A DNA stretch of 64,000 nucleotides, taken from contig JBGPGO010000006.1 in the NCBI GenBank assembly GCA_041483895.1, positions 64,001-128,000 on the forward strand. Direction: 5' to 3'. The notes under the pieces are model-generated. The model searched no databases and was not told the DNA's origin. It saw nothing but the letters and a program-made list of their open reading frames with translations. Below, one piece after another: positions 1-64,000 of this stretch; position 1 is the first letter of the stretch, and the number at the start of each line of letters is the position of its first letter. The translations under genes and the position numbers were made by a program. Source of the stretch: Fimbriimonadia bacterium (GTDB lineage Bacteria; Armatimonadota; Fimbriimonadia; Fimbriimonadales; JABRVX01).

Positions 1-141
1 CTCCAATTCCGTTATCAGCCGGTCCCGCTCCGCGAGGAGCATCGTGACCGCAGCCTGGTCTCCGCGGCCCAATTCCTGCTCCAACGACAGAGTCAGGATG
101 GTAAGACGCTCGAGCTGATCGTGGATGCTATGCCGCTTCAT
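1..141 (-). CDS. FliT-like flagellar protein, 3' end outside the window
   Basis: My translation from ATG at 141: MKRHSIHDQLERLTILTLSLEQELGRGDQAAVTMLLAERDRLITELE. It overlaps the fliS stop, has a helical LLxERxxLI pattern, and sits in the fliD-fliS-fliT position. Confidence 0.5.
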   Translation of the reverse strand, partial: MKRHSIHDQLERLTILTLSLEQELGRGDQAAVTMLLAERDRLITELE

Positions 142-538
142 GTACCGGCGCCTGTCGGCCGACTTGGGAGCTGATGGTCGCCCAGGAATCCCGCAATTCT
201 GCCAGGAGCTTGGCTACCTCATGAATGGGTTTCGGGTCATCGTTGATATTCGCATCCACCAGCTGGTTGTTCACGTACGAATATAGTGCGAGAAGGTTGA
301 CGGCGATCTCCCCACCGTGTTCCATGTTCAGTGACATCTGGAGCTCAGAGATGATCCGCTGTGCCCGAATGAGGTTGTCATGCTGCTTTTGCAGGTCCCG
401 CTGCTCCATCGCGAGGAGGGCGGCATCCAATGCGCGCAAGGCCCCGTCATAGAGCATCACGATGAGCTCCACCGGTGAAGCCGTGTTCACCGCGCTTTGG
501 CGGTAGACATCGAGCGGTTGACCATAGGCTTGCGGCAA
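128..538 (-). CDS. fliS: flagellar export chaperone FliS
   Basis: Y..SAVNTASPVELIVMLYDGA and GGEIAVNLLALYSY motifs; TTG start with GGAGG Shine-Dalgarno (SD). Confidence 0.95.
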   Translation of the reverse strand: MPQAYGQPLDVYRQSAVNTASPVELIVMLYDGALRALDAALLAMEQRDLQKQHDNLIRAQRIISELQMSLNMEHGGEIAVNLLALYSYVNNQLVDANINDDPKPIHEVAKLLAELRDSWATISSQVGRQAPVHEAA

Positions 539-570
539 ATTCTAACCTCCAACAAAGGCCGTCAAGGGTA

Positions 571-598
571 CTTTCGGGTTCTCCGGGCTTTCGGCTTA
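571..598 (-). promoter_or_regulatory. possible sigma-28 (FliA) promoter for fliS
   Basis: Minus strand TAAG-N16-CCCGAAAG, a loose match to TAAA-N15/16-GCCGATAA. Confidence 0.3.
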
Positions 599-622
599 GT
601 CCGGTAAACTATCCAGGCGAAC

Positions 623-2875
623 CTAGCCGGTCACCCCGGAGAATAGTGCAGATATGCGCGCCTGCTGATTCCGTAATTGCGAAACCACGGTCTCCATCGT
701 GCTGAACTGTTGGCGCAGGGCAGACTCTCGTTGCGTCAGGCTGTCCTGGATTCTCTTCATGTCGTCCGTCAACTGATCGATCTGGGTCTGAAGCTGCTTG
801 TCCTGGTCGGTCAGGGATCCCGTTGTCGGGTCCGTCAACGAGTTGATGACATCCTTAATGGAGGCGCCGAGGCCCTTCGTAAACGTGATATTGCCATAGG
901 TCCCGGCGGACGTTGCGGTGATCAGAAGCGCCAACCCGGCGACGTTCGGGCTTGAATCGTCTCCGGTCAGGACCTGGCCGTCACCGGTCGCAGACGCGCC
1001 GTTTATCGTTCCCGCGACGTTCAGGCCCGTCGCAGTGACCACCGTGGCGCCAATCCCGGAGTTGTCCGCTCCAGCAGCCTTATCGGAGACAACGGTAAAG
1101 CTCTTCTTCGATCCGTAGGCGCTCGCTGTCAGCACAAGCTTTCCATCCGCGTCCTTGGATGCTGTCAACAGCCTGCCGATCGTTGGATGGGAGTTGATTG
1201 CCGTGATCGTATCGTCGACGGAATTGCCCGCGCCGAGCTGAATTGTCGCGGCGGTGTTTCCAAACAGCGCGCCGTTGAACGTTAGCGTCTCCGTGTCCGA
1301 ACTGGGACCGGTCTGCGCGACTCCCGAGGTGGCTGTCGCCTTGGTCGCAGCCTGGGTGACAACAACTGGGAATCCGCTGGACGTCGAGGTCTTGGTCTTG
1401 GACGAGGACGACAGAAACTGCACGTTGGGATCGGTGGGCGTTCCGACGGCCATGAACAGACTCTTGACCTGATCCAACTTCGAGTTGATCGCGTCCGACA
1501 GTTTGCCGTCGTCAACGGACAGTTTCCCGTCCTGACCCAGAGACACACCGGCCACAGCGAGTGAATTCAGCTTTCCTTCAAGACCTTTGACCACGCCCGT
1601 AATACTGGCAGTGATCACATCCATATTGGTAGTGACGGTGTAATCACCCAGCAGAGGCCCGGCGGCAAACGTGTCCTTGTCGAACGTTGAATTGGACGAC
1701 ACGAAGTCGCGAATGCTGTTGTAGGCATCGACGAAGTTCTTGATGCCGGTCTTGATTGCATCCGCATCGCGTGATATGCTCAAATTGGCCGAAGATGCCT
1801 CTTTTAGCAGCGTGATCGTCGCACCGGATATTACCGACGTGATGGTGTTGGACGCGCTCGTCAGCGAGACGCCGTCCAACTTGTACGTGGCGTCCTGGGC
1901 GGCGAGCAGTTCCGTTCCTGAGGCCGCCTCCAGAACGCCAATGTTTTCCAAAACATGATTGTTGTCGACAAATGTCGGTGTCGAAGAGCCGATCACTTTC
2001 AGCCGGTAGCTGTTCACCCCGTCGGTGGTAACGGTCTCGACGGTGGCGGTAACGCTTGGAATTGCGGCTTCGTTGATCTTCTGGGCGATCGAGGTAAGAC
2101 TGTCGGTTGCCAGGTCCAAAGAGACCGCAGTACCATTGATTTGGATCGTTCCCGTAGCGGCGCCTGTTATCTGCAATAGCGGGCCAACCGCCGACGTCGG
2201 GTCGGAGAACTCTCTTCCATAAGCGCCGTTCGTCGTGAACTCGCGAATGGCGGTGGTTCCCGTCAAAACACCCAGATCGTTGAGCAGCGTACTGGTTCCG
2301 ACGTTGGAAATCTGAAGCTTGGAAGCAGCGCCGGTTTCCGACGACGTGAGCGTCAGGTATGCCTTTCCCGGACCGCCGTTGACAATGCTGGCGACGGCAT
2401 GCGCGTCCGCGGAGTTGATGCGGCTTGCGATTTGAGATAGGGAATCGGCGGCCGTGACCTGGACCAGCTTGCCGTTTACAAGAAAGCTGCCGGACAGCCC
2501 CAATGCCGTCGTCGAATCGGTTTGGCCGGTGGAGCTGATTTTTTGGGCCTGCGCAAGCTTTGTGATATCGAGGGTGTAGACCCCGGGCTGAGCGTCCGAC
2601 CCGGTAGAAATCGTGGCAATCGTGCTGTCGCTGGTGGTGGACTTCACCAGATTGAAAGCGGCGGCCTTGTTGATCGCATCGCCCGCGGCCTGCAGCGTGG
2701 TCAGTTTGGCGCCGAACTGCTGGTACAGGCTAAGCTGGTTTTGCAGTTGCGCTTGACGGGACTGCAGCCTGGTTAATGGCCGTGCCTCCAGGCTGATCAA
2801 CTGCTTGATGATCGACTCGGTGTCGATCCCGGACCCCAAACCACTGAAATTAATACCGGTAGTGCTTAGACTCAT
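623..2875 (-). CDS. fliD: flagellar filament cap protein FliD (750 aa)
   Basis: N-terminal SGLGSGIDTESII, VDAYN and C-terminal QFSTME motifs; start placed at ATG 2875 behind AAGGAGG. Confidence 0.95.
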   Translation of the reverse strand: MSLSTTGINFSGLGSGIDTESIIKQLISLEARPLTRLQSRQAQLQNQLSLYQQFGAKLTTLQAAGDAINKAAAFNLVKSTTSDSTIATISTGSDAQPGVYTLDITKLAQAQKISSTGQTDSTTALGLSGSFLVNGKLVQVTAADSLSQIASRINSADAHAVASIVNGGPGKAYLTLTSSETGAASKLQISNVGTSTLLNDLGVLTGTTAIREFTTNGAYGREFSDPTSAVGPLLQITGAATGTIQINGTAVSLDLATDSLTSIAQKINEAAIPSVTATVETVTTDGVNSYRLKVIGSSTPTFVDNNHVLENIGVLEAASGTELLAAQDATYKLDGVSLTSASNTITSVISGATITLLKEASSANLSISRDADAIKTGIKNFVDAYNSIRDFVSSNSTFDKDTFAAGPLLGDYTVTTNMDVITASITGVVKGLEGKLNSLAVAGVSLGQDGKLSVDDGKLSDAINSKLDQVKSLFMAVGTPTDPNVQFLSSSSKTKTSTSSGFPVVVTQAATKATATSGVAQTGPSSDTETLTFNGALFGNTAATIQLGAGNSVDDTITAINSHPTIGRLLTASKDADGKLVLTASAYGSKKSFTVVSDKAAGADNSGIGATVVTATGLNVAGTINGASATGDGQVLTGDDSSPNVAGLALLITATSAGTYGNITFTKGLGASIKDVINSLTDPTTGSLTDQDKQLQTQIDQLTDDMKRIQDSLTQRESALRQQFSTMETVVSQLRNQQARISALFSGVTG

Positions 2876-3014
2876 CGCTGGACCTCCTTGTCCGCAATCT
2901 CGAAGGGTCTTATGCCAGGAAGGTATCGGGCGCTCATATGTACATGTTCGGGATATGAGGCAATGTCGAAAAGGCCGCCAGCCGGTACACTTTCGGGGAG
3001 CGGGGGAAAGAATT

Positions 3015-3100
3015 TGGTGCCGAAGGTGGGAGTCGAACCCACACGAGGTTGCCCTCAACGGTTTTTGAGACCGCCGCGTCTACCATTCCGCCACTTCGGC
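3015..3100 (-). tRNA. tRNA-Leu(CAA)
   Basis: Reverse complement GCCGAAGTGGCGGAATGGTAGACGCGGCGGTCT-CAA-AAACCG...GGTTCGACTCCCACCTTCGGCACCA; long variable arm and encoded CCA. Confidence 0.97.
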
Positions 3101-3111
3101 GAGTTGGAAAA

Positions 3112-3134
3112 GTAACGCCGGCTTCCAGCCGGCA
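3112..3134. repeat. short REP-like palindrome GTAACGCCGGC-N5-GCCGGCA
   Basis: Related copies at 51985-52007, 52108-52130 and 52138-52163. Confidence 0.7.
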
Positions 3135-3156
3135 ATTGAGGAAGTGTAGAACAGCC

Positions 3157-5715
3157 GTGGCCGAGAAGTCAACGAAGAAGACCTACATCATTATCGACGG
3201 GTACAGCTTGGTGTTCCGCGCCTATTTTGGGACCCAATTCCTCTCCACCAGTGACGGGCGTCCGACGAACGCCATCTTCGGCTTCACCAACATGCTGCTA
3301 TCTTTGCTTGATAACGAACAGCCATATGGGATCGTCGTTGCCTTCGATGCTCCCGGCAAGACCTTCCGCCATGCCGATTTCCCCGAGTACAAGGCTCACC
3401 GGAAGGAGACCGATACCGCCCTCATCCAGCAGATTCCCCTCGTCCACGATCTTGTGGAGGCGCTCGGCGTCGATCGAGAGGAACTGGCCGGGTTCGAAGC
3501 CGACGACCTTGTCGGGACCATCGCGAAACGGGTGGAGAAGGCGGGGATGCACGCGCTGATCGTCACCGGCGACAACGATCAGCTTCAGCTCGTAACCCAG
3601 GATACGACCGTACGGTACACGGTCCGAGGCATAACCGATGTCGTGGACTACACGCCGGAAAAGGTGTTCGAAAAGTTTGGATTTGGCCCGGAAATGGTTC
3701 CCGATTACAAAGCCCTCCGCGGCGATCCGTCAGACAACATCCCGGGCATCGCGGGGATTGGCGAGAAGACGGCCACCGCGCTGCTCCAAGAGTTCGGACA
3801 CGTTGAGAATTTGGTGGAGCATCTGGATAAGGTGAATCCCAAGATTCGGGCGAAGCTGGAGGCCGATCTCGACCTGATCACAACGGGCAAGAAGCTGACC
3901 ACCATCGTTTGCGACGCCCCCCTTTCTTATGACCTCAAGCCGTACCGAGTGGACCTGGAGGGAATGGAACGAGCGAGAAGCTTCCTGCAATCGCTCGAAT
4001 TTCGGACGCTCCAGAACCGCATTGACAAAATTTTGCCCAAGTTCTCGGACGGACTCTTTACAGAGGCTGTCGCTGTAGCCGAACAGCCGACGGTGGAGGC
4101 AACGGATGCGCAAACCGCGGATGAAGTCCGGTCGGCATTTTCCAAGAAGGCCATCGTGGCGATCTCGTGCGATGCCGAAGGGGTCTGCCTGGCAGCCGGG
4201 GAGCTGGTCTGGCGCGTCCCCGTTGCGTTGGCGGGGAGCCTCCAGTGGCTTTCTGAGAAGCGGTGCATCGTCCACGATGGACGGAACACGATAAAGGCGC
4301 TGCGAGCCCACAATCTGCCCGACGTTCCCCTCGTTTTCGATAGCCAGCTCGCCGCCTTCGTGCTGTCGCCGGGGAGAGGACATTATGATCTTCGGGCTGC
4401 ATGCCGGGAGCATCTGGAACGGGAACCGGGGGCCGACGCCGCCTCTATGGCCGCCTGTCTTTTTGCCTTGTACCAGCCGATGACCGACCGCATGAAGGCG
4501 GAAGGGACGCTGCACGCCTTTGCCGAAGTCGACCTGCCGCTGCTGCCGATCCTGATGAAGATGGAGGACCGGGGCATCCTTTTGGACACCGGATATCTCC
4601 ATGACTTCAGCGTGACCTTGAAGCGCGACATCGAGACCCTCGCCGGCGAGATACACGAACTGGCCGGGGAAACCTTCACAATCGGCTCTCCTAAGCAGCT
4701 TGGGTACATCCTGTTCGAAAAACTGGGCCTCACGGCGGGAAAGAAGACAAAGACCGGATACTCCACGGACGTGGACGTGCTGACCGCCCTCGCCGCCGAG
4801 AATGAGATCGCGGCGAAGGTGCTCAGTTGGCGGGAATTGACGAAACTAAAGTCCACGTACGCCGACAGCCTACCGACGATGGTGGGCGCCGACGGCCGGG
4901 TCCACACAACCTACAACCTGACGGGCGCCGCCACGGGCCGCCTTTCCAGCACAGACCCCAATCTCCAGAACATTCCCACGAGGACCGAGCTGGGCCGCGA
5001 GATCCGACGCGCCTTCATCGCGCCGGAAGGTCGAATCCTATTATCCCTCGACTACTCGCAAATCGAGCTTCGACTCTTGGCTCACATGTGCGAGGACCCG
5101 CGGCTTTTGGAGGCGTTTGACAAGGGGGAGGACATCCATCGCGCGACCGCCGAAAGCCTGTTTGGAACACCGGGTCCGAATGTCACTTCGGATCAACGCC
5201 GCATCGCAAAAATGGTGAATTATGCGGTGCTCTATGGCATGAGTGACTTTGGGTTGGCACAATCGCTGGGGATGGGCGTTGGCGAGGCCAAGGCAATCAT
5301 TGAGGCCTATTTTGCCAAATTCCCCCGCGTCAAGGATTTCACGACATCGATCATCGAGGAGGCCAGGACGAAAGGATTTACGACCACTTTGATTGGCCGA
5401 AGGCGATATTTCCCCGACATTCACACCGCGAATCGCCAAATGCGGATGGCGGCGGAGCGCGCGGCCATCAACGCCCCGATGCAGGGGACGGCCGCGGATG
5501 TCATCAAAATCGCCATGATCAATCTCAATCAATCCGGTCTGCTCAACGGGACGCAGATGCTGCTGCAGGTGCATGATGAGCTGGTGTTCGAGTGCGACAA
5601 AGGGAAAGCCGGCGTGGCCAAAGATATCGCCTCGATCATGTCGAAGGCGATGGAGCTTCGCGTGCCGCTCGATGTCGATACCAAATCGGGCACGAACTGG
5701 AGAGACATGAGTTGA
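3157..5715 (+). CDS. polA: DNA polymerase I
   Basis: IDGYSLVFRAYF 5'-exonuclease start, TGRLSSTDPNLQNIP, DYSQIELR and QVHDEL motifs; GTG start inferred. Confidence 0.97.
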   Translation: MAEKSTKKTYIIIDGYSLVFRAYFGTQFLSTSDGRPTNAIFGFTNMLLSLLDNEQPYGIVVAFDAPGKTFRHADFPEYKAHRKETDTALIQQIPLVHDLVEALGVDREELAGFEADDLVGTIAKRVEKAGMHALIVTGDNDQLQLVTQDTTVRYTVRGITDVVDYTPEKVFEKFGFGPEMVPDYKALRGDPSDNIPGIAGIGEKTATALLQEFGHVENLVEHLDKVNPKIRAKLEADLDLITTGKKLTTIVCDAPLSYDLKPYRVDLEGMERARSFLQSLEFRTLQNRIDKILPKFSDGLFTEAVAVAEQPTVEATDAQTADEVRSAFSKKAIVAISCDAEGVCLAAGELVWRVPVALAGSLQWLSEKRCIVHDGRNTIKALRAHNLPDVPLVFDSQLAAFVLSPGRGHYDLRAACREHLEREPGADAASMAACLFALYQPMTDRMKAEGTLHAFAEVDLPLLPILMKMEDRGILLDTGYLHDFSVTLKRDIETLAGEIHELAGETFTIGSPKQLGYILFEKLGLTAGKKTKTGYSTDVDVLTALAAENEIAAKVLSWRELTKLKSTYADSLPTMVGADGRVHTTYNLTGAATGRLSSTDPNLQNIPTRTELGREIRRAFIAPEGRILLSLDYSQIELRLLAHMCEDPRLLEAFDKGEDIHRATAESLFGTPGPNVTSDQRRIAKMVNYAVLYGMSDFGLAQSLGMGVGEAKAIIEAYFAKFPRVKDFTTSIIEEARTKGFTTTLIGRRRYFPDIHTANRQMRMAAERAAINAPMQGTAADVIKIAMINLNQSGLLNGTQMLLQVHDELVFECDKGKAGVAKDIASIMSKAMELRVPLDVDTKSGTNWRDMS

Positions 5716-6575
5716 GGGACCTATACATACGGCAGCTCATCGAGCGCGCGGTACGGGAAGATGTGGGGCCTGGGGATGCGACGACCGAGGCCATCGTTCC
5801 GCCGCTGATGGAGGGCACGGCAGTGCTTTCCGCGCAGGGTACCGGCATCCTCAGCGGCCTTTCGGTGCAAGACCCGCTGATGTCCACGTTGGTGGAGCTG
5901 ATCGGGGAGTCCTGCGCGGTGAATGTTGAGGATGTGAAGAAGGATGGGAACCCCGTTTTTGCCGGGGAGGAGATTATCGGTTTCGAGGGAAGCCTCCGCG
6001 TGATCTTGGCGGCCGAGCGAACGTTCCTTAATTTCCTCCAGCATCTGTCGGGAATCGCAACGGAAACCAGCCGGTACGTCGCGGCGGTTCGGGGCACCGA
6101 CGTCAAGATTATGGACACCCGCAAGACCACACCCGGAATGCGAATTCTGGAAAAAGACGCGGTGGTGCATGGCGGCGGCTTCAACCATCGGACCGGACTG
6201 TATGACGGGGTGATGATCAAGGACAATCACATCCGGTCGGCCGGTGGCATCGTGGCGGCGATCAAAGCGGCCAAAGAGAAGGCGCCGCGCACCCTGCGCA
6301 TCGAAGTGGAGTGCGCTACGTTGGAAGATGTGAAAGAGTCCCTCGGCGCCGGGGCGGACATGATCCAGCTGGATAATATGACGCTCGACGTGATGCGGGA
6401 AGCGGTATCGATCGCCAAGGGCAAAGCGATTTTGGAAGCGACGGGAGGCATCACGCTGCAGACCGTCCGGGAAGTCGCTGAAACCGGCGTCGATATGATC
6501 TCCGTCGGGGCGATTACCCACTCGGCCCCGATTCTTCCGATGCACATGGACGTACAGGGCGTAGCCGAGAGTTAA
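5712..6575 (+). CDS. nadC: nicotinate-nucleotide diphosphorylase (quinolinate phosphoribosyltransferase)
   Basis: DTRKTTPG, NHRTGLYDGVMIKDNH, IEVE and LDN motifs; TTG start overlapping the polA stop. Confidence 0.95.
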   Translation: MRDLYIRQLIERAVREDVGPGDATTEAIVPPLMEGTAVLSAQGTGILSGLSVQDPLMSTLVELIGESCAVNVEDVKKDGNPVFAGEEIIGFEGSLRVILAAERTFLNFLQHLSGIATETSRYVAAVRGTDVKIMDTRKTTPGMRILEKDAVVHGGGFNHRTGLYDGVMIKDNHIRSAGGIVAAIKAAKEKAPRTLRIEVECATLEDVKESLGAGADMIQLDNMTLDVMREAVSIAKGKAILEATGGITLQTVREVAETGVDMISVGAITHSAPILPMHMDVQGVAES

Positions 6576-6592
6576 TCCGGTACGCTATCGGC

Positions 6593-8035
6593 GTGCCGTA
6601 CGATGATTTTCAGCAATACCTGGCCCGGCTCGACAAGGAAGGCGAGCTGCGCCGAATCTCCTATCCGCTCGACCCCTACCTAGAAATCACCGAGGTCGCG
6701 GATCGTCTGGTCAAGTCCGGAGGTCCCGCCATCGTTGTGGAAAAGCCGAAGGGTTTCGACATCCCGGTAGCCATCAATACGATGGCCACGCGCAAACGGA
6801 TGTCGCTGGCGCTTGGCGTGGACGACTATGAGGTGTTTGCCGAAGAGATTCGGGAGCTACTGAAGCCGGAGTTGCCGGAAGGGATTCTCGATAAGCTGAA
6901 GGCGCTGCCGAAATTCGCCCACGCGTTTCATCCGCCCAAGACAGTTGGCCGCGGGATCTGCCAGGAGGTCGTGATGGAAGGCGGCCAGGTGGACCTCGGA
7001 AAGTTCCCCATCATGACGTGCTGGCCGCAAGACGGCGGGCCGTACATCACGCTGCCATTGGTATTCACCCACGACCTAACGACCGGAAAGCGCAACGTGG
7101 GCATGTACCGCCTGCAGGTGTTCGATCGGAACACACTGGGAATGCATTGGCAGATTCATAAAGTCGGAGCGGAGCATCATCGTCGCGCGGAAGAGGGGGG
7201 GAGGCCGATCGAGGTTGCCGTCGCGCTTGGCGGGGATCCGGCCTGCATTTTTTCCGCCATCGCCCCTCTGCCGCCTTCGATTGACGAGATGCTGTTTGCG
7301 GGGTTCTTGCGCAAGAAATCGGTGGAGATGGTGAAATGCAAGACGATCGATGTGCAGGTCCCGGCGGGATCGGAGATCGTTCTGGAGGGTGTGGTGAACC
7401 CAAATGAGCGCCGAACGGAAGGGCCGTTTGGCGACCACACGGGATATTACAGCCTGGAAGATGATTATCCGGTGCTGCACGTAAAGTGCATCACGCATCG
7501 GCAGAATCCGGTGTATCCCTCGACCATTGTCGGCATCCCGCCGATGGAGGACGGGGCGATGGGGACGGCGGTCGAGCGTATATTCCTGCCGCTGGTGCAG
7601 CTGACGCTGCCGGAGATCGTCGATATGCATTTGCCGGTCATGGGCTGCTTCCACAATTTCGCCTTTGTCTCGATTCGCAAACGATATCCGGGGCATGCGT
7701 TCAAGGTGATGCATGGACTCTGGGGATTGGGGCAGCTGATGTTCAGCAAGTTCATTTTCGTTTTTGAACACGATGTGAACGTGCATGATTTGAACGAGGT
7801 GATCTGGCGCATCGGGGCGAACTGCGATCCGGGCCGGGATGTTACGATTGTCAAAGGGCCTGTGGACGTGCTGGACAACACGGCGCAGATCATGGGCCTC
7901 GGGGGCAAGATCGGCTTCGACTGCACGCACAAGTGGGCGACGGAGGGTTTCACGCGCCGCTGGCCGGATGTGATCCGGATGGACGACGCGGTTACGAAGC
8001 GAATCGACGATGTCTGGTCGAGTCTTGGAATCTGA
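6593..8035 (+). CDS. ubiD: UbiD-family decarboxylase (menaquinone biosynthesis type)
   Basis: NVGMYRLQ, EGPFGDHTGYY and GIPPMED motifs. Confidence 0.92.
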   Translation: MPYDDFQQYLARLDKEGELRRISYPLDPYLEITEVADRLVKSGGPAIVVEKPKGFDIPVAINTMATRKRMSLALGVDDYEVFAEEIRELLKPELPEGILDKLKALPKFAHAFHPPKTVGRGICQEVVMEGGQVDLGKFPIMTCWPQDGGPYITLPLVFTHDLTTGKRNVGMYRLQVFDRNTLGMHWQIHKVGAEHHRRAEEGGRPIEVAVALGGDPACIFSAIAPLPPSIDEMLFAGFLRKKSVEMVKCKTIDVQVPAGSEIVLEGVVNPNERRTEGPFGDHTGYYSLEDDYPVLHVKCITHRQNPVYPSTIVGIPPMEDGAMGTAVERIFLPLVQLTLPEIVDMHLPVMGCFHNFAFVSIRKRYPGHAFKVMHGLWGLGQLMFSKFIFVFEHDVNVHDLNEVIWRIGANCDPGRDVTIVKGPVDVLDNTAQIMGLGGKIGFDCTHKWATEGFTRRWPDVIRMDDAVTKRIDDVWSSLGI

Positions 8036-8064
8036 GTCGGTCATTCCGAGCAAGAGTCCGGACT

Positions 8065-8156
8065 TGTCATTCCGAGCCTGTCGAGGAATCTCTTTCAGAA
8101 GCCTCCAACTACTGACAACCTCCTGAAAGAGATTCCTCGACAGGCTCGGAATGACA
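8065..8156. repeat. long inverted repeat of the TGTCATTCCG...CGGAATGACA family
   Basis: ~34-bp arms; related copies at 13540-13633, 42093-42188 and 53771-53884. Confidence 0.9.
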
Positions 8157-8183
8157 TTTTCATGCAAGACTTTCATTCAAACT

Positions 8184-8243
8184 TTTCATTGACGATCGCA
8201 TCGTCAAGGGTCGGGGAATTTGACGATGCGATCGTCAATGAAA
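8184..8243. repeat. inverted pair of TTGACGATGCGATCGTCAA palindromes
   Basis: Units at 8189-8207 and 8220-8238; partial copy at 8396-8408; full copy at 35755-35773. Confidence 0.8.
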
Positions 8244-8271
8244 GAGTGATGAGAAATCAGAAATTCCGGCC

Positions 8272-8296
8272 CCCTTCACAGTGCGACTGTGAAGGG
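8272..8296. repeat. palindrome CCCTTCACAGTGCGACTGTGAAGGG
   Basis: Identical copy at 45074-45098; inverted variant at 61755-61779. Confidence 0.85.
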
Positions 8297-8326
8297 ATAA
8301 GGTGCCGGCCAGGAGGAAAGGCCGAT

Positions 8327-8385
8327 GTGTTGGGGTTCTCGCCTTGCAATTCCCTTCCGATCGCTGACCCCAAAGACCCCAACAC
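8327..8385. repeat. ~60-nt hairpin of the RAYT-associated family
   Basis: GTGTTGGGGTTCTCG...CCAAAGACCCCAACAC, same architecture as the units flanking the RAYT. Confidence 0.8.
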
Positions 8386-8410
8386 TGCAGGCCCATTGAC
8401 GATGCGATAG

Positions 8411-8448
8411 CCCCCACCCCAGCCCTCCCCCGCAAGCGGGGGAGGGGG
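8411..8448. repeat. CCCCCACCCCAGCCCTCCCCC...GGGGGAGGGG hairpin element
   Basis: Related element at 52043-52099; lies at the 3' end of a convergent gene. Confidence 0.6.
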
Positions 8449-8449
8449 T

Positions 8450-9424
8450 TCAAGACAGAAGCAGCGCCGCTTCTTTTTCCGGCTTTAGGCCGGTTTTGAG
8501 GTCACGATCGAGTGACGGCCACCAGGCGAGGAGGTCGCGAGTGGTCTCCTCGATCGGCCGGCAAGTCAGGCCGGCGGCAACCGCCTTTGACGCATCCGCC
8601 GCCGCCATGCCGGCATACGACCCGTCGTAGGACGTGATGAGCGGGAAGTCCGAAAACGGCTCCAGCCCTTCGCGCTCCAGCACGGACGGAGCCGTCCACA
8701 CGATCTCCGCATCCGATCCCGCCGCGGATCGCATCCGCGACAATGCGTCCTCAAATCGAAGCCGCTCCGCCGGGCCGACGCCATTGAAAAGCCCAGAAGC
8801 ATTTCGTTCCGTTAGCCCAACGGTGAACGCGGCGAGATCGAGCCCATCGATAAACTGCACGGGATGGTCCTTCAGGTCCGGCGCCACCACGCGACCCCCG
8901 CGCCGCAATCGCACCGGCCAATAGGTAAACCGGTCCGATGGATCGCCTGGCCCGACCACTAAACCGGGCCTCACGACGAGTCCCCTATCTCCGAACGCAT
9001 CGAGAACAATATCTTCGCAGATGGCCTTCAATGCGCCATAGGTCTCCGCGTCAATCTCTTCCACAGTGGGATCGGCGATGGTCGCTACCGGATCGCCTTC
9101 GCGCAGCCCTTCCTTTGCGAAATCGCCGTACACGGAAATGGACGAAATGAAGCAGTACCGATCGGAGCAACGCTTGGCGGCCTCAATCGACAGTTTGACA
9201 ATTCGTGGGACGTATCCACAAACATCAATGACGCCGTCCCAATGCCGGCCGTTCAAGAGACCCAAGTCCTTCTCCCGATCGCCCACCATGGTTTCCAGAT
9301 TTGGGAAGAGGTCCGGGTTCGTTTGGCCACGGTTGAAGAGAGTGACGTTGTGCCCGGAGGCAACCGCCGACTCAACGATATGCCTGCCGACGAAGCGGGT
9401 GCCACCGAGTACGAGGAGATTCAT
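8450..9424 (-). CDS. NAD-dependent epimerase/dehydratase family protein
   Basis: LVLGGTRFVG Rossmann motif, YGALK catalytic YxxxK, RPGLVVGPGD. Confidence 0.9.
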   Translation of the reverse strand: MNLLVLGGTRFVGRHIVESAVASGHNVTLFNRGQTNPDLFPNLETMVGDREKDLGLLNGRHWDGVIDVCGYVPRIVKLSIEAAKRCSDRYCFISSISVYGDFAKEGLREGDPVATIADPTVEEIDAETYGALKAICEDIVLDAFGDRGLVVRPGLVVGPGDPSDRFTYWPVRLRRGGRVVAPDLKDHPVQFIDGLDLAAFTVGLTERNASGLFNGVGPAERLRFEDALSRMRSAAGSDAEIVWTAPSVLEREGLEPFSDFPLITSYDGSYAGMAAADASKAVAAGLTCRPIEETTRDLLAWWPSLDRDLKTGLKPEKEAALLLS

Positions 9425-9470
9425 GCCCCATCTTAGCCCGGTGGGCAGATGGCGCGGCGAAAGTCAGACC

Positions 9471-10790
9471 TTAGTCCTTGCCGCCAGGCTTCACGATCGG
9501 CAGTCGCACGCGGAAAATCGCGCCGCGAGGAACATTGTCGACGACATCGATCTCACCATCGCGACCCGTAACGATTCGACGGGATATGGCGAGTCCAATC
9601 CCAAATCCGCCGACCTCGCGCGAACGTCCGTCATCCGCCCGATAGAACCGCTCAAATATCCGCTCTTTTTGATTGTCGGGAACGCCCCTGCCCTGATCCG
9701 ACACGGTCATCGTGCAGAACCCGTCATCCGCCCTGAGCTCCAGACCGCACACCGAATCCCGCGGGCAATGCCTTAAGGCATTCGCGAGCAGGTTGGTCAA
9801 AACGCTTTCTATCTCAGGCCGGTAGACAGCCACAGGACACGGCTCGATCGCTGTGTTAAGCACCACGTTGTTCGCCCCAAATCGCGGTTCCCACCGCTCC
9901 GCAACATCGAGCACGACGCTGGAAATGTCGATCGTTTCCGGTTGGGTGACGTTGGTTTTGGCGCTCATTAAGAGCATCTCAACAAGCTCGGACATTCTCC
10001 GCGCCTCTTCAAGACCGATTGCCAACACGCGCCTGTACTCTTCGTTGTCTCGATCCTTGAGCAGCGTGGTCTCCACTTGGCCCCGCAGAATGGTCAGCGG
10101 TGTTCGAAGTTCATGAGCGGCATCCGCGATGAACTGCTCCTGGCCCCGCACGCTTGCCTCCAGGCGCTCCAAAAAGGCATTCAGACCGGTGGCGAGCCTA
10201 CCAAACTCCTGATCCTTAGGGACGGGCAATCGCTTTGCAAGGTTGGTGCCTGAAAGGTATTCGGCCTCCTTGGTCATGTCCAGAAGCGGCCGGAAGGTCC
10301 GTCCAACCGCAGTCCAAGCGAGCCACATCACCATTCCCGTCAGAGGGAGCCAAAGCCCCGACAATAGCCATGCGAGACGATGATAGCTGTTGACCCATGG
10401 TTCCCAGTTGATGCCGACGACTACGTTCTGATCATCTAATTTGCCGGCTACGTACCGGATCAGATCGGTCCGAGTGTTCATGACCCCCTCGCCGGAGATG
10501 TTGGGAAGGCGCAAGACGCCGATAGAATCGGCAAGCGCCCCAGTCTTATCAAATATCGCGACCGAAACTCCGCGGTGGACCCTGACCTCGTTCCGTAAAT
10601 CCAGGTTCTCTTCCTGCCTGTTGGAATTGGCTTGCAGCGAATCGAGGACCTGGTTGAGCGCATCGTCGGCGGCCTGAGCTTCCAATTGTCCAAAGACAAT
10701 AAGACACAAGACGAACAGCAAGGCGAGAAGAACGCCAAAAAGCCCGCCCGCAAAAACAGTCAGCCGTCGGTGATGACTACGAAGCCACAT
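9471..10790 (-). CDS. membrane sensor histidine kinase with HAMP domain
   Basis: Two transmembrane segments, ADAAHELRTPL H-box, NLLANA, DQGRG and GFGIGL boxes. Confidence 0.95.
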   Translation of the reverse strand: MWLRSHHRRLTVFAGGLFGVLLALLFVLCLIVFGQLEAQAADDALNQVLDSLQANSNRQEENLDLRNEVRVHRGVSVAIFDKTGALADSIGVLRLPNISGEGVMNTRTDLIRYVAGKLDDQNVVVGINWEPWVNSYHRLAWLLSGLWLPLTGMVMWLAWTAVGRTFRPLLDMTKEAEYLSGTNLAKRLPVPKDQEFGRLATGLNAFLERLEASVRGQEQFIADAAHELRTPLTILRGQVETTLLKDRDNEEYRRVLAIGLEEARRMSELVEMLLMSAKTNVTQPETIDISSVVLDVAERWEPRFGANNVVLNTAIEPCPVAVYRPEIESVLTNLLANALRHCPRDSVCGLELRADDGFCTMTVSDQGRGVPDNQKERIFERFYRADDGRSREVGGFGIGLAISRRIVTGRDGEIDVVDNVPRGAIFRVRLPIVKPGGKD

Positions 10791-11472
10791 CCTCGCGAAG
10801 CTCCATTACATATCCTACTCCCCGGACCGTGTGAATGAGCTTTGACCGGTCGGTTTGTTCGATCTTACTTCGCAAATAGTTGATGTAGACCTCTACGACA
10901 TTGGAATCCCGTACAAATTGATCATCCCAGACCCTCTCCAGGATAAGGGTCTTTGTCATCACACGGCCTTTGTTTCGGAGCAGATACTCGAGGAGAGCGA
11001 ATTCGCGGGCGGAAAGATCGATTTTCCGCTCACCGCGGCGCACGCGCCGGGTGGCAGGATCCACTTCCAGATCGTCGACCGAGAGTTTGGCCGGTTCGGA
11101 ACTTCCACGGCGCTGAAGAGCGCGCAGGCGGGCCAAGAGCTCCGCCAATTCAAATGGCTTGCCAAGGTAGTCGTCCGCTCCGGCATCGAGACCTTGAATT
11201 CGGTCCTCCACACCTGTGCGCGCGGTCAGCATCAGGACCGGCGTGCGATTTCCACGGGAGCGAATATGGCTGAGGACCTGAAATCCGTCGGTATCGGGCA
11301 GCATAACGTCCAGGACGACGGCGCTGTAATCATCGGTGAGGGCGAATTGGATCGCATCCTGCCCATTTCCCGCTGAGGTAACGACATAGCCCGACTCCCG
11401 GAGCGCCTGCCCCAGGAACTCTGCGAGCCTCGGTTCATCCTCAACGACTAGGACCTTCAAGCTATCCATCAA
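10777..11472 (-). CDS. OmpR/PhoB-family response regulator (CusR/CzcR-like)
   Basis: VVEDE, LDVMLP, GADDYLGKPF, NVVEVYINYLRSKI and TVRGVGY motifs. Confidence 0.95.
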   Translation of the reverse strand: MMDSLKVLVVEDEPRLAEFLGQALRESGYVVTSAGNGQDAIQFALTDDYSAVVLDVMLPDTDGFQVLSHIRSRGNRTPVLMLTARTGVEDRIQGLDAGADDYLGKPFELAELLARLRALQRRGSSEPAKLSVDDLEVDPATRRVRRGERKIDLSAREFALLEYLLRNKGRVMTKTLILERVWDDQFVRDSNVVEVYINYLRSKIEQTDRSKLIHTVRGVGYVMELREDVAS

Positions 11473-11490
11473 TCTACCTCACAAATGCCA

Positions 11491-11524
11491 CCGCAGCCTC
11501 ACCTTGGCCTACATGAGGCTGCGG
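11491..11524. terminator. stem-loop after the His/Lys-rich gene
   Basis: CCGCAGCCTCA...TGAGGCTGCGG inverted repeat; no clear U-tract. Confidence 0.45.
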
Positions 11525-11557
11525 AACGGACAAACGCGTAATCTTACTGGAAGCTAG

Positions 11558-11869
11558 TTACTTCCCTGGAGCTTTGGCAGTTGAAGCCTTCGCCTTGCTC
11601 TTTGCCGCATGCTTTACCGCATGCTTCGCAACCGTCTTCGCATGGTGCTTGGCATGGTGCTTGGCGGCATGCTTCACGATGGCCTTGACCTTTGCCTTGG
11701 CATGCGTGGCGATTGTCGCATGGGCAGCGGCTTTGTGGGCCGCCGGTTTGCTAACCGCCGGCTTGCTCTTGGCGCTCTTACCGGGGGCCGCCTGGGCCGA
11801 CACTAACCCAGCGGACAGAATGAGCACGAGACAAACCAGCATCGTCTTCATGCTGATCAACAGTTTCAT
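11558..11869 (-). CDS. secreted Lys/Ala/His-rich low-complexity peptide
   Basis: GGAGG SD then ATG 11869; signal peptide ending VSA-QA; KHAA/KHHA repeats. Confidence 0.8.
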   Translation of the reverse strand: MKLLISMKTMLVCLVLILSAGLVSAQAAPGKSAKSKPAVSKPAAHKAAAHATIATHAKAKVKAIVKHAAKHHAKHHAKTVAKHAVKHAAKSKAKASTAKAPGK

Positions 11870-11934
11870 TGTATTGTCTTCCTCCATAATTGACTTGCTC
11901 TGTCGAGCCTCTCTCATTATTCAACACCCTGAAA

Positions 11935-11972
11935 GTTATGCGCGCCTTGGAAAAAGATTAGATTACTCTAAT
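11935..11972 (-). promoter_or_regulatory. putative OmpR-type binding box with -10 element
   Basis: Minus strand ATTAG-N6-CTAAT-N6-CCAAG-N5-CATAAC. Confidence 0.55.
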
Positions 11973-12229
11973 ATTTCATGGCATAATGGAGTTGTTGTCT
12001 CAAATGACTGCGGCCCCACCCTGCCCAAGGTGGGGCCGCTAACCACGCCCGGACGACCTTGGACAATGAGCACAGGCACGCATTCGCCACACTCGTCCTA
12101 GGCCGGCTGGTAAACCGGGGCATGGCGGTTATGCGATTTAGCCGTTGTCCTATCCACCGCCCAGCCTTTTCCTTCCTGGTTTTCTCGCAACAAAATCCTA
12201 CTCGCTCCCCTTTATGAAACCACCCGCAC

Positions 12230-12267
12230 GTTATAGGCGGCTTAATGAAAACTTAGAATTCTCTAAG
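12230..12267 (-). promoter_or_regulatory. second putative OmpR-type binding box with -10 element
   Basis: Minus strand CTTAG-N6-CTAAG-N6-TTAAG-N5-TATAAC; same spacing as the 11935-11972 site. Confidence 0.55.
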
Positions 12268-12305
12268 GTTGGCCGATAAATCGAGACCGGGTATCCTAGA
12301 AGGGT

Positions 12306-13535
12306 ATGGCAACCGTTCTCCCGTTTCGCGCCCTTCGCCCCCCAAATGAGCTTGTTGAGAAGGTTTCCTGCCCGCCATACGACGTTCCCAGCGAAAAGGA
12401 GGCGAGGGAGCTTGCTGCCGACAACCCGTCCTCTCTCTTACGCGTAAAGCGGCCAGAGATTGAATTCGGCGTTGGAACCGACCCCCACGCGGAAGCCGTC
12501 TACGAACGGGCCGCGACGAACTTTGCCAAATTTCGCCGGGAGGGATGGCTGGTTCAGGACGCGACGCCGGCCTACTTCGTCTACCGCCTCCAAATGGGGA
12601 AACACGCGCAGACCGGCATCGTAGGGGTCTGCGCCGTCGATGAATATGACAATGGCACGATAAAGAAGCATGAGAAGACGCGGCAGGACAAAGAGGATGA
12701 TCGCACCCGCCATATCATTGTGACGAAGAGTCAGTACGGTCCGGTTTTGATGACCTATCGCAACAGCCCGTCATTGACAAAAGTGATGAACGATGTGATG
12801 AAGGGCGATCCGGAATATGAGCTGACGGATGAACACAAGGTGGTTCATACCGTGTGGCGGGTTGACGCGGAAGACGAGCGGGCCGCGAAGATTCAAAAGG
12901 AGTTCGAACGGGTTCCGAATCTCTACATTGGGGACGGCCACCATCGGGCCAAGAGCGCGTCGCGGGCGCGTGCCGAACTCAGTCAGTACAGCCACCACTC
13001 GACCGGAAAGGCGGGCTATGACACGTTCCTTTCGGTTCTATTCCCCGCCTCGCAGCTTCAGATTCTGCCCTACAATCGTGTCGTGCTGACTTTGCATGGG
13101 CGGCATGCGGAGGATGTTCTTAAGGATATCCGGGCCCGATTTACGGTCGAAACGCTGGACGAGCCGATCGCGCCGCCAAAGGGGAGCTTTACCGTCTACT
13201 TGGGGGGACGGTGGTACGGCATACGGCCGAAACAGCCGCCGCCGGACGATCCCATCGAAGCGCTGGACGTGAGCATCTGCCATCGGGAACTGCTCGGCCC
13301 GGTATTTGGGATTAAGGACGTTCGGACGGATCCGAATCTGGATTTTGTGGGAGGGATTCGGACGCCGGCGGAGTTGAAAGAGAGGGCGGACGCGCGTGGG
13401 GGAGCTGCCATTTTGCTACACCCGACGTCGGTGGAGGACGTGTTGCGGGTATCAGATGCCGGGGGAATTATGCCTCCCAAGTCCACCTGGTTCGAGCCGA
13501 AGCTTCGTTCGGGGCTGTTTATCAATGTGTTTTAA
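12306..13535 (+). CDS. DUF1015 family protein
   Basis: PPYDV, IKKHEKT, YIGDGHHR and MPPKSTWFEPKLRSGL motifs; next to serA, as is usual for this family. Confidence 0.9.
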   Translation: MATVLPFRALRPPNELVEKVSCPPYDVPSEKEARELAADNPSSLLRVKRPEIEFGVGTDPHAEAVYERAATNFAKFRREGWLVQDATPAYFVYRLQMGKHAQTGIVGVCAVDEYDNGTIKKHEKTRQDKEDDRTRHIIVTKSQYGPVLMTYRNSPSLTKVMNDVMKGDPEYELTDEHKVVHTVWRVDAEDERAAKIQKEFERVPNLYIGDGHHRAKSASRARAELSQYSHHSTGKAGYDTFLSVLFPASQLQILPYNRVVLTLHGRHAEDVLKDIRARFTVETLDEPIAPPKGSFTVYLGGRWYGIRPKQPPPDDPIEALDVSICHRELLGPVFGIKDVRTDPNLDFVGGIRTPAELKERADARGGAAILLHPTSVEDVLRVSDAGGIMPPKSTWFEPKLRSGLFINVF

Positions 13536-13539
13536 GTTA

Positions 13540-13633
13540 TGTCATTCCGATGCGGAGCGAGGAATCCCTTTCTAAAGCCTTCAATAATTGACAGCGTTCT
13601 GAAAGGGATTCCTCGCTCCGCATCGGAATGACA
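13540..13633. repeat. TGTCATTCCG-family inverted repeat
   Basis: TGTCATTCCGATGCGGAGCGAGGAATCCCTTTC ... GAAAGGGATTCCTCGCTCCGCATCGGAATGACA. Confidence 0.9.
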
Positions 13634-13645
13634 ACGTTACCAGTA

Positions 13646-13700
13646 GTAGACGCGGGCCGTCTTGTCGACTGCTTTCTGTCGCGGATATCCAAGGCCCGCG
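13646..13700. repeat. GTAG-capped hairpin (RAYT-family variant)
   Basis: GTAGACGCGGGCCGTCTTG...CCAAGGCCCGCG; reverse complement of the units at 25835-25964. Confidence 0.7.
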
Positions 13701-13724
13701 GCGAGTTCGATGGAGGGGTCAATC

Positions 13725-14927
13725 ATGAAAGTTCTTGTTGCCGATAAATTTGAACAATCCGGACTCGACGGTCTGCAGCAGGCGGGATTCGAGGTTATGT
13801 GCGATCCGGCGCTGAAAGACGACGCCTTGGTCGCGGCGATCCAGGAGCAAAAGCCCGACGTGCTGGTCGTTCGTTCCACGGAGGTCACGGCCCCCATGCT
13901 GACCGACAGCCCCCTCTCCCTCATCGTCCGCGCGGGCGCCGGTTACAACACCATCGATGTCGAGACCGCCTCCAACAACGGCATCTTCGTCTCCAACTGC
14001 CCCGGAAAGAACTCCATCGCCGTGGCGGAGCTGACCATGGGTCTCATCCTTGCACTGGACAGGCGCATCCCGGACAACGTTTTGCAGTTCCGCGAGGGCA
14101 AGTGGCGTAAGAAGGAGTTTTCCAAGGCCGGGGGGCTATACGGCAAGACGATTGGCATCATCGGCATGGGACATATCGGGCAAGAGGTGGCGCATCGCGC
14201 GAAGGCGTTCGGGATGAAGGTGATCGGCTGGTCGCGCTGGCTGACGCCGGAGATCGCGGCCGAGATGGGGATGGGCTTTCAGCCGACCATCGCCGATATC
14301 GCCGGGGCCGTGGATATTTTGACCCTGCATTTGGCGCAGACCAAAGAGACGACTGGGCTGATTGACGACGCGGTGCTTTCCCGCCTGAAGCCTGGGGCCA
14401 TGCTGATCAACACGTCTCGGGACAGGATTGTCGATCAGGCTGCTCTCATCAGGCATATCAAAGAGCGCGGTCTGCGGGCCGGGCTGGACGTCTTTGCCGA
14501 AGAGCCTGCGGGCGGCGAGGGAGAGGTTGCCTGCGAGCTGCAAAGCCTGCCGGGGGTCTATGTGACCCACCACATCGGCGCCTCGACCGATCAGGCGCAG
14601 GAGGCGGTGGCGGCGGATACCGTACGGATCATCAAGGAGTTTGCACGCTCCGGACGCTGCCCGAACGCGGTCAATGTGAAGGGCGACCAACCCGGCAGCC
14701 ACCTTCTCGTCGTCCGACACAGGGACCGCGTGGGGGTTTTGGCGCACGTGCTAGGCCAGTTGCAGAAGGCGGATATCAACGTGCAGGAGATGGAGAACAT
14801 TATCTTGGAGGACGCAGACGGTGCCATCGCCTACCTTTGCGTGGCCAAGAAACCCACCGGCGACACGCTCGACTCGATCCGCTGGGGCAACGAGAACATC
14901 CTCAGCGTTGTCTTACGGGAATTGTAA
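13725..14927 (+). CDS. serA: D-3-phosphoglycerate dehydrogenase with ACT domain
   Basis: RAGAGYNTID, GIIGMGHIG, INTSR, HIGAST and C-terminal HRDRVGVL (ACT); GGAGG SD. Confidence 0.88.
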   Translation: MKVLVADKFEQSGLDGLQQAGFEVMCDPALKDDALVAAIQEQKPDVLVVRSTEVTAPMLTDSPLSLIVRAGAGYNTIDVETASNNGIFVSNCPGKNSIAVAELTMGLILALDRRIPDNVLQFREGKWRKKEFSKAGGLYGKTIGIIGMGHIGQEVAHRAKAFGMKVIGWSRWLTPEIAAEMGMGFQPTIADIAGAVDILTLHLAQTKETTGLIDDAVLSRLKPGAMLINTSRDRIVDQAALIRHIKERGLRAGLDVFAEEPAGGEGEVACELQSLPGVYVTHHIGASTDQAQEAVAADTVRIIKEFARSGRCPNAVNVKGDQPGSHLLVVRHRDRVGVLAHVLGQLQKADINVQEMENIILEDADGAIAYLCVAKKPTGDTLDSIRWGNENILSVVLREL

Positions 14928-15020
14928 CCGATCATCCTAGGACGCCAAATCATTCCTCGCGGTACAATTGTAAGGAATGCCAACTGAGAAGGCAGCCGCA
15001 AATTGAATAGGAGCAGAAAT

Positions 15021-15281
15021 TTGGATAGAAATCTAGTCAAAGACAAGCTCATCGAGGTCGCGAAAGAAATGATCGCTATGGGGCCGGGGTTTGCGCAAGA
15101 AGCGGTGGTCCTAAAAGAATCTGCCAAGCGACTTGGTGCGACCGGCGACAACGATTTGGAACAGTTGATTTTGACTTGCTGGAACGATCTGTTCTACGTT
15201 GACAGAACGCTCTCATGGGGATCGGACCTGAACAATCCGTCGCATCCATGGTTTCATTTCTCAGATAAGTCCGCGGCCTGA
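15021..15281 (+). CDS. small hypothetical protein (possible winged-helix fold)
   Basis: AGGAG SD then TTG 15021 (alternative start 15003); ends 5 nt before the kinase start. Confidence 0.7.
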   Translation: MDRNLVKDKLIEVAKEMIAMGPGFAQEAVVLKESAKRLGATGDNDLEQLILTCWNDLFYVDRTLSWGSDLNNPSHPWFHFSDKSAA

Positions 15282-15286
15282 ATATC

Positions 15287-16222
15287 TTGGCAAGGCGTTT
15301 CCAACTTGAACCGCATATACCGGTCGTTTCAGACCGCAACGATAGTTATGAGTTCGTGAAGGAACTTGGTTCCGGTGGGAACGCAACGACCTACCTTGTT
15401 GTTTGCCGTTCTGGGCAGTTAGCCGGCGTCCCATTGGCCTTGAAAGGCCTTGACGAGCCTTCCGATCGGGACAATGCCACGCGATTCAAGAAAGAGTGGC
15501 AATTCCTCCGGACATGTGATCACAATTCCATTATGCGAGTGTTCGATACCGGCACGAACCAAGACGGCCATCCCTTCTACATTGCAGAGTACTTGCCGCG
15601 AACTTTCAAGAGTCTGCTTGCAGACGGCGTAAGTAAAATCCCGTTGGACGTACGATTGTCTTATACGACTCAACTGCTCGCTGCAATCCGCTTTTTGGGC
15701 AGCCAAACACCTGCCTACATCCACAGGGACATCAAACCATCGAACATATTTGTCAAGGGCCTTTCGTCCGTTCTCGGGGACTTTGGATTGATTAAGGTTG
15801 AAGACAGCGACAGTGGGACAAATGATGCGGATCGGGAGCTTTGGAGCAAGACTTTGGGTCCGGCAATGCCAAGAAGATATCGCACACCAGATCAGGTTCT
15901 CTACTTCCGAGACAAGGTGCCCATTACAGCAAAGTCTGACACTTTCCAACTTGGCCTAGTGATTTCCGAGTTGCTAACGGGAGTGAATCCAGAAAGGGCG
16001 ACCGACTTGATGGAAGCAGACGTGGAGTTGGACGATCTGCCGAGGATCGACCATCCGAGTGGCGACCAAATCCTTAATTTGCTTCAGAGTATGCTGAAAT
16101 TTGATCCTGCGAAACGCCCAGATGTAGACGCGCTGATGACTGCTTGGCTCGGCATTCTCTTCTCCGACATCGACCAGAAGCGCGATAAGAATGAGTTGGT
16201 CTTTGAGGTTAGCACTGGATAA
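15287..16222 (+). CDS. stand-alone Hanks-type Ser/Thr protein kinase
   Basis: GSGGNA, LALK, RFKKE, HRDIKPSN, DFG and SDTFQLG motifs; no transmembrane or sensor domain. Confidence 0.92.
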   Translation: MARRFQLEPHIPVVSDRNDSYEFVKELGSGGNATTYLVVCRSGQLAGVPLALKGLDEPSDRDNATRFKKEWQFLRTCDHNSIMRVFDTGTNQDGHPFYIAEYLPRTFKSLLADGVSKIPLDVRLSYTTQLLAAIRFLGSQTPAYIHRDIKPSNIFVKGLSSVLGDFGLIKVEDSDSGTNDADRELWSKTLGPAMPRRYRTPDQVLYFRDKVPITAKSDTFQLGLVISELLTGVNPERATDLMEADVELDDLPRIDHPSGDQILNLLQSMLKFDPAKRPDVDALMTAWLGILFSDIDQKRDKNELVFEVSTG

Positions 16223-16303
16223 CATGCAGATATTCGTCGCCTCGCAGTATAGGTTGATCGCACGGGCCGCCCCTCGATTGAAGTCCTGTTGCTATAATAA
16301 GGC

Positions 16304-18052
16304 ATGGTGAGATGGAGGGTGCTCGAGGCGGATGGGGAGGCGGTCCGGAGCTTGGCCGGCGAACTGGGGATGTCGGCGCTCGCCGCGCGGCTGCTTGTCA
16401 ATAGGGGCATCGAGACCCCCGAAGACGCGGAAGGGTTCCTCAACCCCGACCTCGCCAACCTCCACGACCCGCTCCTGCTGCCCGACTGCGACAAGGCGGT
16501 AAAGGAGCTGGCCGGGGCCATGGAGCGCAAGGAGACCATATTTATCCATGGCGACTACGACGTGGACGGTGTAACCAGCGCCACTCTCTGGACGCGGTGC
16601 CTGCGGCGGCTGGGCGCAACGGTCGAGGTTCACGTCCCCCATCGCCAGAAGGACGGGTACGGCTTCCATGAGAGCGCGGTGGAGAAGGCGAAGGAGGTGG
16701 GCGCGTCCCTGGTCCTGACCTGCGACTGTGGGATCAACGCCAACGTGGTGGTGGACAGCGCGCGAGAGCAGGGCCTGCGGGTTATCGTCACCGACCATCA
16801 TGAGCCGGGCGCGGAGCTTCCCAATGCCGAGGCAGTCGTCAATCCCATGCGGCGGGACAGCCGATACCCGTTCCCGTTCTTGGCGGGCGTCGGTGTCAGC
16901 TTCAAAGTGGCCTCGGCGCTGGTCACAGAGCTTGGCCACGATGTCAATGCCTTCTACCGGGCCTTTCTTGACCTCGCCGCGCTGGGGACGGTGTGCGACA
17001 TCGTTCCGCTCCTCGGCGAGAACCGAATCCTCGTGCGGCACGGCCTGCCGAAAATTGTGGAAAGCCGCAAGGTTGGGATTCAGGCGTTGCTGCGGGTGGC
17101 CAACACCAACAAGTCCGCCGCGGAGTACACGGCGCGGGACGCCGGGTTTGGCATCGGGCCGCGAATCAACGCCGCGGGGCGGATGGACGACGCACACGAC
17201 GCCCTCACCCTGCTGTTGACGGAGGACAAGCGGGAGGCTTTTCAGCTTGCCGGAAAGTTGGACCGGCAGAACTACGATCGGCAGCGCGAGCAAAACCGGA
17301 TCTTCGAGGAAGCGCAGGCTTTGGTCCTCGCGGACGGCTCGCTGGACGGGAAGCTGCTGCTCGTCGCCGGAGAGGGATGGAACGCCGGCGTCGTAGGAAT
17401 CGTTGCAAGCAAGTTAGTGGATCGATTTTGGAGACCGGCATTGGTTGGCAACAGAGAAAACGAATTAATACGGGGTTCGGCCCGGAGCACCGACGCATTC
17501 AATATGTTTGAGGCGCTGGATTCGCACCGGGACCTGTTCCTGAGCTGCGGCGGACATTCGCACGCGGCCGGCTTCAGCTTTGAGGCCGACCGCCTGGACG
17601 AGGTCCGCGCGGCCCTTTGCGCCTATGCCGACGAGCGGCTGACCGACGACGATCTGATCCCCGAATCCGTGGCGGACGCCGAAGTATATCCGCACGAAAT
17701 TACCGCCAAATTTGTGGACGAGCTTGAACGATTCGCCCCGTTCGGCACTGCCAATCCCGAGCCGCTCCTGCTTGGCCGCCGCGTCACGATTCTCAGCGTC
17801 GAGCCGACGCGAAATCCTGCCCACCCCCGCGTCACGCTTCGCGGGGATGCGACCGATCCGATCACCGGCATGGCGTTCGGACTGGGCGAGCTGATGGCGG
17901 AATTCCCCAACGGTTCCGAAGTTGACATGCTGTTCCAGCCCACCTATGACACATGGAAGGGCCAGCGCAATCTTCGATGGTTTGTCCGAGACGTGCGCGC
18001 GATGGCGGACGCCTCCCCGATCGAAGAGGAGTACGCAACCAGCGATGGCTGA
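16304..18052 (+). CDS. recJ: ssDNA-specific exonuclease RecJ
   Basis: GDYDVDG, TDHH, PRINAAGR, GSARS and GGHSHAAG motifs. Confidence 0.97.
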   Translation: MVRWRVLEADGEAVRSLAGELGMSALAARLLVNRGIETPEDAEGFLNPDLANLHDPLLLPDCDKAVKELAGAMERKETIFIHGDYDVDGVTSATLWTRCLRRLGATVEVHVPHRQKDGYGFHESAVEKAKEVGASLVLTCDCGINANVVVDSAREQGLRVIVTDHHEPGAELPNAEAVVNPMRRDSRYPFPFLAGVGVSFKVASALVTELGHDVNAFYRAFLDLAALGTVCDIVPLLGENRILVRHGLPKIVESRKVGIQALLRVANTNKSAAEYTARDAGFGIGPRINAAGRMDDAHDALTLLLTEDKREAFQLAGKLDRQNYDRQREQNRIFEEAQALVLADGSLDGKLLLVAGEGWNAGVVGIVASKLVDRFWRPALVGNRENELIRGSARSTDAFNMFEALDSHRDLFLSCGGHSHAAGFSFEADRLDEVRAALCAYADERLTDDDLIPESVADAEVYPHEITAKFVDELERFAPFGTANPEPLLLGRRVTILSVEPTRNPAHPRVTLRGDATDPITGMAFGLGELMAEFPNGSEVDMLFQPTYDTWKGQRNLRWFVRDVRAMADASPIEEEYATSDG

Positions 18053-20276
18053 TGTCCTTGCGATTGACGAGCTGATTCAGCCCGAATGGGAGGACCCGGA
18101 AGCGCTCCAACGCCTGCTGGAAACGGTCGCGCTGCATCATCACGACGCCAAGCCGCAACTCATCCGAAACGCCTACTATTTTGCCGAGCGGGCGCACGAG
18201 GGCCAGAAGCGCGACAGCGGCGAGCCGTACATCACGCATCCCCTTGCCGTCGCGCAGATCCTTGCCGATCTGCAGCTCGATCCGGAGACGGTTGTCGCAG
18301 GGCTGCTGCACGATACGCTGGAGGACTGCGCACACTTTGCGACACCGGAACGGTTGGAGCGGTTCTTCGGGCAAACGGTTCTCAAGCTGGTGGAAGGCGT
18401 CACCAAATTGCGGTTTCCATATCGCACCGAACCGGATACTTTTGCCGCGAAAAAGCAGGAGCAGATCCGGCGAGCCGCGGAGAGTTTGCGCAAGGTGTTG
18501 CTGGCGATGGCGGCGGACCTGCGCGTCATGGTGATCAAGCTGGCGGACCGGATGCACAACATGCGCACGATCGATGCGCTGACTCAGGAGAAAAAGGAAC
18601 GGATCGCCAACGAGACGATGCATGTGTATGCGCCGCTCGCCGCACGACTTGGCATTTGGCAGCTCAAATGGCAGCTCGAGGACCTGGCATTTCGGGCGCT
18701 CGATCCGGAGGGATTCGATCAGGTCGCGAAAGCGTTGGACAAAACCCGCGCGGTGCGAGAACAAGAACTGACCGAGGCGAAGGTTGCGCTGAAAGAGCGG
18801 CTGGAAAAGGCCGGCATCGAGTCGGAGATCATGGGGCGGCCGAAGCACATCTACAGCATACACAACAAGCTGGACAAGCAGAAGCTGAGCATCGATCAGA
18901 TTTACGATTTGCTGGGGCTGCGCGTGGTAACGATGACAGAGGCGGACTGCTATCACGCGCTCGGCATCATTCACGAACTATGGAAGCCGATCCCCAGCAT
19001 GTTCTACGACTATATCGCCAAGCCCAAGCCCAATCTGTATCAGTCGCTACACACGAAGGTGGTGGGTCCGAACGGCGAACCGCTCGAGGTGCAGATTCGG
19101 ACGCGGGAGATGCACGAATTGGCGGAGTACGGCGTGGCGGCGCACTGGGCCTATAAGGAAGGGACCGACGCGCCGGCAGCGCGACTGCCGCAGCTCCGGC
19201 AACAGCTTTTCGACTGGAGCAGCGACGCGAAAACTTCCAGCGAGTTCTTGCGCAATGTGTCGGAGGACCTGTTCGCCGATCAGGTGTTCGTGTTTACGCC
19301 GAAGGGGGACGTGATCGACTTGCCGGCCGGTTCGACGCCGATCGATTTTGCCTACCGCATTCACACACGGCTCGGTGAGACGTTGGTCGGAGCGAAGGTT
19401 AATGCGCGAATCGTCCCGATCAACTATGAATTGAAAAACGGCGACATCTGCGAAGTGCAGACGCGGCCTTCGGCAAGACCAAGTCTCGACTGGCTGCAAT
19501 ACATCAAGACCTCGCAGGCGCGCAACAAGATTCGCGGCTATCTGCGAAAGCTGAACCGCGAGGAAAACGCTATCCGCGGGAGGGAGGCGCTCGAAAAGCA
19601 TATCAAATCTATGGGACGGGACCCGCGAGAATTTCTCGGCGAGGATCACCTGAATCAGATCGCCGATAAATTCAAGGTCGCGAACGCGGAAGACCTGCTG
19701 GCGGCCGTCGGTGAAGGTCTGATCACCGCGAATGCAGTTATCACACGCTTGCGATCCCTTCTGCCACAGGAGGAACAGGCCAAGACGCCGACGATTGGAC
19801 GCATCGCGCAGGAACAGCAGATGCGGATCGCGCCGGACGGCATCGACAGCGTGATGACAAAGCGGGCCCGCTGCTGCGCGCCGATCCCCGGCGATGAGGT
19901 TGTCGGGTTCGTTACTCGCGGCCGCGGAATGATGATCCACCGCGCCGATTGCACGAACGTTTTGGGAATGGGTGACGACGATGTGCAGCGATTAATTCCC
20001 GTCGATTGGGAAGGCGACGAGGGACATGTGTACGGAGTGACACTGCAGATGGATGTAATGAACCGAATCGGTCTGTTGGCCGACGTGACGCACATATTTG
20101 GCGAGGCAAAGACCAATATCACGGCGGCGCGCATCCAGACCAAATCGAACCAGACGGCATACATCGAGATTCAATTGGAAGTGCGGGACACCAAACACCT
20201 GCGCGACCTGATGAATCGCATTCTCAATTTTGGCGATGTGATCGCCATTCGACGCGTCATGGGCCGCAAGGTCTAA
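18045..20276 (+). CDS. relA: bifunctional (p)ppGpp synthetase/hydrolase Rel (RelA/SpoT)
   Basis: LHDTLED HD domain, KLADRMHN, YQSLHT, TGS and ACT domains; start at ATG 18045. Confidence 0.95.
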   Translation: MADVLAIDELIQPEWEDPEALQRLLETVALHHHDAKPQLIRNAYYFAERAHEGQKRDSGEPYITHPLAVAQILADLQLDPETVVAGLLHDTLEDCAHFATPERLERFFGQTVLKLVEGVTKLRFPYRTEPDTFAAKKQEQIRRAAESLRKVLLAMAADLRVMVIKLADRMHNMRTIDALTQEKKERIANETMHVYAPLAARLGIWQLKWQLEDLAFRALDPEGFDQVAKALDKTRAVREQELTEAKVALKERLEKAGIESEIMGRPKHIYSIHNKLDKQKLSIDQIYDLLGLRVVTMTEADCYHALGIIHELWKPIPSMFYDYIAKPKPNLYQSLHTKVVGPNGEPLEVQIRTREMHELAEYGVAAHWAYKEGTDAPAARLPQLRQQLFDWSSDAKTSSEFLRNVSEDLFADQVFVFTPKGDVIDLPAGSTPIDFAYRIHTRLGETLVGAKVNARIVPINYELKNGDICEVQTRPSARPSLDWLQYIKTSQARNKIRGYLRKLNREENAIRGREALEKHIKSMGRDPREFLGEDHLNQIADKFKVANAEDLLAAVGEGLITANAVITRLRSLLPQEEQAKTPTIGRIAQEQQMRIAPDGIDSVMTKRARCCAPIPGDEVVGFVTRGRGMMIHRADCTNVLGMGDDDVQRLIPVDWEGDEGHVYGVTLQMDVMNRIGLLADVTHIFGEAKTNITAARIQTKSNQTAYIEIQLEVRDTKHLRDLMNRILNFGDVIAIRRVMGRKV

Positions 20277-20716
20277 TGAGGGCCGTCGTCCAGCGGGTCA
20301 GGTCGGCGACGGTTTCTGTCGATGGGGAAACCTTCGCGAACATCGGCAAAGGCCTCGTAGTTCTTCTAGGAATACGCGTTGGCGATGCCGGAAAAGATAG
20401 CGAATGGATGGCGTCCAAGCTTACGAATTTACGGATTTTTGACGATAGTGATGGTAAGTTAAATATGTCCGTGCTCGATGCGGGGGGCGAGATGCTGATG
20501 GTCTCCAACTTCACGGTCTATGGTGACGCGAGCAAGGGCCGGCGGCCGAGTTTTGTAGAGTCGGCGTCGTATGAAGATGGCAGGACCCTATTTGAGGACT
20601 GTTGCAACCGCGTCGCCTCCTTGGGCGTCCCTGTTAGCACAGGGGTTTACGGAGCGGCGATGGCGGTTTCTTTGACCAACGACGGTCCGGTAACGATACT
20701 GATTGAGACACCATGA
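20276..20716 (+). CDS. dtd: D-aminoacyl-tRNA deacylase
   Basis: MRAVVQRV, SNFT and NDGPVT motifs; coupled to the rel stop by TAATG. Confidence 0.96.
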   Translation: MRAVVQRVRSATVSVDGETFANIGKGLVVLLGIRVGDAGKDSEWMASKLTNLRIFDDSDGKLNMSVLDAGGEMLMVSNFTVYGDASKGRRPSFVESASYEDGRTLFEDCCNRVASLGVPVSTGVYGAAMAVSLTNDGPVTILIETP

Positions 20717-21549
20717 TGGAAGAAAGTCAGAGGCAGACAAACCTGGAGCATATCGAGGAGGATATCAACCCTCGAACGCTCGGAGACAAGTCCCTTGAGG
20801 GCGGCGATTATGATGCCGCCATCAAGTACTATCGCAATGCCGTGCGCCAAGACGGTTCTGACCCTGCCCACAGAATGGCGCTTGCCGATACGCTGTCCCT
20901 TTCCGAGAGAGGGCCGCAGGCGGTCAATCAGTATCGAAAAGCCCTGAAGGTGAAGCCCAACCAGGCCGAGCCGCATGTGGGACTGGCGGAAATCTACAAG
21001 CGGTATGGGAAGTGGCGCGCGGCGATCATCCGGTTTCGCAAGGCGCTGGAATTTCAGCCGAAGAATGGGTTTGTTTGGTACAAATTGGCCGACGCCCTGC
21101 TGGTGTCGGACAATCCCGACGAGGCTCTGGATGCGGGACGAAAGGCCGCGGGGGTCTGTCCGGACGACGCCTTCTATCACTATTGGGTCGGAGATCTTTT
21201 GGTGAAGTTGGGCCGATGCGAGGAGGCGGTGGAGCCGTTGCGGGCCGCCGTGGATATCGAGTCGGAGGACGCCGGTCTGCATGCGCGGCTCAGCATCGCG
21301 CTCGCGGGGAGCGGCCTTTGGCGCAAGGCGGCGGCGAGCATGGCGCGGGCGGTGCAGCTCAAGCCCGAGGACGTTGTTTATATCACTTTGCTTGGTGATC
21401 TGTATTTGAAGACCAGACGTCCTGCGCTGGCTGCGGAGGCCTACAACGCGGCGGGGGAGCTGGATCGGTATGCGGAGGATATCATCTATCGGTGCCGCAA
21501 TGAGATGGCCGCCCGCGCTGCCTCACCCAGAGGACCTGTTGAGACATGA
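20713..21549 (+). CDS. tetratricopeptide repeat protein
   Basis: Multiple TPR-like 34-aa repeats (A..Y.KAL...P). Confidence 0.85.
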   Translation: MMEESQRQTNLEHIEEDINPRTLGDKSLEGGDYDAAIKYYRNAVRQDGSDPAHRMALADTLSLSERGPQAVNQYRKALKVKPNQAEPHVGLAEIYKRYGKWRAAIIRFRKALEFQPKNGFVWYKLADALLVSDNPDEALDAGRKAAGVCPDDAFYHYWVGDLLVKLGRCEEAVEPLRAAVDIESEDAGLHARLSIALAGSGLWRKAAASMARAVQLKPEDVVYITLLGDLYLKTRRPALAAEAYNAAGELDRYAEDIIYRCRNEMAARAASPRGPVET

Positions 21550-21550
21550 G

Positions 21551-23500
21551 GTGACAGGTGCGGCAATAGCGGCTTGCCTTTCCGTTTTGGCGACGGCGGC
21601 ATATTCTGGAAGTGCGGACGTGGATGCTCGCCTCGACACTCCAGTTTCCAACTTCAGCTTCACCGGTAATCTCGAGGACGCGGTACAAGTGCTCGGCAAG
21701 CAAGGAAATGTGGCGCTCAAGACAGCCAAGGACACTCGCGATCTGCTGCTCTTTGTGCACGTCGATAACCAGCCTTTGCGACAGGTGATGTCTCAGATCG
21801 CTTCCGCGTTGGGGGTGGAGTGGCGCGAGGAGCAGCAACTCACAGACCCATTGCCTCGATATGTCGCACGGCTCTCCGATAGCGCGGCGGCACAGCGCGC
21901 GAAGATACGCAAAGCGAAGATGGCGCAGCTCAAGTTCGCGAAAGCTTGGGCTAAGGGCTATCAGGACCTCCTAGATCTTCCCGAAAACGACAGGAACGCT
22001 GCGGCACAGGAAGGTCTCAGCCAGATGCGCGATCAGATCGCTCACCACGAGACGGAGCAAAACGACGTTTCGGTGCGTTCTCAAAATTGCCTTGAACTCA
22101 CAGACCCAGCGCTCCCGATCGTCGTCGGAATCATCGGTTCGTGGAGCGATAAGGAGTGGTCCCGGCTCGTCGACGACGGATATCTTGTCTACTGCTCTTC
22201 ACCGAAGCCTGCCCAGACTCGCCTCCCTAACGATTCGCTGGCGCTCGCGCTTTCATGGTTGCCCGCAATCGATGCGCAGCACAATCAGTTAGAGGATACC
22301 GATACCAAACTTTGGAGCACACGGGGAGAAGTGACGTTGAAGCTCAAGACTGGCTTCATCTCCTCAGCGACAATGAATGCGACTGGTATCGAGCCAAAAA
22401 CCTGCATCTACAAGGCGAGATTCTATTATGATTCGAAGTCGTTAGAGGCATCTTTTGAAGCGCTGAATCAGCAGCGGGACACAATTGCCGAGTCACGAAC
22501 ATGGCGCATCTCTCTCACTGACACCGGCGGCCCAGACGATGGAGCGAATGCCTGTTCCGCAAACCCATTGTTTGACCGGAAACTCGCTATTCCGGATGAA
22601 GTTGTGCGAGTTGGGCAAAGGTCGGGCTTTTGCGAGCAATATCAGAAGTGGTTGCACGAGCCTGCTAAACATGATTTTGTTGATCCGCTGGCCGTGTTTG
22701 CCGGCCCGGTCCTGCGGGATGTTTCGCACAGTCTCGGAATGCCGGCAGTCGTTGCCCTAACAGACGAGCAAGCTCTTGGCAATGTCTCAACCAACGAAGA
22801 GATCAGGCAATGCTTGTCATCGATTGCCAAGAAGATCCTCTCGTTTGACATAACCGACGGCTGGTTGATCGGACGCGTCAGATCTTCAATTCGAGCGCAG
22901 ACTGCGCTGGATAACAACTGTTCGCGTCCTCCGCTTCGCAAGATGTATCGCCTCGCCTCCTCCTCAGCGCATCCAGACATAGCTTCCCTGGCCGAGTTCG
23001 TATGCGAACTATCCGATGGGCAAGTCCGCACGGCGAGATTGCCATTGGAGGCTTTCTTTCCAAAATGCCAGTTTGACTGGGACGCGCGGGCTGTGGCGAC
23101 GCTGCGTCTTTTCGGTTCGCTGAATACCCCTCATCGCGAGATACTGAGAAATGGCGCGACGTTGCGAGGCCTGATGCTCAACGCGAGCGAAACGGGAGCT
23201 CTCGTCAAGTATCTAGCCAGTCGAACTGCCGATGTCTTCACTCCTCTTTGGCACACGGCCTGGACGCGCTTCGATTGTACTGAGGTTTCGTCTGACGTAC
23301 TGCCACGGATCACGGTTCAGATGAAGTTCCTCGACGAAAGGCTTTGTGCTGATTGGTTGTCCGAGAGCCGGGATCGTCCAACACCACTTGCCGAGTGCCT
23401 CGTGCCAGCCGACGCCTACTGGGTATCTCTGCTCTCGGTCACATTCGACCAGCAGATTCTGCGAGCCAGCTCTTCGTACTTACAGAGGTCGAGACCGTAG
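21551..23500 (+). CDS. large hypothetical exported protein with a possible STN/secretin-N-like N-terminal segment
   Basis: Long ORF with hydrophobic N-terminus and RLDTPV...VDNQPLRQVMSQIA segment; GTG start inferred. Confidence 0.65.
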   Translation: MTGAAIAACLSVLATAAYSGSADVDARLDTPVSNFSFTGNLEDAVQVLGKQGNVALKTAKDTRDLLLFVHVDNQPLRQVMSQIASALGVEWREEQQLTDPLPRYVARLSDSAAAQRAKIRKAKMAQLKFAKAWAKGYQDLLDLPENDRNAAAQEGLSQMRDQIAHHETEQNDVSVRSQNCLELTDPALPIVVGIIGSWSDKEWSRLVDDGYLVYCSSPKPAQTRLPNDSLALALSWLPAIDAQHNQLEDTDTKLWSTRGEVTLKLKTGFISSATMNATGIEPKTCIYKARFYYDSKSLEASFEALNQQRDTIAESRTWRISLTDTGGPDDGANACSANPLFDRKLAIPDEVVRVGQRSGFCEQYQKWLHEPAKHDFVDPLAVFAGPVLRDVSHSLGMPAVVALTDEQALGNVSTNEEIRQCLSSIAKKILSFDITDGWLIGRVRSSIRAQTALDNNCSRPPLRKMYRLASSSAHPDIASLAEFVCELSDGQVRTARLPLEAFFPKCQFDWDARAVATLRLFGSLNTPHREILRNGATLRGLMLNASETGALVKYLASRTADVFTPLWHTAWTRFDCTEVSSDVLPRITVQMKFLDERLCADWLSESRDRPTPLAECLVPADAYWVSLLSVTFDQQILRASSSYLQRSRP

Positions 23501-23631
23501 GAGCGTCGAGAGTGCCAGCGCCGGTTCATGAACGCCATTTTTTCCATGCCCCACCGATGAAGTCATTCGGGGTTTGAATTTCGGCTGGCGCGAAACCCGT
23601 TGCTTGCATGCCCGCGTCAGAATCGGATTCC

Positions 23632-23800
23632 TTGTAGCCGCAATTCCTCGTTCCAAGGACCTTGCGAATCACAGATTCCAAGAATTGCGTTAACCCGCAG
23701 GAAGTGCCGCGACGGTGGGTCCGCAATGTTTCTGCCCTTGCGCGCGGTTCTTGGGATCGGCATTCCGGAAGGATATCGGAGCGAGGAACCGCGGCTACAA
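23632..23800. repeat. inverted pair of GTAG-capped hairpins (REPIN-like)
   Basis: TTGTAGCCGCAATTCCTCG...CAAGAATTGCG and CGCGGTTCTTGG...CGAGGAACCGCGGCTACAA. Confidence 0.75.
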
Positions 23801-23803
23801 AAA

Positions 23804-25696
23804 CTATCGCGCCTTCAGAGCAATCAATAGGGCGCTGATGTCGGTGGGGCGGACGCCGGGGACGCGGGAGGCCTGGGCGACATCGATGGGTCGCACGCGC
23901 GACAGCTTCTCCCGGCATTCCAACGACAGCGCGGCGAAGCCGGAGTAGTCGAAATCAGCCGGAATTGTCACCACGCAGAGTTCTTCCTGGCGGCGGACCT
24001 GGCGGTCCTGAAGATCAAGATAGCCCTCGTACTTCGCCATGATCTCCACCTGCTCCGCCACGCGCCGGTCCGGCACTTTCCATGCCTCCCATGCCTCAAC
24101 AGGAGGACCTGTTGAGGCATGGGAAGCCAACTCGCGGAGACGGCCATACGAAATCTCAGGGCGGCGCAGGAAATCGTACAGGCTGACGCGGTTTGAGAGT
24201 GGAGCACATCCGTCGTCGTGCAGCATGGCGTTGTCTTTGCTGGAGAAGTACTGATCCCGCAGAGCCGCAATCTCATCGTCAATCGCCCGCTTTTTCTCAC
24301 TGAAAACCTGCCAACGATGATCGTCGCACAGGCCGATCTCACGGGCGAGCGGAGTCAGGCGCTGGTCGGCATTGTCGTGGCGCAATCGCAGGCGATATTC
24401 GGAGCGAGCGGTCAGCATGCGATACGGGTCCTCCACCCCTTTCGTCACCAGATCGTCCACAAGCACGCCGATAAAACTGTTTGAGCGCGGGAAGTGCACC
24501 GGCTCCCGATTGCGGGCGCGCATCGCGGCGTTGATCCCCGCCACAATCCCCTGCGCCGCCGCCTCCTCATACCCCGAGGTCCCGTTCACCTGTCCCGCCA
24601 GATAAAGGCCTGAGCACAACTTGCTCATCAGCGTCGGGGCAAGCTGCATCGGGTCGGCCATGTCGTATTCGACGGCATACCCTGCCCGCAGCATCTCCAC
24701 ATTCTGCAGACCTGGCAAAGTGTTCAGGAACTCGAGCTGCACATCCGCCGGCAGGCTGGTGGACATCCCCTGAACGTAGAGCGATGGCGAGTCCCATTCC
24801 TCCTGCTCCAAAAAGACCGGGTGGGAGGTCTTGTCGGGAAACTTGACGATCTTGTCCTCGATGCTGGGGCAGTAGCGGGGACCGATGCCTTCGATGCGCC
24901 CGGCGTACATCGCGCTCTTGTGCAGGTTTTCTCTTACGACCTCGTGCGTTGCCTCGTTCGTTGCCGTATTCCAGCAGGGCAGCAAGGGGCGCTTTGGCGC
25001 CAGTCGCGTGTGCAGGAAGGAGAACGGCGGGCAGTCCGGATCGGAGGCCAATTCGCCCAGCTCCGACCAGTTGACGGTTCGGGCATCGACGCGCGGGGTG
25101 GTTCCGGTCTTGAACCGGCGAAGATGGATGCCGAGTTGCGCCAACACCGCCGAGATGCCGGAGACGGCGGGATCGCCGTGGCGGGCGGACTTGGTCTGTT
25201 CCTCGCCGCGATGACACAAGCCGTTGAGGAAGGTGCCGGTGGTGAGGACGACCGCGCGAGCGCGGATTTCCGAGCCGTCCTGGAGGCGGACTCCTTGGAC
25301 CACGCCTGCTTCGACGATCAGGTCCTCGACGATGGCCTTGACGAATGTTAGCCTGGGCTGGTTTTCTAGCGTCTCGCGCATGGCGATGGGATAGTCGTGC
25401 TTGCAGGCGTGGGCGCGGAGGGTGCGGACGCTGGGTCCCTTCCCATCGCCCGCGAGCCGGATGTGGGTCAGGGTCTTGTCGGTGTTGATGCCCATTTGGC
25501 CGCCGAGGGCGTCTATCTCGCGGACCAGGTGGCCTTTGGCGGGGCCGCCGACCGAGCAGTTGCAGGGCATGTGGGCGGTGCGGGCCGGGTCGATGGTGAC
25601 GCAGGCCGTTTGGCAGCCGAGGCGGGCGGCGGCGAGCGCGGCCTCGCATCCGGCGTGGCCGCTTCCGACGACGATGACATCGAACCCGTTGGACAT
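23804..25696 (-). CDS. mnmG: tRNA uridine-5-carboxymethylaminomethyl modification enzyme MnmG (GidA)
   Basis: [29 protein letters not shown] and [16 protein letters not shown] motifs. Confidence 0.98.
24087..24124. repeat. intragenic perfect palindrome (17-bp stem, 4-nt loop) inside mnmG
   Basis: TCCCATGCCTCAACAGG-AGGA-CCTGTTGAGGCATGGGA; related copies at 21519-21548 and 43155-43180. Confidence 0.85.
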
Positions 25697-25732
25697 GGGC
25701 GGGATTTTACCTCTTGGGGTGGTTGCTGCTAA

Positions 25733-25971
25733 TCCGCGGGCCTAGGGGATCGGTCGTTGGGAGCAATCGGCTCTCGGACCTGCGGACACTGGGGTGCGTG
25801 ATCGTCCGCAGGGCCGGGGTGGTTGCCATCAGACCGCAGGCATTGGTGGTCGGAGATTGAGGCGAATCGGCAAGACGGCCCGCGTCTACAGTGTGGTCGA
25901 TGGACGAACGCGGGCCTTGGTGGTCGGAGATCGAGGCGAATCGGCAAGACGGCCCGCGTCTACAGCGTGGT
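25733..25971. repeat. cluster of hairpin repeats (RAYT-family variants)
   Basis: Two near-identical ~55-nt direct repeats ending CAAGACGGCCCGCGTCTACA, plus a diverged unit at 25733-25786. Confidence 0.8.
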
Positions 25972-26066
25972 TGCCACTCGGATTCGCGGCCACGGAGGTT
26001 GGTAGTCGGTATACTCACTATCGTGCCGGTGGCGACGTTCTTTGATAGCAAGGGGGTTGGATAGAC

Positions 26067-26612
26067 GTGGAACGCGCATACCTTCTCGACCTAAATGACG
26101 TAATTCAACATCCCGGCCATGTCGCCGAAATCGAGATCAATGCGGCGTCCGTGGAGGACCCCGACGTCGCTCTTAACGGACCAATAACAGGCCTGCTGGA
26201 GGCGCGGCTCGAGGGAAGCGTACTGCACTTGAGCGGGCATTTCGATACGACCGCCGTGCTGGAATGCTCCCGGTGCGGCTCGGACTTCGAATACCCGATT
26301 GAGTTCGATTTGGAGGAGATGTACCCGATCGAGGGCGTTCCGGGGGAGCTGGGCGGATTTGCGCAGGTGAACGACTCGGACGAGCCCTATCCGCTGTTCG
26401 AGGGCAACAAGCTTCGGGTCGAGGAACTATTGCGGCAGCTTCTCATTGTGGAGTTGCCAATGAACGAGGTGTGTTCGGAGGCGTGCAAGGGGCTGTGCGA
26501 GGTGTGCGGCCACAATCTCAATGACGGGCCCTGCGAATGCGTCCACCAATCCGGCCACCCCGCGCTCCAAAATCTGGGTCAAAGGTGGCGGGAAACGGAG
26601 AAAACAAGCTAA
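26067..26612 (+). CDS. YceD/DUF177 family protein
   Basis: CSRC and CSEACKGLCEVCGHNLN motifs; upstream of rpmF. Confidence 0.92.
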   Translation: MERAYLLDLNDVIQHPGHVAEIEINAASVEDPDVALNGPITGLLEARLEGSVLHLSGHFDTTAVLECSRCGSDFEYPIEFDLEEMYPIEGVPGELGGFAQVNDSDEPYPLFEGNKLRVEELLRQLLIVELPMNEVCSEACKGLCEVCGHNLNDGPCECVHQSGHPALQNLGQRWRETEKTS

Positions 26613-26637
26613 AATCGCCCCCGCAAGGAATTTAATT

Positions 26638-26880
26638 ATGCCGAATCCAAAAAGAAAGCACTCTCACGCGCGGTCCGCGACCCGCCGAACGCATTGGAAA
26701 TTGATCGCACCGACCTTGGTGCCCCATCCCGGACATCGAACCAACCCGAAGTGCCCGGAACTGCTTCCGCCTCACACTGCTTGCCCGGCATGCGGGATCT
26801 ACAACGGCAGGGTGTACTCCGTCAAGGAGATCAGGCACACAGGCAGAACGACTCAAAAAGCCGAACCGGAATCTGAATGA
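26638..26880 (+). CDS. rpmF: 50S ribosomal protein L32
   Basis: MPNPKRKHSHARSATRR and PHTACPACGIYNGR. Confidence 0.93.
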   Translation: MPNPKRKHSHARSATRRTHWKLIAPTLVPHPGHRTNPKCPELLPPHTACPACGIYNGRVYSVKEIRHTGRTTQKAEPESE

Positions 26881-27881
26881 GACTGGCGATTGACGCCATG
26901 GGGGGCGATAACGCTCCCCGCGAGGTGGTCAATGGCGCATTCTCCGCGGCTCCCGATGTCGATGGCGACCTGATCCTGGTCGGCAACCCGCGACGGCTCG
27001 AAGAGTTTCTGCCCGCCCACACACCTTCCAACGTGCACATCCATCCTGCGCACGAGGTGATCTCTATGGATGAATCGCCCATCGTCGCCATACGGCGAAA
27101 AAAGGACAGCTCACTGAATGTTGCGGTCCAACTGGTGGCGGATGGGGAGTGCGAAGCGGTGATTTCCGCCGGGAACACCGGCGCGGCGACGGCCCTGGCC
27201 AAGCTCCGATGGAAGTCGATCCCAGGGATTCGCCGTCCGGCAATCGCAACGCAGATCCCGTCGAAGGAGGGCCGATTTATTCTTCTCGATTCGGGAGCGA
27301 CTGTGGACTGCGATCCGCAGGACCTGGTTGGATTTGCATTGATGGGCGCCGCGTACGCGACCGCGGTCCTCGGCATCCAACATCCACGAATCGGACTCCT
27401 GAACATTGGCGAGGAGGCAGGGAAGGGCAATCAGCTCGTCAAGCGGACCTATGCGTTGATGAAGCAGGACATCGATAATTTTGTCGGGAACGTCGAGGGA
27501 AAGCATATGTTCGAGGGGCATGTGGACGTGGTGGTGTGCGATGCGTTTGTGGGAAATATCGTCCTCAAAACCGGGGAGGGAATTGCGGAAATGATTATGG
27601 ACGCGATTAAAGAGTCGCTGCCGAAGAGTCCGCTGCTTCGGCTGCCGCTTCCCTTGCTGCTCGGCGGCCTGCAGAGCCTGAAAAAGAATTTGGATTACGC
27701 AGAATACGGTGGCGCGCCGCTTTTGGGAGTGAACGGTGTGTTTATCATCTGTCATGGCCGGTCCGATGAAAAGGCGATCCGGATCGCGATTCTGCACGCG
27801 CAGAGGGCGGTGAAAAACGGCCTCATCGATCGCATCCGCACTTCGGCGTTGGCCTTTCGGCGGGAGAAGCAACATGCCTAA
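26877..27881 (+). CDS. plsX: phosphate acyltransferase PlsX
   Basis: IDAMGGDNAP, SAGNTGA, LLNIGEE and GGAPLLG motifs. Confidence 0.97.
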   Translation: MRLAIDAMGGDNAPREVVNGAFSAAPDVDGDLILVGNPRRLEEFLPAHTPSNVHIHPAHEVISMDESPIVAIRRKKDSSLNVAVQLVADGECEAVISAGNTGAATALAKLRWKSIPGIRRPAIATQIPSKEGRFILLDSGATVDCDPQDLVGFALMGAAYATAVLGIQHPRIGLLNIGEEAGKGNQLVKRTYALMKQDIDNFVGNVEGKHMFEGHVDVVVCDAFVGNIVLKTGEGIAEMIMDAIKESLPKSPLLRLPLPLLLGGLQSLKKNLDYAEYGGAPLLGVNGVFIICHGRSDEKAIRIAILHAQRAVKNGLIDRIRTSALAFRREKQHA

Positions 27882-28857
27882 GCGCGCGGTCATCCAGGGA
27901 ATGGGCGTGGGGATTCCGGACCGGGTTCTTAACAACGCGGACCTGGAACGACTCGTCGAGACCAGCGACGAATGGATCACCACTCGCACCGGGATCAAAG
28001 AGCGCCGGATCATCGCGCCCGATCAGACCAATACCGAACTTTGCATCATGGCGGCGCGGGAGGCTCTGGAGCGATCCAAAATGGACGCGAAGGAGCTCGA
28101 CGTCATCGTTGTCGCCACAGTGACGGGAGAAACGCCGTTTCCGTCAACCGCTTGCCGGGTGCAGCATGGTCTCGGGATTGCCGGTTGCCCGGCGTTCGAC
28201 ATTTTGGCCGCGTGCGCGGGATTTGTGTACGGAGGGGCCCTCATTTCCGGCCTTTTCGCGGCGGGGACGTTCAAGAACGCCCTACTGATCGGCTGCGAGA
28301 TCATGTCGCAGATCACCGACTGGAGCGACCGGTCGACCTGCGTGCTGTTCGGCGATGCGGCCGGTGCGGCGGTCTTGAAAGCCGAAGAAGGCGATCGAGG
28401 AATTCTCGCAAGCTGCATCAACGCGGATGGCGCTGGACGCGACCTCATCAAACTAAGTTACGATCACGATCGGACGCCGCTCGATGGAGATCAAAGAGCG
28501 GGCGCAGTTGGATATGCTTCGATGGAGGGGCAGGAGATTTTTCGGGTTGCCGTGCGGGCCCTGGTGGAGGCCTGCCTTACGAGCCTGGAAAAGGCCGGTC
28601 TGCAGCCTTCGGACGTTGATCTGTTCGTGCCCCATCAGGCCAATCTGCGCATCATCACGGCGACAATGGAGAAGTTGGAGCTGCCTCAGGACAAGGCCTA
28701 CATCAACATTCAGAAGTACGGCAACACGTCTTCCGCGTCGATTCCCGTCGCATTGTGGGAGGCCGAGAAGGCCGGGCGAATCAAGCGGGGCGATATTGTT
28801 CTGACCGTTGGCATCGGCGCTGGAATCACCTGGGGCGCCAATGTGATTCGCTGGTAG
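27874..28857 (+). CDS. fabH: 3-oxoacyl-ACP synthase III
   Basis: WITTRTGI, AACAG, PHQAN and GNTSSAS catalytic motifs. Confidence 0.97.
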   Translation: MPKRAVIQGMGVGIPDRVLNNADLERLVETSDEWITTRTGIKERRIIAPDQTNTELCIMAAREALERSKMDAKELDVIVVATVTGETPFPSTACRVQHGLGIAGCPAFDILAACAGFVYGGALISGLFAAGTFKNALLIGCEIMSQITDWSDRSTCVLFGDAAGAAVLKAEEGDRGILASCINADGAGRDLIKLSYDHDRTPLDGDQRAGAVGYASMEGQEIFRVAVRALVEACLTSLEKAGLQPSDVDLFVPHQANLRIITATMEKLELPQDKAYINIQKYGNTSSASIPVALWEAEKAGRIKRGDIVLTVGIGAGITWGANVIRW

Positions 28858-30573
28858 TCAGGCCGCGAGGGCGTCGTCGACCACGTCGAACGTGGACTGG
28901 GCGCTTCCCAGAAATCGCATCGCCTCTTCCGGCGAGACCAAACCGTCCCGAACTTTATCTTGGATGTTATTCAGCAGCGGAACCATTCCGTGCGCCACCG
29001 CAGCTTTATGGATCGCCGCGCTCGATTCGCGTCTGAGCGTCAATTGCCTTAGTTCCTCATCCATGAGCAGGACTTCGTGAATTCCTAGCCGCCCTCGATA
29101 GCCCAAATCGTTGCAATGTGGGCAGCCGAGGGGACGCCAAACCGCGCCGGGATCGAACAGCAGGGTGTCGATCTCGCTGGGAGTGATTCGGCTCTCGATC
29201 TTGCATTCGGGACAAAGGCGGCGCATCAGTCGTTGGGCCGTTACCGCAATCAGCGAAGAGTTGATCAGGAACGGCTCCACCTCCATATCGATCAGGCGCG
29301 GAATGGCTCCTGCAGCATCGTTGGTATGGAGCGTCGAGAGCACCAGCTGTCCGGTCATGGCAGCCCGAGCGACAACTTCTGCTGTTTCCATATCGCGAAT
29401 CTCGCCAACAAGAAGTATGTCCGGATCCTGCCGCAGAGCCGCACGAAGCTGGCCGGCGAACGTGAGGCCAATCGATTCATGAACCTGACTTTGACCGATG
29501 CCCGGCACCTCGTATTCGATCGGATCCTCGCAGGTTAGGATGTTGACGGATTCGTTGTTGAGTTCCTGAACGGCGGCATAAAGAGTTGTTGTCTTTCCCG
29601 ACCCCGTGGGGCCCGTGACGAGGATCAATCCATGGGGATGAGAGAGCGAGCTGCGAAATCTTCGGTCGTTGATTGGAGACATGTCTAGCTCGTTGAGAGA
29701 CCGGAGGACCGACGCCTTGTCCAAAAATCTGAGCACGAGCCGCTCACCCCATTTGGTCGGGAAGCAGTTCACTCGGATGTCGATGCGCCGATCGCCGGTC
29801 TTGATGGAGATTCGACCGTCCTGCGGCATTCTCCGCTGCGAAATATCCATTTCCGCCATAATTTTGAGGCGGGATAGGATCGCGGGCTGAAGATTTGGGG
29901 GCAGGGAACGGATTCGCTTCAGAATTCCATCCACTCGGATACGAACGTCCAATCCTTGCCGCTGAGGCTCGAAATGGATGTCGCTTGTTCCACGCGTGAC
30001 GCATTCAGCCAACACGTCGTTGACCAGCTGGATGACCGGGGCCTCCTGGCTCGCCCGCTTCATCGTCTCGACGGTATAGGAGTCGAGGTCCTCGTCAGAA
30101 TCTACTATCACCGCCTCCGTATGGACGAGCGTCTCTTGCTGACCAATGCCGTAATAGAACGCCACGGCCCGATCGACTCGCTCCGGGAGCGCAAATCTTG
30201 GTTCCACTTTGACGCCGGAGCGCACCTGCAGCCAATCCATCGCTTCGAGATCGTCCGGGTATGCCATCGCGACGACAAGGCTGTTCTCGCTGAGGGTCAG
30301 TGGCAGCATCTTATAGGATTTTGCCGTTGCGGGAGTGGCTTTTTCCAGCGCTTCCGGTTGGGGCGAGATGTCGGCCATCGTTTCGTAGGGGACCTCGAAC
30401 TGCTCCGCCATTGCCCGACCCAGATCGTCGATGGAGACTAAACGACTGCCGATCAGAATTTCGCCCAGCCTCTTGCCGGTGCTCGCTGACTCTTCCAAGG
30501 AGGCGTCAAGCTGCGCTTGGGTTATGCGACCGGATTTGACGAGGATTTCCCCAAGACGTTTTCGTACGATCAT
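28858..30573 (-). CDS. GspE/PilB-family secretion/pilus assembly ATPase with MshEN domain
   Basis: Tandem RLGEIL motifs, GPTGSGKT, EDPIE, LRQDPD, GEIRD and CxxC pairs. Confidence 0.93.
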   Translation of the reverse strand: MIVRKRLGEILVKSGRITQAQLDASLEESASTGKRLGEILIGSRLVSIDDLGRAMAEQFEVPYETMADISPQPEALEKATPATAKSYKMLPLTLSENSLVVAMAYPDDLEAMDWLQVRSGVKVEPRFALPERVDRAVAFYYGIGQQETLVHTEAVIVDSDEDLDSYTVETMKRASQEAPVIQLVNDVLAECVTRGTSDIHFEPQRQGLDVRIRVDGILKRIRSLPPNLQPAILSRLKIMAEMDISQRRMPQDGRISIKTGDRRIDIRVNCFPTKWGERLVLRFLDKASVLRSLNELDMSPINDRRFRSSLSHPHGLILVTGPTGSGKTTTLYAAVQELNNESVNILTCEDPIEYEVPGIGQSQVHESIGLTFAGQLRAALRQDPDILLVGEIRDMETAEVVARAAMTGQLVLSTLHTNDAAGAIPRLIDMEVEPFLINSSLIAVTAQRLMRRLCPECKIESRITPSEIDTLLFDPGAVWRPLGCPHCNDLGYRGRLGIHEVLLMDEELRQLTLRRESSAAIHKAAVAHGMVPLLNNIQDKVRDGLVSPEEAMRFLGSAQSTFDVVDDALAA

Positions 30574-30588
30574 AATTCTATTGCTACA

Positions 30589-30615
30589 TGATCGGTACTT
30601 CCGGGTTCGAACTTA
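30589..30615 (-). promoter_or_regulatory. possible sigma-28 promoter
   Basis: Minus strand TAAGTTCG-N11-ACCGATCA versus consensus TAAAGTTT-N11-GCCGATAA. Confidence 0.4.
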
Positions 30616-30851
30616 TGGGCTTGGGAACGGCTTTGGGTGGCTGGCTTACAGGAATTCCATAGGGTTTTTGGGGAACGTTACAAAAGTTTGCGTTCGATAT
30701 TTGTCCCAGCGGCTTCTTTTCGTCGATTCACCCTGAAGGGGCATGAGGGGCGATCGGCCTGCATTCCGATCCGCGTTTGAACTCAAAGCGGGTACTCTCG
30801 TGGGCACGATCATGGTCCGATTCGGTTCCTAACGAAATCATCATCAAACCC

Positions 30852-32798
30852 ATGCAGAACAGCATCAGTCCGACCCGATTCTCAGGAAGCTTATTGGGGT
30901 GCGCGCTCGGCCAGGCTGTCGGCGCCTCGCTAGGGATACAGCGGCACGGAAGCAGCGCGTTTGCGTCGGTCACCGGTTTCAATCCTCTTCCACCGGCCAT
31001 GCCATCGATCGAGGAGATCGACTATCAGATCCTATGGGCGGACGTCGTCTCAAAGGGCGGCAGGCCCGGTTCCGGCGCATTATTGTGCGCCGCTTACAAA
31101 CAAAATCCCTTGACCGGCGAAGATGCGTCCGCTTTCGCCCTGTACAACATGCGGCGCGGACTGACATCCCCCGCTTCCGGGAGTTGCGAGAATCCATATT
31201 TCGAGAGCTTTGCTCCGGCCGGGCGGTCGCCGATTTGGGCCTGCCTATCGCCTGGGGATTCGGCGGAGGCGGCGCGGCTTGCCGGGATAGCGGCGATGGT
31301 CGATCACGGGGGCGAGGCGGTCTTTGCGGCGATGTTCTCGGCTGCCTGCCTATCGGCGGCGTTCGTAGCTCCGAGCGTTCCCAAGTCGATCGGGACGGCG
31401 ATGAAAATGATACCGTTCGATAGCGCCACCGCCAACTGCGTTCGAGCGGCCATAACCGCCGTCCAGTCGGGTCTGGCGGGAGAAGAGGCGAAGCTGCGAA
31501 TCGACAATGCGGCGGGAACGTGTGATACGGGGTACGGCCCTTTGAACGTAGGATATTTTGTTCTTTCCCTCCTGCTTGGAAACGGAGATTTCGGCCAAAC
31601 GATTCTGGCGGCAGCCTCGTTCGGCGGCGCCACGAGACAGACGGCGGGACTGGCCGGCGCATTTGTCGGCATTTTGCGAGGGGACGAAGCGATCTCTGAC
31701 GAGTGGCGCGCGGTGATCGGAGACAAGCTGACATCCGGGTGGAGCAAGCCAAGTTTCAAGCTGCCGAAGACGGCCGGTGATTGGGCGAAGCTGATGGAGG
31801 CGTTGGCGATGAGATTGCCCAGGGACGGCGCTCCGACGGTTGTCGCCGAACCGCCCGCGCCGCCGATCGCCGAACCGGTGGAAGGGGCGGCTGATCCTGA
31901 ACCCGCGCCACCGGCCCCTGACCCCCTCGCGGCGCTGCAGGACAACTCGCTCTGCCAACCGTTTTGGAGCTTGACGCCGTATTCCCAGGTCTTGGAGCAG
32001 GCAAACCTTCGCGTCACTTTCGAGTCGCTCGATCCGCCATTCGTCCGTCCGGGGCGGTCGAACCGCTTGCGAGTGCTGGTCGAGAACATCGGCAAGAAAG
32101 AGCTGGGTGTCGAGCCGGCCATCACGGGCCCGGAAGGTTGGGCGCTCGCAGCGCGGCCGCAGAGCGCGAAGCTATGGCCCGGCGCAACGTACGAATTCGC
32201 CGCGGTCGTGCAGTGTCCGCCGGATGCGAATCCAGGTGACGCCAGCCTACTGAATCTGAAGCTCGGGACGAACGAATTCAATGCCGCATTGCTCAAACGA
32301 CGGGGATGGGTGTCGGTTGGGCCGTTCCGCAATGACGAGGGCATGGGCTATGAAAAATACCACAAGCCTGAGGATGTTTACAGGCGGGACGAGGTGTTCA
32401 TGCTGCGCTCCGGCATACCAGGCAAATGGACCCCGGTCTATTTCGACGGCCCGTGGATGCCGATTGAGGATGCATTCAATTCGAGCGCGGGCGTGATCTA
32501 TTACCGGACGATACTCGAGAGCGGCGAGGCCCGGAAAGTCCGAATTGTCGCGGCGACTGATCATGCGCTCATCATATGGGTGAATCGGCAAAAGATGCTG
32601 TGGTACCGGGAGCCGTCCGTCGCGTTTCCCCGGCCCCGGCGACCCTACGTTGTGGAAGGGACTTTGGTGGCCGGAGCTAACGAATTGATGCTGAAAGTCG
32701 TTCGTGGTAATGAGCCGATTCGCGGGCTGTGGTTTTATGTGCTTGGCGAAGACGGACAAATTCCTGAGGACATACGGTTTGATGAAACGAAAGCATGA
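30852..32798 (+). CDS. ADP-ribosylglycohydrolase-like protein with C-terminal NEW3/beta-sandwich domains
   Basis: GSLLGCALGQAVG and DHGGEAVFAAMF; Pro-rich linker; GPEGW; acidic catalytic motifs look degenerate. Confidence 0.7.
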   Translation: MQNSISPTRFSGSLLGCALGQAVGASLGIQRHGSSAFASVTGFNPLPPAMPSIEEIDYQILWADVVSKGGRPGSGALLCAAYKQNPLTGEDASAFALYNMRRGLTSPASGSCENPYFESFAPAGRSPIWACLSPGDSAEAARLAGIAAMVDHGGEAVFAAMFSAACLSAAFVAPSVPKSIGTAMKMIPFDSATANCVRAAITAVQSGLAGEEAKLRIDNAAGTCDTGYGPLNVGYFVLSLLLGNGDFGQTILAAASFGGATRQTAGLAGAFVGILRGDEAISDEWRAVIGDKLTSGWSKPSFKLPKTAGDWAKLMEALAMRLPRDGAPTVVAEPPAPPIAEPVEGAADPEPAPPAPDPLAALQDNSLCQPFWSLTPYSQVLEQANLRVTFESLDPPFVRPGRSNRLRVLVENIGKKELGVEPAITGPEGWALAARPQSAKLWPGATYEFAAVVQCPPDANPGDASLLNLKLGTNEFNAALLKRRGWVSVGPFRNDEGMGYEKYHKPEDVYRRDEVFMLRSGIPGKWTPVYFDGPWMPIEDAFNSSAGVIYYRTILESGEARKVRIVAATDHALIIWVNRQKMLWYREPSVAFPRPRRPYVVEGTLVAGANELMLKVVRGNEPIRGLWFYVLGEDGQIPEDIRFDETKA

Positions 32799-33618
32799 AG
32801 GCATAAGAACGATCCCCGTCGAGGCGGTTGGCAACGCGTTCTTGCTCGTGGATGAGCGGGAGTCGGGCGAGCAGGATTGGCCCTCGGTCGCACGTGAGGT
32901 CTGCTGGGGCGCGGATGCGAATCGCGCGCTGTGCGACGGGCTGCTGGTAGTTGCGCCGGGGGAACCTGTCTCGTTGCGCATGTTCAATCCGGACGGATCG
33001 GAAGACTTTTGCGGCAACGGCCTGATTTGCCTGGCTGCGTATGCGCGCGAGACCGTGCTTGCCGTTGGGAATGATTTCAGCATTTTGCATGGCGGGCGGG
33101 AGATACCGGTTCATTTGTCTCCGTACGGTCTTGCCACGATCACGCTTCCCGAACCGCGATTCGATCCCGGCTCCATTCCGGTCGCCGCGCCGCCGGACGC
33201 CAAACTGCCGCTGGAGCTGCGTATCGATGGGCTGGACATCGCCATCCGGCCCGTTTCTACCGGAACGGCGCATGCGGTTCTCGTTGTTGACAGATTGCCG
33301 GAAGATGAGACGTTTATTTCCATCAGTCCGTGGCTGGAGACGCATCCCTTGTTCCCAGACCGCACCACGGTGGATTGGGTCCAACCGGTAGAACGGGGAC
33401 GCGTGCAGGTACGAATTTGGGAGCGGGGAGTGGGCGAGACGTTGGGTTGTGGGACCGGATCGGCGGCGATCGCGGCCACCACATTCGGGACGCTGCACGA
33501 CGGCGATCTGGTCGTTGCGTCTCGGGGCGGCGAGCTGCGCGTACGGTGGCCGGGCAGCGGCCCGATACAGGTGACCGGAACGGCGAAGGTATCGCTGCCG
33601 GCGCCCGTGCGGTGTTGA
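32782..33618 (+). CDS. dapF: diaminopimelate epimerase
   Basis: GNAF, NPDGSEDFCGNG and ERGVGETLGCGTG motifs. Confidence 0.9.
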   Translation: MKRKHEGIRTIPVEAVGNAFLLVDERESGEQDWPSVAREVCWGADANRALCDGLLVVAPGEPVSLRMFNPDGSEDFCGNGLICLAAYARETVLAVGNDFSILHGGREIPVHLSPYGLATITLPEPRFDPGSIPVAAPPDAKLPLELRIDGLDIAIRPVSTGTAHAVLVVDRLPEDETFISISPWLETHPLFPDRTTVDWVQPVERGRVQVRIWERGVGETLGCGTGSAAIAATTFGTLHDGDLVVASRGGELRVRWPGSGPIQVTGTAKVSLPAPVRC

Positions 33619-33621
33619 TGC

Positions 33622-34467
33622 GTGATCGAACTTTTTGATGGGGCGGGCGCAAGTCGAGGGCACTATGATGAGCGCAACCGGCTGAATGATTTGACGGGCC
33701 GGGAATGGGTGTATGCGACCCGATCTGTCATCGCGAAGTCCTATCCGCCGAGTTTTCAATTCGAGCTGCGGAACCAGCATGGCGGGCAAAAGCCGCCGGA
33801 ACTCTGCGCCGATCTCATCCGGACGTTTACGAAGGCCGGGCAGCGAGTGCTGGATCCGTTCATGGGAGTCGGCGGGACGCTGATCGGCGCGTCGATGTCA
33901 GACCGGGACGCGATAGGGATCGAGATAGAGCCGCGATGGGTGGACATCTACCGTGAGGTGTGCGCGCGAGAAGGGTTGCAGCATTTGACAACGCTCGTCG
34001 GGGATTGCCGCGAGGTATTGACGACGATCGAAGGGCCGGTCGATTTTCTTCTTACCGACGTGCCGTTTTGGAATATGGACACGGCAAAGCGATCGAATGG
34101 CAAATTCAAGCGAGTCGGGCAGCCGGTTGCGGACGGCACGCTTCGAAAAGCGCTTCGGCCATTCCATCCCTCCTCCGCGCAGGACAAGGAGACCTGGCTC
34201 GAACTGATGCGCGAGGTGTTTACCGCCTGCCGCTCTCTCGTTCGCCCGAACGGTTACGCGGCGGTGATGATCGGCGATATGTATCAGGATGGCAGGTATC
34301 ACATGTTGTCCGCCGATCTCGCTTCTTGTTTGCAAGATATCGGGTGGACGCTCAAGGCCAATCTGATATGGTACGACGTGAGCAAGCAGCTTCATTTATA
34401 TGCGTACCGCTATGCGTTTATCCCCAGCATGATGCACCAGAACATTCTCATATTGAGGAACGAATGA
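33622..34467 (+). CDS. N4/N6 DNA methylase-like SAM-dependent methyltransferase
   Basis: NRLNDLTGREW, QKPPEL, VLDPFMGVGGT and TDVPF (DPPY-like). Confidence 0.8.
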   Translation: MIELFDGAGASRGHYDERNRLNDLTGREWVYATRSVIAKSYPPSFQFELRNQHGGQKPPELCADLIRTFTKAGQRVLDPFMGVGGTLIGASMSDRDAIGIEIEPRWVDIYREVCAREGLQHLTTLVGDCREVLTTIEGPVDFLLTDVPFWNMDTAKRSNGKFKRVGQPVADGTLRKALRPFHPSSAQDKETWLELMREVFTACRSLVRPNGYAAVMIGDMYQDGRYHMLSADLASCLQDIGWTLKANLIWYDVSKQLHLYAYRYAFIPSMMHQNILILRNE

Positions 34468-35558
34468 GTCTTCGGGTGCTTCAGGTCGTGTCCAGCTCCA
34501 AGACCTCGGGCGCGGAGAGGCACGTGTTTCTTCTGACGCAGATGCTGTTGCAACGGGGTCATCAGGTCTCGGTCGTGTGTCCCCCCGACGGATGGCTGGT
34601 GGATGCTTTGCGAAGCGCCGACATCGAGGTGCATGAGATGGCGATGCGGAAGGCATCTTCTTTTTCCGCCTATCGCCGGTTGTGGTCGTTGATTCGGCGG
34701 GAACGATTCGATGTCGTGCACACGCATTTGACTCGCGCGACCTATCATGCGGGTCTGGTGGCGATGTTGCGGCGGGTGCCGGTTCTGGCGTCCGTGCATG
34801 TCTTTTCCCGCGATCTTGTCTTCCGCTTGCTTGCGGCGCGCGGATCGAAACTGATTGCTGTCTCCGAATCCGTGCGCTCTGCCTTGCGCCAGGCGGGAAT
34901 TTCCGCGGACCGCATCGAGGTGGTGTACAACGGGACGGATTTTGTTGACGCCGCGCCCGCGACGGATAGCGTTTGCGAGGAGTTTGGGTTGAGTGGCAAT
35001 GGGGGACTTGTAGGATTGGTCGGGCGGGTCGCGAAGGAGAAAGGGCATCTGGTGGCGCTCGGGGCGGCCAAGCGGCTACAGGCTACACATCCCGATCTCA
35101 GGTACCTGTTTGTGGGCCGAATGGTGCCGGGTTTTGAGCCGGAGTTTCGGGAGGCGCTTGAACGGAGCGGTCTTGGGGATCGGGTGGTGCTGACCGGCGA
35201 CCGGAGCGATGTGCCGCGCCTGATGGACGCGATGGACATCGTGATGCTGCCATCCGAGAAGGAGTCGTTCGGGTTGGTCGCGGTGGAGGCGATGGCGCGG
35301 GGGAAGCCGATTATCGCGACGCGGGTCGGCGGGCTGTCCGAGGTGATTCGCGATAACGAGACCGGGCTTCTCATCGAGCAGGACGAGGCGCAGTTGGCAT
35401 CCGCCATCGATGGGCTGCTGGCCGATCCCGAGCGGCGGCGCACCATGGGGGAGACCGGCCGCGCGTGGGTCCGGGATAACTTCAGCCATACGCGGATGGT
35501 GGAGCGGATTGAGGAGATTTACCTGTCTTTGGCTCCTCTTCCTGGCAGCCACCCTTAG
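34464..35558 (+). CDS. GT4 family glycosyltransferase
   Basis: SGAERH, VVHTH and ESFGLVAVEAMARG motifs; ATG overlaps the upstream stop. Confidence 0.92.
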   Translation: MSLRVLQVVSSSKTSGAERHVFLLTQMLLQRGHQVSVVCPPDGWLVDALRSADIEVHEMAMRKASSFSAYRRLWSLIRRERFDVVHTHLTRATYHAGLVAMLRRVPVLASVHVFSRDLVFRLLAARGSKLIAVSESVRSALRQAGISADRIEVVYNGTDFVDAAPATDSVCEEFGLSGNGGLVGLVGRVAKEKGHLVALGAAKRLQATHPDLRYLFVGRMVPGFEPEFREALERSGLGDRVVLTGDRSDVPRLMDAMDIVMLPSEKESFGLVAVEAMARGKPIIATRVGGLSEVIRDNETGLLIEQDEAQLASAIDGLLADPERRRTMGETGRAWVRDNFSHTRMVERIEEIYLSLAPLPGSHP

Positions 35559-35562
35559 AAGT

Positions 35563-35773
35563 CCGATGCGACCGGTCTCCTGACCGAGTCGCAACCATTC
35601 TTTAGGTCTCCTGACCGTCCGCCCCTTGTTCGGTCTGGAGACCCCGGAGGAACTTGCGACTCGGTCAGGAGACCGGTCGCATCGGGAGGTGAGGAGACCG
35701 GTCGCATCGGTAGGAACTTGCGACTCGGTCGGGAGACCGGTCGCATCAAGAGTCTTGACGATGCGATCGTCAA
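35563..35773. repeat. cluster of TTGCGACTCGGTCAGGAGACCGGTCGCATC palindromic repeats
   Basis: Units at 35563-35594 (inverted), 35654-35685, 35692-35710 (partial) and 35718-35747, followed by a TTGACGATGCGATCGTCAA unit. Confidence 0.85.
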
Positions 35774-35932
35774 TTAAAAAGGGCGGCGGGAACGGTTTCT
35801 GCCGCCAACACCGAATATGTGGGTAGGGACGGGCCTTCGGTACCCTGGCGGCGACCGGCAGACTCCAATGAATGCGCGGTTTGCTGGGAGATAGGGGATA
35901 GGAAGGTACAATACGGTGGCTAGGGGGCCGAT

Positions 35933-36898
35933 TTGAACGTACATTCGCCGGGAAAACGACGAGCGGCACGAAAACATCGCGTGGTTCTGGCCGAAGCGTA
36001 TGGCTACTGCTTCGGGGTGCGCCGGGCTGTCGAGATTGTCGAGAAGGTCCGGACCGAGCGTGAGGGGAGCCTGACGACGCTCGGCCCGATCATCCACAAC
36101 CCACAGGTGGTCGCCCGGCACCAGAAGATGGGCATCGATTTTGAGACGGACCTGGAGAAGGTAGATCCAGGCATCGTCGTGATGTCGGCGCATGGGGTCC
36201 CTCCGACCACGATCGACCGTGCTAAGGAGCTGGGTTTGGGCATTGTGGACGTCACCTGTCCCTTCGTCACGAAAGTCCACAATGCGGCGCAAAAGATGGC
36301 GCAAGAGGGGTACGAGATCGTGATCCTCGGCGATGCGGGACACACCGAAGTAAAAGGGGTCATCGGATCGATCGACGCTGTGGGCGGGAAGTACACCGTG
36401 GTATCCGGTCCGGAAGATATTCATAAGGTCGGCACTCCCCGCAAAGTGGGTGTGGTGACGCAGACGACGCAGCAGGGCGAGACGTTCGCGGCGCTGGTCG
36501 GAGAGTTGACAAAGATCTGTTTCGAAGTGCGCTCGGTGAACACCATCTGCGGCGCGACCGACGAGCTGCAAGCGTCCGCCACGGAGATCGCATCGCAGGT
36601 CGAGATGGTGTTGGTTATCGGCGGAAAAAACAGCGCGAACACCAAACGGCTGCGCGATATCATCGAGGCGGAAGGGACTCCGGCGTATCATATCGAAACC
36701 GTGGACGAGATTCAGGACGCATGGTTGGACGCGGTAGATGTGGTGGGAGTGACAGCGGGCGCGAGCACACCGGATTTTGTCATTGATGAAGTTCTCGACT
36801 ATCTGACCCATGGAGAGATGCAGGTTCCGAAGGATCGAGGACACTACGATATTCAGGGCGACGTGACAGACAAGCTGACCGCATATACGATCAAGTGA
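35933..36898 (+). CDS. ispH: 4-hydroxy-3-methylbut-2-enyl diphosphate reductase
   Basis: GYCFGVRRA, IIHN, TCPFV, QTT, TICGAT and TAGASTP motifs. Confidence 0.96.
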   Translation: MNVHSPGKRRAARKHRVVLAEAYGYCFGVRRAVEIVEKVRTEREGSLTTLGPIIHNPQVVARHQKMGIDFETDLEKVDPGIVVMSAHGVPPTTIDRAKELGLGIVDVTCPFVTKVHNAAQKMAQEGYEIVILGDAGHTEVKGVIGSIDAVGGKYTVVSGPEDIHKVGTPRKVGVVTQTTQQGETFAALVGELTKICFEVRSVNTICGATDELQASATEIASQVEMVLVIGGKNSANTKRLRDIIEAEGTPAYHIETVDEIQDAWLDAVDVVGVTAGASTPDFVIDEVLDYLTHGEMQVPKDRGHYDIQGDVTDKLTAYTIK

Positions 36899-36905
36899 GG
36901 GAAAG

Positions 36906-38546
36906 ATGAACATGTTTCGGTGGCTATCATTCGCCGCCGCCATGATGGCGGTTTCGGCATTTGCGGATATCAAGATCAACGCGAATCTGAAGTCAGGGGA
37001 CGTACTATCCGGCAAGTATGTCGTGACAGTCACCTGCGAATCGGCCTCGACCATAACCCAGGTTGAATTCTATTTGAATGACAGCCTGCTCAGCACGGAC
37101 AGCAGCACGCCGTATGAAGCTCCGCTGGACACGCTGCTGGAAAAAGAGGGCCCTCAGAAGCTTGAGATCGCCGCCTATGCGGAAGATGGAACTTCGCAAA
37201 AGCAGACAGTCAATTTTGCAATCGACAACAAGATTGGACTCGGCGCGGCGCATCACACCGAAATTGGCGAGGGGGACCTGCGCGAAAAGAAATATGATGA
37301 TGCCGTGATCGCCGCTCGAACCGCATTGAAAGCCGATCCCAAATATGTGCCCGCCCTTATCGTTCTAGGCCGCGCGCTGATGGGGAACCGAGTCTTTGAT
37401 GAAGCGGAGAAGTATCTCCAGGATGCCATCGACATCGATCAGAACAACATTTTTGCTTATGGAATTCTTTCACAAGTCCATGTGCAGAAGGCGATCACCG
37501 TGCGCGCGATCGGGGCGAACGATGCGGCGAACACGGAAAAGAACTCCTACATGGCCGCGGCGGACGCTTTTCGAAAGAGCCTGGAATTGCAGATCGCGGC
37601 GCTTGGCCCAATCACCGCGGAGAATCGATCGAACGCGATCGATCTGCATATCCAGTTGGGCAACTACAGCAAGGCCCGCGAGCTGATCAAAGCGATCACT
37701 GTCACCGATATCAAAAACGTGCAGATGCACAATCGCCTGATGTTTGTGTTGATCCGGCGCGGCGAATTGACGGAGGCGCAGCGAATTTTCGACACCTTGC
37801 AGAAAAAGAAGATTGGCGATGGAGATACGATGGCGCTCGGGGCCGTGCTGGCATCTATGACCGGCAACAATGACCTGGCCGACAATCGGATTCAGGAGGC
37901 GATCAAGCAGGATCGGAGCAGCCTCACCGTCAAACTGTCGCAAGCCTACGTTCTGCTGGATCGCGGCAAGGTCAAGGATGTGAGAAACATCGTGCAGGAC
38001 CTGGAGCAGGGCGGGTTCACGCAGCCCGAGGTCTACTACTACCTTGGCCGCATGCACTATGCTCTCGGCGACTTCGATCTTTCGGACCGCAATTATCAGG
38101 ATGCTATTTCGCAAAATCCCTTGATGAGCGACGTGTTTGTTTCGCGGGGCATGGAGAGCTTGGCGGCGGCGATTAAAGCAACGGATGCATCGAAAACGCG
38201 CCACCTGCCGGTTGCCCAGAACTATTTTGACGTTGCACTGAAAGCGCGGCCGGAGACGGCGGGCGCGCTGGTGGGGAATGCGTTGGTGCTTGCCTATCTC
38301 GGCAAGAAAGCAGAGGCGGCTCGCTATGCGGACGGCGCGATGACGGTCGGTGGCGAGATGGCCTGGGTCAGCTACGTATGCGCCGGCGTCTATTCGCATG
38401 CCGGGCAAGCGGACAAGGCCATGGCGGCGCTGAACGCAGCGATGAAGCAGTCGCCCAATACGGTGCCGTTCGGCATGCCAAAGCTGGACGAGGCATTCAA
38501 GTATCTGTCGCGCTGGGGCCGGGCGCCTGTGCTGATACGGCCGTGA
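36906..38546 (+). CDS. exported Ig-like domain plus TPR protein
   Basis: Signal peptide; ITQVEFYLND..STDSSTPY (Big-type domain); TPR repeats. Confidence 0.8.
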   Translation: MNMFRWLSFAAAMMAVSAFADIKINANLKSGDVLSGKYVVTVTCESASTITQVEFYLNDSLLSTDSSTPYEAPLDTLLEKEGPQKLEIAAYAEDGTSQKQTVNFAIDNKIGLGAAHHTEIGEGDLREKKYDDAVIAARTALKADPKYVPALIVLGRALMGNRVFDEAEKYLQDAIDIDQNNIFAYGILSQVHVQKAITVRAIGANDAANTEKNSYMAAADAFRKSLELQIAALGPITAENRSNAIDLHIQLGNYSKARELIKAITVTDIKNVQMHNRLMFVLIRRGELTEAQRIFDTLQKKKIGDGDTMALGAVLASMTGNNDLADNRIQEAIKQDRSSLTVKLSQAYVLLDRGKVKDVRNIVQDLEQGGFTQPEVYYYLGRMHYALGDFDLSDRNYQDAISQNPLMSDVFVSRGMESLAAAIKATDASKTRHLPVAQNYFDVALKARPETAGALVGNALVLAYLGKKAEAARYADGAMTVGGEMAWVSYVCAGVYSHAGQADKAMAALNAAMKQSPNTVPFGMPKLDEAFKYLSRWGRAPVLIRP

Positions 38547-38548
38547 GC

Positions 38549-38773
38549 ATGGACTACACGAAGATCATTACGATTGAGCCGGGAAAGCGGAGTGGCAAGC
38601 CGTGCATTCGCGGCCTAAGAATAACAGTTTCTGACGTGCTGGATTATCTTGCGTCCGGAATGTCTCATGCGGAAATTTTGGGCGACTTCCCTGCGCTGAC
38701 GGAAGAAGATATCCGCGCCTGTCTCGCGTTTGCTGCCGACCGGGAGCGGCGCCTCCATTGTTCCGTCGTATGA
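38549..38773 (+). CDS. DUF433 family protein (putative antitoxin)
   Basis: PGKRSGKPCIRGLRITVSDVL and LTEEDIRACLAFA. Confidence 0.9.
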   Translation: MDYTKIITIEPGKRSGKPCIRGLRITVSDVLDYLASGMSHAEILGDFPALTEEDIRACLAFAADRERRLHCSVV

Positions 38774-38858
38774 CGATCCATTCTGCTTGAACCGATAATA
38801 TGGCTTCGGAGAGGTTCATCAGGCCCTCCCCGTACTTTTGCTGTGGAGGTCGTAATTC

Positions 38859-39638
38859 ATGCGCTTGTTCACCCTTTTGTCATTGGGCATCCTTGCCGCA
38901 GCTTCGTTCGGCCAGACCGCGTTCCGCGCAGCCACGAAACTCACGCTGGGCCAGTCGATGCATTTCACCCTCGAACAAAACGAGCAGAAAGATTTTTCCG
39001 TACAGCTTAGCGCTTCCAACTATTTCCTCCAGTGGGATGTACGGCGCCTGGACGAAAAGCCGGGCAACATGATCGCGACCGTCCAGTTTCTCAAGTCCAC
39101 GGGCGTTATGGTGAACAGCAGTCTTATGACCGTGAATGAGCTCCATACGGTGGCGCGGGTCGGCAAGCAGTTCCGTCCGGCCTCGGCGATCGCCGCCCGG
39201 CTGCGGGTTCGCAATCAAGAGGCCCCGATTGAGGTCTGGATGACCGTGATGCCCGCCGAAAAGCTGACGAATAGTCCGTTCGCTTGGAAGGACAAAGAGA
39301 TCAAGCCTCTTGGCATCGGGCCGAACGACGGGAAGGGCGGCATGCTCGACCGATGGGAGTGGCAATACCATAGCATCAAGCTTCCCGCCGGCAAGTATTC
39401 CGCGTCGCTCTATTTCCACAATGCCGACGGTACGAGCGGCAACCTGATTGGGCAGCTGGAGCTTTTCGATGCGAACGGGTTCCGCAAAGAGTCGTGGACG
39501 CTGCACATGAACGAGATCGGTGTGGAGGCGCGGACGGAGAAGACCTTCGTGGTGACCAAACCGACGACGGTGCTGTTCCGCGTGACCAACAACGAGCGTC
39601 CTATCGACTACACGATTGGGATCGCAACGGCGGACTAG
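38859..39638 (+). CDS. secreted hypothetical protein with two tandem beta domains
   Basis: Signal peptide; internal duplication; GGAGG SD. Confidence 0.75.
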   Translation: MRLFTLLSLGILAAASFGQTAFRAATKLTLGQSMHFTLEQNEQKDFSVQLSASNYFLQWDVRRLDEKPGNMIATVQFLKSTGVMVNSSLMTVNELHTVARVGKQFRPASAIAARLRVRNQEAPIEVWMTVMPAEKLTNSPFAWKDKEIKPLGIGPNDGKGGMLDRWEWQYHSIKLPAGKYSASLYFHNADGTSGNLIGQLELFDANGFRKESWTLHMNEIGVEARTEKTFVVTKPTTVLFRVTNNERPIDYTIGIATAD

Positions 39639-39639
39639 G

Positions 39640-40920
39640 CTAGCTCTGAGTTGAAATGCGGGCTGCCGCGCTGTTGCAAGTGGCGGCGGCTTCCCGCAGA
39701 TCCACCGATGGCGCATTTTCGCCGGCCATCCAGAGACCGGTGACGTCTTTCGCGCAGGCGCAATAGACCAGGGCATTTTCTATGTCACCAAGCGGCGTGG
39801 TGTGTGCGCCAGACAGATCAATCGTGATAAAATCGGCGCGCTTCCCTTCTCCCAGCGACCCGCATTCGCCGTCCCTGCCGAGGGTCCGCGCGCCGTCCAA
39901 GGTGGCCATTTTTAGCAAGGCTGGGGCTGGTATGGGCGCTTCGCTGAGGAAGCCGGCGGTGCGCATCTCCTCGAACATATCCACGCGATTGTTGGACATC
40001 AGGCTGTCTGTGCCGAGGCCAACGGGAATGCCGGCCTCCAAAAAACCGAAGAGGGGGGCGGTACCGACACCGAGTTTTCGGTTGGACTTCGGGCAGTGTG
40101 CGATGCCCGCCCCGGACGAAGCGATTTGTATAATTTCTTCCGGTAAAACTTGTACACAATGAACCAGTTGCATGTCCTCGTGGAGAAGCCCGAGGGACGC
40201 CAAATAGGGCACCGGACGGACGCCTGGATAGTCCACGGTCAGGCCGAACTCCCGAAACGCCTCCGCCAATTGGCCCTCGCCACTTGTCAGGAAATCCATC
40301 TCCGCGACCGATTCGGCGCAGTGGATTGACCGCCTGCCGCTTTCAAACCGCCGAAGCATCGCTGGGATCACGCTGTAGGGAGCGTGAGGCGAAACTTGCA
40401 CCTCGACCGCGTCGCCGCCTTCCTGCCGCTGGCGGGCCGCTTTCTCTTCGATCATCGCCAGCCTCTCGGTCGGCGATTCGGCTTCGTTGATGCAGATAAA
40501 CTCTTGGAAAACGACACCGCGGATGCCCGCCGCACGGATGGCCTGGGCGCAGACAGGCGCGTCGCTGTGCTCCCCAATCAGCCCGACCCCTGCGCGTGCG
40601 TTTTCGACCGCCCCGATCAGCGCCGCCGCCGCAAACTCTTCCTCGCTCGCCGACCGCTTCATCCGCGTAACGTTCTTGATCCACGGGACGAACGGACGCA
40701 CCTCATTCAGGTTTCGGAACAGGGTGTATTCCAGATGGGAATGGGCGTTGACGAACGCGGGAATCAAAGCCTGATACCCATGATCCACATCCGCCGGACC
40801 TCGAGCGGGACCGACCGAGACGATGTGGCCTTCGAAAACAACCACCTGGCCATCGGCGATGGGAGGGCCGGCAATCGGCAACACCCACGCCGCCCGGTGG
40901 ACTACAGAGGTATTTGCCAA
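39640..40920 (-). CDS. metal-dependent amidohydrolase (SsnA/MtaD-like; possibly aminodeoxyfutalosine deaminase)
   Basis: NAHSHLE, PHAPYS, HCAE, HCPKSN and GTDS motifs. Confidence 0.85.
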   Translation of the reverse strand: MANTSVVHRAAWVLPIAGPPIADGQVVVFEGHIVSVGPARGPADVDHGYQALIPAFVNAHSHLEYTLFRNLNEVRPFVPWIKNVTRMKRSASEEEFAAAALIGAVENARAGVGLIGEHSDAPVCAQAIRAAGIRGVVFQEFICINEAESPTERLAMIEEKAARQRQEGGDAVEVQVSPHAPYSVIPAMLRRFESGRRSIHCAESVAEMDFLTSGEGQLAEAFREFGLTVDYPGVRPVPYLASLGLLHEDMQLVHCVQVLPEEIIQIASSGAGIAHCPKSNRKLGVGTAPLFGFLEAGIPVGLGTDSLMSNNRVDMFEEMRTAGFLSEAPIPAPALLKMATLDGARTLGRDGECGSLGEGKRADFITIDLSGAHTTPLGDIENALVYCACAKDVTGLWMAGENAPSVDLREAAATCNSAAARISTQS

Positions 40921-41567
40921 GACAATGTGACCTGGTCGTAGGTCTGCTGCTTTACGTGGAGATCGCCGAACAGCACGTTGTACACATATTGCCGGCGCTT
41001 ATCGAAGCGCGTGCCGAAGTCTTCCGTCGGGAGGATGGGCGCCCATCCCAGATGCCAGTGGCCCGCGGCATCGAACAGCACGTTGATCCGCGCGCCGTCT
41101 TTGAAATTGGTAAACCGGATTTGGCGAAATGCGATTTCGGTGCGGAACACATAGCTGGTGCCAAATTTCTTGTAGAAGGTGGGTTGCGCGAACAGCTCCT
41201 GATCGTTGAAGTCCTCCACATACATGCCGTTATCGCCCGGGCAGAGCCAAATCTCCTTGCTCTTTTGGTATGGCTGGAGCACCTCGTGGAGGAAGGGCAT
41301 GAACGGGATCTGCTTCTGCCACTCGGGATATTGGTCCCAGATTTGGGGGGTGTACTTGTCCGTCGGGTCCACCGCCCAGGGGAATTTGTCATTGGCGTCC
41401 ATGCCATACATGCTCATGGACTTGCCGATCTGGTTCAGGTTGGAGATGCAGGTGGTGGTTTTCCCTTTTCGGCGGGCAGCGTTGAAGACCGGGAACAATA
41501 TGGCCGCGAGGAGGGCGATGATCCCGATAACCGTCAGCAGCTCGATAAGGGTGAATCCTTTTCTCAT
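40902..41567 (-). CDS. prepilin-type N-terminal cleavage/methylation domain protein (DUF1559-like)
   Basis: MRKGFTLIELLTVIGIIALLAAILFPVF, CISNLNQIG and C-terminal NVLFGDLHVK. Confidence 0.9.
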   Translation of the reverse strand: MRKGFTLIELLTVIGIIALLAAILFPVFNAARRKGKTTTCISNLNQIGKSMSMYGMDANDKFPWAVDPTDKYTPQIWDQYPEWQKQIPFMPFLHEVLQPYQKSKEIWLCPGDNGMYVEDFNDQELFAQPTFYKKFGTSYVFRTEIAFRQIRFTNFKDGARINVLFDAAGHWHLGWAPILPTEDFGTRFDKRRQYVYNVLFGDLHVKQQTYDQVTLSWQIPL

Positions 41568-41630
41568 GCCTCTGCTCTTGTATACCAGGCAAACGCGGCC
41601 GCCCGTTCCGAAACATGCCAAAATCCCCCC

Positions 41631-42074
41631 ATGAGCGCCCTGCCCCAGAGTTCTACCTGCTTCGTTTGCGGCGTGGACAATCCGCGCGGCCTTAGGCAAC
41701 AGTTTCACATCGAACAGGGTTGCGTGACCACTGTATTTCGGCCGGAACCTTCCCTTTGTGGGTATCCGGGGGTGGTGCACGGGGGGATTATCGCGGCGCT
41801 TTTGGACGAGACGATGGGGTGGGCGGCGGCGGTGGCGAAGCGGCATTTTTTCATCACGGCGGACCTTTCCGTCCGGTATCGGCGGGTGTTGCCGGATGGG
41901 CTGTCTTTTCGGGTGGTGGGGCGGTATTTGGGAGATAAGGTGGGGCTGTGGCTGACTTCGGGGGAGATTGTGGGGGAGGATGGGATGGTATATGTGACGG
42001 GTTCCGGGCGGTACGCCCCCGCGCCGGAGGAGGCCCATCGGCGGTTCTTGGAGCAGACGGGGTTGGATTGGTAG
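41631..42074 (+). CDS. PaaI-family (hotdog) thioesterase
   Basis: CFVCGVDNPRGL and GYPGVVHGGIIAALLDE. Confidence 0.9.
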   Translation: MSALPQSSTCFVCGVDNPRGLRQQFHIEQGCVTTVFRPEPSLCGYPGVVHGGIIAALLDETMGWAAAVAKRHFFITADLSVRYRRVLPDGLSFRVVGRYLGDKVGLWLTSGEIVGEDGMVYVTGSGRYAPAPEEAHRRFLEQTGLDW

Positions 42075-42076
42075 GT

Positions 42077-42200
42077 TGTCATTCCGACGGGTCTGTCATT
42101 CCGAAGCGGAGCGAGGAATCCCTTTCAAAAGCCCCCGCCTACTGAAACCGTTCTGAAAGGGATTCCTCGCTCCGCTTCGGAATGACAGTAGGAATGACAG
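42077..42200. repeat. TGTCATTCCG-family inverted repeat with extra outer half-sites
   Basis: Core at 42093-42188, flanked by TGTCATTCC and GGAATGACAG. Confidence 0.9.
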
Positions 42201-42243
42201 CAAGCCGCCGGTCGAGCGAACCGGCGGCCTGTAGCCAAATGAG

Positions 42244-42501
42244 CTAGTTCATGGACAGGTAATCAGTCGCCTCGTCGAAAAGCTCCTGCTCCAGCTCCGC
42301 GATGCTGGGCTCTTCCTCAATCGGCACGTGGCTTGGCCGGGGGCCGAATGGCAGCATATTCCCCCATGTGGTCAGAGGCATGGCGACCGCCTCCGGCAAA
42401 TCTGACAGGCCCTCATCCATTTCCGGCGTTTCCAGGGGTTCGCCGGGTTCCATCACACCATCCAAATCATAGCTTTTACGTTCATCTTCCCCAAACATCA
42501 T
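42244..42501 (-). CDS. small, highly acidic hypothetical protein
   Basis: GGAGGTG SD; 22 D/E versus 3 K/R in 85 aa; hairpin downstream at ~42204-42228. Confidence 0.7.
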   Translation of the reverse strand: MMFGEDERKSYDLDGVMEPGEPLETPEMDEGLSDLPEAVAMPLTTWGNMLPFGPRPSHVPIEEEPSIAELEQELFDEATDYLSMN

Positions 42502-42763
42502 CCACCTCCCCGAAACATACCCCCAATTGTCACCGCGAACCGCCGAAATGTCAAATGAAAAAGTTCCCGAGAACTACCAGGTTATGTGGGTCAATGGGTA
42601 AATCCTGTGTAGCATAACATAGATACGAATTCCGGGGGGAGGTGGTAGCAGGCACAGAGAGAACCGTGAGGTTCGGGAGGTGGCAGGTTGGGACTGGGTG
42701 TATGAGTTGCCGGTATCTATGCGGTGGGTGCATCCAAACATGGCAGGCACCAACGCAATTTGG

Positions 42764-43102
42764 CTAGTGACGGAGGAACGATAACAAGAGGCATATCCCA
42801 ACTGTCAATAGCAGTACACCGATACAACTCAGCCCATGGCGTCGTCGGGCCGATTCTCTCCAACGGCTATCCGTGTAGTAGGGTGGTGGTTGTGAGTAGA
42901 CTTCCAGGACTTGAACGTCTAGTAGCTCCACGATAAGGCGTACAGGTCTTCCCAACGCATCCCAAATCCGGATGGAGGAGTCGCTGTCCGTATTGTGATT
43001 CTCAAGAGCGAAAGCCAGCTGGTCTTCATCAACGATTTTGGTAGGACGCAATAACCATCCCTCAACAGTCAACGGATACTGTGGCGCCTGATCCAGGTTC
43101 AT
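42764..43102 (-). CDS. hypothetical protein with C-terminal transmembrane helix
   Basis: 112-aa ORF with hydrophobic tail; no recognised family. Confidence 0.5.
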   Translation of the reverse strand: MNLDQAPQYPLTVEGWLLRPTKIVDEDQLAFALENHNTDSDSSIRIWDALGRPVRLIVELLDVQVLEVYSQPPPYYTDSRWRESARRRHGLSCIGVLLLTVGICLLLSFLRH

Positions 43103-43282
43103 CGGTGAAATGACCCTCGCAATCGGTCTTTCGGGCTGCTCATCATATTTTCATCCCTCAACTGGTCCTCCTGTTGAGGGGCGTTCGGCAACCACCTCGG
43201 CTATCAAGAGAAGAGCTTTGAATTCCTCCACCATCACAATTGTGGAGGATGCGGATCGAGGAAATCGATGTCATTCGCAAAA

Positions 43283-44227
43283 TTAACCGTCCTTCCGATT
43301 TGGCTTTCTGAACAAGTAGTGGCCGGCGGCGGTGCGCAGGTCTTCGTCCGTCGCGTTTCTGTGGCATTTGGCCAGTCGGTTGCGCGGTAGACCGGGCGAC
43401 CCCTGCATTACATCGGGACCGTCCGTGTATACATCATGCGGAAGTATCTTTCGTCGCAGGCAGATGAGCTCAAATCCTGCCTCTTCAAAGATGGTAATAA
43501 TCTCGGCGGGAAGAAGGCGGTTGTGATAGAGCAGTTTGTGGCCGAATAGGGCGGAGTAGGTCGCATGAGAATAGGCCAGATGGTTTAGGAATGGCAGTTT
43601 TGGGTCCGCATGAAATAGATGATCTCGGTGATCGAATACATGCGATGCAACGCCGCCCGGTTGGAGTATCTGATGTTGTTCTCGAACGAATTCGCGCAGG
43701 ACTTCGGGACGATAATGTTCCAATACGCCGCCGGTATGACATAGATCGACAGATTCCGATTCGATCGGAATTTCTGCCGCGGAGTTGCCGTGGATGTATT
43801 TTCCACCAATCGATTCGATAGCATTCAGCGCCGTATCCGACCACCGCAGCGCCTCGATGGCATCCCGGCGCTCTTGGGTCCCGACGCCGAGCGAAAGTGC
43901 GCCGTTGACGCCGCGGGCAAGGTACCGATCCTGCAAGCGGGCATCGAAATTTGTGACGATGCCGGCGTTTCTCGTGTACAGATATGCCGCGAAAAACGGG
44001 AACGGAGTCCAACCGCCTTCATGAGTCCAGATCGTCAGCCCCTCCAATTCCAAACCACAGCGCTCGGTCCAGACCTTGACATAATTTGGCCAGACGCGGG
44101 CCAGCTTATCGACGTGAGTAGCTTGCGTGCCCAGATGCTTGCGCGTGAGCTCGCGATAAACGTGCGCGCCTCCGGGCAATCTGCCAAATGCCCCCAGAGC
44201 CGCTGCCTTTGCCATAGCCCGGATCAT
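43283..44227 (-). CDS. putative class I SAM-dependent methyltransferase
   Basis: ESVDLCHTGGVLEHY, ILQPGG and DHRDH; motif I atypical (HEGGW). Confidence 0.7.
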   Translation of the reverse strand: MIRAMAKAAALGAFGRLPGGAHVYRELTRKHLGTQATHVDKLARVWPNYVKVWTERCGLELEGLTIWTHEGGWTPFPFFAAYLYTRNAGIVTNFDARLQDRYLARGVNGALSLGVGTQERRDAIEALRWSDTALNAIESIGGKYIHGNSAAEIPIESESVDLCHTGGVLEHYRPEVLREFVREQHQILQPGGVASHVFDHRDHLFHADPKLPFLNHLAYSHATYSALFGHKLLYHNRLLPAEIITIFEEAGFELICLRRKILPHDVYTDGPDVMQGSPGLPRNRLAKCHRNATDEDLRTAAGHYLFRKPNRKDG

Positions 44228-45030
44228 GTGACATCCCCAGGCGGATCGTATAACACTTTCGCGACGTTATGCGAAACCTCTTGATCGAGCAGAATCCTAC
44301 CATCGGGCCGGATGAACCTTCGCCGAATCCGATTCTCGCGTATCCAACCGTCGTCAGTCTTGTGATATCCGTGTTCGGTCTCGTACACTTCCGCGTTCCA
44401 GCCGGGATCTTCTACGGCTCGCAATTCTCCCACCAGATATCCGTCTTGGATGCCGATGGATATCATGACAGGTTGCGTAAGTGGGTTTTCGAAGCGGAAA
44501 TCGGCGTAGTTGTAGAATACGGTTGCGCCGCAAGCAAACGGAACGGTGCGACGCTCATCGGGAAACATATCAAAGCCATGCCGATGCCGCTCGACAATGC
44601 GCATACCGCCGAATACCGCCAGCACGTAGAGCATGTTGGATACCTGACAACAGCCGCCGCCAACTCCTTTCGATTGCTGTCCTGCGTGCAGCTCCAGACC
44701 CATGCGAAATCCGCGCAGTCGCGTGGTTCGACCGACCGCGTGATGGTAGGAAAAAATCTGATACGGCTGGATGACCAGCCCATTTAGCATCGATGCGGCG
44801 AGGGCAACGTTGCGTTCTTTTCCTATTTGCAGCTTTTCGTCGTACACCGCCACCTGCCGGCGCAAGGGAGAACGATAAGTGGAAAGCTGATGCCGAAAGT
44901 TTGCGGCGTCCCGGCGATCGTGGGCGATGGAGTGGGACTCCAGTAGCCATCCGGGCAGCCGGCGCAGGCGCAACAGTTCCGCCCTTACCGGAAAGGGCAG
45001 CAGCGATCGAGCGGCTTGGTGGAGTGTCAT
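44224..45030 (-). CDS. VanW family protein
   Basis: IQPYQIFSY, GVGGGCCQVSN, ERHRH and GATVFYNYADFRFEN. Confidence 0.88.
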   Translation of the reverse strand: MTLHQAARSLLPFPVRAELLRLRRLPGWLLESHSIAHDRRDAANFRHQLSTYRSPLRRQVAVYDEKLQIGKERNVALAASMLNGLVIQPYQIFSYHHAVGRTTRLRGFRMGLELHAGQQSKGVGGGCCQVSNMLYVLAVFGGMRIVERHRHGFDMFPDERRTVPFACGATVFYNYADFRFENPLTQPVMISIGIQDGYLVGELRAVEDPGWNAEVYETEHGYHKTDDGWIRENRIRRRFIRPDGRILLDQEVSHNVAKVLYDPPGDVT

Positions 45031-45157
45031 TGATTTTACCTGTGCCGATGTCGTTGTACCCGATAAGAAGGGGCCCTTCACAGTGCGACTGTGAAGGGAT
45101 GTCTAACAAGAGGCCGTAGGAGGGCATGCTAGCAACGTATCAGATCCAATGAGTTTA

Positions 45158-45838
45158 CTAACGGTGAATGACTTTGGTTGCGGTTGCTGTATTTGGACGC
45201 CCCACTTTTCTCCCGCCGTATTGAAGATAATCACACTCCCAGTTATTGCTTATATCCATGCTCATCTTGATCGCGGAAATACCGCCGGTGTTAATCACGC
45301 CGAAGAATCGGTCCTCGCCCGTTTCTCCAGTGACATACCCATTATCCAACTGGAACGGTCCATACAGTCCCAATGAATTGCCATTCTTGTCGAATGCCTC
45401 GAACGTTACGTAATCGCCACCCACCCACCCCGAGCGGACGTCCGTAAAGACGAGCCCAGCATGTGTCGGAAGGGCTCCAAGCACGTTTTTATTGAATGCA
45501 AATGTGATAGACTTCACGCCGTTGGGAAAACCCGACCACCAGGAATGGCCATTTTGACCAGAACCGTCGATGGAACCGTCATCCGCATCCACCGAATCAG
45601 TAAAGGGGCCCGGACCCATAATAAATCCACCCGACGCGGTCACGCCGGGCGTATTCAATGCGCCGTCTTCGAAGTTTTCAAGATAGAAGTAACCTAAGTT
45701 GTTCCCATAAAATGGGCTGTCGGAGAACTGGAGATAAGGTGACGGCCCCAGGTAAGCTGACGGACTGGCTAAGCACGGGACGCCCATAGCGAGGGCAAAC
45801 GCGGACGCGACTAAAACCCTGTTGAAACGATAGAACAT
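45158..45838 (-). CDS. secreted protein resembling PEP-CTERM-type exoproteins
   Basis: GAGGAGG SD, signal peptide, PYLQFSDSPF..ENFEDG..NTPGV and EDRFFGV; no PEP-CTERM tail. Confidence 0.7.
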   Translation of the reverse strand: MFYRFNRVLVASAFALAMGVPCLASPSAYLGPSPYLQFSDSPFYGNNLGYFYLENFEDGALNTPGVTASGGFIMGPGPFTDSVDADDGSIDGSGQNGHSWWSGFPNGVKSITFAFNKNVLGALPTHAGLVFTDVRSGWVGGDYVTFEAFDKNGNSLGLYGPFQLDNGYVTGETGEDRFFGVINTGGISAIKMSMDISNNWECDYLQYGGRKVGRPNTATATKVIHR

Positions 45839-45972
45839 TAGAATCCTCCTCTTCAATCCCATCCATGCAGTACAGTGCTTGTAGGCATTATAACCGGGTA
45901 TTGGGCAGTTGGCGACGGCTATTTTGGTCCGGAGCGAAAAATGTTGAGTCCGGTATCATATCACCCACCGCC

Positions 45973-47298
45973 ATGAAGTACAAGGTCGTAACCTGGGGAT
46001 GTCAGATGAACGAGGAGGACAGCGAACAGATATCGCTGTTCCTCGACGAGGCCGGGTACCAGCCTGCCGCGGGGCTGGAGGACGCCCAGGTGGTGGTGCT
46101 CAACACCTGCTCCGTGCGCGCCAAGCCGGAGGACAAGGCCTTTTCCCTGCTCGGCGAGCTGCGGGAGATCAAGCTGGAGCGGCCAGACATGGTGATCGGC
46201 GTCGCGGGCTGCATGGCGCAGGTGAAGGCCGCGGAGATACGGCGGCGCGCTCCGCATGTGGATTTTGTGGTCGGCACCGGCGATATCGGAATCATTCCTT
46301 CTTTGGTGACCGAGGCGCTGCAGACGCGGCGCTTCGCCATCCGCACCGAACTGCCGGAGCGGAAGGGCGCCATCGTGACCGACGTGCCGCGGCGGGCTGT
46401 GGGCCGCGCGCCGAAATTGAAGGCGTTCGTGCCGATCCAATATGGCTGCGATAAGTTTTGCACGTTTTGCATCGTCCCGATGACGCGCGGGCGGGAGCGG
46501 AGCCGGCCGACCAGCGAGATATTGGACGAGATTCGGGCGCTGGCGGATCAGGGGACGAAAGAGGTAACGCTGCTCGGCCAGACGGTCAATAGTTACGGCA
46601 AGAATTTGTTGGAGGGGCGGGTGCCGTTCGCGCGGCTGCTGCGGCAGATTGCTGCCATACCGGGCATCGAACGGATTCGATACACGTCGCCGTATCCGCG
46701 CGATTTTTCGAAGGAATTGATCGAGACGATTCGGGATGTGCCGGAGGTGATGGAGCACGTGCATCTGCCGGTGCAGTCGGGCGATGACGACATGCTGCAG
46801 GCGATGCGGCGGGTGTATTCGGTGTCCTCCTATGAACGAATCGTCACTGATCTGCGCGAGGCGGTGCCGTGGGTATCGATCACGACGGATATCATCGTGG
46901 GTTTTCCTGGGGAGACCGAGGAGCAGTTCTCCAACACGCTTGCGTTAATGGACCGGACACGATTCGATGGGGCGTTTATGTTTGCATATTCCATCCGCGA
47001 GGGGACTCCGGCGGGGGGGATGTCCGAGCAGGTCCCGCGCCCGGTCAAGGCGGAGCGATTGAATCGGTTGATCGCGTTGCAGAATTCGATTACTTCCGCG
47101 AAGAATCAGTCGCTGGTTGGGGAGAGGTTTGAGGTTTTGGTGGAGGGGCCATCGAAGAAGGATGCGTCCATGATGGCGGGGTATTCGCGGGAGTTCCGGA
47201 TGATGCATTTTCCAGCATCCTCGTCCCGCGCGGGGCGGCTTGCTTCTGTTCGTGCGACGTTGGGTTACTTGTGGGGGATGACGGGGGAGGTTGTCTGA
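45973..47298 (+). CDS. miaB: tRNA (i6A37) methylthiotransferase MiaB
   Basis: TWGCQMN, NTCSVR, GCDKFCTFCIVP, TDIIVGFPGET and TRAM domain. Confidence 0.96.
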   Translation: MKYKVVTWGCQMNEEDSEQISLFLDEAGYQPAAGLEDAQVVVLNTCSVRAKPEDKAFSLLGELREIKLERPDMVIGVAGCMAQVKAAEIRRRAPHVDFVVGTGDIGIIPSLVTEALQTRRFAIRTELPERKGAIVTDVPRRAVGRAPKLKAFVPIQYGCDKFCTFCIVPMTRGRERSRPTSEILDEIRALADQGTKEVTLLGQTVNSYGKNLLEGRVPFARLLRQIAAIPGIERIRYTSPYPRDFSKELIETIRDVPEVMEHVHLPVQSGDDDMLQAMRRVYSVSSYERIVTDLREAVPWVSITTDIIVGFPGETEEQFSNTLALMDRTRFDGAFMFAYSIREGTPAGGMSEQVPRPVKAERLNRLIALQNSITSAKNQSLVGERFEVLVEGPSKKDASMMAGYSREFRMMHFPASSSRAGRLASVRATLGYLWGMTGEVV

Positions 47299-47302
47299 TT
47301 CT

Positions 47303-47505
47303 CTGTGTTTGGGTCTTTGGATTTGAGTAATTGGTGAGTGGTCGGCGGGCGAGGACCCGAACACAGCGGGGTTGCTTTCGTGTTTGGGTCTTGGTTGCTG
47401 GCGGGTGATGAGTGGTTGGAGATAGTGAACCCAAACACATCGAGGACATATCGGACGAATAGGACATATTGGTCGTATAGGTCGTATAGGTCCTATAAGT
47501 CCTAT
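47303..47505. repeat. two RAYT-family hairpins followed by 9-nt tandem repeats
   Basis: Hairpins at 47303-47366 and 47380-47438; 9-mers AGGACATAT / GGTCGTATA at 47443-47505. Confidence 0.8.
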
Positions 47506-47712
47506 TGGGTTCTCTGCGCAGAAGAAGGGCGGTCCATGCACTGGGCCGCCCCGATGTCCTCCCTTCCCCAGCGGTAAACCGGGGAAGCCGTGTCAGCAAG
47601 TTTTCTCTGGACTCTGCAAGGTGATGACTCGCACCCTGCACCATTACAGATGCAGCGACGCAGCCACGGGGTACGGGCACGGGCAAATGGTCCTAGGCAG
47701 TACAATGGCGCC

Positions 47713-48651
47713 ATGGCGCTAATCATCACGCGAGAAGATGTCGAACGGTTGCTCCCCATGCGCGATGCCATTGCGGCGGTAGCGCGCGGATTCCAACTGG
47801 TGAGCGAAGGCAAGGTAGTGATGCCTGCGAGGCTGGCAACACCCGTAGGCGATGGCGTGCATCTGTCCATGCCGTGCTATGTTCCTGGCGAGGCGCTCAC
47901 GGTGAAGGTGGTGACGTTGCTACCCGGCCAGCCGATCCGCGCGACGGTGCTTTTGCATGACATTGCGACCGGCGAGGTGCTCGCAATCATCGATGGCGAA
48001 TCTTTTACGGCGATTCGGACGGGCGCAGCATCCGGGGTTGCCACTCAACACTTGGCCCGGGCGGACGCAAAGGTGTTGACTCTGTTTGGCGCGGGAACCC
48101 AGGCGGCTACACAGTTGGAGGCCGTGTGCGCGGTTCGGAAAGTCAATCAGGTCTTCGTCGTGAGTCTGGAGAATGCGGGGCCGTTTTGCGATCGAATGTC
48201 GCGGAAATTTGCGATCGATGTTGCCCCGGCCGGCGATGTGAAGGACGCGGTGGAGGCGGCGGATATCATCTGCACGGCGACCAACTCTCCCACTCCGGTG
48301 TTTCGCGGCGAGTGGCTGCGGCCGGGGACTCATATCAACGCCATCGGCGCATTCACGCCAGCCACAAGAGAATTGGACACCGAGACGATTCGCCGGAGCA
48401 AAGTTCTTGTCGACAGCCGCGCGGCATCGGGGATCGAAGCCGGGGATATTCTGATCCCACGATCGCAAGGCGTCGATGTGAATGTGACAGAGATCGGCGA
48501 AGTCATCATGGGCAAATACAATGGCCGCAAATCGGAAGATGAAATCACCGTCTTCAAATCCGTCGGCATCGCCGTGCAAGACGCGCTAACGGCAAAACTG
48601 GTCTTCGAATCGAAAGCGGACCGGCGGGGAACCGGTCCGCAAAAGAACTAA
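47713..48651 (+). CDS. ornithine cyclodeaminase/mu-crystallin family protein
   Basis: TAIRTGAASG, GAGTQA, HINAIGA and FKSVGIAVQD. Confidence 0.92.
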   Translation: MALIITREDVERLLPMRDAIAAVARGFQLVSEGKVVMPARLATPVGDGVHLSMPCYVPGEALTVKVVTLLPGQPIRATVLLHDIATGEVLAIIDGESFTAIRTGAASGVATQHLARADAKVLTLFGAGTQAATQLEAVCAVRKVNQVFVVSLENAGPFCDRMSRKFAIDVAPAGDVKDAVEAADIICTATNSPTPVFRGEWLRPGTHINAIGAFTPATRELDTETIRRSKVLVDSRAASGIEAGDILIPRSQGVDVNVTEIGEVIMGKYNGRKSEDEITVFKSVGIAVQDALTAKLVFESKADRRGTGPQKN

Positions 48652-48663
48652 CGTTGGAAAACT

Positions 48664-48861
48664 CTACTTCGCTTCAGGAACCTTGAGGGAATTGTAAGTG
48701 GCTTCGTTCACGAACTTGAACAGCTTGGTGCCATTGACTTCGGCGGTCACTGCGTAGCGGACCTGTTTGCCCTTCGCAGTCTTTCGCTCCATTTTGGTCT
48801 TCTTTATCTGGTTCTCCGGCACTTCCACCGATTCTCGAGTCTTGACGTTATAAAACTGCAT
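48664..48861 (-). CDS. small basic protein, putative CC1/Cren7-like nucleoid-associated protein
   Basis: GGAGGG SD then ATG 48861; 65 aa, 14 K/R versus 7 E; FYNVK...KTAKG..RYAV....NGTKLFKF. The CDS call is solid; the function is tentative. Confidence 0.75.
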   Translation of the reverse strand: MQFYNVKTRESVEVPENQIKKTKMERKTAKGKQVRYAVTAEVNGTKLFKFVNEATYNSLKVPEAK

Positions 48862-49135
48862 GGCGCCTATGCCCTCCGTGTTATTAATTGTCGCCGGGGA
48901 AGCCATTTTGGGGCCGCTCCACGAACTCAAGCCGAACGAGCTTCCTCAGCGTTCGTTAGCGATACCCGTTCCTTGAGGCTAGATGCAAGCCTTGCCGGTG
49001 TTGAAAAGCCACATTCTGCCGATTCCGTTCAAAAATGATATGAATTTGTAAGTTTTGCCCACTTTTCTTGTTCCCAAGGCCATGCCGCACCGAGTTCGGG
49101 CCGGAGGGATTAAGGTACAAAGGCGGGCGGACAAT

Positions 49136-50335
49136 ATGCAACGCATAATCACTCTGCTTTTGGGACTTTTGATCGCGCACGTCGCCGGCGCAGCCGATCA
49201 GATCCGGCCGATTCGCGTGTGGCTCAAGACCCTCGGCGAATGCCGCGCGCTGACCGCCTCCGCCGAGCAGGGATTCCTGGTGCGCGATGCGGACGGCGCA
49301 AAAGTCGCCCGCATACTGCCCGGCCAATCGCTTCCCATCTCCATGCAGTCGACTGCGATTCTCGTTCGCATTGCGGGAAAACAGAAGCCGGTATCGAACG
49401 CGACGCTGACGCCGTTGGCGGGTGGCGTAACGCTGACTGTGGGCGGGCGCAAGGCGATCTACCGCGGCTGGCTCGATGTTACCGTTGTTAAAGGAAAGCT
49501 CCGAATCATCAACGAGGTCGCCGTCGAATCGTATCTGCTGGGAGTGGTGCCCGCCGAGATGCCGAGCAAGTATCCGGCGGATGCAATTCGCGCGCAGGCA
49601 ATTGTCGCCCGGACGTTCGCGCTCAAACGAATGTGCGGGTCATTTGCGCGTGATTTCGATATCACGGATGGCGATGGCAGCCAGGTTTATCTCGGCATGG
49701 GAGCGGAAAAGCCGGAGAGCACGCAGGCGGTATTCGAATCTGCCGGGCTTGTGCTCATCTGCGACGATGGGTATTGCGATGCGGTGTACAGCGCGGATTG
49801 CGGAGGATTTACAGCGGCGGCGGATGAGGTGGGATTTGGATCGAAGCAGCCGTATCTTTCCGGCGTTTGCGATACGGGACCGGATGGCGATTTTTGCGCC
49901 GGCACGCTGGATCATGAATGGACCGTGGACGTGCCCGCGGATCGATGGGCCACCGTGCTCAAACAGCTTGGATTTTCTGTCGGCAAATTGAAATCGATTG
50001 CGGTCACCAAGACCGGGCCGAGCGGTCGCGCGCAGCAGGTGCATGTCGAAGGCGCGGCAAAGAGCGTGGACGTTTCCGGCGTCGCGATTCGAAAGGCGAT
50101 GGGTTATGACGTTGTGAAGAGCACTCTCTTTAGCATTGAAAAGACCGATGGCGGATGGGCGATTAACGGCAAGGGGCATGGGCATGGCGTTGGGCTTTGC
50201 CAGCACGGCGCGGCGGGGCGGGCCAAGGCCGGCCAGTCGTATGCCCAAATCCTGGCCGCCTACTTCCCGGGGGCGCGCCTGTTGCGAGCCGACCCCGATC
50301 CACGCTTAGCGCTGCCGGTAACCCCGTTCCCGTGA
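49136..50335 (+). CDS. SpoIID/LytB domain protein (lytic transglycosylase-like)
   Basis: ESYLLGVVPAEMP, AQAIVART, SQVY and GHGHGVGLCQHGA; signal peptide. Confidence 0.92.
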   Translation: MQRIITLLLGLLIAHVAGAADQIRPIRVWLKTLGECRALTASAEQGFLVRDADGAKVARILPGQSLPISMQSTAILVRIAGKQKPVSNATLTPLAGGVTLTVGGRKAIYRGWLDVTVVKGKLRIINEVAVESYLLGVVPAEMPSKYPADAIRAQAIVARTFALKRMCGSFARDFDITDGDGSQVYLGMGAEKPESTQAVFESAGLVLICDDGYCDAVYSADCGGFTAAADEVGFGSKQPYLSGVCDTGPDGDFCAGTLDHEWTVDVPADRWATVLKQLGFSVGKLKSIAVTKTGPSGRAQQVHVEGAAKSVDVSGVAIRKAMGYDVVKSTLFSIEKTDGGWAINGKGHGHGVGLCQHGAAGRAKAGQSYAQILAAYFPGARLLRADPDPRLALPVTPFP

Positions 50336-50361
50336 TCTGTCGCAGGTATAATGCCGCATTC

Positions 50362-50445
50362 GCCCAGGTGGTGAAATGGTAGACACGAGGGACTTAAAAT
50401 CCCTTGAGGCGACTCGTGCGGGTTCGAGTCCCGCCCTGGGCACCA
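50362..50445 (+). tRNA. tRNA-Leu(TAA)
   Basis: GCCCAGGTGGTGAAATGGTAGACACGAGGGACT-TAA-AATCCCT...GGTTCGAGTCCCGCCCTGGGCACCA; TATAAT at 50347-50352. Confidence 0.97.
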
Positions 50446-50467
50446 GGTCCAGATCAGGAATTCTTCT

Positions 50468-51988
50468 ATGCCGAAAAACGTCTTAGCTCCACCAAGGTCG
50501 CCGAAATCGACCAATGCTCCGTCACTTGCCGAGCAGACCGTCGTCAGCGAAGGACCGGCGCCGAAACCCCTGCGCGAAAAGTCCGATCCTAATCAGCACG
50601 ATTTCGACGTCTGCGTGATCGGTGGAGGGCCGGGTGGATATGTCGCCGCCATCCGCGCCGCGCAATACGGCTTGAAAACGGCGTGTGTTGAGAAAGAGTT
50701 TTTGGGCGGAACCTGCCTAAATTGGGGATGCATTCCTAGCAAGGTGATGATTGCGGCGATCGAGCGGCTGGAACATGTACGGCACGCCGACGCGATGGGT
50801 GTTCAGTTGCCTGGTCCACCGACGTTTGATTTTGCGAAAATGATGGCGCGCAAGGAGAAAGTGGTGGAGGCGCAGCGGAGCGGGATCGGGATGCTGTTCA
50901 AGAAAAATGGCATCGAGACGATCGAAGGGATTGCGTCATTTCTGACTCCCAATACGGTGGAAGTTGTGAGCGGCAAGGAGCGGCGCAAAGTCTCGGCGCG
51001 CAACTTCATCGTGGCCACAGGATCGTCGGTCGCAAAAATTCCGATTCCGGGGCTAGAAGGGCCGAATGTGTGGACCAGCGACGATGCGGTGATTGCGACG
51101 GAAGCTCCGAAGCGAATGCTGATCCTTGGCGGCGGCGCGGTCGGCGTGGAGTTTGCCTACGTTTTCAGCGGCGCGGGTACGGAGGTCACCGTCGTCGAGA
51201 TGATGCCGAATCTGGTGCCGACGATGGACGAGGATTTGGGAGTCGAGCTGGCGCGGCTGTTCAAGCGGCGCAAGATAGCGGTGCATCTGGGCAGCACGCT
51301 GGAAAAGGCGCACAAGGGCAAGAACGGGTGGGTCTGCGCGATCAAGACCGCCGAGGGCCGGGTGGAAGTTGAGGCGGATGTGGTGCTGCTCGGCGTGGGG
51401 CGCAAGGCGAATACTGACAAGCTGAATTTGGAGAGGGTGGGCGTGAAACTGCATAGGCGCGGCATCGAAGTGGTGAACAAGAAGATGCAAACGCATGCGC
51501 CGCACATCTACGCGATTGGGGACGTGATCGGCAATATTCAGCTCGCGCATGTGGCGTCCGCTGAGGGGTTGGTCGTGGCCGCCAACTGTGCGGGGCAGGA
51601 GATGGAGATGGACTACAATGCCTACCCGGATGTTGTGTACACCATTCCCGAATTGGCGGCCACTGGTCTTTCCGAAAAAGGGGCGCGCGAGGCGGGCCGC
51701 GATGTAGTGGTCGGAAAATTTCCATATCGGCCGTTCGGGCGCTCGATGGCTGCGCTGGAGCAGGAAGGGTTTGTGAAGATTGTTGCGGATCGGGAGTTTG
51801 GAGAGGTGCTGGGGATGCATATCATTGGGGCGCAGGCGTCGTCGCTGATTCATACCGGCGTGGCGGCGATCCGGCTGGAAGCCACGCTGGACGACATGGC
51901 GACGATCATCTTTGCGCATCCCAGTTTTGGGGAAGTGATCGGCGAAGCGGTCCACGACGCGCTTGGCCACGCCATCCACAAGCTGTAA
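50468..51988 (+). CDS. lpdA: dihydrolipoyl dehydrogenase
   Basis: IGGGPGGYVAA, GGTCLNWGCIPSK and HPSFGE; ~40-aa Pro-rich N-terminal extension. Confidence 0.96.
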   Translation: MPKNVLAPPRSPKSTNAPSLAEQTVVSEGPAPKPLREKSDPNQHDFDVCVIGGGPGGYVAAIRAAQYGLKTACVEKEFLGGTCLNWGCIPSKVMIAAIERLEHVRHADAMGVQLPGPPTFDFAKMMARKEKVVEAQRSGIGMLFKKNGIETIEGIASFLTPNTVEVVSGKERRKVSARNFIVATGSSVAKIPIPGLEGPNVWTSDDAVIATEAPKRMLILGGGAVGVEFAYVFSGAGTEVTVVEMMPNLVPTMDEDLGVELARLFKRRKIAVHLGSTLEKAHKGKNGWVCAIKTAEGRVEVEADVVLLGVGRKANTDKLNLERVGVKLHRRGIEVVNKKMQTHAPHIYAIGDVIGNIQLAHVASAEGLVVAANCAGQEMEMDYNAYPDVVYTIPELAATGLSEKGAREAGRDVVVGKFPYRPFGRSMAALEQEGFVKIVADREFGEVLGMHIIGAQASSLIHTGVAAIRLEATLDDMATIIFAHPSFGEVIGEAVHDALGHAIHKL

Positions 51989-52163
51989 CGCCGGCATCTT
52001 GCCGGCATTGAGATGGTTTCGGAGGGCGAAGGGCACGAAGAACCCCCACCCTAACCCTCCCCCTTTTCCCAGGCTGGCGCCTGGAAAAAAGAGGAGGGGA
52101 TCATTACGTAACGCCGGCGTCCAGCCGGCATAGTTTCGGAGCGCCGGCATCATCCTGCCGGCA
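51985..52163. repeat. cluster of short REP-like palindromes around a CCCTCCCC hairpin
   Basis: Three (GTAA/GGAG)CGCCGGC..GCCGGCA units plus the element at 52043-52099. Confidence 0.75.
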
Positions 52164-52179
52164 TGGGGAGGCGAACGCT

Positions 52180-53199
52180 ATGAGAGCGATATTGATATGC
52201 GCCATGGCGGCGTTGGTTGCCGGATGCAACAGTCCGACCGGATCGAAAACCGAACAGCCCGGCGGCGGGTCCGGACTGCAGGTCGCCATCGTCTTCGACA
52301 AAGGCGGCGTCGGTGATAAATCCTTCAACGACAGCGCGGACCGCGGACGCGCGCGGGCGGAAACGGAACTTGGGATCAAATCCAAGACCGTAGCGAGCCG
52401 CAGCAGCGCGGACTACAAGACCAATTTGGAGGAGCTGGCGCGTGCAGGATACAAGCTGATCTTCGCGATTGGCGGCGATATGCAGACTTCGCTGGAAGAG
52501 GTCGCTCCGAAATATCCGGACACGAAATTCGCGATCATAGACGGCGAATCGAAGGGCAACAAGAACGTGATCGGCGTGCGATTCAAGGAGGAGGAAGGCT
52601 CGTTCTTGTGCGGCGTTGTGGCGGGATTGATGACGAAATCGAACAAGGTCGGGTTCGTTGGGGGGCGCAAGATTCCGCTCATTGAAAAGTTCGAATATGG
52701 CTTCCGCGCGGGGGTGTATGCTGTCAATCCGAAGGCGGAAGTGGTGGCGAAATACACAGAGGATTGGGACAACGTGGCGAAGGGCAAGGACGCCGCTTTG
52801 GCCTGCCATGAGGGCGGCGCTGATGTCGTGTATCACGCTGCGGGCCGCTGCGGACTTGGGGTGATCGACGCGGCGGCGGACAAGGGCTTCTATGCGATCG
52901 GCGTGGACAGCGATCAGGACGGCGTGAAACCCGGCGTGGTACTGACGAGCATGGTGAAAGGCGTGGACGAACAAATATTTAGGCTGACGAAGCTGGCTTC
53001 GGAGGACAAGCTGCCGTCAGGAGATATTCAGGTCGGTTTGAAAGAGGGCGGCGTGGGATTGACGGAGATGAAGTACACGAAGGACAAGATCGGCGCGTCG
53101 AATTTGGCGAAGATCGAAGGGTATAAGAAGCAGATCATTTCCGGATCGCTTTCTGTGCCGAAGACCGCGGAAGAATTTGAGAACTTCAAGCACAAGTAG
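52180..53199 (+). CDS. BMP-family ABC transporter substrate-binding lipoprotein
   Basis: Lipobox VAGC; DKSFN, GFVGG and IGVDSDQ motifs. Confidence 0.93.
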   Translation: MRAILICAMAALVAGCNSPTGSKTEQPGGGSGLQVAIVFDKGGVGDKSFNDSADRGRARAETELGIKSKTVASRSSADYKTNLEELARAGYKLIFAIGGDMQTSLEEVAPKYPDTKFAIIDGESKGNKNVIGVRFKEEEGSFLCGVVAGLMTKSNKVGFVGGRKIPLIEKFEYGFRAGVYAVNPKAEVVAKYTEDWDNVAKGKDAALACHEGGADVVYHAAGRCGLGVIDAAADKGFYAIGVDSDQDGVKPGVVLTSMVKGVDEQIFRLTKLASEDKLPSGDIQVGLKEGGVGLTEMKYTKDKIGASNLAKIEGYKKQIISGSLSVPKTAEEFENFKHK

Positions 53200-53253
53200 C
53201 CCCGGCTTCTAGTCAGGATCGGACGGATCGGTCTGATCCGTCCGATGCCGGCG

Positions 53254-53700
53254 CTATGGAGTTGACTCTGCGCGGCGTTTGATGGCGGATAGGAGGCTTT
53301 GCAGGTTGCCTGTCACGAGGTGCTTAATCACCGATCGAATCAGCGGGCCGACGACTGGAACGTTGTACTCATAGTCCATCGTCGAGGAAAACGTTGTACC
53401 TGTCGGGGATTCGGTGAATTTCCAAACGCCGGTCATGTGGTCGTAATCGCCTTGCAACTGGCGGAAGTGGCATGTGCGCTCGGCGTCGTTCCAGGTGTCC
53501 TCTTCGGTCCATTTGACCTCCACGTTGAACTTCGGCACGACACCCACCCAGCGCGTGACGACCTGGTTTTCTTTGCGCTCCATGACCTCGAGTTCCTTCA
53601 CATCCGGCATGAAGTCCGGAAACTTTTCCACGTCTTTGGCGATGGCGTACACGCGGTCTACATGGGCGTTGATGTCGATGGAGAGGTCAATGGTCGGCAT
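53254..53700 (-). CDS. SRPBCC/START-family (polyketide cyclase-like) protein
   Basis: AKDVEKFPDFMP and GDYDHMTGVW. Confidence 0.85.
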   Translation of the reverse strand: MPTIDLSIDINAHVDRVYAIAKDVEKFPDFMPDVKELEVMERKENQVVTRWVGVVPKFNVEVKWTEEDTWNDAERTCHFRQLQGDYDHMTGVWKFTESPTGTTFSSTMDYEYNVPVVGPLIRSVIKHLVTGNLQSLLSAIKRRAESTP

Positions 53701-53770
53701 GAGGTTCTTGATTCGGCGGTGGGATCACATGTCCTGCCGAGGCCATCGCATGAATTTGCAGTCGAGGACC

Positions 53771-53884
53771 GCTGTCATTCCGAACTTGTCGAGGAATCCC
53801 TTTCTGGAGTCCCTGCCATTTGATAGCGTTGGCGGACGGCGAGAGGTTCTGAAAGGGATTCCTCGACAAGCTCGGAATGACAGC
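53771..53884. repeat. TGTCATTCCG-family inverted repeat
   Basis: GCTGTCATTCCGAACTTGTCGAGGAATCCCTTTC ... GAAAGGGATTCCTCGACAAGCTCGGAATGACAGC. Confidence 0.9.
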
Positions 53885-53921
53885 CTTTCAACTACACAGA
53901 TATCAACTAGCTGGCCCGCGA

Positions 53922-56378
53922 CTACCCGGTAAGATCGACCTCTTCCATCTCCTCGATCTCGCGCTCGACGACCTTTGTCACGTTGGCAACCCGGTCGTCC
54001 TTGCGCAACGACACCAAGCGAACCCCCTGCGTGTTTCGGCCAATCGTACGGACCTCTTTGATCCGCAGCCGGATCCCTTTTCCGTTCTCCGTTATCAGAA
54101 GCAGCACGTCCTCATCGTTGACGATCTCCGCTCCCACAACAGGACCGGTCTTGTCCGTCACATTCATCGTGATCAGACCCTTGCCGCCCCGAGTTTGGCC
54201 ACGATAATCGGACAATGCGGTGCGTTTCCCATACCCGCGCTCGGATGCGACGAGCAGGGTCGCGTCGTCTTCCACCACATGGCATCCGACAACGACATCG
54301 TCGGCGCCGAGCCGGATCGCGCGAACGCCGCCAGCCGCTCGGCCGCGCGAATTCGCGCCGATTTCATGGAACCGGATGGACATGCCGTTGCGCGTCACCA
54401 AAATCAAGTCTGAGTCTCCCGGTGTCAGGTGCACCCAGCCAAGCTCGTCCCCTTCTTCCAAATCGAAGGCGATCAGGCCGTTGGCGCGCATGTTCTGGAA
54501 TCGTTCTAGTGCCGTGCGCTTGATTTCGCCCTTCCGGCTGACCATAGTAAGGAACCCGCCGCTCTTGAAATCGCGCACACTCTGCGTTGCCGTTACGCGC
54601 TCGCCGCTGAAAATGGCGATGTAGTTGATGACCGGCGACCCCTTCGACTGGCGGCTGCTTTCCGGAATCTCGTATGCCTTCAGCCGGTAAACGCGGCCGC
54701 GATCGGTGAAGAACAGGATGTAGTGATGTGTGCTTACTTGGAACAGCTGGTCGACCGTGTCCTCTTCTTTTGTGGTCTGCGCGATCACACCCTTGCCGCC
54801 GCGCCGCTGCGTCCGATACGAATCCAGGTCCACCCTCTTAATGTAGCCATCGCGGCTGATCGTGACGATCGTATCTTCTTCGGGAATCAGATCTTCGTCG
54901 GCAATTTCGCCCGGTTCGCGGGCGATAATCTTGGACCTTCTCGCATCGCCAAGCTTGTCGCGAAGCTCCGTCCATTCCTCAATCATCAACTCCGTAAGCC
55001 GGGCCGGAGCAGAAAGGATGTGCTGCAGTGCGCCGATGTGCCTCAGCAGGTTGCGAAATTCATCGTCAATGCGCTGCGTCTCCATCCGCGCCAACTGGCG
55101 GAGCTGGATGCTCAAGATGTAGTTGGCCTGGATGCTCGACATACCGAACCGGATTACCATCTCCCGCCGGGCGGTTTCGGCCGTCTCGGATGCGCGGATC
55201 AGGGCGATAATCTCGTCCAGGAACCGGGTGGCAATTTGGAACCCTTCCAGCAGGTGGGCGCGGTCCTGGGCGCGGTATAGGTCGTATTCCGTGCGCCGGC
55301 GGATGACGTCTCGACGATGCTTGATGAGGTCGTCCAGAATGTTGAGCAGCGGCAGTGTTTTCGGGACGCCATCGGCCAACGACAGCATGATGCAGCCGAA
55401 CGAGGTGCGAAGCTGGGTGTGCTTGAAGAGGTAGTTCAGGATTCGATTGGGGTCCACGTCCCGGCGCAGTTCGATCACGACGCGGATGCCAAGGCGGTTC
55501 GTGTAGTCGTTCAGGCCGGTGATGCCCTCGATCTTCTTCGCCTTCACCAGTTCGTCGATCGATTCGATCAGGGCTTTCTTGTTCACCTGGTAGGGCAGCT
55601 CGGTGACCACAATGGCGGACTTTCCATGCTCCATCGGCTCGATTTGGGTCTTGGCTTGCATAACCACGGTCCCGCGCCCGGTCTCGTACGCCTGGCGGAT
55701 ACCCTTCACGCCTAGAATCAGCCCATCAGTCGGAAAGTCGGGACCCGGCACATGCATCATGATGTCGTCGAGCGAACAGTCCGGGTTGGCAATTCGATGC
55801 AGCAGAGCGTTGCAGACTTCTGTGAGGTTATGGGAAGGCAAGTTTGTGGCCATCCCAACGGCAATTCCGGTGCCTCCGTTGCAAAGCAGATTCGGGAATT
55901 TGCCGGGCAGGACGACCGGCTCATCACGGTCTTGCAGATAGTTCGGACGCCAATCAACAGTCTCGCGATCGATATCTTCCAAACATGCGAGCGCGTACGG
56001 GGACAGGCGGACTTCCGTATATCGCATGGCGGCGGGCGGGTCGCCATCAATGCTGCCGAAGTTGCCCTGGCCATCGACCAGCGGGTAGCGCATGCTGAAC
56101 GGCTGTGCCATTCGGGCAATGGTGGGATAGATGACCTCTCCGCCATGGGGGTGGTAGTTGGCGGCGGTCTCGCCGGTAACTTTCGCCGATTTCGTGTGTT
56201 GGCGGTCCGGGGTGAGGTTCAGTTCGCGCATTGCATACAGAATGCGGCGCTGAACGGGCTTTAGGCCGTCCCGGATGTCCGGGAGGGCGCGAGCCACGAT
56301 GACCGACATCGCATAGTCAAGATAAGAGCGCTTTAGCTCATCCTCAATATGGATTCGGCCAATTTCCGCATCCGGCAT
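53922..56378 (-). CDS. gyrA: DNA gyrase subunit A
   Basis: [21 protein letters not shown] and the GyrA box QRRGGKG. Confidence 0.98.
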
Positions 56379-56443
56379 GATCTACCCCTCGAGTTCAATT
56401 CAAATGGAACGTTAAATGATACCCGATGGGGCGGCTTTTGGGC

Positions 56444-56573
56444 ATCGGACCGATCAGTCCGATCAGTCCGATCAGTCCGATTTCCAAGAACCACCAAGCT
56501 CCGATGTGTCGGGGTTCTCTCTTAGCAATATCCTTCCAACCGCCAACCCCGAAGACTCCGACACATCGGAGCT
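56444..56573. repeat. 9-nt tandem repeats plus a RAYT-family hairpin
   Basis: (GATCAGTCC)n at 56444-56481; AGCTCCGATGTGTCGGGG...CTCCGACACATCGGAGCT at 56497-56573. Confidence 0.8.
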
Positions 56574-56621
56574 GATACTGCTCGGCGGGTATGCTACCGA
56601 CACTTTTCCCAAGGAGAATTC

Positions 56622-58403
56622 ATGGAACGGGCGCTCAAACGGACACACGATTGCGGACAATTGCGGGCCGAGCACATAGACCAGACGGTGGTCGTCAACG
56701 GCTGGGTGGACCGCATCCGCGACCACGGGGAGCTAATTTTCATCAACCTCCGCGACCGCACCGGCGTCATCCAAATTGTAACCAACGCCACGATGTCCGG
56801 CGTGTCCGAGCTGCGGTCTGAGTTTGTGTTGTCCGTCCGCGGCCCCATCCGGCACAGAGCGGAAGGGGCGGAAAACCCGAACATGCCCACCGGCCAGGTG
56901 GAGCTGGATGCCCATGCGGTCGTGGTGCTGAACACCTGCAAGACCCTTCCCTTCCCCGTTTCCGACGAACGCCAGATGGAGTCGGTGAACGAGGAGCTGC
57001 GCGTCAAGTACCGATACATCGACTTGCGGCGGCCCACGATGTACAACAAGCTGGACCTGCGGCACAAGGCGGTCAAGCTGATCCGCGACTTCCTATGTGC
57101 GCGCGATTTCTTGGAGGTCGAGACGCCGATCATGACCAAGGCTACGCCGGAGGGAGCGCGCGATTACGTGGTCCCCTATCGCCTCCAGCCGGGCAAGTTC
57201 TATGCGCTGCCGCAGTCGCCGCAACAGTATAAGCAGCTTTTGATGGTGGGCGGCGTGGAGCGGTATTTCCAGATTGCCCGTTGCTTCCGGGACGAGGCGC
57301 AACGCGCGGACCGTCAGCCGGAATTCACCCAGCTCGACCTGGAGATGTCGTTCATCGAGCAGGAGGATATTTTGGTCCTGATGGAAGAGCTGACGACCAC
57401 GCTCATTCGCGAACTGTGCCCGAAGCAGATGCCAACGCCCTGGCCGCGGCTTTCGTACCGAGACTCGATGGCGCGGTTTGGCACGGACAAGCCCGACCTT
57501 CGATTTGGCCTGGAATTGTGCGAGATTGGGGACATGTTCGGGAACACGGAGTTCAATGCGTTTCGCTCTGTGCTGGATTCGGGGGGGATTATCAAGGCGG
57601 TTCGGTATCCGGGCGGCGCATCGCTCAGCCGAAAAGATACCGATGCGCTCGCCGAATTCTGCAAGCAGTTTGGGGCGAAGGGGATGGCGCATTTCAACTA
57701 CACTGCCGAAGGGTTGGCGGGAGGCATTGCCAAGTTCGTGCCGGAGAGCGTTGCGGCGGAGGTCCAACGCCGGATGGGTTGCGAAACCAGCGACATGGTG
57801 TGCGTCATCGCCGACACAGAGTTGGTCGCGAACGAGGTCTTGGCGCGGCTGCGAAACGAGATCGGCGTGCGGACCGGCCTCGCCGATCCCAACGTCCTGA
57901 GCTTCTGCTGGGTCCTGGACTTCCCGTTGGTTCTTTGGAACGAGGAAGAGAAACGGTGGGATTCTTCGCACCATCCGTTCACCATGCCGTTCGAGGAGGA
58001 CCTGCCGCTGCTGGAGACCGATCCGGGCAATGTGCGGGCACAGTGCTACGACGTGGTGTGCAACGGAGTGGAGTGGGCGAGCGGGTCCATCCGAATCCAT
58101 CGCACCGACATCCAGTCGCGGGTCTTCGACCTTTTGGGTGTGGACAAGGCCACGCAACGCAGCCAGTTTGGGCATATCTTGGATGCGTTCGAGTATGGGG
58201 CGCCGCCGCATGGCGGGATAGCTCCGGGGATCGACCGGCTAATCATGTTCATGCTGGGCGAGGACAACATTCGCGAAGTGATGGCGTTCCCAAAGATCGG
58301 CGGCGGGTACGACCCGATGATGGACAGTCCTGCCGAGATCCCGCAGCAGAGCTGGGAAGAACTTGGATTGGCGCTGAGGCCGGTGAACGAAAAGAACATC
58401 TGA
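56622..58403 (+). CDS. aspS: aspartate--tRNA ligase (likely non-discriminating type)
   Basis: RTHDCG, RDHG, LPQSPQ, FRDE and PPHGGIAPGIDR. Confidence 0.97.
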   Translation: MERALKRTHDCGQLRAEHIDQTVVVNGWVDRIRDHGELIFINLRDRTGVIQIVTNATMSGVSELRSEFVLSVRGPIRHRAEGAENPNMPTGQVELDAHAVVVLNTCKTLPFPVSDERQMESVNEELRVKYRYIDLRRPTMYNKLDLRHKAVKLIRDFLCARDFLEVETPIMTKATPEGARDYVVPYRLQPGKFYALPQSPQQYKQLLMVGGVERYFQIARCFRDEAQRADRQPEFTQLDLEMSFIEQEDILVLMEELTTTLIRELCPKQMPTPWPRLSYRDSMARFGTDKPDLRFGLELCEIGDMFGNTEFNAFRSVLDSGGIIKAVRYPGGASLSRKDTDALAEFCKQFGAKGMAHFNYTAEGLAGGIAKFVPESVAAEVQRRMGCETSDMVCVIADTELVANEVLARLRNEIGVRTGLADPNVLSFCWVLDFPLVLWNEEEKRWDSSHHPFTMPFEEDLPLLETDPGNVRAQCYDVVCNGVEWASGSIRIHRTDIQSRVFDLLGVDKATQRSQFGHILDAFEYGAPPHGGIAPGIDRLIMFMLGEDNIREVMAFPKIGGGYDPMMDSPAEIPQQSWEELGLALRPVNEKNI

Positions 58404-58422
58404 TCCCGACTTATTCTGTGAA

Positions 58423-58890
58423 ATGCACATTCTGAGACGTTATTCACTGCCGCCTCGAGTTGTGATACCCGGGCTGATCATTATCGGCATCGGGACGCTC
58501 TACTTCGGCAGCACATGCTACTACCCAATATCTCCGTCAACAATTTGTCAATCGATTCTGCGTCATTATTCGATTGCTACCAGGATGTACGCAGACGATT
58601 TTGATGGACTGATTCCGGCTCACCTTACCGTCACGGTGGGAGATCAGAAGTGGCGCCGGCACTTGGGAGCGTACGTAATTGGATGGGAATGCTGTCCGCT
58701 TCTGGAGCCTACTCAGATCGGATACATCGCGAACTATGAATCGTTTGGAAGAAAGCTGAGCGATCTGAAGCAGAATAGCTGGCTTTTTGCAGACAGCGAT
58801 GCCAGGCATAACGGACTATTCATGTACGTCCAAGTCGACGGGGCAGAGCGCAGAGGCACAACTCCTGGGGTCCGAACCCGTCCCTATTGA
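58423..58890 (+). CDS. divergent DUF1559/H-X9-DG family protein lacking the FTLIE motif
   Basis: Hydrophobic N-terminus, CQSILRHYSIATRMYADD and H-NGLFMYVQV-DG. Confidence 0.6.
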   Translation: MHILRRYSLPPRVVIPGLIIIGIGTLYFGSTCYYPISPSTICQSILRHYSIATRMYADDFDGLIPAHLTVTVGDQKWRRHLGAYVIGWECCPLLEPTQIGYIANYESFGRKLSDLKQNSWLFADSDARHNGLFMYVQVDGAERRGTTPGVRTRPY

Positions 58891-58930
58891 ACTGATTGAC
58901 AGGCACTGAAGGACCGGCAGGAGTCGTGTT

Positions 58931-59163
58931 GTGTCGGGGTCCTCGTCTGACGACTACCTCACAATTGCCACAACCTCAGACCCCGACACGAAAACAATGT
59001 GGCGGGTCTTTGGAGTTGCCAATCGCTCGGATATCGGCATGCGAGGACCCTGCCACAACGTTTTCCATCTCGCTCTTTTCCCTTTCAGCGCAAATATCGT
59101 TGTTGTGTCGGGGTCCTCGTCTGTCAACTACCTGCCAATTACCACAACCTAAGACCCCGACAC
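58931..59163. repeat. three ~60-nt hairpins (A-B-A) upstream of the RAYT
   Basis: Units at 58931-58989, 58998-59057 and 59105-59163. Confidence 0.92.
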
Positions 59164-59199
59164 GGAAGGAACCAACCCACGGGCGAATAATTCAATACC

Positions 59200-59739
59200 A
59201 TGCCCGGATACAAAATGGTTCAGGAAGGCGCAGCCTACTTCATCACTTCGACAATCGTAGAGTGGCTACCGGTCTTTATCGAAGAGCACGCGATCCTGAT
59301 CCTGGCGGATACGTTCAAGACCTATATCAAGAAGTACGGTTTGAGAATTGCCGCCTACGTCATCATGCCGACTCACCTGCACCTTATCGTATACGATGCA
59401 TCGATGGACATCGACAGGCTGCGGCGAACGATTTCGAATTGGCGTCGCCATTCCGGCAAAGTTCTGTCCAGATATGTGGATCAGCACCTAGACCCTTCCT
59501 TCGGAGCCACGCTCCGTGTCGGCGTTGGCGATGATCGGATCCGGAAGTTTTGGAGTGCAGGATTTCATCCGGTTGCGATCATGAGCCGAGAGTTCCTTGA
59601 GCAGAAGGCCGAATACATGCACAACAATCCCGTCCGAAGAGGCCTAGCGGATGAGCCTTCCGACTGGCCCAATTCGTCGGCCGCGTTCTACGAGCATGGT
59701 GAGATTGGATTATTGCCCGTGAGTCCACTGGAGCTCTGA
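59200..59739 (+). mobile_element. REP-associated tyrosine transposase (RAYT, IS200-like Y1 HUH enzyme)
   Basis: YFITST, AYVIMPTHLHLI (HUH motif), KFW, YMHNNPVRRGL (catalytic Tyr) and WPNSSA; flanked by hairpins on both sides. Confidence 0.9.
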
Positions 59740-59741
59740 CC

Positions 59742-60122
59742 GGCTGTATCGGGGTCTTTGGGTGTCGGTGATTGACATGTTGCTGCCCGGCGAGGACCCC
59801 GATACAGCCTGGCCCTCTCATGTGGCGGGTCTTTGGAGTTGCCAATCGCTCGGATATCGGCATGCGAGGACCCTGCCACAACTTTTCTCCGTGTGGCGGG
59901 TCTTTGGAGTTGCCAATCGCTCGGGTATCGGCATTCGAGGACCCTGCCACAACTTTTCTTTTCACCCCTGCCCGATATCGGCGTTGTGTTGGGGTCCTCG
60001 TCTGTCAACTACCTGCCAATTACCACAACCTAAGACCCCGACACGGCATGGATGGCGTCACCTGTGGCGGGTCTTTGGAGTTGCCAATCGCTCGGATATC
60101 GGCATGCGAGGACCCTGCCACA
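59742..60122. repeat. five ~60-nt hairpins (C-B-B-A-B) downstream of the RAYT
   Basis: Units at 59742-59809, 59821-59880, 59892-59951, 59986-60044 and 60063-60122. Confidence 0.92.
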
Positions 60123-60166
60123 ACGTCGAACAAGGAGGAGTCCTGACCGGGCGCGAACACTCCCGT

Positions 60167-61561
60167 ATGTCACATAACATACGACTCGACTTCCTCGGTG
60201 CTGCGGGGACAGTTACCGGGTCACGACACCTAGTCACCGTCGACGGCAAGCGATATCTGTTTGACTGCGGGCTGTTTCAGGGAAGGAAAGAGATACGGGA
60301 TTTGAACTGGAAGCCGTTTCCCGTGGAACCGGCCAGCATCGAGGCGGTCGTGGTCACCCACGCGCACATCGACCATATCGGCAACCTGCCGAAGCTGGTG
60401 AAAGACGGCTACAAGGGTCCGATCTACTCCACACCGGCGACGGCGGCGATCTCCGCTCTTTCGCTGCCGGACACCGCCCATCTGCAAGAGGAAGAGGCGC
60501 GATTTCACAACAAGCGGGGATCATCGAGCCACGTTCCGGCCTTGCCGCTGTATGGCCCCGGGGATGCCGAAACGGCCCTGCGCCTGTTCGAGCGGAAACC
60601 GTACGAGCAGTGGCACGCCCTTGGCAACGGCCTCACATGGCGATACCATACCGCCGGTCATATTTTGGGCGCGGCCTTCATCGAACTGGCGCTGCCGACC
60701 GGTGAGATCATCTTGTTTGGCGGAGATTTGGGCCGAAACGGGATGCCGATCATCCGCGACCCGATGCACATGGAATATGCCGACTACCTGTACATAGAAT
60801 CGACCTACGGCGACCGATTGCATCCCAACAAGGACGATATCCCCGGCGAGCTTGCGGCCGTCGTCAAACGCACGTGTGACAGGGGCGGAGTGATGCTGAT
60901 CCCCGCTTTCGCCATCGGCAGATCGCAAGAGATCCTCTACTTCCTACACGATCTCATCCATCAAGGGACCATCCCGGATCTGCCGATCTATTTGGACAGT
61001 CCGATGGCTGTCGATGCCACGCGAATCCATATCGACTTCGCCGAAGAACACGATTTGGAAATGTCGAAACTGATGAGCGAAGAGAACCCGCTTGCCGGAC
61101 ACAACATTCGCTACACCCGCAGCAGCGAGGAGTCGAAAAAGCTGAACAATCTGCGGGAACCGGCCATTATCATCAGCTCGAGCGGCATGTGCAACGGCGG
61201 CCGCATTCTGCATCATCTCCTCAATCGTCTCGATGACGCGAAGAACACGGTACTGTTCGTCGGCTTCCAGGCGGAAGGCACTTTGGGCAGACGGCTTATC
61301 GATGGGGAGGAACGGGTCCGGATCTATGGCCAGGAGGTGGCGGTGAAGGCCGAGATCGCGCGGATCGATGCCTTGTCGGCGCACGCGGACTACGAAGAGA
61401 TGCTGGAGTGGCTGTCCTATTTCAAGAAGCCGCCGAAGATGACGTTCATCGTGCACGGGGAGCCGCCGGCCGCGGCGTCGCTGATGGGGAAGGTGAAGGC
61501 TAAGTTCGGCTGGCCCTGTACGATCCCGTATCTGGGGGATCATTTCGACGTGCCTGCTTGA
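60167..61561 (+). CDS. MBL-fold beta-CASP ribonuclease
   Basis: LGAAGTVTGS, THAHIDH, AGHILG, ESTYG, PAFAIGR, SGMCNGGR, SAHAD and VHGE. Confidence 0.93.
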   Translation: MSHNIRLDFLGAAGTVTGSRHLVTVDGKRYLFDCGLFQGRKEIRDLNWKPFPVEPASIEAVVVTHAHIDHIGNLPKLVKDGYKGPIYSTPATAAISALSLPDTAHLQEEEARFHNKRGSSSHVPALPLYGPGDAETALRLFERKPYEQWHALGNGLTWRYHTAGHILGAAFIELALPTGEIILFGGDLGRNGMPIIRDPMHMEYADYLYIESTYGDRLHPNKDDIPGELAAVVKRTCDRGGVMLIPAFAIGRSQEILYFLHDLIHQGTIPDLPIYLDSPMAVDATRIHIDFAEEHDLEMSKLMSEENPLAGHNIRYTRSSEESKKLNNLREPAIIISSSGMCNGGRILHHLLNRLDDAKNTVLFVGFQAEGTLGRRLIDGEERVRIYGQEVAVKAEIARIDALSAHADYEEMLEWLSYFKKPPKMTFIVHGEPPAAASLMGKVKAKFGWPCTIPYLGDHFDVPA

Positions 61562-61563
61562 TG

Positions 61564-61779
61564 GTGTTGGGGTCTAGGGTAGTCGGCAATTGGTCAGATC
61601 CGGCCGGCGAGGACCCCAACACAACGCCTTTGCGGAACCCCAACACATCGGGGTTGCCAGGTGTTGGGGTCTGCGGTGGTCGGCAATTGGTCAGATCCGG
61701 CCGGCGAGGACCCCAACACATCGCCTTTGGTGGACCCCAACACAGCGGAGATATCCCTTCAGAGTCGTACTGTGAAGGG
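61564..61779. repeat. two RAYT-family hairpins, half-sites and a CCCTTC palindrome
   Basis: Hairpins at 61564-61622 and 61661-61719; extra ACCCCAACAC half-sites; palindrome at 61755-61779. Confidence 0.85.
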
Positions 61780-62078
61780 GCCAAAAAAGAGAATGGGGGC
61801 GGTTTGGACACCGTCCCCATATTTCATTGCACAGTCTAGGAAGACTTGCTTTCTCGGTTGATTTCGAAGAAAATTCGTTTGTCAGGTCGGATAAACAGAA
61901 CAGTACAAATCAAAACTCTCGGAACCTATACACAGTATCATTTTCCCGGATACGGTGCGCCGTGAGAATTACCTGATTCCGGAAAATCGCGAACGCCGCC
62001 CGCAAATTCGCCGAATGGTTTACTAACCCACGACCTATCTGTTAGAATGAACCGTTCCGCTGCCACGGAGGGAAGAGA

Positions 62079-63359
62079 TTGGACATTTTGCGTATTCAGG
62101 GTGGACGCCGCCTCGAGGGGGAGTTGGAGGTCGGCGGCAGCAAGAACGCAGCCCTGGCTATCCTCGCCGGATGTTTGCTGAGCAAAGAAGACATATTGCT
62201 TCGTAATTTGCCTAACATCATCGACGTCCGAATAAAGGTCGATATCCTCAAGCAGCTTGGCGTCCGGACGACTTGGACGGACGAAGGTCTTTGGCTCAAC
62301 GCGGGCGAGCTGACCTCGGCGGAGCTTCCGTCGGATGCCTGTCGCCGCATTCGCACCTCATTTTTCCTCCTCGGCCCCATTCTTGCCCGCGTTGGGACGG
62401 CCAACGTTCCGCTTCCAGGAGGCTGCAACATCGGCGCGCGGCCCGTCAATTTCCATGTTCGCGGTCTGAAGGCGATGGGGGCCACGCTGGAGCAGAAGGA
62501 CGGTTACTATGTCGCGAAGGCGTCGCGGCTGACGGGCGCGGATATATATCTCGATTTCCCCAGCGCCGGGGCCACCCAGCACCTGATGACCGCCGCCGTT
62601 TTGGCGGACGGCGCGACATCGATCCACAACTGCGCCATGGAGCCGGAGGTTGTGGAGCTCGCCAATTTCCTGAACATGATGGGGGCGCGTGTCGACGGCG
62701 CCGGAACGAGCACGATTACAATTGAGGGCGTGCGGACCCTAACCGGCGGGGACTATCGCATCGGGTCGGACAGGCTGCAGGCGGGCACCTATCTTATGGC
62801 CGCGGCGGCGACGCGCGGCGAGCTGACCGTCCGGGCGCTGATGCCTGAACGCCTACACTCCATGGTCGCCAAGATGCGCGAGTCCGGCGCGGAGGTGAAC
62901 GAAGGGTACGATTGGGTCAGCGTAACGCAGTCGTCGCGTCCGAAGGCCGTCGATATCCGCACGATGCCCCATCCGGGCTTCCCGACCGACATGCAGCAGC
63001 CGATGTGCGCCTACCTGGCAACCGCCGATGGGGTTTCGATCATCAACGAGACGATTTATGAGGCGCGGGTCGGCCATGTGAAGGAACTGGTCCGCATGGG
63101 CGCGGACATTCGCGTGGATGGCCGTCAAATCACGATAAGCGGTGTTGGGAACTTGGAGGGCGCATCGGTGTCGGCGAGCGATCTGCGGGCGGGCGCGGCG
63201 CTGATTGTGGCGGCGTTGGGCGCCGACGGCGACACGATGATCTCGGGCACGGACAACATCGACCGGGGATATGAGAATTTGGAACAGATACTCAATTCGC
63301 TTGGCGCAAAGGTGGAGCGGTTGGCCACGAAGGGTTCGGAAGAGGCCGTCACGGGGTGA
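62079..63359 (+). CDS. murA: UDP-N-acetylglucosamine 1-carboxyvinyltransferase
   Basis: [34 protein letters not shown] and DRGYE. Confidence 0.97.
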
Positions 63360-64000
63360 GATTCGTACCCGAACTCGGCATCGATCTTGGAACCGCGAAC
63401 ATCCTTGTCTACCAGCGTGGCAAGGGAGTGGTGCTTCGCGAGCCCACGGTTGTCGCGACCGCGAAGCCTTCGAACAAGGTGCTCGCTGTCGGGGAGGAGG
63501 CGCGGCTGATGCTGGGCCGAACCCCCGGCAACATCGTCGCCGTCCGGCCTTTGCGTGATGGCGTCATCGCCGATTACACCACGACACTCAAGATGCTCCA
63601 GTATCTGTTCGACAAGTGCTGCGGACAGCGGCGATGGCTGAAGCCGCGGGTGCTTGTCTGCGTGCCGAGCGGCTGCACCAATGTGGAGCGGCGGGCTGTC
63701 ATCCAGGCGTCGAAGGAGGCTGGTGCGGGTGAGGCGGCCACGATTGAAGAGCCGATGGCGGCGGCGATCGGGGCGGGGCTGCCAATCAGCATGCCGGGTG
63801 GCAACATGGTGGTGGATATCGGCGGCGGGACGACCGACATTGCGGTGATCTCCCTCGGCGGCATCGTGACCAGCAAGAGCATTCGGGTCGGCGGCAACAA
63901 GCTTGACGAGGCTATCGTCCGGCATATTCGCACCGCGTACAATCTCATGATAGGCAGCAGCACGGCGGAAGAGATCAAGATCCGTGTCGGTTCCGCCTAT
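63356..64000 (+). CDS. mreB: rod shape-determining protein MreB/Mbl, 3' end outside the window
   Basis: My translation from GTG 63356: [19 protein letters not shown]...[11 protein letters not shown]...[12 protein letters not shown]...VDIGGGTTD. Confidence 0.93.

Follow-up and report, generated by a model that had tools for sequence, protein, structure and literature searches.

The origin, diversification and spread of REPs are still an open question, and the genome studied here offers a natural experiment on it. Within one enzyme clade, short-loop REPs elsewhere can be set against long-loop REPs at the present locus, together with a paralogue of the local RAYT in the same genome (46% identity) that has the short form and an unrelated RAYT whose REP has the same loop, a contrast that lets one probe what a subclass 2.6 enzyme reads and whether REPs can carry cargo. 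The window, that is, the whole 64,000-nt stretch of Fimbriimonadia bacterium DNA that was analysed, holds a RAYT gene nested in eight hairpins of about 60 nt, which a preliminary description took for a distinct, undescribed RAYT-REP system. Is this a new system or a variant of a known one, and where did its long loop come from?

The enzyme itself can be placed with some precision. Its gene follows aspS (56622-58403) and a small ORF and precedes a gene for a beta-CASP metallo-beta-lactamase nuclease (60167-61561). The reading frame is uninterrupted, with H59-L-H61, Y139 and NP in place and zero stops, and the protein scores 94.5 bits against NCBIfam NF047646 (cut-off, 80 bits), so that the earlier claim of an intact HUH/Y1 enzyme holds; Pfam Y1_Tnp gave no match to it. 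An alignment of 20 homologues shows no change at H59, H61 and W118 and hardly any at Y139, N143 and P144. The AlphaFold (AF2) model (pLDDT 91) has E. coli TnpA-REP (4ER8) as its best Foldseek match (E 7e-8, TM 0.57), and a profile search returned the same protein as the sole solved relative; on this predicted structure, the window ORF is an intact RAYT with the TnpA-REP fold. Subclass 2.6 (Bertels Group 5) is listed with a median of 179 aa, NH[LIV]H, WQ, YIH[QN]NP, an SS tail and a 21-aa insertion between alphaC and beta4 (PMC6006769). The window RAYT has 179 aa, THLH, YMHNNP, the SS tail and an insertion of ~21 residues before the conserved Trp, where the model has an extra helix at 99-107 and the His-to-Trp distance is 59 residues (38 in the RAYT of contig C3); it departs from the consensus in T for N before HLH and in WS for WQ. 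By these features, which are those of the published table of Quentin et al. rather than the authors' profiles, its sequence is subclass-2.6-like. An IS200/IS605 element, with Y-x-x-x-Q, a near-identical multicopy gene and single subterminal hairpins, is ruled out by YMHNNP and by the identity of 46% to the nearest in-genome paralogue (contig C12), one of eight RAYTs in a genome with at least five REP families. As a side observation, 28 of 64 homologue loci (L048-L127) have a -10-like box that directly precedes the start codon (control, 1/64), and the window RAYT has AATAAT 8 nt before its ATG, without a Shine-Dalgarno sequence (59184-59202), which suggests that RAYT mRNAs may be leaderless.

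The hairpins follow one another in the order A+ B- A+ [RAYT+] C- B- B- A+ B- (Table 1), all eight as first described. B has the 28-nt insert already reported, and three of its copies are the same throughout while the fourth has two base differences; the three A copies run in the opposite orientation, as had been said, around an insert that measures 32 nt instead of ~30 nt and with a right-hand core that reads CCT[CA]AGA instead of C(A/C)AAGA. Because each unit starts with a 3-nt unpaired cap that the preliminary description omitted, the array bounds widen from 58931-60122 to 58928-60124. Fold z-scores are -2.9 to -4.3 in six of the seven units folded and -1.3 in A3, the unit with a G-T pair. 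Duplication or conversion within the array, of recent date, would account for the near-identity of the B copies and of A2 and A3. Two public runs that may include the source sample have contigs spanning 58384-59590 (X2) and 59174-59913 (X4) with zero differences, and none of the contig pieces listed bridges 59913-60097. Contig joints fall either in the nuclease gene, with short sides and likely from other organisms, or at a tandem pair near 61562-61723, and no joint shows the loss of a unit within the array; on the side open to checking, the array is no assembly artefact. Two neighbouring frames deserve mention. A 599-codon open frame (59762-61561) crosses B-B-A-B into the nuclease gene, whose start is likely 60167, an N-terminal repeat-coded extension or read-through being possible; and between aspS and the array lies a 155-codon ORF (58423-58890) with a hydrophobic N-terminus and zero Pfam or NCBIfam matches.

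Table 1. Features of the RAYT locus and related repeats in the window (positions in the window)
Feature	Position	Strand	Remarks
Dispersed copy	8324..8385	+	
Inverted doublet of the GTAG-capped long-loop family	23634..23798	.	Contig C6 87634 + and 87798 -
Dispersed copy and weak neighbour	47305..47441	-	Copy 47305-47367; neighbour 47380-47441 (28 bits)
Degenerate dispersed copy	56503..56564	+	Between gyrA and aspS
REP A1, long loop	58928..58989	+	Cap GTTG, 11-bp stem, 37-nt loop
REP B1, long loop	58999..59059	-	Cap GTTG, 10-bp stem, one bulged A
REP A2, long loop	59102..59163	+	36 nt upstream of RAYT start
RAYT / TnpA-REP gene, 179 aa, subclass-2.6-like	59200..59739	+	HUH H59/H61, catalytic Y139 (by motif)
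REP C, long loop	59746..59808	-	Cap GCTG, 38-nt loop; opposite in orientation to A2; 6 nt beyond RAYT stop
REP B2, long loop	59822..59882	-	
REP B3, long loop	59893..59953	-	2 substitutions relative to other B copies
REP A3, long loop	59983..60044	+	One G-T stem pair; loop identical to A2
REP B4, long loop	60064..60124	-	
Two further tandem copies	61564..61722	-	61564-61625 and 61661-61722; after the beta-CASP nuclease gene

Although presented earlier as separate types, A, B and C all fall into a single dispersed family with about 180 copies in the genome. A strict architecture search gave 91 matches, compared to 0, 0 and 1 in three Markov-simulated genomes; a bulge-tolerant search gave 140 matches in 95 clusters, one match (contig C33) being false and dropped from later tests; and a loose search gave 185, compared to 3 in the reversed genome. 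The family is thus no product of chance, and its count is set by search stringency between 139 and 185. Read on the C/A-rich strand, the unit consists of an unpaired G-[A/T/C]-T, an 11-bp stem (10 bp in B) that starts with G and ends in GGTC/GACC, and a loop of 36-38 nt. The repeats, called non-canonical in the preliminary description, do have a cap, G[ATC]TG, which resembles the GCTG/GATG-type feet of subclass 2.6: position 1, absent from the search pattern, is G in 42 of 42 non-redundant copies, and among 90 copies GATG occurs 53 times, GTTG 24, GCTG 12 and GATT once, T3 and G4 having been part of the search pattern. No sequence is conserved 3' of the stem in the non-redundant copies; since conservation ends at the 3' end of the stem, the cap is a one-sided tetranucleotide. 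In a 25-copy alignment, five of the 11 stem pairs changed on both sides (17 cells; 0/500 shuffles as high), and percent pairing as such is circular, pairing having been a search criterion. The substrate had been proposed to be defined by structure; the stem does covary, yet five of the 11 pairs and the cap are invariant, so that sequence is kept as well, and the proposal is not supported. Three known hairpin classes were rejected for this family, namely GTAG-capped REPs (5' GT[AG]G) by the cap G[ATC]TG, CGTC-capped REPs (terminal CGTC, 8-9-bp stem, 4-5-nt loop), and the double-foot REPs of subclass 2.4 (5' cap plus 3' complement) by the lack of conservation 3' of the stem.

The family is densest at the RAYT locus, where eight copies lie within 1.2 kb (the best cluster elsewhere has five), and zero copies lie beside the other seven RAYTs of the genome; on this distribution, the hairpins are most likely the window RAYT's own REPs. 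The layout is that of a REPtron, in which inverted REPs lie on both sides of a RAYT and recur as dispersed copies across the genome. The spread is old, since none of 4,481 dispersed pairs shares at least 90% loop identity (16 share at least 80%). Among 50 related dispersed pairs, the flanks show no sharp boundary beyond the stem, the 5' flanks being somewhat more similar than the 3' flanks. Some copies lie in frame inside real genes, among them two ABC ATPases, a YegS/DAG-kinase-like gene and a DnaE-type polymerase (contigs C2 16259-16969, C16 2552-3706, C16 50347-51246 and C8 64748-69256; L185-L187, L189). All nine copies in six Pfam-confirmed genes are on the sense strand and in one common frame, which yields a DVLGSS...DPNT-like peptide, four of them being securely internal and five possibly preceding the true start; the same in-gene sites also gather other repeat families. 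The genome is altogether rich in repeats, with three short-loop REP families (~155, 168 and 40 pattern matches, palindromes possibly counting on both strands) besides two long-loop families.

What sets the window family apart is its loop. As claimed at the outset, it is unusually long, 36-38 nt compared to 3-4 nt in the REPs of homologous enzymes. This length recurs in 180 of 185 copies in a search that allowed only 34-39 nt, and the insert measures 31-33 nt in 91 of 91 copies with a search window of 18-44 nt. The loops have a mean identity of 44% (35% at the centre) and are mutually homologous, with an alignment score of 16.4 compared to 8.9 for shuffles and a common loose consensus; a CRISPR-like array that captures unrelated spacers was rejected on this homology. 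Neither covariation nor a hidden helix was found inside the loop, which folds no better than shuffles and less well than genomic 37-mers (-2.1 compared to -3.4 kcal/mol). It is C/A-rich on the capped strand in 160 of 185 copies and has two partly conserved boxes, TGCCGA-like and then CCGAC..CCAA, with GCCGA in 30/87 and 46/108 non-redundant loops. The tight length and the two boxes are more than a pure passenger would need. Rfam gave no credible match (one at E 0.85, under threshold), and no terminator-like site was found.

Relatives of the enzyme indicate how such a loop could have arisen. A single-protein scan of GTDB contigs gave zero relatives; a narrower alignment gave 532, of which the best 80 loci (39-48% identity) were analysed. 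In 67 of these 80 loci there is a GGTC/GACC hairpin whose loop does not exceed 6 nt, and in 64 it bears a G[ACT]T[GC] cap, the loop being 3-4 nt in 423 of 425 such hairpin-strand matches, and the long-loop pattern of the window was found in 0 of the 80. The flanks of homologues, to which the preliminary description had looked for support, thus share a similar cap and stem and lack the 60-nt architecture; an outcome that it had named as refuting has in part come about, and its claim of a distinct system is too strong. In agreement with this, the short REPs of the homologues are picked up by a covariance model built on the long unit, which matches them at cap and stem and has 4 nt where the window family has 37. 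In a quick tree of 74 distinct proteins (one short and five duplicate sequences left out), the window RAYT, on a long branch, groups at support 85 with the C12 paralogue and P0002, within a clade supported at 98 that also holds the homologue loci; the REP of the C12 paralogue has a GATG cap and a 4-nt loop (155 pattern matches). Since homologues carry the same cap and stem with short loops, cap and stem are inherited in the clade, and the long loop is likely derived, a local addition in this lineage.

Searches further afield did not turn up the long loop. The exact DNA pattern was found in 0 of 400 other genomes of the phylum and in 0 viral contigs; in 185,579 species genomes it gave three single matches where ~8 were expected, two of which were rejected for want of a matching stem; the third (L130), also set aside, combines a wobble stem with a G-rich loop and is alone in the 500 nt read. 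A loop-only pattern, insensitive in that it finds 2 sites in its own genome, matched 0 of 227 other genomes of the order, and the covariance model found none in 120 related genomes with 44 candidates scored per genome. 'Long' pairing in 37 homologue loci was mostly pairing between neighbouring short REPs; filtering left seven loci, of which five have inverted tail doublets and two, L053 (1424-1478) and L057 (~170-240), single insertions of 27 and 43 nt in the loop of a short-loop REP, unrelated to the window loop. Loop expansion thus happens sporadically in the clade of the window RAYT. That the loop derives from the inner arm and tail hairpin of the homologues looked significant by dinucleotide shuffles, but column permutation, the fairer test, gave no clear support (19/500 as high), and this origin was not accepted. 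Two further observations concern the homologues themselves: 40 of the 80 loci (L048-L127) have a composite REP, in which a small second hairpin (GACC-GAAG/GCAG-GTC) follows the main one a few bases downstream and was not found by term search in Table S1 of Quentin et al. (PMC6006769), and P0098, P0101 and P0002 have extensions that resemble translated REP DNA.

The loop recurs in a second REP family of the same genome. The RAYTs of contigs C3 and C20, at 23% identity to the window RAYT, are flanked by REPs with a GT[AG]G foot and an 8-bp stem, of which 146 copies are long (53-61 nt, with a loop mostly of 34-36 nt) and 16 short, compared to two control matches. A fixed-position test of loop homology between the families failed (left half below shuffles, right half marginal) because of a 2-nt offset between their loops; gapped alignment gives 11.2 compared to 6.4 +/- 0.9, with 0/500 column permutations as high. 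A matrix trained only on window-family loops has 11 of its 30 top genome matches in the GTAG family, which makes up 0.1% of the genome, and most of the others are worn copies of either family. Loop similarity is 12.3 between families and 16.1 and 15.6 within them; for 26 of 116 GTAG-family loops the top-scoring partner is a window-family loop, the window B loop is among the closest cross-family matches, and many GTAG copies share the stem top GGGTC/GACCC with the window family. In eight other genomes of the phylum, relatives of the C3 RAYT are accompanied by short-loop GTAG hairpins at nine of nine loci (judged by eye), and in two genomes this cap and stem enclose a 5-nt loop, TTCTC; a viral scan gave zero relatives of this RAYT. 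What is new here, judged from these alignments, is a homologous loop in the REP families of RAYTs that are 23% identical, the relatives of both families being short-looped. Among open-access texts, no paper was found on the window family or on a loop common to the REP families of unrelated RAYTs. Sequence exchange is the likely route by which the loop came to be common to both, and there is a weak hint that it may have begun in the GTAG family and then crossed over. Separately, L001, L002 and L005 (contigs C21, C27 and C6) have RAYT paralogues 81-91% identical, with a hairpin at each end and different neighbourhoods; this gene looks to have moved recently, in a manner more IS-like than that of a domesticated RAYT.

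Taken together, we consider it probable that the window RAYT, set between inverted copies of a capped hairpin (~180 in the genome), binds cap and stem and spreads the repeat, and that the 37-nt loop is a passenger added in this lineage. By analogy with the TnpA-REP enzymes of E. coli, Stenotrophomonas and Marinomonas, the enzyme would bind only the capped strand, in single-stranded form, and its HUH/metal and Tyr139 chemistry would cut and rejoin nearby DNA, thereby spreading the repeat. The cap would select the cut dinucleotide, CA if T3-G4 is the guide, as for Marinomonas, and such guiding would leave cap position 2 free. Judged from this genome, the loop would have arisen once and moved between the two families by recombination or template switching at the common stem top, after which the dispersed copies would have drifted by substitution with their length kept; most simply, it would be tolerated as a passenger, as the E. 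coli loop is. It could instead be a working part that offers the RAYT or a host protein a further binding site or a ruler, adopted by both families as an aid to spread or to the host. We find this distinctly unlikely, even though it would explain why length is kept in both families, why the same core occurs in ~330 copies served by such divergent enzymes, why long copies exceed short ones in the GTAG family and why the capped strand is C/A-rich; the similar loop length of long REPs in Cyanothece (PMC6006769) and the need of the Stenotrophomonas and Marinomonas enzymes for some loop bases (PMC8266576) point the same way. The boxes, however, match in part only, the loop lacks covariation and is absent from the 120 related genomes and the best 80 of 532 homologue loci, and scarce indels alone could preserve its length. 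Bolder still is the idea that the loop is a transferable module, a single-stranded cassette with a function of its own, which passed from the REPs of one RAYT to those of another, unrelated one, took the place of both short-loop forms and reached ~330 copies; this is unlikely in our view.

Two other explanations dispense with an added loop or with an active enzyme. If the unit were a worn REPIN, the loop would be the spacer and relic arms of two inverted REPs with decayed inner arms. Conserved arms around a variable middle are what defines a REPIN (bioRxiv 10.1101/2021.07.10.451892), central deletion of a REP dimer can yield long forms (PMC6006769), and in B weak pairing is conceivable between the 5' arm and the first bases of the loop. 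Still, the unit has a single cap at one end with nothing conserved 3' of its stem, its arms alone are not palindromic, and the loop bears a weak likeness at most to the inner arm and tail of the homologues. GTAG-family units, moreover, themselves pair into inverted doublets (162-170 nt in 21 of 28 cases), so that a unit of ~56-62 nt acts as a REP and not as a REPIN, and a REPIN origin is very improbable. A scarcely credible alternative is that the repeats are kept for a role in RNA, as transcript stabilisers, terminators or small RNAs, next to a RAYT that no longer acts on them. It draws on the genomic setting, with 80 of 95 clusters intergenic on the calls of a crude gene caller, convergent genes on either side in 20 of the 73 intergenic clusters that are fully flanked compared to 240 of 1,662 background gaps, and a beta-CASP ribonuclease gene after the array. 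Against it, the copies favour neither strand with respect to the genes beside them (14 sense, 21 antisense), the stem changes are Watson-Crick on both sides, with G-U type in 0 of 275 cells, terminator-like sites and credible Rfam matches are lacking, and the densest cluster lies at an intact RAYT.

If the loop is a mere passenger, the locus adds one more REP family, plus evidence of sequence exchange among families. If the cassette reading were true, REPs would be modular carriers, with cap and stem as the address and the loop as cargo, and a RAYT could serve to move a chosen short sequence.

How does the locus compare with described systems? Like TnpA-Y1 subclass 2.6, its enzyme has H-L-H, Y-x-H-N-N-P, the SS tail and a helical insertion of ~21 aa before Trp, and like the 'atypical' REPs listed there its repeats lack GT[AG]G, bear a G-N-T-G-type cap and are dispersed; the table rows of that subclass, however, give loops of 3-13 nt rather than 36-38 nt (PMC6006769). 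The REP sequence of the window family, with its GGTC/GACC stem top, is absent from Table S1 of that study under a term search of the whole table (PMC6006769), and the literature available to us yielded no subclass 2.6 biochemistry. Described substrates had been taken to be 20-40 nt long with short loops, yet the same table lists REPs of 59-64 nt with 35-39-nt loops for the Cyanothece subclass 2.4 RAYTs ACK65071.1 and ACU99956.1, as table rows with no discussion of them as a loop class found in the text (PMC6006769). These share with the window family a 9-12-bp stem, a G-poor unpaired loop and several variants around one RAYT, but are GTAG-capped, sometimes at both ends, belong to another RAYT subclass and show no evident sequence relation (PMC6006769). 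REPINs and BIMEs likewise have conserved ends, a variable middle and tandem and inverted clusters, whereas the ends of a window unit are half-stems with one cap and not whole palindromic REPs (bioRxiv 10.1101/2021.07.10.451892); a single unit as two complete inverted REPs was rejected, and it is only pairs of units that make inverted doublets.

As in GTAG and CGTC repeat families, there are complementary stem variants and several REP-RAYT families per genome, and as in the intragenic REPs of Di Nocera, in-frame copies lie within genes, error-prone polymerases included; loops in those families measure 2-20 bp (GTAG) and 4-5 bp (CGTC), and the window cap is neither (PMC3733652). The E. coli REPtron enzyme (4ER8) has the HUH/Y1 fold and is the best match in sequence and fold, although W94 alone is kept among its GTAG-contact residues, with Q95, E100, H101 and R104 differing. 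As in E. coli, Stenotrophomonas and Marinomonas group 3, the gene lies between inverted capped hairpins with the 5' cap as the likely guide (PMC8266576); cap-guided cutting in the studied systems is underlain by T2-G4 and A3-G4 pairing schemes, and the loops there are 3-4 nt (PMC8266576). Judged against these systems, the locus has the layout of a real REPtron and is a variant of a known repeat system, and the loop common to two of its genome's REP families is the point worth following.
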